Origin: Gemmatimonadales bacterium
GTDB lineage: Bacteria; Gemmatimonadota; Gemmatimonadetes; Gemmatimonadales; GWC2-71-9
Direction of reading: 5' to 3'
Assembly: GCA_035573235.1 (NCBI GenBank)
Contig: DATMZX010000298.1
Span: 1-39,539 of the forward strand
DNA length: 39,539 nt
The position numbers and the translations under genes are program-made. The notes beneath the pieces were generated by a model, which was not told the DNA's origin, made no database searches, and saw nothing but the letters and a program-made list of their open reading frames with translations. Positions 1-39,539 of the stretch are shown here, in pieces; position 1 is the first letter of the stretch, and the number at the start of each line of letters is the position of its first letter.

Positions 1-451
1 GCGAGAAGGTGTGGGCGGCCGCCAGGGCGTTCCACAGCTCCTCGAGCCGGATGGCGGCGTCGGTTTCACCCGCCTCCCACAACACGTTGGCGATCTCGGC
101 GTAGATCCGCGTTCCGTGGCCCCGCGGCGCGAGGCGCGCGAGGACAGGCCCCAGCAGGTCCCGAAACTGCGCCCACTCCGTCTGGCCATTCGAGATGAGC
201 TGCTCGATGATCGGCGTGGAATCCATCACGGCGAGCTGGCCCGAGTCCACGAGCGATTTGATATGGACTTTTCCGTCCCCGAGCCGGTCGAACAGCTGCT
301 CCACCCGCCGGGAGGGCGCGATGACCAGCAGGCTTTTGCCGTGCCGCAGTCCTGATTGGAGAAAGACGAAGGCCGTTTCGGTGAGGCGATCGGCGTCGCG
401 ATGAAACTGGGCGAAGTGGCGGCCTGCCGGCGCCTCGACCAGGAGAGTCAC
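1..451 (-). CDS. MEDS-domain protein, N-terminal ~150 codons (gene runs off the left edge)
   Basis: Absent from the ORF track because it is open at the window edge. Reverse-strand translation from GTG (449-451) reads VTLLVEAPAGRHFAQFHRDADRLTETAFVFLQSGLRHGKSLLVIAPS...RIYAEIANVLWEAGETDAAIRLEELWNALAAAHTF. It aligns along its length with the product of 455-1243. It starts 3 nt after that gene's TAG. Confidence 0.7.
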   Translation of the reverse strand, partial: MTLLVEAPAGRHFAQFHRDADRLTETAFVFLQSGLRHGKSLLVIAPSRRVEQLFDRLGDGKVHIKSLVDSGQLAVMDSTPIIEQLISNGQTEWAQFRDLLGPVLARLAPRGHGTRIYAEIANVLWEAGETDAAIRLEELWNALAAAHTFS

Positions 452-454
452 GAA

Positions 455-1243
455 CTACTGCAGTGATTCGTCGTAGTAGCGGCGGGCCCGCTCCAGCAGC
501 GCGGCGCTAACGGATGGGAGGTTTCGCTTCACCCACAACATCGTGCGCTGGCCGCTCGGGAAGCGGCGTTCGCCCGCCTCGTGATGGCGGCTGAAGCCGA
601 CCATTTGCGACAGCGGGACGCCGAACACGTCGCGGCTGGCCGCGTCCAGGGCCACCCGAAACCGCTCGTCGTCGGACGTACCGAGAACATCCGAATGCGT
701 GCGGCCGATCTCCTCGAGTGGCCCCTCGTACGCGTGATCGTGATGCACGTCGAGCATGTAGCTGCAGAACAAGGAGAACGGATACAGGCGTGCGAGCTCG
801 TTCCAGTACTCTTCGAGGCGAATGGCGGCCTCCTGCTTACCCTCTTGCCACAGCAGATTCACCATCTCGCCATACGCTCGCGTCGTACCGCGCCCGAACG
901 CCCGTACCCGCTCGAAAACCGCCCCGGCAGCCCGGCGAAAATCGTCCCAATCCGGCGTGTCGTTGCGCATGAACTTGCGCAGCGTGAGCTCGGCGTCGTG
1001 CAGCTCGAGCTGGCCGGACTTGAGAAACTCGCCGGGATCGAGGTCGTGCTCGCGCAGCCGCGTGAGGAACAGATCCGCGTGCTCCGGCGCCGCGATCACC
1101 ACCACGCCATTGCCGCGCCGCAGGCCCGTCTCCAAGTACAGCGTGACGGCGTCCGTGAGGGCCTGCGGGTCGCGATGCAGCTGCGCGAAGTGCCGGTTGA
1201 CCGGCGCTTCGATCAGCAGCGCACTAACGAGTGGTGAGGGCAT
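455..1243 (-). CDS. MEDS-domain protein (DcmR-type sensory domain) with a ~80 aa C-terminal extension
   Basis: 262 aa ORF with an ATG start. The pattern HFAQLHRD...GLRRGNGVVVIAAPEH...GQLELHDA...RAYGEMVNLLWQEGKQEAAIRLEEYWNEL...LFCSY matches the MEDS family layout. Confidence 0.8.
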   Translation of the reverse strand: MPSPLVSALLIEAPVNRHFAQLHRDPQALTDAVTLYLETGLRRGNGVVVIAAPEHADLFLTRLREHDLDPGEFLKSGQLELHDAELTLRKFMRNDTPDWDDFRRAAGAVFERVRAFGRGTTRAYGEMVNLLWQEGKQEAAIRLEEYWNELARLYPFSLFCSYMLDVHHDHAYEGPLEEIGRTHSDVLGTSDDERFRVALDAASRDVFGVPLSQMVGFSRHHEAGERRFPSGQRTMLWVKRNLPSVSAALLERARRYYDESLQ

Positions 1244-1315
1244 GGGGGGAGTGTAGGACTAGCCCAATCGGGTAACAATCAATCTTTCGGGCAATCCACG
1301 GCCCAATCCGATGGA

Positions 1316-1960
1316 CTAGACCGTTGGGGCGATTTTGCCAAAACTGAGCTTGATCCCGTCGAGGATGAACTGGACCGCGATCGCGCACAGCACGAGGCCC
1401 ATCAGCCGGGTCAGGATCCGCATGCCGGTCTGCCCCAGGCGCCGCTCCACGAGGCTCGCCGCCGAGAGCACGGCGTAGGTGAGCACCGCGGTCAGCGCGA
1501 TCGACACGTACACGGCGGCGATGGTGGCCGGCGTCTTCGCGCCGAGGGCGAGGACCATGACCGTGGAGATCGCGCCCGGGCCCGCGAGCATCGGCACGCC
1601 GAGCGGCATGATCCCGATGTCGTCCTTCTGAATGCCTTCGGCCTTTTCGACCGGCGTCTCCCGCTGCGTGCTCTGGCGCGCCTGCACCATGTCGAGCGCG
1701 TTCAGCCCGATCAGGACGCCGCCGGCGATCTTGAACGCGCCGATCGTGATCCCGAAGATCTTGAAAATCAGGCTGCCGGCCAGCGCGAACGCGACGAGCG
1801 TGATCGCGCACGTCCACGCCCCGCGCCGCGCCAGGACGCGGCGCTGCGGGGGCGAGTCGCGGTACGTCATGGCGAGGAAGGTGGGAATGACGGCGAACGG
1901 ATCGACGATGAAGAACACCGACGTGAAAATGAGCAGCAGGTCCATCACGCGCGAATTCAT
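1316..1960 (-). CDS. MarC-family (UPF0056) integral membrane protein
   Basis: 214 aa, multi-helix hydrophobic protein. The FFIVDPFAVIPTFL start and the GPGAIST motif are typical of MarC. An alternative ATG lies at 1945. Confidence 0.85.
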   Translation of the reverse strand: MNSRVMDLLLIFTSVFFIVDPFAVIPTFLAMTYRDSPPQRRVLARRGAWTCAITLVAFALAGSLIFKIFGITIGAFKIAGGVLIGLNALDMVQARQSTQRETPVEKAEGIQKDDIGIMPLGVPMLAGPGAISTVMVLALGAKTPATIAAVYVSIALTAVLTYAVLSAASLVERRLGQTGMRILTRLMGLVLCAIAVQFILDGIKLSFGKIAPTV

Positions 1961-1967
1961 CGCGCGC

Positions 1968-2801
1968 TCAGATCACGACCTGAACGACGCGGTCTTTCCC
2001 CGCCTTCTTGGCGTCGTACATCGCCTGGTCGGCGCGGCGCAACAGGTCGTCGGTGCTGGCGTCCGTCGCGGTGCACGACACGACGCCGATGCTCGCCGTC
2101 ACGCTGGGTGTGCCCTTGAACACGTTGCGCAGGCTCGCGACGAGGCGCTTGGCGGCGGCATCGGCCAGATGCGCGTCCGTTTCGGGCATCAACACCCCGA
2201 ACTCGTCGCCTCCCAGCCTCCCGACGACATCCGCGGTCCGGACCGATGTGCGCATCGCGTCCGCGACGAGCCGGAGCACGGCATCGCCGGTCTGATGCCC
2301 GTGGGTGTCGTTGATGAGCTTGAAGTTGTCGAGATCCATATAGATGAGCGCGAGCGGGCGGGGATAGCGGCGGTTGCGCTCGAGCTCTTGGCCCAGGCGC
2401 TCGGCGAACGCGCGCGCATTCAGCACGTTGGTCAGCACATCCTGCGTGACGAGCTGTGCCAGCTGCGCCTGGCTATGCCGCAGCTTCTGGAGTCCCGCCA
2501 TCGCCACGGCGACGACCAGAACGTAGGCCGCGGCGTTGCCGATGCGCCACAACAGCGGCGTGTCGCCCGGCATCTGCGACCACGCCACCGTTTCGCGCAG
2601 CGCGATCGACGCGATGCCGAACACGATGCCCCACGTCAGCCCCTCGGTCCACGTCACGAGCAGCACCGGAATGACGTACAGGACACCGAGGCGCGCCGCG
2701 GGCGGGGTGGTCACGTTGATCCAGTAGACCGCGAGCGTGAGCAGCAGATAAGCCGCCACGCGCAGCGCGCGCCGGAGCAGCGGCGAAGCGACCAGCGGCA
2801 T
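1968..2801 (-). CDS. Membrane-anchored diguanylate cyclase (GGDEF domain)
   Basis: 277 aa. The N-terminal ~100 aa is hydrophobic, followed by a GGDEF domain (YMDLDNFKLINDTHGHQTGD, RLGGDEFGVL). Its ATG shares 1 nt with the moeA stop (TGATG). Confidence 0.85.
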   Translation of the reverse strand: MPLVASPLLRRALRVAAYLLLTLAVYWINVTTPPAARLGVLYVIPVLLVTWTEGLTWGIVFGIASIALRETVAWSQMPGDTPLLWRIGNAAAYVLVVAVAMAGLQKLRHSQAQLAQLVTQDVLTNVLNARAFAERLGQELERNRRYPRPLALIYMDLDNFKLINDTHGHQTGDAVLRLVADAMRTSVRTADVVGRLGGDEFGVLMPETDAHLADAAAKRLVASLRNVFKGTPSVTASIGVVSCTATDASTDDLLRRADQAMYDAKKAGKDRVVQVVI

Positions 2802-4018
2802 CAGTAGGGCGGCTCCGCGACGTGCTGCGGATCATCGAGCACGATCGCGTCGAGCTCGGTCCCCACGGCAACCGTGGACATGTCGGCGGGGACGATCAGC
2901 AGTGCATTAGCGCGCGCCATGCTGGTGAGAATGCCAGACCCCTGCGGTCCTGTCAAACGCGCCTCGCTCCCGGTGACGATCGCACGAAGATAATGTCGCA
3001 GCCTGGGACCGAGCGTAATCGGTTCCCGCACGGCGACGCGCACGGTGCGGCGAAACGGCAGCGGGTGTCCCTGCAGGCGCCGGATCGCGGGCCGGACGAA
3101 GAGCTCGAAGGTCACCATCGTGCTCACCGGATTCCCCGGCAATCCAATCCACGGAACGGCGCCCAGCAAGCCGAACCCCACCGGCGCGCCCGGCCGCATT
3201 CCGATGCGCCAGAACTTCAGCTCGCCTCCCAGCTCCTGAAGCACGTCGCGCACCAGGTCGTGCTCACCGACGCTGACTCCTGCCGTCGTCACGACGAGGT
3301 CGGCGTCGTTGCCGCCGCGCAGGTGCTCGCGCAGACTCTCCCGCGTGTCGCGCGCGACGCCGAGGTTGAGCGGCGCCGCGGCGCAGCGCCGGATCAGCGC
3401 GTCGAGCGTATAGGAGTTGGACGTCGCGATCTTGGTGCCGGCCAGGATCTCCTGTTTCTGATCGAGATCGACGATCTCGTCGCCCGAGCCCATGAACGCG
3501 ACGCGCGGCGAGCGGTGCACCAGCGGCTGGTCCTGCGCGATCGAAGCGAGCACGCCCAGCTGCGCCGGGCCGAGGGCGGTGCCGGCGGACAGGACCACCG
3601 TCCCTTTCCTTATATCTTCGCCGCGCCGGCGAATATTCTTCCCGGCATCGCGCGTGGTGCGGACCGTGACAGCGCCGTTCGTGCTCGCGTCGGTGTCTTC
3701 CTGGCGCAGCACCGTATCGGCGCCCTGGGGCACGGGTGCGCCGGTGAAGATGCGAATGGCCTGACCGGCGTTCACGCTCTTCCGGGGAAATTGGCCCGCG
3801 GCCACGCTTTCGATGACGGCGAGGCTGCCGCCTTCGCGTAAATCCTGACTCCGCACCGCGTAGCCGTCCATCGCGGAGTTGTCCCACGGCGGCAGATCGA
3901 TCGGACTCGCGACATCCTCGGCGAGCACGGCGTCGAGCGCATCGCGCAACGGCCGGCGCTCGGCGGGGAGCGGCTGGACGCTGCCCACGATCACGCGCGC
4001 GGCTTCGGCTGGCGTCAT
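2801..4018 (-). CDS. moeA: Molybdopterin molybdenumtransferase MoeA
   Basis: The MoeA layout is present throughout (SPIDLPPWDNSAMDGYAV..., TTGGVSVGEHD-like TTAGVSVGEHD, GLPGNPVS). I chose the ATG at 4018 (MTPAEAARVIVGS), which overlaps the mobB stop by 1 nt. The ORF-track start at 4075 would overlap mobB by 58 nt. Confidence 0.85.
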   Translation of the reverse strand: MTPAEAARVIVGSVQPLPAERRPLRDALDAVLAEDVASPIDLPPWDNSAMDGYAVRSQDLREGGSLAVIESVAAGQFPRKSVNAGQAIRIFTGAPVPQGADTVLRQEDTDASTNGAVTVRTTRDAGKNIRRRGEDIRKGTVVLSAGTALGPAQLGVLASIAQDQPLVHRSPRVAFMGSGDEIVDLDQKQEILAGTKIATSNSYTLDALIRRCAAAPLNLGVARDTRESLREHLRGGNDADLVVTTAGVSVGEHDLVRDVLQELGGELKFWRIGMRPGAPVGFGLLGAVPWIGLPGNPVSTMVTFELFVRPAIRRLQGHPLPFRRTVRVAVREPITLGPRLRHYLRAIVTGSEARLTGPQGSGILTSMARANALLIVPADMSTVAVGTELDAIVLDDPQHVAEPPY

Positions 4019-4536
4019 CACGGTGGAAGGATCTTGGCCCGATCCCAGGCGAGATTGGCGATCGTCACGAGCCACGACGTGTCGGTGAAGCGGAACACGG
4101 GGAAGGGCGCGCGCAGGCTGGCATCATCCGTGACCATCGCGACCCAGTCGGCGGGATCGTGCACGGCCGGATCGAACACCGGCTTCGGTCCCGCCTCGCG
4201 CCGGTAGACCTCGATCCTGGGTAGCGGCGCGCGCTTGAATCCCTCGACCAGGACGATGTCGGCGCCACTGAGGAAGCGTCGCGCCAGCGTGATCGGATCG
4301 GATTCTTCGGTGGTGCGCTCGAACAGCACCCGCTGTCCCGGCGCTTCCATCAAGACGCGCTCGGCTTTGCCCTCGTGCCAGTGCCGCCAGGTGTCCTTGC
4401 CCTTCTGATCCATGTCGGCGGGATGCGAGCCGTGCTTCAGCGTCATCACACGGAATTTGCGGCGCACGAGCTCGGCGGCGAGCGCGACGAGAAACGTCGT
4501 CTTGCCCGCGTTCTTGAGCCCGATGATGGAAATCAT
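4018..4536 (-). CDS. mobB: Molybdopterin-guanine dinucleotide biosynthesis adapter MobB
   Basis: 172 aa from the internal ATG (MISIIGLKNAGKTTFLVAL, a Walker A motif). The 95 upstream codons of the track ORF are an Arg-rich shadow inside mobA. There is a 4-nt overlap with the mobA stop. Confidence 0.85.
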   Translation of the reverse strand: MISIIGLKNAGKTTFLVALAAELVRRKFRVMTLKHGSHPADMDQKGKDTWRHWHEGKAERVLMEAPGQRVLFERTTEESDPITLARRFLSGADIVLVEGFKRAPLPRIEVYRREAGPKPVFDPAVHDPADWVAMVTDDASLRAPFPVFRFTDTSWLVTIANLAWDRAKILPP

Positions 4537-5138
4537 CCGCGTCGCTGCCACAACGCCTCCGCGCGCGCGAGATCGTCCGGCGTATTCACGTTGAAGAACA
4601 GCTCGTCGGGGTCTCCGAACCGCCGCACCTCGGCGAGCGGGACGATACCGACCCGCACGTCCGCGTGGAAGGAGATGGCCATGAGATCGCCCTGGTCGAG
4701 CCGCCTCGCAATGGCAGGGGCGCACGCCGGCCCATAGACCGCGCACAGCGGCTCGAGCCCCCGGCGCCCCGAGCTTTCCGGCAACACCGCGTCGTAGCTG
4801 CCCGTCGCCATGCGATCGCACAACACCCGGAGCAGGGCTTCAGGAACGAAGGGCATGTCCCACGCGACGCACAGCACCGGTCCGGGAGCGGCGGTCACGG
4901 CCGTGTAGATTCCGCCGAGCGTACCAAGCCCGGGTCGCGCGTCGGCGAGTGTTTTCAGGTCGGGGCGCCACGCGGCGGCGTCGGAGGCATTCGCGATCAA
5001 CAGCGGCGGCGTGCCGGTGACCGCCTGGACGGCGTCGACGACGCGATCGAGGATGCGGCGTCCCCCCACGGTCAGCAGGCCTTTCGGACTTCCGCCGTAG
5101 CGGCGAGCGGCGCCGCCCGCCAGCACGGCCCCACACAC
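4533..5138 (-). CDS. mobA: Molybdenum cofactor guanylyltransferase MobA
   Basis: 201 aa with a GTG start. It carries LAGGAARRYGG..KGLL and the typical MobA nucleotidyltransferase layout. Confidence 0.85.
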   Translation of the reverse strand: MCGAVLAGGAARRYGGSPKGLLTVGGRRILDRVVDAVQAVTGTPPLLIANASDAAAWRPDLKTLADARPGLGTLGGIYTAVTAAPGPVLCVAWDMPFVPEALLRVLCDRMATGSYDAVLPESSGRRGLEPLCAVYGPACAPAIARRLDQGDLMAISFHADVRVGIVPLAEVRRFGDPDELFFNVNTPDDLARAEALWQRRG

Positions 5139-5139
5139 T

Positions 5140-5949
5140 CTAGTAACGCCGGCCGCGCTTTTGCTCCAGGACGACGTCGAGCGCCATGACGAGGCCCCAG
5201 TGGTGATAGTACTTGCTGTCGGTGGGGGCGATCGCGAGGTCGTTGGCCGGTCCCGTCACGCGCGTCAACGACGTGATGACGTCCCGCGCCTCGAGTCGAA
5301 ACTGATAACCCTTTCCGATCGACGTCGTGATCCCTGCCGCGAACCCCGTCATGAACCGCGCGCCCTGCCCGTTGATATCCTCGATGATCTGGCGCTCCTG
5401 AATACCGCTGGCAGCCACATACGCGCCCACCACCTCGGTCGTACTGGTGGAAATGTTCACCACGCCCACGTTGAACCGCGCGTAGGGGCTGATCGACTTA
5501 CGGGGTGCGGCGCGCACCGTCGCGCCGACGAAAAGGCTGATGGCGCCCCCCGTGCCCTTGTCGGCGGTGATGTTGTCGCACATCTGCTGCGCCCGTTCGT
5601 TCGGGGGGTCGGGATTGAGGAACATCGGGGTGCAGGTGTCGTCGAGCGGCAGGCCGAGGTAGGAGATCTCGGCGTGAAATCCCAAATGCGGCCACGGGAA
5701 GTACGTGCCGGACGCGCCGATGATCAGGCTCGGCGAAATCGAGCGCGCGATGCGCAGCGTGTCGTACTGGCCGGTGCACACGCCGCCGCCCCCAAGCAGG
5801 CAAATCGGTTGCTTGTCGACGGTCCACAACCCATGTCCCGTGACGACACCGGCTCCAATCGTGAGCACGAGGTTGGGCTGGGACGTGGTCTGTGCGGCGG
5901 CGGACGACACGACGATCAGCGCAAGGGTCACACACAGGACAGGACGCAT
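5140..5949 (-). CDS. Hypothetical outer-membrane beta-barrel protein with a signal peptide
   Basis: 269 aa. It has an N-terminal signal (VVSSAAAQ), alternating beta-strand-like pattern, four Cys and a C-terminal aromatic residue (RRY). No specific family was recognised. Confidence 0.6.
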   Translation of the reverse strand: MRPVLCVTLALIVVSSAAAQTTSQPNLVLTIGAGVVTGHGLWTVDKQPICLLGGGGVCTGQYDTLRIARSISPSLIIGASGTYFPWPHLGFHAEISYLGLPLDDTCTPMFLNPDPPNERAQQMCDNITADKGTGGAISLFVGATVRAAPRKSISPYARFNVGVVNISTSTTEVVGAYVAASGIQERQIIEDINGQGARFMTGFAAGITTSIGKGYQFRLEARDVITSLTRVTGPANDLAIAPTDSKYYHHWGLVMALDVVLEQKRGRRY

Positions 5950-6368
5950 CAGACCTCGAGGTGACGGTGTTCAATCGCCAGACAGCGATCCATCACGAAC
6001 GGAATGCCGGCGGCGGCGGCGCGCTGCGCCGCGGCGTGATCCTCGACACCCTGCTGCAGCCAGATCAGCTTCGGCGGCGGGCGCAGCGCGAGTGCCTGAT
6101 CTACCACCGCCCCGGCATGCTCGCTACGGCGGAACACATCGACGACATCGATCTCGTGATCGCGCGCGGCGGCTTCCAGCGTCGGATAGCTCTGCTCGCC
6201 GAGAACCGTGTCGTGCCCGGGATTGATCGGGATGATCCGATAGCCCGCGCGCTGCAGATAACTCGAAACGGAAAAGCTGGGCCGGATCGGCTTCGGCGAC
6301 AATCCCACCACCGCGATCGTGCGAACCTGTCGCAGCAGGTCCCGCAGCTCGTCGAACGAGGGCGTCAC
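5949..6368 (-). CDS. CoA-binding domain protein (YccU/YneT-like)
   Basis: 139 aa with a GTG start. IAVVGLSPKP.RPS..V..YL...GY.IIPINP is the CoA_binding_2 signature. It overlaps the fdhD stop by 4 nt (GTGA). Confidence 0.8.
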   Translation of the reverse strand: MTPSFDELRDLLRQVRTIAVVGLSPKPIRPSFSVSSYLQRAGYRIIPINPGHDTVLGEQSYPTLEAAARDHEIDVVDVFRRSEHAGAVVDQALALRPPPKLIWLQQGVEDHAAAQRAAAAGIPFVMDRCLAIEHRHLEV

Positions 6369-7075
6369 TTGTGAAGATGCGGCGTGCCGCTGACCGCGCG
6401 TCCCACCAGCGTCATCCCCGAGCGTTCCGCGATCGTCACCGCGAGCGTCGACGGCACGCTCGGCGTCGCCACCCAGGCGACCCCCGCGCGAGCGGCCTTG
6501 AACGCCAGCTCGGCGGAGATCCGGCCCGTCACCAGCAGGCCGCGGCCTTCGATCGGGGTCCGCGCCAGCACCGCGGCCCCGATCACCTTGTCGACCGCGT
6601 TGTGCCGGCCAATATCCTCGGCGTGGAACAGCAGCTGCGCGCCATCGGTCAACGCCGCGGCGTGAATTCCGCCCGTCTCATTGTAGCGGACGCCGGCGGC
6701 GAACAACTGTTTGAAGAGTGTGCGGAGGGTTTCGGTCGCCGGCGGCTCACCGCGACCCGGAACAGCGCCCAGCGTCTGCGGATCGGCGAGCATCGTCGTC
6801 ACGGCGCCGCATCCCGAGGCGAGGACGCGCTTGCGATTCTCGCCTTTGACCTGGGCCACACGCTCCGGTTTCACGTCGGCCCAGAACCCGAGATCCGGCG
6901 CGCACGGTCTGAGCTGAATCAAATCGGAGATCGAGCCGATGTAGCCTTCGCCGTGCAGCCAACCGACCGCGAGCTCCTCGAGCTGATCGGGCGTGCACAT
7001 CCACGTGACCGCCGGCTCGCCATTGACCTCGAGCCACACCGGCCATTCTTCGACGACCGCCGAGTCCGCCTGCAT
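6365..7075 (-). CDS. fdhD: Formate dehydrogenase accessory sulfurtransferase FdhD
   Basis: 236 aa from the internal ATG (MQADSAVVEEWPVWLEVNG). It has the SGCG loop (LASGCGAV) and GGIHAAAL...EDIGRHNAVDK. The longer track ORF would overlap the upstream queD-like gene. Confidence 0.85.
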   Translation of the reverse strand: MQADSAVVEEWPVWLEVNGEPAVTWMCTPDQLEELAVGWLHGEGYIGSISDLIQLRPCAPDLGFWADVKPERVAQVKGENRKRVLASGCGAVTTMLADPQTLGAVPGRGEPPATETLRTLFKQLFAAGVRYNETGGIHAAALTDGAQLLFHAEDIGRHNAVDKVIGAAVLARTPIEGRGLLVTGRISAELAFKAARAGVAWVATPSVPSTLAVTIAERSGMTLVGRAVSGTPHLHK

Positions 7076-7100
7076 GCGGCCCTTGCGGTCGCCGGGCTGC

Positions 7101-7475
7101 TTACGGTTCTCCGTAGTATTCGGAGTAGAGATGGGGCCCCTCCTCGATGCGCACGCGGTGCAGCCGCACTCCGGGCGGCAGGCCGCCCATGATTCGTTCC
7201 CAGAGATACACCGCGAGCGCCTCGCCCGTCGGAATGGAGACTTCCTTGTTAATATGCCGCCCATCGAACCGGTCTACGACTTCGCTCCGGAGCAGCGCGT
7301 CGAGCGCGTTCAGGCTCATGACGCCACCGCGCGTGGGGTCGAACGGCCCCTTGATGGTGACCGCGCAGCGATAGCGATGGCTGTGATCGTGCGTCGCGCC
7401 GTGGAATTCGGGCAGGTCGGGAAAGCTGTGCGTCGCCGTAAACTCCACGATGCGCGTGAGATACCCGGTCGGCAT
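7101..7475 (-). CDS. 6-pyruvoyl-tetrahydropterin synthase / QueD family (COG0720) protein, atypical active-site motif
   Basis: 124 aa. Family blocks are FTATHSF, HDHSHRY, FDGRHINKEV, IPTGEALAVYLWERI and VRIEEGP. No Cys is seen upstream of the H-x-H zinc motif. Confidence 0.75.
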   Translation of the reverse strand: MPTGYLTRIVEFTATHSFPDLPEFHGATHDHSHRYRCAVTIKGPFDPTRGGVMSLNALDALLRSEVVDRFDGRHINKEVSIPTGEALAVYLWERIMGGLPPGVRLHRVRIEEGPHLYSEYYGEP

Positions 7476-7478
7476 AGC

Positions 7479-8486
7479 CTAGAATACCTGCACGGCGGTG
7501 GCCTTGAAAGAGAACACGACCTTCACCCCCGGCCCCAGGCCCAAGTCCTTCGATGCCTCGGCCGTGACCGCGGCTACGAGCTCAATGCCGCCGACGTCCG
7601 CCCGTACATGCACGCCCGCCCCGCGATGCTCGATGGCCATCCCGGTGATGCGTCCCGCCAGGACGTTGCGCGCGGAGGAGGGCAGCGGCTCCTTGCTGAC
7701 GAAGATGTCGGTCGGCGGGACGGCGACGACCGCGGGACCGCTGCGATCCGTCATGACGAAGAAGTCGGCGTCACCCACGCGGATGCGCTTCACGCCATCG
7801 CCCGGCGGCAGCTCGACGCGAAACAGGTTCTCGGGTGTCACGGGCGAGAGCCGACCTTCCGCGAGCGCGCGGATGTCGTCGCCCCAGCGGTACGCATCCT
7901 CGAGCTGATGCGAGGCGATGCACACCGCGAACGGCCGAGCCGCGCGCTCGGCGGCAAGCGCGCGATACAACGCGCCGGCCGCGGCGCGATCGGCGGAGCT
8001 GGCCGGCTCATCGAGCAGCAGGACGTCCGGCCGCAGCGCGAGGGCCCGCGCGACGGCCACGCGCTGGACTTCTCCATCGGAGAGCTCGTGACGCCGCCGC
8101 TCGAGCAGTGGCTGAAGACCGAGCTGCTCCACGACATGACCGATCATTCCCGCGGCGGCGTTGGTGCTCAGATCCCGCAGCCGTAGTCCGTACTCCAGGT
8201 TTTCGCGGACCGTCCCCCTGAACAACACCGGTCGTTGCTCGACGAGCGTCACCCGGCGCCGCAGCGCCGGCGGGGCACGCCGAGGCACGGGCTGGCCGTC
8301 GAACAGGACCTGGCCTTCGGTCGGCGTCTCGAGCAGCGCAAGCAGTCTGAGCAGCGTGCTCTTGCCGGAGCCGTTGTGGCCCACGACGGCCAGCGCGCCC
8401 GTGCGCGGCACGCTGAATTGGTCCAGGTCGAGCACGACGCGGCTCGCGTAGCGATGCTTGATGCCGCGGAGCTCAACCACTGCCAC
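7479..8486 (-). CDS. ABC transporter ATP-binding protein with a C-terminal TOBE/Mop-like domain (tungstate/molybdate type)
   Basis: 335 aa with a GTG start. It has Walker A GHNGSGKST, signature LSDGEVQR and Walker B LLLDEP. The C-terminal ~70 aa (NVLAGRITGMAIEHRGAGVHVRADVGG...VVFSFKATAVQVF) looks like a TOBE domain. Confidence 0.85.
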   Translation of the reverse strand: MAVVELRGIKHRYASRVVLDLDQFSVPRTGALAVVGHNGSGKSTLLRLLALLETPTEGQVLFDGQPVPRRAPPALRRRVTLVEQRPVLFRGTVRENLEYGLRLRDLSTNAAAGMIGHVVEQLGLQPLLERRRHELSDGEVQRVAVARALALRPDVLLLDEPASSADRAAAGALYRALAAERAARPFAVCIASHQLEDAYRWGDDIRALAEGRLSPVTPENLFRVELPPGDGVKRIRVGDADFFVMTDRSGPAVVAVPPTDIFVSKEPLPSSARNVLAGRITGMAIEHRGAGVHVRADVGGIELVAAVTAEASKDLGLGPGVKVVFSFKATAVQVF

Positions 8487-9168
8487 GCCCCTGCAGGACC
8501 TGCAAGGCGACGTTGACCAGCAGCGCCATCGCGAGCAGCACGAAGCCGAGCGCGAGCGCCATTCCGAAATCCCCTTGCGACGTGAACAGCGCGACCGCGG
8601 TCGTGAGCGTGCGCGTCGAGCCGCGGATGTTGCCGCCGACGATCATCGCGGCGCCGATTTCCGCGACGACCTGCCCGAACGCCGCGGTGATCACGGCGGC
8701 GAGCGCGAAGCGCGCTTCGCGCGCCACCGTCCAGGCGACGCGCCACGATCCCGCGCCGAGCGTTTCGGCGGTGCGACGGATGCGCGGATCGACCCCCTGG
8801 ATCGATGCCGCCGAGAGGGCGGCCGCGATCGGCAGCGCGAGCAGGACGTCGCCGACGACGATCGCCTGCCAGGTGTAGAGCCAGCCGATGGCGCCGAGCG
8901 GACCGCGCCGCGACAGCAGCCCGTAGAGCAGCAGCCCGACGACGACGGTGGGAAACGCGAGCGCGGTGTTGACGACGGTGAGCGCCGCGCGGCGGCCCCA
9001 GAACCGGCGCGTCGCGAGGAAGTAGCCGAGCGGCAGCCCGATCGCGCACGCGATGAACGTGGCGACGACCGCGACTCGCAATGTCAGGAGGGCGATGCCG
9101 TAGACTTCTGAATCACCCGTGACGAGAAGATCCCAGGCGCGTCGAAACCCTTCGGCTAGAAAGTCCAT
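8473..9168 (-). CDS. ABC transporter permease (TupB-like tungstate/molybdate-type)
   Basis: ~231 aa from the ATG at 9168 (MDFLAEGFRRAWDLLVTGDSEVYGIALLTLRV). It has an EAA-loop-like RRTAETLGAGSWRVAW and five to six hydrophobic helices. The track start at 9204 is the alternative. Confidence 0.8.
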   Translation of the reverse strand: MDFLAEGFRRAWDLLVTGDSEVYGIALLTLRVAVVATFIACAIGLPLGYFLATRRFWGRRAALTVVNTALAFPTVVVGLLLYGLLSRRGPLGAIGWLYTWQAIVVGDVLLALPIAAALSAASIQGVDPRIRRTAETLGAGSWRVAWTVAREARFALAAVITAAFGQVVAEIGAAMIVGGNIRGSTRTLTTAVALFTSQGDFGMALALGFVLLAMALLVNVALQVLQGRGSG

Positions 9169-9896
9169 CCCACGCCGAGGCTCATCCAGGGGTGCGTCAC
9201 CCAATCGGTGAGGTTTTGGGTGATCGGGACGACGCGCGACCCGTCAGGCGAGAGCTGCGCGTGAAATGACGACGGGTACTTGAGTTTCCACCACTCCAGC
9301 CGCGCTTCGGGGTTGAGGAAGAGGTGCCGCGTCGCGTACCAGCGGATGCCGCCGGCCGCCGTGAGGCCGACTTTCGTTCCGAACTTGTAGCCGCTCTTGC
9401 TCGTGTCACCGGGTGAATGCACGTCGAACGTCACCCCAAGTCCGAGACCGGCATAGGGGCCGATGCGATGCCACGACTTGTTGCCGGTGAGCCGCAGATG
9501 CAACACGATTTCGGTGAGAACCAGATTGCTTTCGTACGGCCCTGTCTTGCGCTGGGGCGACGATGAATCGGCGAACGGATTGATGATAAACCGGTCGCCC
9601 ATCAAATAGGCCACGTTGAACTGGAACAGCATCGAGCGCCCGCTCGGCAGCTCGTAGCGGAGCCCGATCGTGTTGGCGTTGCTCGGCCCGGCATCGACCC
9701 GGCCGCGGTCGCCGCTCAGGTGGCCGGCATACACCCCGATTGCCGGCAGCAGCGTGATGTCGCGATAGGGGGAGGAGCCGGCGTCGTGCCCTACTTGGGC
9801 GGTTAGGCGGTTGAGCGGTTGGGCGGTCAGGAGGACCGCCGCCGCCAGAGCATAGCTAACCGCCGAACCGGCAAACCGCCTAACCACTCGTGCCAT
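9156..9896 (-). CDS. Hypothetical outer-membrane beta-barrel protein
   Basis: ~246 aa. It has a signal-like N-terminus (AAAVLLTAQ), an alternating beta pattern and a C-terminal ...LGVGWTF. It loosely resembles the 5140-5949 product (IGPYAGLGLGV vs ISPYARFNVGV). The ATG at 9896 shares 1 nt with the gpmI stop. Confidence 0.6.
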   Translation of the reverse strand: MARVVRRFAGSAVSYALAAAVLLTAQPLNRLTAQVGHDAGSSPYRDITLLPAIGVYAGHLSGDRGRVDAGPSNANTIGLRYELPSGRSMLFQFNVAYLMGDRFIINPFADSSSPQRKTGPYESNLVLTEIVLHLRLTGNKSWHRIGPYAGLGLGVTFDVHSPGDTSKSGYKFGTKVGLTAAGGIRWYATRHLFLNPEARLEWWKLKYPSSFHAQLSPDGSRVVPITQNLTDWVTHPWMSLGVGWTF

Positions 9897-11440
9897 CAAT
9901 CAGTCTCCCTGAGGTCGCGCCCCGTCATCTCCGCGGGCGGTTCAATCCCGAGCATGTTCAGAATCGTGGGTCCAACATCTCGCAGCGCCCCACCGGCACG
10001 CAATGTCTTCGCGCCGGCCCGATCGCCGACGATCACCAACGGCACCGGATTCGTCGTGTGCGCCGTGTGCGGACCGCCCGTCGCCGGATCGATCATCAGC
10101 TCGCAGTTTCCGTGATCGGCCGTCACCAACACCGTGGCACCGGCTTTTTCGGCTGCCGGGAGCACGCGCGCGAGGCAGCGATCGACGGTCTCCACGGCCT
10201 TCACCGCCGCGGGGAGCACGCCGGAGTGCCCGACCATGTCTCCGTTGGCGTAGTTGCACAGAATGAAATCGTGTTGTTTCTGCTCGATCGCTTTGCACAG
10301 CACGTCGGTCACGCCGGGAGCGCTCATCTCCGGCATCAGGTCGTACGTCGCGACTCTCTGGGACGGCACGAGCAGCCGCTCTTCGCCCTTGTACGGCGGC
10401 TCGTAGCCGCCGTTGAAGAAGTACGTGACGTGCGCGTATTTCTCGGTCTCGGCGGTCCGGAACATCGTCTTGCCGTTCTCGGACAGCACTTCCGCCACGA
10501 TTTGCGACAGGACGATCGGGCCGAATGCGGCGGGGAAGGGCAGCGTTTTGTCGTACTGCGTCATCGTGACGAGCCGCACCTTCGGCCGGCCGAAGATATC
10601 GAAGCCGTCGAAGTCCGGCACCGCCAAGGCCCGCACGATCTGGCGCATCCGGTCGGCTCGATAGTTGAAACAGAACACGCCATCGCCGTCCTTGATGAGC
10701 GGCGCGCCCTCGACCACCCGCGGCTTGACGAACTCGTCGGTCTCGCCGGCACCATACGCCTGCTTGATGGCCGCGATCGGATCGGAAACCTTGGCTCCGA
10801 TGCCTTTCACCATCGCGTCGTAGGCGAGCCGAGTCCGCTCCCAACGTTTATCCCGGTCCATGGCGTAGTACCGACCAACCACGGTCGCTACTACCGTCCG
10901 ACCGTCCGACCGTCCGACCGTCCGACAGAGCTCCTCCATGAATTCGAGCCCCGACTGCGGCGGCGTGTCGCGTCCGTCGAGCCAGGCGTGGATCGCCACT
11001 TTGATGCCCGCGCGGCGGCCGAGCTCCACGGCCGCGAACAGGTGCTTGTCGAGCGCATGGACGCCGCCGGTGCCGATCAATCCCATGATGTGCAGCGTGG
11101 CATCGCGGCGACGCAGGTCGTCGACCAGGTCCACGAGCACGGGGATGCGGAAGAACTCGCCAGACTCGATCGACTGGGAGATGCGGACCAGATCCTGAGG
11201 CACGACTCTGCCGGCGCCGAGGTTCAGGTGACCGACTTCGCTGTTGCCGATCTGGCCGGCGGGCAGCCCCACGGCGAGGCCGGACGCTTCGAGCAGCGTG
11301 CGCGGCGCGCGCTCCCACAGCCGGTGCCACACCGGTGTGTCGCCCAATTCGATGGCGTTTCCGTCGCGACCCGGTCGAAAGCCCCACCCGTCGAGCACAA
11401 TCAGGACGACCGGGGTGCGCGTGCTGCGGCTCATTGTCAT
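9896..11440 (-). CDS. gpmI: 2,3-bisphosphoglycerate-independent phosphoglycerate mutase
   Basis: 514 aa. It shows VVLIVLDGWG, NSEVGHLNLGAGR, TADHGN and the full-length iPGM layout. Confidence 0.9.
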   Translation of the reverse strand: MTMSRSTRTPVVLIVLDGWGFRPGRDGNAIELGDTPVWHRLWERAPRTLLEASGLAVGLPAGQIGNSEVGHLNLGAGRVVPQDLVRISQSIESGEFFRIPVLVDLVDDLRRRDATLHIMGLIGTGGVHALDKHLFAAVELGRRAGIKVAIHAWLDGRDTPPQSGLEFMEELCRTVGRSDGRTVVATVVGRYYAMDRDKRWERTRLAYDAMVKGIGAKVSDPIAAIKQAYGAGETDEFVKPRVVEGAPLIKDGDGVFCFNYRADRMRQIVRALAVPDFDGFDIFGRPKVRLVTMTQYDKTLPFPAAFGPIVLSQIVAEVLSENGKTMFRTAETEKYAHVTYFFNGGYEPPYKGEERLLVPSQRVATYDLMPEMSAPGVTDVLCKAIEQKQHDFILCNYANGDMVGHSGVLPAAVKAVETVDRCLARVLPAAEKAGATVLVTADHGNCELMIDPATGGPHTAHTTNPVPLVIVGDRAGAKTLRAGGALRDVGPTILNMLGIEPPAEMTGRDLRETD

Positions 11441-11450
11441 ATTGAAGGGG

Positions 11451-12509
11451 ATGCAAGTTAGCCAGATCGTTCCTGCGCTACTAGTTGTGGCGGCGCTCGC
11501 GACGCCGCATGCCCCCCCCGCTCTTGCACAGGGCGCTTCCCGCTATCGCGTTACCGCCGACAACACGTGGTTTTTCGCCGATGTGGCGGGCCGGCGCATC
11601 GCCCGGCTTGCGAATGGCGCGGTCCTGACGGCGACTGGTGCGACCCGCAACGAGTGGATCGAGCTCACGCTCGACGGCTTCATCTTCGCCAGCTCCGTCG
11701 GGCCGAGCGATCGCCCCGACTTCGATCTGCTGGTGACGCGCTCACCGAATGAGAATCTGCGCGGTGCCCCGGCGGGACCGCTCCTGGCCGTGTTGTCCCA
11801 GGGCTTTGGATTGAAACGGGCGGCCGCGGGCGACAGCAGCGGGCGCTGGGTCCACGTCACGCGGACCGGCTGGGCGCAGCGCAGCGCGCTGGCGCCCGTG
11901 GCCGACGTCGTCGCCACGCGCACCGCCGAGTCCGCGGGCAACGACACGTCCGGCGACGGGAGCGCCGCGGGGGCCGGGGACTCGACGCGGGTGGACTCCA
12001 GCCGCGCGCAACCTGTGCGCATGACGACGCTGTATCGCGCGCCCGACGGTCCCGAAGCCGGCACACTCGCGGCCGAGATCCCGCTGCGCGTGTTGAGTCG
12101 CAACGGCGAGTGGACGCGCGTGCAATTCGAGGGCTGGGTGAAGGGCGGAGAATTACAGGCGGCGCCCGCCGGAGTTCTGGTCGGCGTCACCGCCGCCGAG
12201 CTGCGCGCCGAGCCGCAGCGCTACGTGGGACAGGTGCTGCGCTGGCGGCTCGAGTTCATCGCGATTCAGAAAGCCGACGAGCTGCGGCCCGACATTCCGG
12301 CCGGCTCGTCCTACGTCCTTGGCCGCGGTCCGCTACCCGAGCGCGGCTTCGTGTACATCATCGTTCCCGACAGCAAACTGCCCCTGTTCCGCGCGCTCAC
12401 GCCGCTCGTGGTCATGCAAGTCACCGCGCGAGTCCGCAACGGACGCAGCCGCTATCTCGGCAATCCTGTCGTGGATCTGATTTCGCTGGAGGGAGGCGTC
12501 ACACCGTGA
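11451..12509 (+). CDS. Hypothetical exported protein (SH3-like repeats?)
   Basis: 352 aa from the ATG at 11451, preceded by GAAGGGG. It has a signal peptide ending ALAQG. Segments of the type NEWIELTLDGFIF / GRWVHVTRTGWA / GEWTRVQFEGWV recur. No confident family was assigned. Confidence 0.6.
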   Translation: MQVSQIVPALLVVAALATPHAPPALAQGASRYRVTADNTWFFADVAGRRIARLANGAVLTATGATRNEWIELTLDGFIFASSVGPSDRPDFDLLVTRSPNENLRGAPAGPLLAVLSQGFGLKRAAAGDSSGRWVHVTRTGWAQRSALAPVADVVATRTAESAGNDTSGDGSAAGAGDSTRVDSSRAQPVRMTTLYRAPDGPEAGTLAAEIPLRVLSRNGEWTRVQFEGWVKGGELQAAPAGVLVGVTAAELRAEPQRYVGQVLRWRLEFIAIQKADELRPDIPAGSSYVLGRGPLPERGFVYIIVPDSKLPLFRALTPLVVMQVTARVRNGRSRYLGNPVVDLISLEGGVTP

Positions 12510-12841
12510 ACGACGTGTTGGCCGAACGCATCCGCCGCAAGCTCGATGTGATGCCCGACGAGCAGGCGTATCAGGTGCTCGACTACATCGAATTCCTCGA
12601 GTCCAAGTACGCGCAGCGCGCCGCCGGCGCGCCCGCGTTCCAGAAGGTCGCCGAAACGCTGGAAGACACGATGCGCGCCGGCCGAGTGCCGGTCACCATC
12701 ATCAAGGGCACGATGGACGCCGTGGGCAAAGCCGGGCGGTTCTTCGAAGGCGTCGTGGCGGCGGGCAAAGCCGCGGTTGAAGAAGCGACCAAGAAGGCGG
12801 CCCCCCCGAAACCGGTTGAGGAAAACAAGCCGGCCCAGTAA
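12506..12841 (+). CDS. Hypothetical small protein (DUF2281-like N-terminus, Ala/Lys-rich tail)
   Basis: 111 aa from a GTG that overlaps the upstream TGA (GTGA). [30 protein letters not shown] resembles DUF2281. High GC3 supports coding. Confidence 0.5.
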
Positions 12842-12849
12842 CTTCCGCC

Positions 12850-14307
12850 ATGGGAACCTTCCGACCCGACGTCGCCCTGACCTTCGACGACGTCCTGCTC
12901 GTGCCCCGTCACTCGACGGTGCATCCCCGCAACGTCGCCGTCGCCAGCCGCTTCACGCGCTCGATCCCCCTGAACATTCCGATCGTCTCCGCCGCCATGG
13001 ACACCGTCACCGAAGCGGAAATGGCGATCGCGATGGCGCAGCTGGGCGGCATCGGCGTCGTTCATAAGAACATGTCGATCGACCGGCAGGCCGCCGAGGT
13101 CGATCGCGTGAAGCGCAGCGAATCGGGCATGATCATGAACCCGATCACGCTCGGGCCCGACCGGCCGCTGCGCGAGGCGCAGCAGCTGATGGTGCGCTTC
13201 AAGATCTCCGGCGTGCCGATCGTCGACGGGGCGGGGAAGCTCGTCGGCATCATCACGAACCGCGATCTGCAATTCGAGCGCGAGCTCGACCGGCCGATTC
13301 GCGACGTGATGACCAAGGACAAGCTGGTCACGGCCCCGATCGGCACCACGCTCGATGAAGCCGAGCGCATCCTCGCCAAACACCGCATCGAGAAGCTGCC
13401 GGTCGTCGACAAGCAGGGGTTGTTGAAGGGCCTCATTACCATCAAGGACATCTTCAAGCGCCGGCAGTATCCGGACGCGAACAAGGACTCACACGGTCGG
13501 CTGCGCGTCGCCGCCGCCGTTGGCGGCACGCCTGAGGCGCGCGCCCGCGCGCAGGCGCTCATCGACGCCGGCTGCGACGTCGTCGTGGTGGACTCGGCGC
13601 ACGGGCATAGCCAGGGAGTGCTCGATACCGTCGCGTGCCTGCGCGACGCATTCCCCGATACCCAGCTCGTGGCCGGCAACATCGCCACGGAAAGCGGGGC
13701 GAAGGCTCTGGTCGAGCGCGGTGTCGATGCGGTCAAAGTCGGTGTCGGACCCGGCTCGATCTGTACCACGCGCGTCGTGACGGGCATCGGCGTCCCGCAG
13801 ATCACGGCGATCGTCGACGCGGTGCGGGGCGCGGGCGATATCCCCATCATCGCCGACGGCGGGATCAAGTACTCGGGCGACGCGGTGAAAGCGCTCGCAG
13901 CCGGCGCCGAAAGCGTGATGATGGGCTCGATGCTGGCGGGGACCGAGGAGAGTCCGGGCGAATCGTTCCTGTTGGAGGGACGTCGCTTCAAGGTGATCCG
14001 CGGCATGGGCAGCCTCTCCGCCATGGAAGAAGGCTCGGCGGATCGCTACTTCCAGGAGGGCGAGGTCTCCCAGCAGAAACTCGTTCCCGAAGGTATCGAA
14101 GGGCGCGTACCGTATCGCGGCCCCGTGGCCGACGTGGTGTTTCAAATGGTTGGTGGGTTGCGCAGCGGCATGGGTTACTGCGGCGTGTGCGACATCAAGG
14201 CGCTGCGGACCGAGACTCAGTTCATCCGAATCACCGCCGCCGGGCTGCGGGAATCCCACCCTCATGATGTGGTGATCACCCGTGAAGCGCCCAACTACAG
14301 CCTGTAA
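12850..14307 (+). CDS. guaB: Inosine-5'-monophosphate dehydrogenase
   Basis: 485 aa with a CBS pair. It has the catalytic loop [11 protein letters not shown] and a [11 protein letters not shown] end. Confidence 0.95.
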
Positions 14308-14346
14308 GGCTATAGTCTCTAACACCGTCCTCTATTGACAGATCGG

Positions 14347-14370
14347 GGACCCCGGGGAACGTTGGGGTCC
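14347..14370. terminator. Possible stem-loop downstream of guaB
   Basis: GGACCCC (14347-14353) pairs with GGGGTCC (14364-14370) around a 10-nt loop. It lies 40 nt after the guaB stop and has no U-tract. Confidence 0.3.
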
Positions 14371-14410
14371 GTCTACCGACGTTTCGTCACTTCCTGAACG
14401 GAGATCGTGC

Positions 14411-15916
14411 ATGAGCTTGTTTGCTACGAAATCCATCGCAAGCCTGCGCGCTGAAGCCGACGAGGCCGGCGAGCACCAACTCAAGCGGGCGCTGACGCCG
14501 CTCAACCTGATCACGCTCGGCATCGGCGCGATCATCGGCGCCGGCATCTTCGTACTCACCGGCCAGGCGGCCGCGGCGCATGCCGGGCCGGCCGTGCCGA
14601 TCTCCATGGCTCTGGTCGGGATCGCGTGCGCGTTCGCCGGCCTCTGTTACGCCGAGATGGCGAGCGCCGTCCCGGTTGCGGGGAGCGCGTACACATACTC
14701 CTACGCCACGATGGGTGAGCTCATCGCCTGGATCATCGGGTGGGATCTCGTGCTCGAGTACGCCGCCGGTGCGGCGACCGTCGGAGTCGGCTGGTCGGGT
14801 CACTTCGTTTCCCTGCTCAAGAATTTCGGACTCGCGCTCCCCCCCCATCTGGTCGGCTCACCGACGCGCTGGTGCACGCAGGCCGAAGTGGACGCCGCGG
14901 TCGCCGGCTGCCACCAGGCCGGTCTGGTGTTCACGGGCGCGTGGATCAATCTCCCGGCGGTCTTCATCGTCATCCTGATGTCGACGGTCCTCGTCATCGG
15001 CATCAAGGAATCGGCCACCGTCAACAACTTCATCGTCATCCTCAAGGTCACGATCATTCTGCTCGTGGTCGCGGTGGGCCTCGGGCACATCACGCCGGAG
15101 AACTACAAGCCGTTCATTCCGGACAACACCGGGCACTGGGGCACGTACGGCTGGTCGGGCGTGCTGCGCGGCGCGGGTCTCGTCTTCTTCGCCTACATCG
15201 GCTTCGACGCCGTTTCGACGGCCGCGCAGGAAGCCCGCAATCCGCAAAAAGACATGCCGATCGGGATTCTGGGTTCGCTGTTCATTTGTACGCTGCTCTA
15301 CATCGTCGTTTCCGCGATCCTGGTCGGGTTGGTGCCGTTCAAGGAGCTCAACGTCGACGCGCCCGTCGCGTACGCGATGGAGAAGGTCGGCGCGCCGGGC
15401 TGGGTGCGGATCGCGATCGACATCGGCGCGGTGCTCGGGCTGGGATCGGTCATCCTGGTGATGTTGCTCGGCCAGTCGCGCGTGTTCTACTCGATGTCGC
15501 GGGACGGGCTGCTCGGCAAATGGGCGAGCGCCGTGCATCCACGGTATCGCACGCCGTATCTCTCGACGATTTTCACGGGCGTCGCGGTGATGTTCGCGAC
15601 GGGGTTCCTGCCGCTCCAGCTCCTGGGCCAGCTCGTGAACATCGGGACGCTGCTGGCGTTCGTGCTGGTGTGCGCGGGCGTGCTGATTCTGCGAAAGAAG
15701 CGGCCCGATCTCGATCGGCCCTTCAAAACCCCGTGGGTGCCGTTTGTCCCGATCGCCGGCGTCATCTGCTGCGCGGGACTGATGGCGACGCTGCCGCTAG
15801 ACACGTGGATTCGGCTGTTCGTCTGGCTCATCATCGGCTTCGTGATCTATTTCGGCTATAGCCGCAAGCACAGCAGGCTGCAGCGGGAGCTGCGCGGGCA
15901 GGCGCAGACCCGCTAG
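14411..15916 (+). CDS. Amino acid permease (APC superfamily, cationic amino acid transporter-like)
   Basis: 501 aa with ~12-14 hydrophobic helices. It has the LITLGIGAIIGAGIFVLTG signature near the N-terminus. Confidence 0.9.
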   Translation: MSLFATKSIASLRAEADEAGEHQLKRALTPLNLITLGIGAIIGAGIFVLTGQAAAAHAGPAVPISMALVGIACAFAGLCYAEMASAVPVAGSAYTYSYATMGELIAWIIGWDLVLEYAAGAATVGVGWSGHFVSLLKNFGLALPPHLVGSPTRWCTQAEVDAAVAGCHQAGLVFTGAWINLPAVFIVILMSTVLVIGIKESATVNNFIVILKVTIILLVVAVGLGHITPENYKPFIPDNTGHWGTYGWSGVLRGAGLVFFAYIGFDAVSTAAQEARNPQKDMPIGILGSLFICTLLYIVVSAILVGLVPFKELNVDAPVAYAMEKVGAPGWVRIAIDIGAVLGLGSVILVMLLGQSRVFYSMSRDGLLGKWASAVHPRYRTPYLSTIFTGVAVMFATGFLPLQLLGQLVNIGTLLAFVLVCAGVLILRKKRPDLDRPFKTPWVPFVPIAGVICCAGLMATLPLDTWIRLFVWLIIGFVIYFGYSRKHSRLQRELRGQAQTR

Positions 15917-15926
15917 AAAACGGGAC

Positions 15927-15974
15927 TTGGGACTGGGGCTTGGGGGCTAGGGTAGTCCCAGCCCCTAGTCCCAA
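15927..15974. terminator. Imperfect G/C-tract hairpin after the permease gene
   Basis: TTGGGACTGGGGCT (15927-15940) pairs with AGCCCCTAGTCCCAA (15960-15974), giving a 14-bp stem with one bulge. It sits inside a run of GGGAC/GGGGCT motifs followed by CCCCAA motifs and begins 11 nt after the stop codon. Confidence 0.45.
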
Positions 15975-16055
15975 TTCCCCAATCCCCAACCAAAGAACTA
16001 GTCCATAGGTTTGGTTGCGACTGGTAACCAATACCACGCGATTATCTTGCCCACG

Positions 16056-17081
16056 ATGAATCCGAACGGCGTTCCCGTTCCGCCCGAGCGTGCCCAGGCG
16101 GCGCGCGATGTGGCGGCGGCGCTTTCAAGCGCCCGCCACGTCGTGCTGACGACGCACGTCAATGCCGATGGCGATGGCGTCGGCAGCGAGATCGGCTTGT
16201 GGCACTTGCTGCGCGCGCAGGGCGTCGATGCCCGGATCGTGAACCCCACCGGCATTCCGGAGCGATTCAGTTTTCTCATTCCCGAAGGCGCCGATGCGAG
16301 CAGAGATGCGGTGCGCCAAATCGAGCGCGCCGACATCGTCGCCTCACTCGACATCGGCGACCTGACGCGACTCGGCGCGCTCGCGGCATTGATCAACAAG
16401 CGGCAGCCGCCATTCGTCTGCATCGATCACCACGTCGGCCCGGCGAAGCTGCCGGCGGGCCCGTGTCTCATCGCGCCCGAGGCCACCGCGACCGCCGAGC
16501 TCGTGTTCGATCTCGCGACGGTGGCGGGATGGTCGCTGACGGCCGAGGTCGCGCAGGCGCTGTATGTGGGTCTCCTGACGGACACCGGCGGGTTTCGCTT
16601 CTCGAACACGACCGCGCGCGCGCTGCGCGTCGCGGCGGCGCTCCTCGAAAAGGGCGTCGATCCCGAATCGATTTACGCCTCGGTGTACGCGAGCGCGCCC
16701 GAAGGCCGGGTGCGACTGCTCGCCGAAGTGCTGCAGACGCTCGTCGTCGAGCCGGAAGTGGGCCTCGCCTGGGTGAGCGTCCCGGCCGACGCGCTGCGTC
16801 GTCACGAAGTGACGGCCGACGACCTCGACGGCATCGTCGAGTTTCCCCGCTCGATTGCTGGCGTGCGCATGGCGCTGCTGTTCCGGCACATCGGTAATGG
16901 GAAGATCAAGGTCTCCTTCCGCTCGATGGGTGAAGTGGACGTCGCGGCGTTGGCGGGGCAGTTCGGCGGCGGCGGGCATCATCGCGCCGCGGGCGCGTCG
17001 CTCGCCGGATCGATGGCCGAGGTCGAAGAAAAAGTCCTGACGGCCGCGCGCGCGTTCCTGCTGGACGGACAACCGGCGTGA
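16056..17081 (+). CDS. nrnA: DHH-family phosphoesterase (NrnA-type oligoribonuclease / pAp phosphatase)
   Basis: 341 aa from the ATG at 16056. It has HVNADGDGVGS, CIDHHVG and a DHHA1 GGGGHHRAAG motif. The 15 codons upstream in the track ORF have low GC3. Confidence 0.8.
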   Translation: MNPNGVPVPPERAQAARDVAAALSSARHVVLTTHVNADGDGVGSEIGLWHLLRAQGVDARIVNPTGIPERFSFLIPEGADASRDAVRQIERADIVASLDIGDLTRLGALAALINKRQPPFVCIDHHVGPAKLPAGPCLIAPEATATAELVFDLATVAGWSLTAEVAQALYVGLLTDTGGFRFSNTTARALRVAAALLEKGVDPESIYASVYASAPEGRVRLLAEVLQTLVVEPEVGLAWVSVPADALRRHEVTADDLDGIVEFPRSIAGVRMALLFRHIGNGKIKVSFRSMGEVDVAALAGQFGGGGHHRAAGASLAGSMAEVEEKVLTAARAFLLDGQPA

Positions 17082-18154
17082 GCGCGGCCACCGTCGAGTC
17101 GCGCGTGCGCGAGGCGCTCGGCGCGATCACCGAGCCGCGACATGTGCGTGATCTGGCGGTCGACGCGGAGGGCGCGGTCACGTTCACCTTCGTGCTCACC
17201 ACCGCCGATCCCGGATCGCTGGCGCGGCGCGCGCGCAAGGCGGTGGAAGGCGTCGCGGGGGTGAGCAGTGTGAAGATGAGCGTCGTCGACGCGGTGCCGG
17301 GCGGCGGTCCGCCGCGTCCGTCTCCGGCGCCGGGTCCGCCGCCGCCACCGACGGCGGACGAGATGCCCGCGCTCGGCAAAGTCCTCGCGATCTCGAGCGG
17401 CAAGGGCGGCGTCGGCAAATCGACCGTATCCGCCAATCTGGCCGCGGCGCTCGCGCGCGAGGGGCACCGTGTCGGGCTCATGGATGCGGACATCTACGGG
17501 CCCAACATCCCGCGCATGTTCGGCCGGAACGACAAGCCGGAAGTGCAGGGCGGCAAGATTCAGCCGCTCGAGGCGCACGGCGTGAAGCTGATGTCGCTCG
17601 GCTTCATCGTGGAGCGCGACGCGCCGGCGATCTGGCGCGGGCCGATCATCATGAAGATCATCGGGCAGTTCCTGAAGGACGTGGCGTGGGGCGAGCTCGA
17701 CTATTTCCTGGTCGATCTCCCGCCCGGCACCGGCGATGCGCAGCTGTCGCTCACGCAGATCGTGCGGCTGCATGGCGCGATCATCGTGACGACGCCGCAG
17801 GAAATGGCGGTCGGCGATTCGCTGCGCGGCGCGAAGATGTTCGAGCGTGTGGGGGTGGGCGTCGTCGGGATCGTCGAAAACATGAGCTACTTCGTTTGTC
17901 CGCACTGCCACACGCGTTCCGAGGTGTTCCTCGCGGGCGGCGGGGCGCGGCTCGCGGCGGAGCTGGGCGTGCCCTTGCTCGGCCAGGTGCCGCTGCAGGC
18001 GGGGATGGCCGAGCTGGCCGACCAGGGGGAGCCGATCGTCGTCAGCCAGCCGGACTCTCCGGCCGGTGTCGCGTTACGTGATTTGGCTCGAACCGTGAGT
18101 GCCCGCACGGCGCATCTGACGGCGGCCGTTCCGATTACCGGCGCGCCGCGCTGA
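17078..18154 (+). CDS. Fe-S cluster carrier ATPase Mrp/ApbC with an N-terminal DUF59-like domain
   Basis: 358 aa. Its GTG overlaps the nrnA stop (GTGA). It has SGKGGVGKST and a CPHC motif (FVCPHCHTRSEVF). Confidence 0.9.
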   Translation: MSAATVESRVREALGAITEPRHVRDLAVDAEGAVTFTFVLTTADPGSLARRARKAVEGVAGVSSVKMSVVDAVPGGGPPRPSPAPGPPPPPTADEMPALGKVLAISSGKGGVGKSTVSANLAAALAREGHRVGLMDADIYGPNIPRMFGRNDKPEVQGGKIQPLEAHGVKLMSLGFIVERDAPAIWRGPIIMKIIGQFLKDVAWGELDYFLVDLPPGTGDAQLSLTQIVRLHGAIIVTTPQEMAVGDSLRGAKMFERVGVGVVGIVENMSYFVCPHCHTRSEVFLAGGGARLAAELGVPLLGQVPLQAGMAELADQGEPIVVSQPDSPAGVALRDLARTVSARTAHLTAAVPITGAPR

Positions 18155-18155
18155 C

Positions 18156-19784
18156 GTGCCGGCGGTCCTCGGATTCATTCTCCTGCTGCAGGGCAGCGCG
18201 CCGCTGCGTGCCGGCCTGGACACCCTGTACAGCGGCGATTTCGAGCGCGCCGCGGCCTATTTCGCCGGGTTAGCCGCGCGCGACACGACCGATCCCGCCC
18301 CAGTGGTGTTTCAAGCAGGCGCCTACATCTGGTGGGCAGCGGCGCTCGATTCGTCGGAGTTCGAGCTGGCGCGCATCGATTCACTGCTCGATGTCGCGTT
18401 GCGGCGCGCGCAGCCGGCCGGCGCCGAGTTCTGGCGCGCCACCGCGCTCGGGTATCGCGCGCGCCAGCGGGAGGAGCATGGACATTCGTTCAGCGCGGCC
18501 AAAGACGCGAAAGCGATGCGCGATATCTACCGCCGGCTGCTCGCCGCGGACTCGAGCTGCGCCGACTGTTATCTCGGGCTCGGCGTCTACGACTACGGGC
18601 TCGCGCGCGCCGGCGCGCTCGCGCGGTTTTTCGCGAGGCTCATCGGACTGGGCAGCGGCGACGCCGAGCGCGGAATCCGCTACATGCGGCGCGTGGCGCA
18701 CGACGGCGATCTCGCGCGCGTGGAAGGGACCTGGGTGCTCGCCGCGGCGTTGATTCGGGAAGCCGCGCGCGACCCGAACGGCAGCGCCGTCCTGGAAGAC
18801 GAAGCGCGCGGCTACGTCGTTGGACTCGCCGCGCGCTATCCGGGAAACCCGGTCTTTCAACGTTTCTTACAAGAAGTCCCGGCTCGAACCTCAGCGCGTA
18901 AATCGGTACGAACGTCGCGACGTCCCACGCCTGCTGCGATTGCCCTGCCGGCGCCGGTCGGGCGGCGTGAGCGCGGCCAGCTTGCCCAGCATGTTGTGCA
19001 CGTGACTCTTCACCGTGTTCGTCGCGATGTTGAGCCGCTGCGCGATCTCCTTGTTGCCGAGGCCGGCCGCGATCAACTCTTTGATCTCCTGCTCGCGCTT
19101 GGTGAGACGCACCGCACCGCCGCCCGGAGTCGTCGCCGCGCTGCCGGATTCAACGGCAGCGCGTGGCGCGGCCGGTGGCGGCGGCAGATCGGTTCCGCTC
19201 GCGACGGTGCGAATCGCTTTCGCGATGTCCTCAGCCGTCGCGTCCTTCATGATGAACCCGTTCGCGCCGCCGTCGATGAACTGCGTGACGTCCTGCTGCG
19301 CCGGCACGAAGTCCATCACGATCGCCTTCGCGTCGGGAGCGGTCTGCTTCAGGCTGGACAGGAACGCGTAGCTGTCGCCGTTGGCGAGCGCGGCGTCCAG
19401 CAGCACGACCTGCGGTTTGGCGTCCTTCAGCTGCTGCGCCGCGGCGGTGGCGCTCTCGGCGCTCGCCACGATGTCGACGTCCGGATACGCGCTGAGCAGG
19501 CGCGCCAGGCCGTCACGCATCAGACGATTGTCCTCGACGACGAGGACACGAATACGCGTCGCGGGGACCGGCGCAGAAGCCGCACGACGCTCCGCCCGGC
19601 GACGGTTCAACGAACCTTCACGCTCGACTGCTCGGTTATCGATTCCGCGCCTGCGTTGGGCCGATACCCGACGCTCGACACGGCGAATGGTCCAAGGCAC
19701 ACTCCACCCCCGTTCTTGGACGTAATGTATTTTTCGGGAGGATGCAGCGGCATTACTCATGGGGATGAGGCCGCTCATGCCTAA
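18156..19784 (+). CDS. Hypothetical TPR-like protein; only the first ~245 codons look genuinely coding
   Basis: GTG lies 1 nt after the mrp stop. Codons up to about 18885 have the high GC3 and normal composition of a real gene (...GNPVFQRFLQEV). There is no in-frame stop until 19784, so the formal ORF runs codon-for-codon antisense through the response-regulator gene. The true 3' end is unresolved. Confidence 0.4.
   Translation: MPAVLGFILLLQGSAPLRAGLDTLYSGDFERAAAYFAGLAARDTTDPAPVVFQAGAYIWWAAALDSSEFELARIDSLLDVALRRAQPAGAEFWRATALGYRARQREEHGHSFSAAKDAKAMRDIYRRLLAADSSCADCYLGLGVYDYGLARAGALARFFARLIGLGSGDAERGIRYMRRVAHDGDLARVEGTWVLAAALIREAARDPNGSAVLEDEARGYVVGLAARYPGNPVFQRFLQEVPARTSARKSVRTSRRPTPAAIALPAPVGRRERGQLAQHVVHVTLHRVRRDVEPLRDLLVAEAGRDQLFDLLLALGETHRTAARSRRRAAGFNGSAWRGRWRRQIGSARDGANRFRDVLSRRVLHDEPVRAAVDELRDVLLRRHEVHHDRLRVGSGLLQAGQERVAVAVGERGVQQHDLRFGVLQLLRRGGGALGARHDVDVRIRAEQARQAVTHQTIVLDDEDTNTRRGDRRRSRTTLRPATVQRTFTLDCSVIDSAPALGRYPTLDTANGPRHTPPPFLDVMYFSGGCSGITHGDEAAHA
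18891..19610 (-). CDS. NarL/FixJ-family response regulator (receiver + LuxR-type HTH)
   Basis: Receiver domain: RIRVLVVEDN, VVLLDAAL, GFIMKDAT. HTH: LTKREQEIKELIAAGLGNKEIAQRLNIATNTVKSHVHNMLGKL. The start is uncertain. I chose TTG 19610 (GAAGG 4 nt upstream). Alternatives are GTG 19700 and ATG 19760, but codons upstream of 19610 have low GC3. The last ~25 codons are Arg-rich and atypical for this family. Confidence 0.8.
   Translation of the reverse strand: MNRRRAERRAASAPVPATRIRVLVVEDNRLMRDGLARLLSAYPDVDIVASAESATAAAQQLKDAKPQVVLLDAALANGDSYAFLSSLKQTAPDAKAIVMDFVPAQQDVTQFIDGGANGFIMKDATAEDIAKAIRTVASGTDLPPPPAAPRAAVESGSAATTPGGGAVRLTKREQEIKELIAAGLGNKEIAQRLNIATNTVKSHVHNMLGKLAALTPPDRRRQGNRSRRGTSRRSYRFTR
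19611..19776. promoter_or_regulatory. Probable divergent promoter/leader region between the response regulator and the MASE1-GGDEF gene
   Basis: It contains one of the most AT-rich stretches in the window (GTAATGTATTTTTCGGG). It has short inverted repeats TCCAAG(19691-19696)/CTTGGA(19715-19720) and GTAATG(19722-19727)/CATTAC(19751-19756). No -10/-35 assignment was attempted. Confidence 0.35.
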
Positions 19785-21183
19785 TCCCCCATTCAGCTTA
19801 GGCCGGATGAGCCAATCATTACGCCGCATCCTCGTCCTGTTCGGCCTCGCAATCATTTATTACCTCGCGGCGCGCCTCGGGCTGCGATTCGCATACGTCA
19901 ACAGTTCGGTCACGACGATTTGGCCGCCGGCCGGAATCGCGCTCGCCGCCTTTGTGTTGCTCGGGTACCGCGTCTGGCCCGCGATTCTGCTCGCCGCATT
20001 TCTCGCGAACTACATGACGGCCGGTGTCGTCGTTCCATCGCTGGGGATCGCGGTCGGGAACACACTCGAGGGCTTGCTCGCGGCGTATCTCGTCAACCGG
20101 TTCGCGCGCGGCGGGCGCGTGTTCGATCGCGTGCGCGACATCTTCCGGTTCACGCTGTTCGCGGCGCTCGCCAGCACGACCGTCTCGGCGTCGATCGGCG
20201 TCGCCGCGCTGGTGCTCGGCGGGCTCTCGTCCTGGCACGAGGCGCCGCGCGTGTGGCTCACCTGGTGGCTCGGCGATGCCGTCGGCGACATCGTCATCGC
20301 GCCGGCGCTCATCATCTGGGTCGGCGTGCGGCCGGTGCCGGCGTGGACCCGCGCGCAGCTCATCGAAGGGCTCGTCCTGTTGTTCGTGACGATCGGGGTG
20401 GCGTACGCCCTGTTCGGCGGTGTCTTTCCGACGAAGCATTACCCGCTCACGGTGCTGCTCTGGCCCGTGATGATCTGGGTGGCGTTCCGGTTCGGCCCGC
20501 GCGAAGCGGCCACGGTGATGGTGGTGATTTCCGCGATCGCGATCGCGCGCACGCTCGCGGGCGTGGGCCCGTTCTCGGTCTACGCGCGGAATGAATCGCT
20601 GGTGCTGCTCCAGGTCTGGACCGGCATCACCGCCGTCACGAGTCTGGTGCTGGCCGCGGTCGTCGCGGCGCAGCGCGACATTCAGGGCACGTGGCGCGAG
20701 CTCGCGGTGACGGATCCGCTCACGGGACTGGCGAATCACCGCCAGCTCATCAATGCGCTCGAGTCCGAAATCCGCCGCTCGCGGCGCACGGCGCAGCCCC
20801 TCGCCGTGGTGCTCCTCGACCTCGACGGTCTCAAGCAGATCAACGACCGCCACGGGCATCTCGCGGGCAGTCTCGCCATTCGCCGGGTGGCCGAGGCGCT
20901 GCTGGGATCTTGTCGCGCCACCGACACCGCCGCGCGCTTCGGCGGCGATGAATTCGCGCTGGTGCTCCCGGAAACGGGGGAAGCGGCCGCCTGGCATGTC
21001 GCGCGCGGCGTCGTGGACCGGCTGGCCACCGACGCCGAGAAGCCGAACCTGTCGATCAGTGTTGGGGTAGCAGTGTACCCTGGTCACGGTGAGACAGTGG
21101 AGGCATTGCTGAACGCAGCCGATGTTGCGCTCTACGAGACCAAGGAACGCCGCAAGACGCGGTCTGCAGGTCTTGCTCCCTAA
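19777..21183 (+). CDS. MASE1-domain membrane diguanylate cyclase (GGDEF)
   Basis: MASE1-like N-terminal ~300 aa (SVTTIWPPAGIALAAFVLLGYRVWP, multiple helices) followed by GGDEF (LLDLDGLKQINDRHGHLAGS, RFGGDEFALVL). Candidate starts are 19759, 19777 (GAGG 6 nt upstream) and 19807. Confidence 0.85.
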   Translation: MPNPPFSLGRMSQSLRRILVLFGLAIIYYLAARLGLRFAYVNSSVTTIWPPAGIALAAFVLLGYRVWPAILLAAFLANYMTAGVVVPSLGIAVGNTLEGLLAAYLVNRFARGGRVFDRVRDIFRFTLFAALASTTVSASIGVAALVLGGLSSWHEAPRVWLTWWLGDAVGDIVIAPALIIWVGVRPVPAWTRAQLIEGLVLLFVTIGVAYALFGGVFPTKHYPLTVLLWPVMIWVAFRFGPREAATVMVVISAIAIARTLAGVGPFSVYARNESLVLLQVWTGITAVTSLVLAAVVAAQRDIQGTWRELAVTDPLTGLANHRQLINALESEIRRSRRTAQPLAVVLLDLDGLKQINDRHGHLAGSLAIRRVAEALLGSCRATDTAARFGGDEFALVLPETGEAAAWHVARGVVDRLATDAEKPNLSISVGVAVYPGHGETVEALLNAADVALYETKERRKTRSAGLAP

Positions 21184-21206
21184 ACTCACCCCACTAGGTT
21201 TGGAAC

Positions 21207-22145
21207 ATGGCCGACACTAAGAGAAGCATGAGTGTATCGACGCGTGCCGCGGATTCGCCCGCCCTGAGCGAGTCGTCCGCCGGCCTCCTGCGCGAGCTGG
21301 TCGCGCACCTCCGGCAGAATCGGACCCAGCTGCGCGAGGAATGGGCCCGTCGCATCACGCGCGCGGAGCTGCTGACGGCGATGACCGAAGAAGAAATCTT
21401 CGCCGAAGCCACGGCCGTGTACGACAACTACGTGGAAGCGCTCGAGACCGGAACGTTCGAAGCCCTGCAGGCGTATTCGCGGCGACTGTCGGAGCGAATC
21501 ATTCCGCGAGGCGTCGAAACGGACGAAGTCGTCGGAATCGTACTGCTGCTGCGTGACGTGCTCGCCCGCTCGCTGTTCAACAAATACCAGGACAACGTCG
21601 AAAAGCTGAACCGGATTCTCGACTCCTACGAGCCCGCGGCGAACCGCATCGCGAACACGGTGGCCGTCGGATTCGTCGAAGAGCGCGAGCGCATCATCCG
21701 CCAGCAACAGGAAGCCATCCGGGAGCTGTCGACGCCGGTGTTGCAGGTGCGCGAGCGGCTCCTGATTCTGCCGATCATCGGCGTCATCGATCCCCAGCGC
21801 GCCCGGCAGCTCACCGAGCAGCTGCTGCGCGCGATCCGCGCCAACCGCGCCAAAGTCGTCGTCATCGACGTCACCGGTGTGGCGGCCATGGACTCCGGGG
21901 TCGCGAACCACCTGGTGCAGACCGTCGAAGCGTCCCGCCTGCTGGGCGCCACCGTCATCGTGACGGGCCTGTCGCCCGAAATTGCGCAGACGCTCGTCAC
22001 GATCGGCGTCGACCTGTCCGAAATGGCGACGGTCGGTGACCTCCAGGGAGGCATCGAAGAAGCCGAACGCCTGCTCGCGGATCGCGCCGCGCCGACCTTG
22101 GGTTCTCTGGCGACTCGCGAGATCGCGCCGGAATCTCAGCGCTAA
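21207..22145 (+). CDS. rsbR: Stressosome sensor/scaffold RsbR-type protein (N-terminal RsbR_N-like domain + STAS)
   Basis: 312 aa. The C-terminal STAS domain has LSTPVLQVRERLLILPIIGVIDPQRA and VVIDVTGVAAMDSGVANHL (conserved Thr as in B. subtilis RsbRA DITGV). It starts 23 nt after the cyclase stop. Confidence 0.85.
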   Translation: MADTKRSMSVSTRAADSPALSESSAGLLRELVAHLRQNRTQLREEWARRITRAELLTAMTEEEIFAEATAVYDNYVEALETGTFEALQAYSRRLSERIIPRGVETDEVVGIVLLLRDVLARSLFNKYQDNVEKLNRILDSYEPAANRIANTVAVGFVEERERIIRQQQEAIRELSTPVLQVRERLLILPIIGVIDPQRARQLTEQLLRAIRANRAKVVVIDVTGVAAMDSGVANHLVQTVEASRLLGATVIVTGLSPEIAQTLVTIGVDLSEMATVGDLQGGIEEAERLLADRAAPTLGSLATREIAPESQR

Positions 22146-22157
22146 AGGGAGGGAGCC

Positions 22158-22565
22158 GTGGAAGTCCCTATTCTGCGGCAGGGGCAATATCTCATTGCCT
22201 CGATTCAGTCCGCCCTCACAGACGCCGACCTCTCCCATCTCCGCGAAGCACTGATCGCGCAGGTCGGGCGCTCGCGCTGTCGCGGCGTCATCGTCGACGT
22301 GACCGCTCTCGACGTCATGGACTCGTTCGCGGTCCGGACGCTGCGCGACATCGCGCACATGGCGCGCCTGCGCGGCGCCGAGACGGTGATCGTGGGCATC
22401 CAGCCCGACGTCGCGTTCGCGATGGTGCAGCTCGGTCTCACGCTGAAGGGCGTGGCCACCGTGCTGGACCTCGAGGAAGGCCTCGCGTTCCTGGACGGCC
22501 GCACGAAGGACCGCGGCCTCGACACCAGATTCAAGCGCCCGCCGAGCAACCCGCCCCGTGGGTGA
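22158..22565 (+). CDS. rsbS: Stressosome STAS protein RsbS
   Basis: 135 aa. GTG is preceded by AAGGGAGGGAG. VPILRQGQYLIASIQ...VIVDVTALDVMDSFAVRTL keeps the phosphorylatable Ser context (DMIDSF in B. subtilis). Confidence 0.85.
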   Translation: MEVPILRQGQYLIASIQSALTDADLSHLREALIAQVGRSRCRGVIVDVTALDVMDSFAVRTLRDIAHMARLRGAETVIVGIQPDVAFAMVQLGLTLKGVATVLDLEEGLAFLDGRTKDRGLDTRFKRPPSNPPRG

Positions 22566-22965
22566 AGAGCTTCGGCTCCCGATTGCCGCGGACGTCGATG
22601 TCGTCGAAGCGCGACAGCAGGGCCGTGCGCTAGCCGCCGTCGCAGGGTTTTCCAGCGGCGAGCAGACCGTCATTGCCGCCGCCATCTCCGAGATCGCGCG
22701 CAACATCCTGATGTACGCCAAGAAGGGCGAGATCACCCTCAGTCTCGTCCAGAACGGCGACCGTCAGGGTGTGTCGATCGTGGCGGTCGACCAGGGTCCC
22801 GGCATTCCCGACATCGATCGCGCGATGCAGTACGGCTATTCGACGTCGCACGGCGTGGGCGCGGGCCTTCCCGGCGCCAAGCGGCTCATGGACGAGTTCG
22901 AGGTCGACTCCGTCGTCGGGCGCGGCACGACCATCACGATGAAAAAGTGGCGGCGCGCGATTTGA
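22558..22965 (+). CDS. rsbT: RsbT-type serine kinase / switch protein (HATPase_c)
   Basis: 135 aa. It is near-collinear with B. subtilis RsbT (ISEIARNILMYAKKGEI...DQGPGIPDIDRAM..GYSTS.GVGAGLPGAKRLMDEF). It overlaps rsbS by 8 nt. Confidence 0.9.
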   Translation: MGEELRLPIAADVDVVEARQQGRALAAVAGFSSGEQTVIAAAISEIARNILMYAKKGEITLSLVQNGDRQGVSIVAVDQGPGIPDIDRAMQYGYSTSHGVGAGLPGAKRLMDEFEVDSVVGRGTTITMKKWRRAI

Positions 22966-23552
22966 AGATTGATACGGCGTTCGCGACTCTGCCGTTGCCG
23001 GGGGAAAAAGAGTCGGGCGATCTCTGCCTGATCAAGCGCGTCGGGGTCGGGACACTCGTGGCCGTCGTTGACGGCCTGGGTCACGGAGAGGAAGCCGCGA
23101 ACGCCGCGCATGCCGCCGTCGGCGCGCTCGAGCGCTACGCGCGCGAGCCGCTGTCCGATCTGGTGCGGCGCTGCCACGAGGCGCTGCTGGGATTGCGCGG
23201 CGTGGTGCTCGGCCTGGCGTATCTCGATCCGCAGGGCGCGACGCTCACGTGGCTCGGCGTGGGCAACATCGGCGGGATCCTGCTGCGCGCGGACTCGGGC
23301 AGCCGGCCCGCGCGCGTCACGCTCGTCCCGAGCGCGGGATTCATCGGCGGCGATCCGCCGCATCCCACCACGCGCTCCGTGCCGCTCGCGTTGGGAGACA
23401 CGGTGCTGCTCTTCTCGGACGGCATCAAGGAAGGATTTGCCGATTCGGTCGTGGTCACCAACACGCCCAAGGAGATCGTGGACTCCGCGATCAGCCGGCA
23501 TACCAAGGGGAATGACGACGCGCTCATCCTGGTAGCCCGCTACGCCCGCTAA
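22947..23552 (+). CDS. rsbX: RsbX-type PP2C/SpoIIE-family feedback phosphatase
   Basis: 201 aa. SGDLCLI...AVVDGLGHGEEAA...GVGNIGGILL...LFSDG matches the RsbX layout. GTG 22947 overlaps rsbT by 19 nt. TTG 22962 (a TTGA overlap) is an alternative start. Confidence 0.85.
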   Translation: MAARDLKIDTAFATLPLPGEKESGDLCLIKRVGVGTLVAVVDGLGHGEEAANAAHAAVGALERYAREPLSDLVRRCHEALLGLRGVVLGLAYLDPQGATLTWLGVGNIGGILLRADSGSRPARVTLVPSAGFIGGDPPHPTTRSVPLALGDTVLLFSDGIKEGFADSVVVTNTPKEIVDSAISRHTKGNDDALILVARYAR

Positions 23553-23619
23553 TCCGCCAGACATAACGTCAACTCCCGCGCAGGGCGGAGCACTGACGGT
23601 TGGGCCGCTGCGGCCCACG

Positions 23620-24903
23620 GTGCTGCGGCTCGCGGCACCCGCGGTCGCCATGATCGCGTGCAGTTTCTCGTTCAACCTGATCGATACGATCTGGGTCGGC
23701 CGGCTGATCGGACCGGCGGCGCTCGCCGCGGTCTCGACCGCCGGCTTCTACGTCTGGGTCGCGTTGAGCCTTGGTGAGATGGTGGAGATCGGATTGACGG
23801 CGGTGGCTGCCCGCCGCCACGGCGAAGGGGCGCCGGAGCGCGCTGCGCAGGCGGCGGCGGCGTCGGTGGTCTTCGCCCTGGGCTTGGGATTCATCGTCGC
23901 CGTGGCCGGGCTGCTCGTGGTCGATCCCATGCTGCGCCTGATGGCGGTGCCCGCCGATGTCGCGGTGCTCGGGCACGAGTATCTCTCGACGTGGCTGCTG
24001 GGCTGCCCGCTCGTGTTCGGCTTCTTTGCGATGGAAGCGACTTTCCGGGCCGCGGGCGACACGCGCACGCCGTTCCTCATGCTCGCGGGCTCGGTGGGGG
24101 TGTCGATCGCGCTCGACCCGCTGCTCATCGTCGGCGTCGGCCCGTTCCCGCGACTCGGCGTCGAAGGCGCCGCACTCGCCTCGGTCATGGTGCGCAGCGG
24201 CGGGTTTCTGCTCGGTTTGGGTCTGGCGCTGCGTCGCCGGCTGCTGCGGTTCAGCGCACCGGATTGGCGCGCGGTTCCGGTCGTCGTCCGCATCGGCATG
24301 CCGCTCGCGCTCGCGGGCGTGCTGCTCTCGGTCATCTACATGTGGCTGACGCGCTTTACGTCGCGCTTCGGGACGCCGGCGCTCGCCGCGCTGGGCATCG
24401 GACATAAGATGGAAGGGCTGGGATTCGTCGCGATCAGCGGCTTCTCGCTCGCGGCGAGCGCGCTGGTCGGGCAAAACCTCGGCGCGCGTCAGGAGGACCG
24501 GGCCCGGGAAGCCGTTCGATTGACCGTGCTCTATTGCCTCCTAGTGACGGCCACGACGGCCCTCGCGTTCCTGGTGATTCCCGAGCGTCTCGTTGCGCTG
24601 TTCACGGCCGACCCCGACGTCATCCGGGACGGGGTGTTGTACCTTCGCGTCATTGCGTTCGCGCAGATCGGCCAGAGCTTCGAGCTGATTCTCGAGGGCG
24701 CGCTCGCGGGGGCGGGCTACACGTTCTGGCCGCAGATCGTCAGCACGTCGCTCACCGGCCTGCGCATCCCGCTCGCGGCGTGGTGGTCGCGGGCATTCGG
24801 ATTGCTCGGCATCTGGGTGGCGCTGAGCGCGACGGCGATCGCGCGGGGCGTGGCGATGATCCTGTTCTGGAGAAGCGGCCGCTGGAGGACCGCGAAGGTC
24901 TGA
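23620..24903 (+). CDS. MATE-family efflux transporter
   Basis: 427 aa with 12 hydrophobic helices. It starts LRLAAPAVAMIACSFSFNLIDTIWVGRL, as in MATE/NorM proteins. The true start may lie slightly upstream (in-frame CTG codons). Confidence 0.85.
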   Translation: MLRLAAPAVAMIACSFSFNLIDTIWVGRLIGPAALAAVSTAGFYVWVALSLGEMVEIGLTAVAARRHGEGAPERAAQAAAASVVFALGLGFIVAVAGLLVVDPMLRLMAVPADVAVLGHEYLSTWLLGCPLVFGFFAMEATFRAAGDTRTPFLMLAGSVGVSIALDPLLIVGVGPFPRLGVEGAALASVMVRSGGFLLGLGLALRRRLLRFSAPDWRAVPVVVRIGMPLALAGVLLSVIYMWLTRFTSRFGTPALAALGIGHKMEGLGFVAISGFSLAASALVGQNLGARQEDRAREAVRLTVLYCLLVTATTALAFLVIPERLVALFTADPDVIRDGVLYLRVIAFAQIGQSFELILEGALAGAGYTFWPQIVSTSLTGLRIPLAAWWSRAFGLLGIWVALSATAIARGVAMILFWRSGRWRTAKV

Positions 24904-25640
24904 TGATCATCACGCTGCTCACCGATTTCGGCACGTCCGACAGCTACGTCGCAGAAGTGAAGGCGGTGCTGCTGTCCGCTGCCGCGAACGTCACGCTGGT
25001 CGATGTCAGTCACCTGGTGGCGCCCGGCGATATTCGCGCGGGTCAGTACTTGCTCAGCCGCACCTGGAAACATTTTCCGCGAGGGACCGTCCACGTCGCC
25101 ATCGTCGATCCGGGCGTGGGCACCGCGCGGCGCGCGCTCGTCGCGGAGTACGACGGTCATCGCTTCGTCGCGCCCGACAACGGGGTGCTTTCGTTCTTGC
25201 CGAAGGATGCGCGCTACGCATCGCTCCCGGTCGCGCCGTCCGCGGCGGCGACGTTTCACGGGCGCGACGTGTTCGCCCCCGCCGCGGCGCGCCTCGCGAC
25301 CGGCGCGGCGCTCGACGAGCTCGGCGAGCGCATCACCGATCCCTGCTACATGCCGCTGCCCGCGGCACGACACGATCACCTCACCGTCATCGGCGAGGTG
25401 ATCTACGTGGATCGATTCGGGACGCTCGTCACCAACATTCCAGGCGACGCGGTGCAGCCCGGCGCGCGCATTCGCATCGAGGATTCCGAGGCCGGCTCGT
25501 TGCGACGGACGTTTCGCGACGTGGCGCGGGGCGCGCTGGTGGCGTTCGTCGGGTCAGGTGGTACGGTGGAGATCGCCGTGCGAGACGGCAGTGCGGCGAG
25601 GACGCTGGGAGCGGGGGTGGGAGCGGAGGTTAGGGCGTAA
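24903..25640 (+). CDS. SAM hydrolase / S-adenosyl-L-methionine hydroxide adenosyltransferase family (DUF62)
   Basis: 245 aa from an ATG that overlaps the MATE stop (TGATG). It has ITLLTDFGTSDSYVAEVK, VAIVDPGVGTARR, APDNGVL and FHGRDVFAP blocks. Confidence 0.85.
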   Translation: MIITLLTDFGTSDSYVAEVKAVLLSAAANVTLVDVSHLVAPGDIRAGQYLLSRTWKHFPRGTVHVAIVDPGVGTARRALVAEYDGHRFVAPDNGVLSFLPKDARYASLPVAPSAAATFHGRDVFAPAAARLATGAALDELGERITDPCYMPLPAARHDHLTVIGEVIYVDRFGTLVTNIPGDAVQPGARIRIEDSEAGSLRRTFRDVARGALVAFVGSGGTVEIAVRDGSAARTLGAGVGAEVRA

Positions 25641-25647
25641 CAGCAGA

Positions 25648-25675
25648 TAGCGGCGCAGCTCTCGCTGCGCCGCTA
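25648..25675. terminator. Perfect 12-bp stem / 4-nt loop hairpin between convergent genes (probable bidirectional terminator)
   Basis: TAGCGGCGCAGC-TCTC-GCTGCGCCGCTA. It lies 8 nt after the DUF62 stop and 6 nt before the anti-sigma stop on the other strand. Confidence 0.7.
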
Positions 25676-25680
25676 CGTGG

Positions 25681-25923
25681 TTACGCTTTCCAGCTGTCCG
25701 ACGGCGTCGGCACCTTCACTTGCGCCATCACGCGATCGGCAAAGCCGGCGGTCGGTGCAAAGTGCGGGAGCTGCACCAGCTCCAGGATCACCTTGCGCTC
25801 GCGATCGGCTTCGACGCGGCACAGGGAGCATTCGGACAGGTGCAAAGCCCGGGCGGCAGGCAGCAGACCCTGGGCCCAGAGCTCGATTTCGTCGGTTGTG
25901 AGGTGAAGGGTGGTTTCAGTCAT
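25681..25923 (-). CDS. Short zinc-binding (ZAS-type) anti-sigma factor, no transmembrane segment
   Basis: 80 aa. It has an H-x3-C-x2-C motif (HLSECSLC). It lies 33 nt downstream of the ECF sigma gene on the same strand. Confidence 0.7.
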   Translation of the reverse strand: MTETTLHLTTDEIELWAQGLLPAARALHLSECSLCRVEADRERKVILELVQLPHFAPTAGFADRVMAQVKVPTPSDSWKA

Positions 25924-25956
25924 GGGGTGCCCTACGGCATAGGTTTGGGGCCGGTT

Positions 25957-26541
25957 TCAGTCGCGCCGGTCTTCCAGGTAGCCACGCAATTCATTACGGG
26001 CCCGGTGGATATAGGTTTTCACCGTCCCCAGGGGGAGATCGAGGGTTTCGGCGATCTCCTCGTACGAATACCCCTCCACATGTCGTAGCATAATGCACGA
26101 CCGGTATTCGGGTCGCAGCCGGCCGATTGCCTGCTCGATCGCCGTTCCCAGCTCCCGATTCTCGACCTCATCGAGCGGACTCTCGCCGCGGTCACCGAGC
26201 TGCAGTGACGTGGCGCGCATCTGCTCCGGAGTTTCGGCGCTGGGCGCGCCGTCGAGCGACAACGTGTCGATGTTCTTGCGGCGCAGGTGATCGATCGCCG
26301 CGTTGTTCGCGATCTTGAAAATCCACGACGAAAACTTGAATTCGGGCCGATACGATTTGATGCCGTTCAGCACCTTGATGAACGTTTCCTGCGCGAGGTC
26401 TTCGGCGAGGGCGCGGTCGCGCACCATCCGGTACAGCAGCGAGAACACCGGCCGTTCGTAGCGACGGACCAGTTCGCGGAATGCCGCGTCATGACCTTGT
26501 TTCGCCCACGCGACCACTTGCTGATCGCTGGCGGCGCTCAA
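25957..26541 (-). CDS. ECF-subfamily RNA polymerase sigma-70 factor
   Basis: 194 aa with a TTG start. Region 2 is FRELVRRYERPVFSLLYRMVRD...AEDLAQETFIKV. Region 4 is MLRHVEGYSYEEIAETLDLPLGTVKTYIHRARNELR. Confidence 0.9.
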   Translation of the reverse strand: MSAASDQQVVAWAKQGHDAAFRELVRRYERPVFSLLYRMVRDRALAEDLAQETFIKVLNGIKSYRPEFKFSSWIFKIANNAAIDHLRRKNIDTLSLDGAPSAETPEQMRATSLQLGDRGESPLDEVENRELGTAIEQAIGRLRPEYRSCIMLRHVEGYSYEEIAETLDLPLGTVKTYIHRARNELRGYLEDRRD

Positions 26542-26566
26542 GTGGTCCGGTCTATCTTTCGCGCCT

Positions 26567-27256
26567 ATGGGTCGCTCCGCTGCCTACGTGCGAGACATGT
26601 TTACGGCGATCGCACCGCGCTACGACTTCCTGAATCATCTGCTCAGCCTCAACGTCGACCGCTCGTGGCGGCGTGCCGCAGTCCAGCGGCTCGGCTGGGA
26701 AGCGAAGCCGGACGGCACGTACCTCGACTTGTGCGCCGGGACCCTCGACCTCGCCGCCGAGCTGGCGCGCCGCGATGGATTTCGCGGCCGAGTGATCGGG
26801 GCCGATTTCGTCGTACCCATGCTGGCGCGGGGACGCGACAAGGCTCCTCGCACCGCTCCCGTCGCCGCCGATGCTCTGGCGCTGCCTTTTCCCGCGGCGC
26901 GGTTCGACGGTGCGCTGGTGGGATTTGGCGTACGTAATCTGGCCGACCTGGACGGCGGTTTGCGTGAAGCCGCCCGCGTGCTCAAACCCGGCGCGCGCTT
27001 CGTGATCCTCGAGTTCGCCACGCCCCGGTTCGCGCCGCTGCGCGCGGCGTACCTCTTTTACTTCCGGAAAATTCTGCCCGCCATCGGACGGCTCGTGTCG
27101 AAACATAGGGACGCGTATACCTACCTGCCAGAGTCGGTCCTGGCATTCCCGGAGCCGGAAGGGTTGTCGCAGCGGCTCCGCGACGCAGGATTCTCGCGTG
27201 TCGGCTTCGAGCTGCTCACTGGCGGGATCTGCTCCGTCCACTATGCCACTCGATAA
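26567..27256 (+). CDS. ubiE: Demethylmenaquinone / ubiquinone-menaquinone C-methyltransferase
   Basis: 229 aa. It has VRDMFTAIAPRYDFLNHLLSLN, a SAM motif (LDLCAGT) and LKPGARFVILEF. Confidence 0.85.
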   Translation: MGRSAAYVRDMFTAIAPRYDFLNHLLSLNVDRSWRRAAVQRLGWEAKPDGTYLDLCAGTLDLAAELARRDGFRGRVIGADFVVPMLARGRDKAPRTAPVAADALALPFPAARFDGALVGFGVRNLADLDGGLREAARVLKPGARFVILEFATPRFAPLRAAYLFYFRKILPAIGRLVSKHRDAYTYLPESVLAFPEPEGLSQRLRDAGFSRVGFELLTGGICSVHYATR

Positions 27257-28711
27257 CCTGCGCGAGTTTCTCGAAGCGATCGACAAGAAGGACGAGCTCG
27301 TCCGCATCGATCGCGCGGTGTCGATCGACAAGGAAATCACCGAAATCGCCGACCGTTGCATGAAGTCACCGGGCGGCGGGCCGGCGTTGTTGTTCCAGAA
27401 GCCCGTGCTGCGCGGCGGCGCGGCCGCGCGGTATCCCGTCGCCGTGAACCTGTTCGGCTCGGAGCGGCGCATGGCGCTCGCGCTGGGCGTCGATTGTCTC
27501 GACGACATCGCCGCGCGGATCAGCGAGCTCGTCGCGCTGAAAGTGCCGGAAGGGTTGATCGGCAAGCTCGCGATGCTGCCACGGCTCGCCGAAGTCGCCA
27601 AGTTCCCGCCGAAAACCGTCGGGCGTGCCGCGTGCCAGGAGACGGTCCTCAAGGATGCCGACGTCGACCTCACGCAGCTGCCGGCGCCGATCTGCTGGCC
27701 CGAAGACGGCGGGCCCTACATCACGCTCGGCGGCGTCATTACGAAGAATCCGGAGTCTGGAGTCCGAAACGTCGGCATGTACCGCGTGCAGCTGCTCGGC
27801 AAGAACGAGCTCGCGATGCACTGGCAGCGGCACAAGGTGGGCGCGGCGCACTGGCGCACGATGGCGGAGCGCGGCGAGACGATGCCGGTCGCGATCGCGC
27901 TCGGCGGTGATCCCGCGAGCATCTACTCGGCGTCGGCGCCGCTGCCGCCCACGATCGACGAATTCCTGTTCGCGGGATTCCTGCGCGGCGCGCCCGTGCG
28001 CCTCGCGAAAGCGGTGACCTCGGATCTCGAGGTGCCGGCGGAAGCCGACTTCGTCATCGAAGGCTACATCGACCCGCGCGACGAGCTGGTGCTCGAAGGC
28101 CCGTTCGGCGATCACACCGGCTTCTACTCGCTCGCCGACTACTATCCGAAAGTGCACGTCACCGCCGTGACGATGCGCGACAATCCCGTGTGGCCGCACA
28201 CGATCGTCGGGCGTCCACCGATGGAAGACTATTACCTCGGCCATGCGACCGAGCGGATCTTCCTGCCGCTGCTGCGGCTGACGATTCCCGAGATCGTGGA
28301 CCTGCACATGCCGGCCGAGGGAATCTTTCACAACCTCGTGTTCGTGAGCATCGACAAGCAGTATCCGGGGCAGGCGTACAAGGTGATGAACGGCTTGTGG
28401 GGACAGGGGCTGATGTCGCTCGCCAAGGTCATCGTCGTGGTCGACAAGGACGTGAACGTGCGCGATCCCAAGGAAGCGTGGTGGGTGGCGCTGAACCATA
28501 TCGATCCGGAGCGCGATGTGCGATTCACGATGGGGCCGATCGACGTGCTCGATCACGCGAGCCGCGCGTTCACCTACGGCTCGAAGATGGGGATCGACGG
28601 CACGCGGAAATGGAAAGAGGAAGGCTTCACCCGCGAGTGGCCGAACAAGATCGTAATGGACGATGCGACGAAAGCTCGAGTGGACGCGATGTGGCGCGAG
28701 TTGGGAATCAA

Positions 28712-28715
<4 letters not shown>
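27243..28715 (+). CDS. UbiD-family decarboxylase (menaquinone-type, SCO4490-like)
   Basis: 490 aa from ATG 27243 (MPLDNLREFLEAIDKKDELVRIDRAVS...). The UbiD layout runs throughout (GVRNVGMYRVQ, GPFGDHTGFY). It overlaps ubiE by 14 nt. Confidence 0.85.
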
Positions 28716-30301
<1,586 letters not shown>

Positions 30302-30303
30302 CC

Positions 30304-31200
30304 ATGGCTGTTGGACGGGAAGGTCAGACGTTCGAGGGCGAATCCCTGTTCGTGCGGTACATCAATTTCGTGAAGCTGCCGCACACCGTGTTCGCGCTGC
30401 CGTTCGCGCTGCTCGGCGTGATCGTCGCGTCGTATCGCCATGCCGTGACGTGGCGCGCCGCGATGCTCGTCGTGATCGCGTTCACCGCCGCGCGCTTCGT
30501 TGCGATGGGGTTCAACCGCATCGCGGATCGCCGGATCGACGCGCGCAATCCGCGTACGCAGGGACGCGAGCTGCCGGCCGGCCGCCTGACGGTTTCGCAG
30601 GCGTGGGCGGCGGTGATCTTCGCGATGGTGGTCTTCCTGTATGCGGCGTGGGCGCTGAATCCGCTGTGCGCCGCGCTCGCGCCGTTCGCGCTGATCTGGA
30701 TCGCGACCTATAGCTACACCAAGCGCTTCACTGATTGGACGCACCTGTGGCTGGGCGGCGCGCTCGCAATCGCGCCGGTTGGGGGATACGTCGCGGTCAC
30801 GGGCGCGTGGAGCGAGCCGTGGTGGCTGCTCTTCCTGATCGCGTTTGCCGTGATGTGCTGGGTCGCGGGATTCGACGTTTTCTACGCGCTGCAGGACGAG
30901 GCGTTCGATCGCGCCGAGCGGTTACGGTCGCTGGTCGTGCGCCTGGGGAAGGGCCCGGCGATCAGCCTGGCGAAGACGCTGCATGGCTTCGCGATCGTGG
31001 CGCTGCTCGCGTTTGGCTACGGCGCGAGACTTGGCTGGCCGTATTATGCCGGCGTCGCGATCGGGGCGATGATCATTGCCTGGGAGCACCAGCTGGTGAA
31101 GCCGAGCGATCTGTCGAAGCTCAACGCGGCGTTTTTCACGGCGAATGGGATTGTGAGCATCGTCGTGTTTCTGGGCGCGTTGGTGGATCGGATCATTTGA
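30304..31200 (+). CDS. UbiA-family aromatic prenyltransferase (menaquinone-type)
   Basis: 298 aa from an ATG 2 nt after the amidase stop. It has NRIADRRIDARNPRT and a second Asp-rich motif (YALQDEAFD), with eight to nine helices. Confidence 0.85.
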   Translation: MAVGREGQTFEGESLFVRYINFVKLPHTVFALPFALLGVIVASYRHAVTWRAAMLVVIAFTAARFVAMGFNRIADRRIDARNPRTQGRELPAGRLTVSQAWAAVIFAMVVFLYAAWALNPLCAALAPFALIWIATYSYTKRFTDWTHLWLGGALAIAPVGGYVAVTGAWSEPWWLLFLIAFAVMCWVAGFDVFYALQDEAFDRAERLRSLVVRLGKGPAISLAKTLHGFAIVALLAFGYGARLGWPYYAGVAIGAMIIAWEHQLVKPSDLSKLNAAFFTANGIVSIVVFLGALVDRII

Positions 31201-31204
31201 AAAA

Positions 31205-31292
31205 GGGGAAGGGGGAAGGGGGACGCGGGAAGGGTAAACCGGCCGGCGAGCGCCGTGCGTTACCCTTCCCCCTTCCCGCTTCCCCCTTCCCC
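31205..31292. terminator. Long imperfect inverted repeat (33-nt arms, 3 mismatches, 22-nt loop) between convergent genes; probable bidirectional terminator
   Basis: The left arm is GGGGAAGGGGGAAGGGGGACGCGGGAAGGGTAA (31205-31237). The right arm is TTACCCTTCCCCCTTCCCGCTTCCCCCTTCCCC (31260-31292). It lies between the UbiA-like stop (31200) and the ptrB stop (31346). Confidence 0.65.
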
Positions 31293-31345
31293 AAAGGTCC
31301 GCCACGGCATCCGAAACGTTCGCCTACACCGAACCGTCGAGGCCG

Positions 31346-33466
31346 TTAAGGCGTCGGTTTCTCCTTGAATCCCGCCAGATCCAGCAGGAACGCGTACTCG
31401 AACGCCACATCCCGCCAGCGCTTGTAGCGCCCCGAAGCGCCGCTGTGGCCTGCTTCCATGTTCGTGCGCAGGATCAACCGGTTCGAATCGGTCCGCATCG
31501 CGCGCATCCGCGCGGTCCACTTCGCGGGCTCGACATACAGCACCTGCGTGTCGTATAGCCCTGCCGTGATCAGCATGTTGGGATACGCCTTCCGCTCGAC
31601 GTTGTCGTACGGTGAGTACGACAGCATGTAGCGATAGAACGTCGAATCGTGGGGGTTGCCCCACTCGTCGTACTCGCCGGTCGTCAGCGGAATCGTCGAG
31701 TCGCTCATGGTCGTGATGACATCGACATAGGGCACGCCGGCGACGACGCCTCGCCAGAGCTCGGGTCTCATGTTGACCACGGCGCCCATGAGCAGGCCGC
31801 CCGCGCTCGCGCCGCGCGCGAACAGACGGTCCGACTTGGTGTACCCACGCTTGATCAGATCATCCGCGACATCGACGAAATCGTTGAACGTGTTCTTCTT
31901 TTGGAGCTGGCGGCCGTTCTCATACCAGGCGCGGCCCATCTCCGAGCCGCCGCGAATGTGCGCGATCGCGAACACGAAGCCGCGATCGAGCAGCGACAGC
32001 CGGTCGGACGAAAAGGTGGGATCGCTGCTCGAGCCGTACGATCCGTAGCCGGTGAGCAGCAGCGGCGCGGGACGGGCCGTGCCCTTGCGATAGACGATCG
32101 ACACGGGCACACGGGCCCCATCGCGCGCGGTCGTGTAGACCCGCTCGCTGACGTAGTTCGCGGGGTCGAAGCCGCCCAGGATCGAGTCGCGCTTGAGCAG
32201 CGTCTTCTGCCTGGTCCGCATGTCGTAATCGTAGGTGGAGTTCGGCGTCGTCAGCGACGTGTAGCCGTACCGCAGCACGGGCGTGTCGAACTCACGATTG
32301 GTGCTGACGTACCCGAGGTAGGCCGGCTCGCCGAAGTCGAGGTAGTACTCGCCTTTCCCGCTCCACGGCCGGACGCGCAGCTGCACCAGCCCGTCCTTCC
32401 GCTCGGTGAGGACGAGGTAATCCTTGAAAAACTCGAAGTCCTCGAGCAGGACGTCGGCGCGGTGCGGGATCACCTCTTCCCAGTTGTTGCGCCCGGGATT
32501 GGCAACCGGCGTGCGCATCAGGCGGAAGTTCTGCGCGTGATCGTTCGACATCAGATAGAAGTAGTTGCCGAAGTGGTTCGCGTAGTACTCGTGCCCGCGC
32601 TGGCGGGGGATCAGGATCTTGAACGGCTGGTCGGGCTGGTCGGCGCGCACGTAGCTGTACTCGGTCGCCATGGTCTGCGACGACTGGATCATGATGTAGG
32701 CGCGGGATTTCGTCTTGGAGACGCCCACGTAATACGTCTCATCCTTGTCTTCATAGACCATCTGGTCGCTCGACGCCGGCATGCCGAGTTTGTGACGCCA
32801 GACCTGATAGGGGCGCACCGAGACGGTATCGGCTTTCACATAGAACAGCGTGCGGTTGTCCTCTGCCCAGGCCAGGCCCATCGCACCCGGCAGCACATCG
32901 GGCAGCAGCGTGCCGGTGCGCAGGTTTTTGAAACGGATCGACCCGACGCGCCCGCCGGTCGTGTCGGCCAAGAAAGCCAGAATATCTTGGCCCGAGCTGA
33001 CCTCCCAGTCCCGAATGATGTACGTCGCTTTGCCCTCAGCGAGCTCGTTCACATCGATCATGATTTCTTCGGGCGCGGTGGGGGAGCCCTTCTTGCGCGC
33101 GTAGATCGGATAATTCTTTCCGTCGACCAGCCGCGTGTAGTAGTAATAGCCGCCCTCGCGAAACGGCACCGACTGATCGTTCTGGAGCACGCGGCCTTTC
33201 AACTCTTCGTAGAGGCGCTCCTGCAGCGCCTCCGTGTGCGCCATGACGGCCTTCGTGTACGCGTTCTCGGCCTCGAGGTACTGGATCACCTCGGGATTGC
33301 TCCGTTCTTTGAGCCAGTAGTACTCGTCGGTGCGTGTCTTGCCGAACTCGCTGAACACCTGCGGCCGCACGGCGGCGACGGGCGGTGTGGGGGCCTGCTG
33401 CGCGGGCACGGCAACGGGCACGAGTGTGGCGAGCGCGATGCCGAGCGATCGAATACGTGCGAACAT
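31346..33466 (-). CDS. ptrB: Oligopeptidase B / prolyl oligopeptidase family S9A serine peptidase, exported
   Basis: 706 aa from the internal ATG 33466 (MFARIRSLGIALATLVPVAVPAQQ signal). It has DEYYWLKERSNPEVIQYLEAEN, GASAGGLL (nucleophile Ser) and the S9 C-terminal layout. The 106 upstream codons of the track ORF are shadow. Confidence 0.9.
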   Translation of the reverse strand: MFARIRSLGIALATLVPVAVPAQQAPTPPVAAVRPQVFSEFGKTRTDEYYWLKERSNPEVIQYLEAENAYTKAVMAHTEALQERLYEELKGRVLQNDQSVPFREGGYYYYTRLVDGKNYPIYARKKGSPTAPEEIMIDVNELAEGKATYIIRDWEVSSGQDILAFLADTTGGRVGSIRFKNLRTGTLLPDVLPGAMGLAWAEDNRTLFYVKADTVSVRPYQVWRHKLGMPASSDQMVYEDKDETYYVGVSKTKSRAYIMIQSSQTMATEYSYVRADQPDQPFKILIPRQRGHEYYANHFGNYFYLMSNDHAQNFRLMRTPVANPGRNNWEEVIPHRADVLLEDFEFFKDYLVLTERKDGLVQLRVRPWSGKGEYYLDFGEPAYLGYVSTNREFDTPVLRYGYTSLTTPNSTYDYDMRTRQKTLLKRDSILGGFDPANYVSERVYTTARDGARVPVSIVYRKGTARPAPLLLTGYGSYGSSSDPTFSSDRLSLLDRGFVFAIAHIRGGSEMGRAWYENGRQLQKKNTFNDFVDVADDLIKRGYTKSDRLFARGASAGGLLMGAVVNMRPELWRGVVAGVPYVDVITTMSDSTIPLTTGEYDEWGNPHDSTFYRYMLSYSPYDNVERKAYPNMLITAGLYDTQVLYVEPAKWTARMRAMRTDSNRLILRTNMEAGHSGASGRYKRWRDVAFEYAFLLDLAGFKEKPTP

Positions 33467-33532
33467 CAGAGCCTCGTTGAGAGATGCTGGTAGATCGAAT
33501 TGACCTCTGCCCGTCTCCGCACGCCAGAGGGT

Positions 33533-34132
33533 ATGTTTCGGACCGTGCCGACTTCTGACCTGCCCCTGATACTCGCGATCACCGGCGCGTCCGGCGCGCC
33601 GTATGCCGTGCGGTTGCTCGACGCGCTCGCCAGGCATCGGGTACCGACGTGGCTCCTGATTTCGACGCACGGCTGGCGCCTGCTCGCCGAGGAGTGTGGG
33701 ATCAAGGACGAAGCGGCGCTGCGCAAGGCGACCGGCGAGTGGGACTGCGTGCGGCTGTTCAACGACGCCGACCGCGGTGCGCAACCGGCATCCGGCTCGG
33801 TGAAGACGCTCGGCATGGTCGTGTGCCCGTGCTCGATGGGGACGATGGCGGCGATCGCGCAGGGCACGAGCCGCTCGTTGATCGAGCGGGCCGCCGACGT
33901 CACGCTGAAGGAGCGGCGCAAGCTCGTGCTCGTACCGCGCGAAACGCCGTTATCGCTGGTACATCTGCGCAACATGACGCTCGCCGCCGAAGCCGGCGCG
34001 GTGATTCTTCCGGCGGCGCCGGGATTCTATCAGCGCCCCAAACAGATCTCCGAGCTCGTGGATTTCATCGTACAGCGCATCGTCGACCACTTCGGACTCG
34101 AGATCAAGCTGGTCCCGTCGTGGCAGGGGTAG
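33533..34132 (+). CDS. ubiX: Flavin prenyltransferase UbiX
   Basis: LILAITGASGAPYAVRLL, VVCPCSMGTMAAIAQG and LVLVPRETPLS. I chose the ATG at 33533. The track TTG at 33500 is the alternative. Confidence 0.85.
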   Translation: MFRTVPTSDLPLILAITGASGAPYAVRLLDALARHRVPTWLLISTHGWRLLAEECGIKDEAALRKATGEWDCVRLFNDADRGAQPASGSVKTLGMVVCPCSMGTMAAIAQGTSRSLIERAADVTLKERRKLVLVPRETPLSLVHLRNMTLAAEAGAVILPAAPGFYQRPKQISELVDFIVQRIVDHFGLEIKLVPSWQG

Positions 34133-34563
34133 CCCCGCAAGCTCGTGAGCTGCTGGCGCGCGATGTCTCGCCGGAGGAGTACCGGGCGATCCGGGAGCTG
34201 TGGAAGGCGCACTCGATCGCCGAGGACAAACGCGATATTGCCGGTTTGATCGCCACGCTCACGCCCGACTGCGTGTACGAAGTGGTGGGTGAGCAGGGAG
34301 CGCGCTGGGAAGGCCATGCCGGTGCGACGCAGTTCTACCTGTCGTTGCTCGGCGCGTTTCCCGACATTCACTTTGATTTGCAGCAGATCGTCATCGGACC
34401 GCAGGGTGTGTGTGAAGAAGCAATCGTGACGGGCACGCACAAAGCCAATTGGTTGTCGCACGCGCCGAGCGGCGACAGAGTCGAGTTTCGCGTGGTGATC
34501 TTTTTCCCCTGGGATCGGAACGCGAAGAAATTCAAGGGAGAGCGCGTGTACGCCCAACTATGA
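34120..34563 (+). CDS. SnoaL-like / NTF2-fold protein (ester-cyclase-like)
   Basis: ~147 aa. There is no in-frame ATG, so GTG 34120 (a 13-nt overlap with ubiX) is the best start. IAGLIATLTPDCVYE...FPDIHFDLQQIVIGPQGV..E..VTGTH fits the SnoaL-like pattern. Confidence 0.6.
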   Translation: MAGVAPQARELLARDVSPEEYRAIRELWKAHSIAEDKRDIAGLIATLTPDCVYEVVGEQGARWEGHAGATQFYLSLLGAFPDIHFDLQQIVIGPQGVCEEAIVTGTHKANWLSHAPSGDRVEFRVVIFFPWDRNAKKFKGERVYAQL

Positions 34564-37067
34564 TCTTGCTACTGGCTTTGCTGCTCGCTCAAACGCCCGA
34601 CCCCCTTCCGCCAAAGCCCGCGCCACCGCCCGCCGCCTGGCGTCCAATCATCGGTGCCTACCTGCGTGGCAGCGACACGGTCCTCGTCTTTGAGGATGGA
34701 GGGGCGTTGTTCGCATTTGCGGACTCGCAACGTCGCGCGCTGTCAGGTCCGAATGATTCGGTGTTCAAGGCATGGAAGCGTTTGCAGCTCGGCCCCGCCA
34801 ACGGCGGGCAGCTGCGGCTGCAGCCGGTCCAGCCGGTTGTGGAGCTGCTGCACACCGATCGCCTGCTGGCGCCACCGGCCGAGAGTGGCTCGTTCAAGAC
34901 GCCCGATCTCGTGGAGGTCGTGACGCTCGATTCGAGCATCCATCTCGACATTCGTTACGCGACCACGAACAATTTTCTGGGCAGTGTCTTCTACGCCTCA
35001 CCCCACGCGTTTCTGCAGCGTCCCGCGGCCCAGGCGGTGGTGCGCGCCGCGCACGCGCTGCGCCCGCTCGGCTACGGTCTGCTGATTCACGACGCCTACC
35101 GGCCGTGGTACGTGACGAAGACGTTCTGGGACGCGACCCCGCCGGCGTCACACTGGCTCGTGGCGGATCCGGCGAGTGGGTCCAAGCACAATCGCGGCGC
35201 GGCGGTCGACATCACGCTATACGACGTGAAGACGCGCGCGCCGGTCGAGATGCCCTCGACGTACGACGAGGCGACACCGCGCGCGTACGCCGACTTTCCC
35301 GGCGGGACGTCGCTGCAGCGCTGGCATCGCGCGCTGCTGCGGGACGTACTCGTGCGGGAAGGGTTCACGCCGAATCCCAGCGAGTGGTGGCACTTCGATT
35401 TCCAGGGCTGGCAGGAGTATCCAATTCTCAACCTGGCGTTTGAGGACCTGCTGCGATCCGCGGCGCCGCAAGACACGACGCGCTACACGCACGCCGACAC
35501 GCTGCGCGGCTCGAACGGACCGGCGCGCGCGTGGTGGGATGCGCAATTCTACGATTTGCACGTGGCCCTGAATCCGCGGGACTCGAGCATCAGCGGCTGG
35601 AATCGCATCACGTATCGCGTGCTGCAATCGGGCCGCGAGATGCAGATCGATCTGCAGTCGCCGCTCACGATCGACAGCATCATGCAGAGTGGCCGCAAGC
35701 TGAAGTTCAGACGAGATGGCAACGCCTTTTTCGTCACACTCAGTGCTAAGCAGACAGCCGGCGCGTTGGCCACGCTGACCGTGGGCTATCACGGCAAGCC
35801 GAAAATCGGGAAGCTGCTGCCTTGGGATGGCGGCTTTACCTTCCAACGCGACAGCCTGGGCCGGCCCTGGATCGCGACCGCGAACGAAGGGCTCGGCGCC
35901 AGCGTGTGGTGGCCGCTGAAGGATTATCTCGCGGACGAGCCCGACAGCCAGCGCATCGCCATCACGCTGCCCGATTCGATCGTCGACGTCTCGAACGGAC
36001 ATCTCCGCAGCACGAGCCACAACCCCAACGGCACCACGACGTACGAGTGGTTCGTCGTAAACCCGATCAATAGTTACAACGTCACGATCAACGCGGGACG
36101 GTACGGCCACTTCAGCGACACGCTCGCGGGTGAAGCGGGCAAGTTGTCGCTCGACTTCTGGCCGCTCGACTATCACGTCGACACGGCGCGCGGCCAGTTC
36201 AAGCAGGTGATCACGATGCTCCAGTGCTTCGAGCACTGGTTCGGGCCGTACCCGTGGTACGCCGACGGCTACAAGCTGATCGAGACGCCGCACCTCGGCA
36301 TGGAGCATCAGAGCGCGATCGCCTACGGCAATCATTTCCTGAACGGTTATCGCGGGCGCGATCTCTCGGGCACGGGGCTCGGCCTGCAGTGGGATTTCAT
36401 CATCGTGCACGAGAGCGCGCACGAATGGTGGGGCAACAATCTCTCCGCCCAGGATCACGCCGACATGTGGGTGCACGAGAGCTTCGCCAATTACGCCGAG
36501 GGCATCTACACGGAGTGCCGGCTGGGGAAGAGCGCGGGTGCGGCGTACATGATCGGCGCGCGCCGCGGCGTGCGGAACGACCGGCCGGTGATTCCGGTGT
36601 TCGGCGTGAATGCGCAGGGCTCGGGCGACATGTATCCCAAAGGCGGGAACATGCTGCACACGATCCGCGCGATCATCGATGATGACGCGAAGTGGCGCGA
36701 CATTCTGCGCGGCCTGAACAAGACGTTCTATCATCAGACCGTGACGGGCAAACAGGTCCAGGACTACATCAGCCGAGAAGCCGGCCGCGATCTGAGCAAG
36801 GTGTTCGCGCAGTATCTCACCACCACGCGGATCCCCGTGTTCGAGTATCGCGTCCAGAACGGTGCCTTGTCGTACCGCTGGTCGAACGTGGTGGCGGGAT
36901 TCGATATGCCGCTGCGCGTGAGCATTCCTGAAATGGGAACGCGGGTGTTGCAGGTGCGGGACGCGTGGCAGACGCTCAGCGGTGTCGCGCCGCGGGGTGC
37001 CGAGCTCAGCATCGATGAAAACTTCTACGTGACTGCTCGCAACGTCGGGACCGCGGCGGCTCCTTGA
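34560..37067 (+). CDS. Secreted fusion protein: VanX/DdpX-type D-Ala-D-Ala dipeptidase (M15D) domain + M1-family zinc metallopeptidase domain
   Basis: 835 aa from an ATG that overlaps the upstream stop (ATGA). It has a signal-like MILLLALLLAQ. The VanX motifs are SKHNRGAAVD (SxHxxGxAxD) and EWWH (ExxH), around aa 113-295. The M1 motifs are GMEH (a GxMEN-like exopeptidase motif) and HESAH-X18-E (HEXXH codons at 36408-36422). Confidence 0.85.
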   Translation: MILLLALLLAQTPDPLPPKPAPPPAAWRPIIGAYLRGSDTVLVFEDGGALFAFADSQRRALSGPNDSVFKAWKRLQLGPANGGQLRLQPVQPVVELLHTDRLLAPPAESGSFKTPDLVEVVTLDSSIHLDIRYATTNNFLGSVFYASPHAFLQRPAAQAVVRAAHALRPLGYGLLIHDAYRPWYVTKTFWDATPPASHWLVADPASGSKHNRGAAVDITLYDVKTRAPVEMPSTYDEATPRAYADFPGGTSLQRWHRALLRDVLVREGFTPNPSEWWHFDFQGWQEYPILNLAFEDLLRSAAPQDTTRYTHADTLRGSNGPARAWWDAQFYDLHVALNPRDSSISGWNRITYRVLQSGREMQIDLQSPLTIDSIMQSGRKLKFRRDGNAFFVTLSAKQTAGALATLTVGYHGKPKIGKLLPWDGGFTFQRDSLGRPWIATANEGLGASVWWPLKDYLADEPDSQRIAITLPDSIVDVSNGHLRSTSHNPNGTTTYEWFVVNPINSYNVTINAGRYGHFSDTLAGEAGKLSLDFWPLDYHVDTARGQFKQVITMLQCFEHWFGPYPWYADGYKLIETPHLGMEHQSAIAYGNHFLNGYRGRDLSGTGLGLQWDFIIVHESAHEWWGNNLSAQDHADMWVHESFANYAEGIYTECRLGKSAGAAYMIGARRGVRNDRPVIPVFGVNAQGSGDMYPKGGNMLHTIRAIIDDDAKWRDILRGLNKTFYHQTVTGKQVQDYISREAGRDLSKVFAQYLTTTRIPVFEYRVQNGALSYRWSNVVAGFDMPLRVSIPEMGTRVLQVRDAWQTLSGVAPRGAELSIDENFYVTARNVGTAAAP

Positions 37068-37696
37068 AACGGCGTGACCGATTGCTCGTTGCCCTGCTCG
37101 CGTCTTCCGCGTGTGGGCATGGCACGCCCGCACCGGAGACGCCGAGACCCGCCGCGGAACGGCCTCCTCCTCCCGCGCGGTCCGTGCGGTTACCAACGCT
37201 GGATGACCTGCTGCAGCAGGATGTGACGGCCGACTCGGCCTTTCCCTGGTCCGCGAGGCGACGGCTCACCTGGAGCGATTTCCGCGCGCGGCCACCCGGC
37301 GACGGCGACGAGGTCGCGAAGACGGCGTACACGCTGTTCTACGCCTGGAAATGCCGAGGCGACGCGTTCGACTTCCGTGCCATTGCCGCGTTCCGACCCC
37401 GGCAGTCCTGGGTCAAGGCGATCGCGCTGAACGATGCCGTCCTGCGCCGCAGCACGCTGGGACATGAGCAGACCCATTTCGATCTCGCGGAGGCGCACGC
37501 GCGACGCATGCGCGGCTATTTCCGCACGCTCGCCGGCGCGTGCGGGAAAACGGACGAGGAGCTCAGGGCGCTCGCGGGCCAGCTGATTCAGGCGGAGAAA
37601 GCGGAACAGCGCCGCTACGATGCAGAGACGGACCACGGCCAGCGTTCGGAAAGGCAGGCCGCGTGGACCGATGAGGTCGCTCGGCGGCTGCAATGA
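37064..37696 (+). CDS. DUF922-like putative zinc metalloprotease, probable lipoprotein
   Basis: 210 aa. Its TTG overlaps the upstream TGA (TTGA). It has N-terminal LLVALLASSAC and an HExxH motif (GHEQTHFDL) in the position typical of DUF922. Confidence 0.65.
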   Translation: MKRRDRLLVALLASSACGHGTPAPETPRPAAERPPPPARSVRLPTLDDLLQQDVTADSAFPWSARRRLTWSDFRARPPGDGDEVAKTAYTLFYAWKCRGDAFDFRAIAAFRPRQSWVKAIALNDAVLRRSTLGHEQTHFDLAEAHARRMRGYFRTLAGACGKTDEELRALAGQLIQAEKAEQRRYDAETDHGQRSERQAAWTDEVARRLQ

Positions 37697-38178
37697 GGCT
37701 CGGCGTCATCTCGGATACGCACGGCATGCTGCGGCCGCAGGTGTTCGAGGTCTTTCGCGAAGTCGATCACATCCTGCACGGCGGCGACATCGGGGCGTGG
37801 GAGTTGATCGTCGAGCTCCAGGCGCTGGCGCCGGTCACGGCCGTGTACGGGAATACCGACGGGTTCGACATTCGTTCGCGCGTCCCTCAAGTGGCCGAGA
37901 TCGAGCTCGATGGGTTTCCGATCGTGGTGACGCATGGAGATCAGTTCGGCACTCCGAATCCCGCCAAGCTGCACGATGCATTTCCGCAGGCCGACATCAT
38001 CATTTTTGGGCATAGTCACCGCCCACTGCTCGAGCTTGTCGACAAGACGGTGACCGTGATGAATCCGGGCGGGGCGGGGGCACCCCGGTTCGGGATTCCG
38101 CCGAGTGTGGGGATTTTGGAGCTCGAGACGGGGATACCGCCGCGCGGGAGGATCGTGACGCTCGTAGCGCACCATTAG
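37693..38178 (+). CDS. YfcE/MJ0936-family metallophosphoesterase
   Basis: 161 aa with an ATGA overlap. It has ISDTHG, HGGD, GNTD and GHSH motifs in canonical order. Confidence 0.85.
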   Translation: MRLGVISDTHGMLRPQVFEVFREVDHILHGGDIGAWELIVELQALAPVTAVYGNTDGFDIRSRVPQVAEIELDGFPIVVTHGDQFGTPNPAKLHDAFPQADIIIFGHSHRPLLELVDKTVTVMNPGGAGAPRFGIPPSVGILELETGIPPRGRIVTLVAHH

Positions 38179-38246
38179 TCCCATCCATCCCGATAGCACG
38201 GTGTTTGCACTGAATGGGACCCGAGTCCAAACCAGGTGTCTGGTCC

Positions 38247-39539
38247 ATGCCGCACCGCGCAGTCCTCCTTGTTATCGCCACAACCCTCATCGTCGCGTGC
38301 GACCACACGCCAGCAGATTTGCCACCGCCGCCGCCCTCTGGTCTTGTCCCTCCTGAAAACCATGTACCGGTCGCGTCCATCACCGCTCCGGCCACGGCGG
38401 AGGAGGGAATCGGAATCACATTCGATGGACGTGGCTCTGCTGATGCCGACAAGGACAGTCTGACGTTCGCATGGGACCTCGGTGATGGCTCGCAGGTGCC
38501 GGGCTCGCTGATCACTCATGGGTTTGCAGCAGCAGGGAGCTATACGGTCCGGCTCATTGTGCGTGATCCTCGGGCCGCCGCCGATACTGCTTCGGTAATC
38601 GTCCGCATCACAGCTCCTGCTCCCGCTCCCGGCGGCTACGATGTGATCGACCTCGGGACGCTCGGCGGAAATGCCGCAATGCCGATCGCATTGAACGATT
38701 CAGGTCAAGTGGTCGGTGTCAGTCTCACCGTTTCGGGCCAGCGTCATGCGTTCCTGTGGGAGGCCGGTACGATGCGCGATCTCGCGCCGGACCTCCCGAG
38801 CAGTACCGCAGACGTCATCGCCAACTCGGGGGCGATCGGGGGCGTGGATTACTCTTTGTCCTATGCGCCTCGGCTGTTGCTGTGGCGAGACGGTACGAGA
38901 ACGAATCTGCCTTTGATCTATGTGCCGGGAGAAGGCAGGGTTGCCCATCTCGTGGGTGTGTCGGAAGCTGGTGATGTGGTCGCTTGGCTTGGTAGCGATC
39001 GTTATCGCTCGGCCGTCTGGCATGACGGGGTTCCAGACGAGCTGGGTACGCTGGCGGGGCCGAGTACCGAGGTGATGGCAACGAATCCCAACGGCGCAAT
39101 GGTTGGCTCGAGCATGATCGGAGAATTCAAGGGCGACGAGATCCGTCACGCGTTTCTATGGAACAACGGGACGATGCGCGATTTGGGCCTGCTCGGCGAC
39201 TACTTCTGTGATGGTCCAACTCCTCCCAGAAGCTGTGGACACTCCAGGGCTACGGCCATCAACGCGAACGGCCAGGTGCTCGGAGCAAGCTCGACTGCGG
39301 CAGGTTACGAAGAGCACATCGTTGTGTGGCGAGACGACCAGATCTGGGATCTCGGGATCGGGCAGCCGGTCGGACTCAATGCTGCCGGCGACGTCGTGGG
39401 TAACGTGGGTCCAAGCGCCGCGATCTGGCGCGGTGGGAACGGCACGCCCGAGTTCATAGGATCGCTTGGTGGCGATAGCACCGTGGCCGTAGCACTAAGC
39501 AATGCCGGTACGATAGCCGGTTCGAGCTTCACCGCCGCG
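38247..39539 (+). CDS. Lipoprotein with a PKD domain followed by HAF-family extracellular repeats (partial, runs off the right edge)
   Basis: Absent from the ORF track because it is open-ended. It has an ATG at 38247 and a lipobox LIVAC. The PKD-like part is ITFDGRGSADADKDSLTFAWDLGDGS...GSYTVRLIVRD. Repeats follow of the type HAFLWEAGTMRDL / HAFLWNNGTMRDLGLLG / AINANGQVLGAS. It is in frame for 431 codons to the window end. Confidence 0.75.
   Translation, partial: MPHRAVLLVIATTLIVACDHTPADLPPPPPSGLVPPENHVPVASITAPATAEEGIGITFDGRGSADADKDSLTFAWDLGDGSQVPGSLITHGFAAAGSYTVRLIVRDPRAAADTASVIVRITAPAPAPGGYDVIDLGTLGGNAAMPIALNDSGQVVGVSLTVSGQRHAFLWEAGTMRDLAPDLPSSTADVIANSGAIGGVDYSLSYAPRLLLWRDGTRTNLPLIYVPGEGRVAHLVGVSEAGDVVAWLGSDRYRSAVWHDGVPDELGTLAGPSTEVMATNPNGAMVGSSMIGEFKGDEIRHAFLWNNGTMRDLGLLGDYFCDGPTPPRSCGHSRATAINANGQVLGASSTAAGYEEHIVVWRDDQIWDLGIGQPVGLNAAGDVVGNVGPSAAIWRGGNGTPEFIGSLGGDSTVAVALSNAGTIAGSSFTAA

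Follow-up and report, generated by a model that had tools for sequence, protein, structure and literature searches.

Within a 39,539-nucleotide stretch of DNA from a Gemmatimonadales bacterium (hereafter the window), one open reading frame raises the question of whether a VanX/DdpX-type (M15D) dipeptidase and an M1-family aminopeptidase are truly joined in a single exported polypeptide, how they came to be joined and what two such catalytic sites might do together. A sequence-only reading had proposed an uninterrupted frame of 835 codons comprising a signal-like N-terminus, a region of about 90 residues of no known type, a VanX-type domain with both zinc/catalytic motifs and, beyond a short linker given as AAPQDTTRY, an M1-type domain with GMEH and HESAH-X18-E. 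The features discussed below are collected in Table 1.

Table 1. Features of the fusion gene and its neighbours; positions are those of the window, residues those of the fusion protein.
Feature	Position	Strand	Basis and remarks
S9 prolyl-oligopeptidase-family gene, divergent; signal-like N-terminus MFARIRSLGIALATLVPVAVPAQQ	31346..33466	-	PF02897, PF00326
SnoaL-like gene, upstream; stop overlaps fusion start	34120..34563	+	PF07366, PF12680; GTG start; conserved synteny
Fusion ORF, whole	34560..37067	+	835 aa + stop; ATG 34560, TGA 37065-37067 (ORF list); full-length homologues 75-97% identity
Short hydrophobic signal-like N-terminus MILLLALLLAQ	34560..34592	+	Kept in fusions and stand-alone M15
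Pro-rich spacer TPDPLPPKPAPPPAA	34593..34637	+	Read from sequence; PPKPAPPP in homologues
N-region, residues 27-112: small beta-rich pre-domain + helix	34638..34895	+	Characteristic of this M15D clade
M15D Zn dipeptidase domain, residues 113-298	34896..35453	+	PF01427; DdpX model; VanX 1r44 by sequence and fold
SKHNRGAAVD motif, residues 208-217	35181..35210	+	H210, D217 Zn ligands; aligned to VanX SSHSRGSAID
EWWH motif, residues 275-278	35382..35393	+	E275 catalytic base, H278 Zn ligand; aligned to VanX EWWH
Junction linker RSAAP	35454..35468	+	Compared with ends of stand-alone M15 and M1
Mature M1-family metallopeptidase, residues 304-835	35469..37064	+	PF01433; 6a8z; stand-alone M1 homologues
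GMEH (GXMEN variant), residues 580-583, E582	36297..36308	+	Invariant in 24/24 aligned sequences
HESAH-X18-E zinc/catalytic motif: H617, E618, H621, E640	36408..36479	+	Read from sequence
Y692, candidate M1 transition-state tyrosine	36633..36635	+	Aligned to M1dr Tyr; invariant
DUF922 gene, downstream; TTG start overlaps fusion stop (TTGA)	37064..37696	+	PF06037 E 7e-10
Metallophos_2 phosphoesterase gene	37693..38178	+	PF12850 E 8e-35; synteny

The Pfam scan that the sequence-only reading had called for returned matches above their own cut-offs for both halves and, together with the intact motif sets, upholds the joining of a VanX/DdpX-type M15D domain to an M1 domain in one polypeptide. Peptidase_M15 (PF01427) covers residues 117-282 (E 1.1e-24, 87.8 bits against a cut-off of 27); VanX (1r44) was matched by sequence in the PDB (E 3e-13) and was the top Foldseek match of the AF2 model (E 4e-7, target-normalised TM 0.60), the pLDDT of which is a modest 68. 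The window protein and all 18 aligned fusion homologues show no variation in the zinc ligands, the catalytic base or the transition-state arginine (H210, D217, H278, E275 and R181, which align with H116, D123, H184, E181 and R71 of VanX), nor in the two motifs SKHNRGAAVD and EWWH. Residues Y21, D68, R71, S114 and D142 of VanX, taken as its substrate contacts, align with Y133, D178, R181, S208 and D236; all five are invariant in a 74-sequence M15 alignment, and R181 and S208 likewise across the aligned fusions. The domain scores 130.7 bits against the DdpX equivalog model (PRK10178, NCBIfam NF007557; cut-off 176) and 66.1 bits against that of VanX (NCBIfam NF033115; cut-off 320) and thus represents a distinct M15D subfamily, for which specificity towards D-Ala-D-Ala is a plausible rather than an established property.

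The predicted layout of the M1 half starts with a beta N-domain, followed by a thermolysin-like catalytic domain and, at the C-terminus, a small beta domain. Peptidase_M1 (PF01433) matches residues 550-752 (E 4.1e-12, 46.6 bits, cut-off 27.7), Peptidase_M1_N (PF17900) matches residues 330-506 weakly (19.2 bits, under its cut-off of 25.8), and AF2, whose models are of low confidence (pLDDT 60 and 68), places an all-beta region of mixed confidence at residues 326-533. Stand-alone M1 proteins of 541 residues are 85-88% identical to this half. Its best solved relative, by sequence match in the PDB (E 3e-17 over residues 325-749), is M1dr of Deinococcus radiodurans, a two-domain M1 aminopeptidase (6a8z/6iff; Agrawal et al., 2019, as cited in PMC10000809). 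Both proteins are short and lack the large helical C-terminal domain, and their HEXXH-X18-E motifs, GXMEN-equivalent glutamates and tyrosines align over a region that we estimate by eye to be about 25% identical; however, the window protein has GMEH where M1dr has ALET, an insertion of about 16 residues before HEXXH and an extra C-terminal beta domain of about 75 residues. The GXMEN motif is the exopeptidase motif of M1 enzymes and binds the free N-terminus of the substrate. Its counterpart here is LGMEH, in which M581 and E582 are conserved, the asparagine is replaced by histidine and the glycine position is shifted, with E582 aligning to the glutamate of M1dr (...LALE). E640 lies exactly 18 residues beyond H621, and HESAH-X18-E is kept in all aligned sequences that cover the motif, P0018 being gapped over HESAH. 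The M1-type domain is thereby confirmed, with HESAH-X18-E complete and GXMEN present as a variant, and, judged by the aligned residues, both active sites of the fusion are intact.

Strong purifying selection acts on the two halves, dN/dS being 0.12 for M15D (residues 113-295) and 0.13 for M1. One half might be noncatalytic, with M15D serving mainly as a module that recognizes D-Ala-D-Ala or peptidoglycan or targets the M1 enzyme to it, or with M1 as a scaffold: M15-fold domains are common in cell-wall-binding and cell-wall-lytic enzymes, and the M15D module, as expected of a portable accessory, is also found joined to TonB_C and to a range of unrelated hydrolases. We regard this as unlikely given the invariance of the zinc ligands, catalytic base and arginine of M15D and a dN/dS as low as that of its partner. 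Moreover, the same module, with the same signal and N-region, is abundant in Gemmatimonadales as a stand-alone protein of about 300 residues, which argues that it is an autonomous enzyme.

The signal-like N-terminus proposed from the sequence is present but very short: MILLLALLLA/Q (slashes here mark the cleavage position) offers about 10 hydrophobic residues, an unusually short stretch without a positive n-region, which is conserved among the fusions and stand-alone M15 proteins. Some orthologues, such as P0013 and P0014, have longer, canonical signals, and canonical forms (MRPLALLAALTLVAPAAARA/Q, MTKTSMLLLATLCCPMLAQA/Q and the N-terminus of P0013) are found in stand-alone M1 proteins and some fusions; on the basis of these orthologues the fusion protein is probably exported. 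A Pfam search with the N-terminal stretch of about 90 residues gave no match, in agreement with its description as a region of no known type. AF2 predicts a four-strand beta meander at residues 32-61 (pLDDT 83-90), and Foldseek finds weak matches (E 0.2-0.5) to part of SurE/Ulm16, presumably its lipocalin-like C-domain. By eye, the N-region appears homologous to the segment preceding M15D in beta-lactamase-M15D fusions. The signal, spacer and N-region taken together (residues 1-112) have a dN/dS of 0.34.

Since the M15 half comes structurally closest to VanX, a VanX-like role in glycopeptide (vancomycin-type) resistance or self-protection may be considered. VanX, however, is a cytoplasmic enzyme that acts on the precursor pool alongside VanH/VanA, while the window protein has a signal-like N-terminus and scores far under the VanX cut-off; among the annotated genes around the fusion, in the window and in the related loci, none belongs to a Van family by Pfam name, and we hold such a role to be extremely improbable. 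The S9 gene is conserved in all related loci, the DUF922 gene also lies downstream in L005 and L007, and in relatives the Metallophos_2 gene keeps its place downstream of M1. The UbiX, SnoaL and phosphoesterase neighbours point to no clear pathway.

The fusion is a genuine gene and not a sequencing artefact. Its ATG shares bases with the TGA of the SnoaL-like gene just upstream (ctATGAtc), and the recurrence of the same ATGA overlap in related loci supports this start; the only alternative in-frame start upstream (ATG, GTG or TTG), a TTG at 34449, would overlap the SnoaL-like gene by 115 nt. As M15 and M1 genes overlap by merely 4 nt in two relatives (L033 and L035), a lone indel, that is, a missed stop or frameshift near 35450, could make adjacent genes look fused. 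This is very unlikely to have happened here, as the M1 protein of the adjacent-gene state retains a signal peptide of about 20 residues that is missing from the fusion, with 111 nt between EWWH and ADTLRG in the fusion against 161-164 nt, and as the identical in-frame junction recurs in independently obtained sequences. There are about 19 fusion protein clusters in total (18 full-length, P0001-P0018, and the partial P0019), with 75-97% identity, and 10 GTDB species-level MAGs from different studies carry EWWH and HExxH within one unbroken frame; all of these clusters and MAGs are from Gemmatimonadales. The closest homologue, P0001 (97% identical to the window protein), is found on three contigs, the catalytic residues are kept in all fusion sequences long enough to include them, and the low dN/dS of both halves likewise speaks for a real gene. 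The single uninterrupted 835-codon frame is therefore real.

Comparison of the junction with stand-alone proteins reveals how the two genes were joined. Stand-alone M15 proteins end in ...FEQLLK, ...FEQLLRP or ...FEQLRRQ, whereas the signal peptides of stand-alone M1 proteins terminate in ...A(x)A/QDTT, and the junction falls exactly at that cleavage site (for example MRPLALLAALTLVAPAAARA/QDTTRY). The segment AAPQDTTRY is thus not merely the short linker it had been taken for, QDTTRY being the mature N-terminus of stand-alone M1. The linker proper varies between 0 and 7 residues among the aligned fusion clusters and is absent altogether from FEQL/QDTTRY (L019) and FEAL/QDTTRY (P0002); over residues 296-303 its dN/dS is about 1. 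With the junction placed at the M1 signal-peptidase site, a small deletion has thus taken out the stop codon of M15 together with the signal peptide of M1. The remnant ...AAP/Q might still be cut to release two periplasmic enzymes, so that the fusion would affect co-export only, and the linkers do keep c-region-like residues (AAPQ, AAAQ, GAQ, PASQ) while evolving neutrally. Signal peptidase I, however, requires a membrane-embedded h-region, which was lost in the deletion, and some fusions lack the linker entirely; we consider such processing improbable.

At the same syntenic site relatives present four states: separate M15, PepSY_TM and M1 genes (L006-L009), M15 and M1 overlapping by ATGA (L033, L035), the fusion (the window, L005, L012-L021) and M1 alone (L001-L004). 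In Gemmatimonadales the genes form a co-directional cluster in the order UbiX-SnoaL-M15-(PepSY_TM)-M1-Metallophos_2. The stand-alone genes at this site are flanked as in the window and encode proteins identical to the two halves by 65-77% (M15, over the whole module) and by up to 85-88% (M1). The two proteins are made separately, however, both bear a signal peptide of their own, and the PepSY_TM gene, for a membrane protein, sometimes lies between their genes. The fused state is polyphyletic on the M1 tree: over 100 bootstrap replicates, neighbour-joining trees of the M1 half require at least six changes (mode 8-9), and on the M15 tree fusions are interleaved with stand-alone forms. In this order, then, an exported M15D gene of about 300 codons adjoins an exported M1 gene of about 545 codons, and in several lineages a deletion reaching from the M15 stop codon across the DNA in between to the n- and h-regions of the M1 signal peptide joined a complete M15 protein through 0-10 residues to residue 1 of mature M1. 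Synteny and sequence comparison mark the fusion as a merger of operon neighbours confined to this lineage and not as a new enzyme type.

We think it probable that the frame, from an uncultured member of the Gemmatimonadales, encodes a genuine bifunctional zinc exopeptidase derived from merged M15D and M1 neighbours. The short M15-derived signal would carry the entire protein over the inner membrane, placing two independent zinc sites side by side in the periplasm. There the M1 half (GMEH, HESAH-X18-E and Tyr692) would remove N-terminal residues of oligopeptides, and the M15D half, which keeps all alignable catalytic and substrate-contact residues of VanX, would cleave D-Ala-D-Ala or kindred D-residue dipeptides. 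An M1 enzyme cannot cleave such dipeptides. Jointly, the two would convert peptides, including those derived from the cell wall, to free amino acids for uptake, and fusion would bring 1:1 co-export and co-localization of enzymes that were functionally linked beforehand. The likely role is accordingly that of a periplasmic two-site exopeptidase for the salvage of peptides or cell-wall peptides. The action on peptidoglycan stem peptides proposed by the sequence-only reading is a hypothesis, and sequential action on such a substrate is not obvious because its gamma-D-Glu would halt an M1 aminopeptidase of the classical kind.

The recurrence of independent fusions and the persistence of M15D and M1 as neighbours across Gemmatimonadales also raise a stronger reading, in which the two form an obligatory pair in an unrecognized periplasmic pathway, with tethered sites that cooperate, possibly by channelling. 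The targets would be D-Ala-D-Ala-terminated or other D-amino-acid peptides that neither enzyme finishes alone, with peptidoglycan fragments, necromass peptides and peptide antibiotics as candidate sources. More generally, M15D and its pre-domain would serve as a 'finishing dipeptidase' cassette of wide use that various exported hydrolases (PF00144, M1, esterases) have taken up. We give this only a small chance, and prefer the salvage exopeptidase described above.

The M15 half shares its fold, Pfam family, zinc ligands, catalytic glutamate and arginine with VanX (Enterococcus faecium, 1r44) and DdpX (Escherichia coli) of MEROPS M15D, but the window protein adds a signal-like N-terminus, a pre-domain of about 90 residues and a covalently joined second peptidase, falls below both NCBIfam equivalog cut-offs and lacks the context of a van or ddp operon. 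PcgL of Salmonella enterica is a small single-domain enzyme. It is described as a periplasmic D-Ala-D-Ala dipeptidase, homologous to VanX and with a nutritional role (PMC3760250, citing Hilbert, 1999), and as an exported VanX homologue provides a precedent for D-Ala-D-Ala hydrolysis outside the cytoplasm (PMC3760250). The view of VanX/DdpX enzymes as small, stand-alone and cytoplasmic consequently stands for the classic characterized members only, as PcgL is periplasmic and a PF00144 beta-lactamase-type domain occurs in 73 of the 150 nearest M15D 50%-cluster representatives. Such beta-lactamase-M15D proteins from metagenomes (e.g. P0254, P0269, P0286), apparently uncharacterized, are the closest M15D relatives beyond the order, at 50-60% identity. 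Like the fusion, they carry the pre-domain and tether M15D to another exported peptide hydrolase, although the partner is an N-terminal serine hydrolase in place of a C-terminal M1 metallopeptidase. A literature search found no description of an M15D and M1 combination, and none of the best 150 M15D cluster representatives contains an M1 domain, in line with the sequence-only reading, which did not recognize the combination as a described enzyme. Having arisen by the merger of two neighbouring peptidase genes, the fusion, though undescribed, departs only modestly from known enzymes, and the practical gain is likewise modest: a testable bifunctional enzyme with no new mechanism.

Gemmatimonadales belong to an abundant, poorly studied soil phylum. 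The locus is a natural 'Rosetta-stone' case in which separated, overlapping, fused and one-gene-lost stages are preserved at one site, and on genomic grounds these four stages argue strongly for joint action of an exported VanX-like dipeptidase and an M1 aminopeptidase in these bacteria. The case shows, too, that among environmental bacteria VanX-type enzymes are commonly exported and made up of several domains, which bears on the reading of 'vanX-like' matches in resistome surveys and on the recycling of D-Ala-D-Ala and D-amino-acid peptides in soil.

The fusion of a VanX/DdpX-type dipeptidase (M15D) to an M1 metallopeptidase lies in an open frame that spans window positions 34449-37067 on the forward strand. 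Translation from its ATG at 34560 gives a protein of 835 aa. This ATG shares bases with the TGA that ends the SnoaL-like gene just upstream (ctATGAtc), an arrangement that recurs in related loci, and from the TTG at 34449 up to that point no further canonical in-frame start (ATG, GTG or TTG) occurs. All motifs named in a sequence-only reading of this DNA were found where it had placed them, and the Pfam profiles for M15 and M1 both match the one ORF. The M15D half retrieves VanX by sequence (PDB 1r44, E 3e-13) and scores 130.7 bits against the NCBIfam DdpX equivalog, below the cut-off of 176; the M1 half retrieves a Deinococcus M1 with two domains (PDB 6a8z, E 3e-17). The long antisense ORF overlying most of the fusion gene is read as an artefact usual at 65% G+C, and not as a gene.

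Features of the fusion protein, its locus and related loci (positions in the window unless residues or another locus are named)
Feature	Location	Strand	Remarks
Open frame with the fusion gene	34449-37067	+	ATG at 34560
Peptidase_M15	residues 117-282		Pfam, E 1.1e-24
Peptidase_M1_N	residues 330-506		Pfam, weak, below cut-off
Peptidase_M1	residues 550-752		Pfam, E 4.1e-12
Conserved M15D catalytic residues	R181, S208, H210, D217, E275, H278
Conserved M1 catalytic residues	M581, E582, H617, E618, H621, E640, Y692
Antisense ORF	35217-37196	-	659 codons
MASE1-GGDEF diguanylate cyclase	19759-21183	+	upstream; unrelated to fusion
SAM hydroxide adenosyltransferase (PF01887/PF20257)	24534-25640	+	upstream; unrelated to fusion
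Amidase (PF01425)	28190-30301	+	between UbiD and UbiA
S9 prolyl-oligopeptidase/oligopeptidase-B type	31346-33466	-	divergent; signal-like N-terminus (MFARIRSLGIALATLVPVAVPAQQ)
SnoaL-like (NTF2-fold)	34120-34563	+	start overlaps UbiX by 13 nt, end overlaps peptidase gene by 4 nt
DUF922	37064-37696	+	TTG start overlaps fusion TGA (cTTGAaa)
PepSY_TM (~360 aa), between M15 and M1	L006 1785-2864
PepSY_TM	L007 3899-4990
PepSY_TM	L008/L009 6921-8000

The fusion is genuine. A homologue search covering 5.8 billion proteins returned about 19 clusters of full-length homologues with both Pfam domains (75-97% identity), drawn from JGI, ENA and NCBI and, where named, from Gemmatimonadales, and ten MAGs among the GTDB species representatives (L012-L021), all Gemmatimonadales or Gemmatimonadetes, carry a single uninterrupted frame across the EWWH and HExxH motifs. 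These clusters and MAGs share the architecture that had been proposed, M15D joined to M1 in one polypeptide; public annotations of the homologues name the M15 half only. In an alignment of the window protein with 18 fusion homologues, the catalytic residues of both halves are conserved wherever covered. Between the window and the related locus L005 (dS ~1), dN/dS is 0.12 for M15D and 0.13 for M1; the N-terminal region has 0.34 and the linker of 8 codons ~1. The conserved catalytic residues and the low dN/dS of both halves indicate that selection has maintained both enzymes after fusion.

Related loci are strictly syntenic, with the shared order UbiE-UbiD-(Amidase)-UbiA-S9 peptidase (reverse strand)-UbiX-SnoaL-X-Metallophos_2 or DUF922. 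Wherever the upstream flank of a related locus was examined, the SnoaL-like gene invariably precedes M15, M1 or the fusion, and the S9 gene adjoins UbiX in all related loci. The Amidase gene, shared with L004 and not with L001, L005 or L008, is a variable insertion within an otherwise conserved Ubi-type cluster. Site X takes four forms: M15, PepSY_TM (360 aa) and M1 as separate genes (state A; L006-L009, L036); M15 and M1 overlapping by ATGA, with M1 retaining the signal MTKTSMLLLATLCCPMLAQA before QDTTHY (state D; L033, L035); the fusion (state B; window, L005, L012-L021); and M1 only (state C; L001-L004 and about 22 GTDB loci). The PepSY_TM gene is gone from every fused locus. PepSY domains were first proposed as peptidase regulators, and a regulatory or anchoring tie of PepSY_TM to both peptidases is conceivable.

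Both halves have close stand-alone counterparts. The next-best matches of the M1 half are 541 aa proteins with 85-88% identity, whose signal peptides end precisely where the fusion linker ends (MIPLIAAIAVLTTA or, in canonical form, MRPLALLAALTLVAPAAARA, each followed by QDTTRY). The M15 half, with its signal, Pro-rich spacer and pre-domain of ~90 aa, is abundant in Gemmatimonadales as stand-alone proteins of 295-330 aa that are 65-77% identical to the fusion module over 92-99% of its length, and those at the locus (L006-L009, L033, L035) terminate in FEQLLK, FEQLLRP or FEQLRRQ. The window linker RSAAP reads as an M15 tail (LLR) joined to a remnant of the M1 signal c-region (AAP), and the fusion is explained by a short deletion starting from state D or by one of ~1.2 kb starting from state A. 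A domain insertion, suggested by L001-L004 with no M15 gene nearby, was dropped after loci with M15-PepSY_TM-M1 and with ATGA-overlapping M15 and M1 were found. Two operon neighbours simply merged to give the fusion, a point that the sequence-only reading had missed.

Fused and unfused forms interleave in neighbour-joining (NJ) trees of both the M1 and the M15 parts, and states A and D nest among state B forms, which points to repeated fusion and repeated loss of M15 (giving state C) as the most parsimonious history. Fitch parsimony on the M1 trees (100 bootstraps, 47 M1 sequences of known state) counts 6-11 state changes (mode 8-9), the exact number being uncertain for NJ on close relatives with possible recombination. 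Linker length was rejected as a marker of independent fusions because the closest relatives differ (RSAAP in the window, none in the homologous cluster P0002).

At 10-15 aa, the putative signal peptides of the locus are unusually short, and they have no charged n-region, as in MILLLALLLA before Q (window 34560-34592; also protein clusters P0020-P0031, with MIPLIAAIAVLTTA before Q). They apparently begin at the ATGA overlap with SnoaL, and orthologues lacking this overlap have longer, canonical signals. The fusion protein appears to be exported. The DUF922 protein, with an HEQTH motif and a signal- or lipoprotein-like N-terminus (MKRRDRLLVALLASSACGHG), may be a further exported metallopeptidase; its gene lies downstream in L005 and L007 and is missing from the M1-only loci L001-L004. 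Counting the S9 gene, about 6 kb here holds three or four peptidase-like genes whose products are putatively exported.

An exhaustive HMMER search with fusion residues 12-305 over 1.84 billion cluster representatives gave 5188 matches at E ≤ 1e-3, the best 150 of which were screened by local hmmsearch with a family M1 HMM and by jackhmmer with a PF00144 domain. None of these 150 matched the M1 HMM at E ≤ 10. In 73 of them a serine hydrolase of the PF00144 beta-lactamase type precedes M15D, so that the contrast drawn by the sequence-only reading with ‘normal’ VanX-like enzymes, taken to be small and stand-alone, was overstated. Single cases within the same 150 combine M15D with a TonB_C, PHB-depolymerase-type esterase or ceramidase domain. 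By eye, the segment preceding M15D in the PF00144 proteins (…W+P.IGEYG…v.E+.G.L…FRI.PvRPV.EL…PP.E.G.F) recognisably matches the pre-domain of the window protein. These varied partners and the shared pre-domain suggest that M15D and its pre-domain form a portable exported cassette, often tethered to another hydrolase, for which M1 is a rare partner confined to the Gemmatimonadales lineage. Two close homologues of the M15 module in Burkholderiales and Chloroflexi MAGs (P0133, L058; short contigs of 3.1 and 2.7 kb) probably stem from Gemmatimonadales contigs binned in error, not from horizontal transfer.

The pre-domain (residues 27-112) gave no Pfam match even at E = 10, whether taken from the window protein, from a longer orthologue or from the corresponding segment of beta-lactamase-M15D proteins. 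AF2 predicts a confident 4-strand meander at residues 32-61, and Foldseek recovered VanX from the M15-module model (pLDDT 68), with weak matches of the pre-domain to SurE and Ulm16 (E 0.2-0.5, ~70 columns) in what is presumably the lipocalin-like C-terminal domain of these PBP-type enzymes. From the by-eye pattern and these Foldseek matches, a DUF3471/lipocalin-like remnant is our guess. The full-length model (pLDDT 60, M1 active-site region < 35) was too poor for fold search or inter-domain geometry.

VanX residues Y21, D68, R71, S114 and D142, which we take to be its substrate contacts, align with Y133, D178, R181, S208 and D236 of the fusion, all invariant in an alignment of 74 M15 sequences (R181 and S208 also checked across fusions). 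This invariance favours a small dipeptide pocket with D-Ala-D-Ala-type specificity, although equivalog cut-offs are not reached. A role for the fusion in vancomycin resistance is unlikely, given the apparent export of the protein, annotated neighbours none of which matches a Van family, and the low VanX model score. A precedent for D-Ala-D-Ala dipeptidase activity in the periplasm is PcgL, which enables growth of Salmonella on D-Ala-D-Ala (PMC3760250). The M1 half retains the putative N-terminus-binding Glu within GMEH, a variant of GXMEN, and resembles M1dr, a short two-domain enzyme that lacks the C-terminal domain and is active as an aminopeptidase (PMC10000809, which cites Agrawal 2019). 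The best-supported reading is a periplasmic two-site exopeptidase, in which the M1 half would trim L-residues, the M15D half would hydrolyse D-Ala-D-Ala-type dipeptides and fusion would secure co-export and stoichiometry. Two further products of the cluster, an S9 oligopeptidase with a signal and the DUF922 protein, are compatible with peptide salvage; the UbiX, SnoaL and phosphoesterase neighbours are uninformative on function.

Our literature search found no paper describing an M15D-M1 architecture, returning unrelated endolysin papers only, in line with the earlier view that it was undescribed. The fusion is not mechanistically surprising; its interest is as a case of evolution, and it points to a functional partnership of M15D and M1 in Gemmatimonadales.
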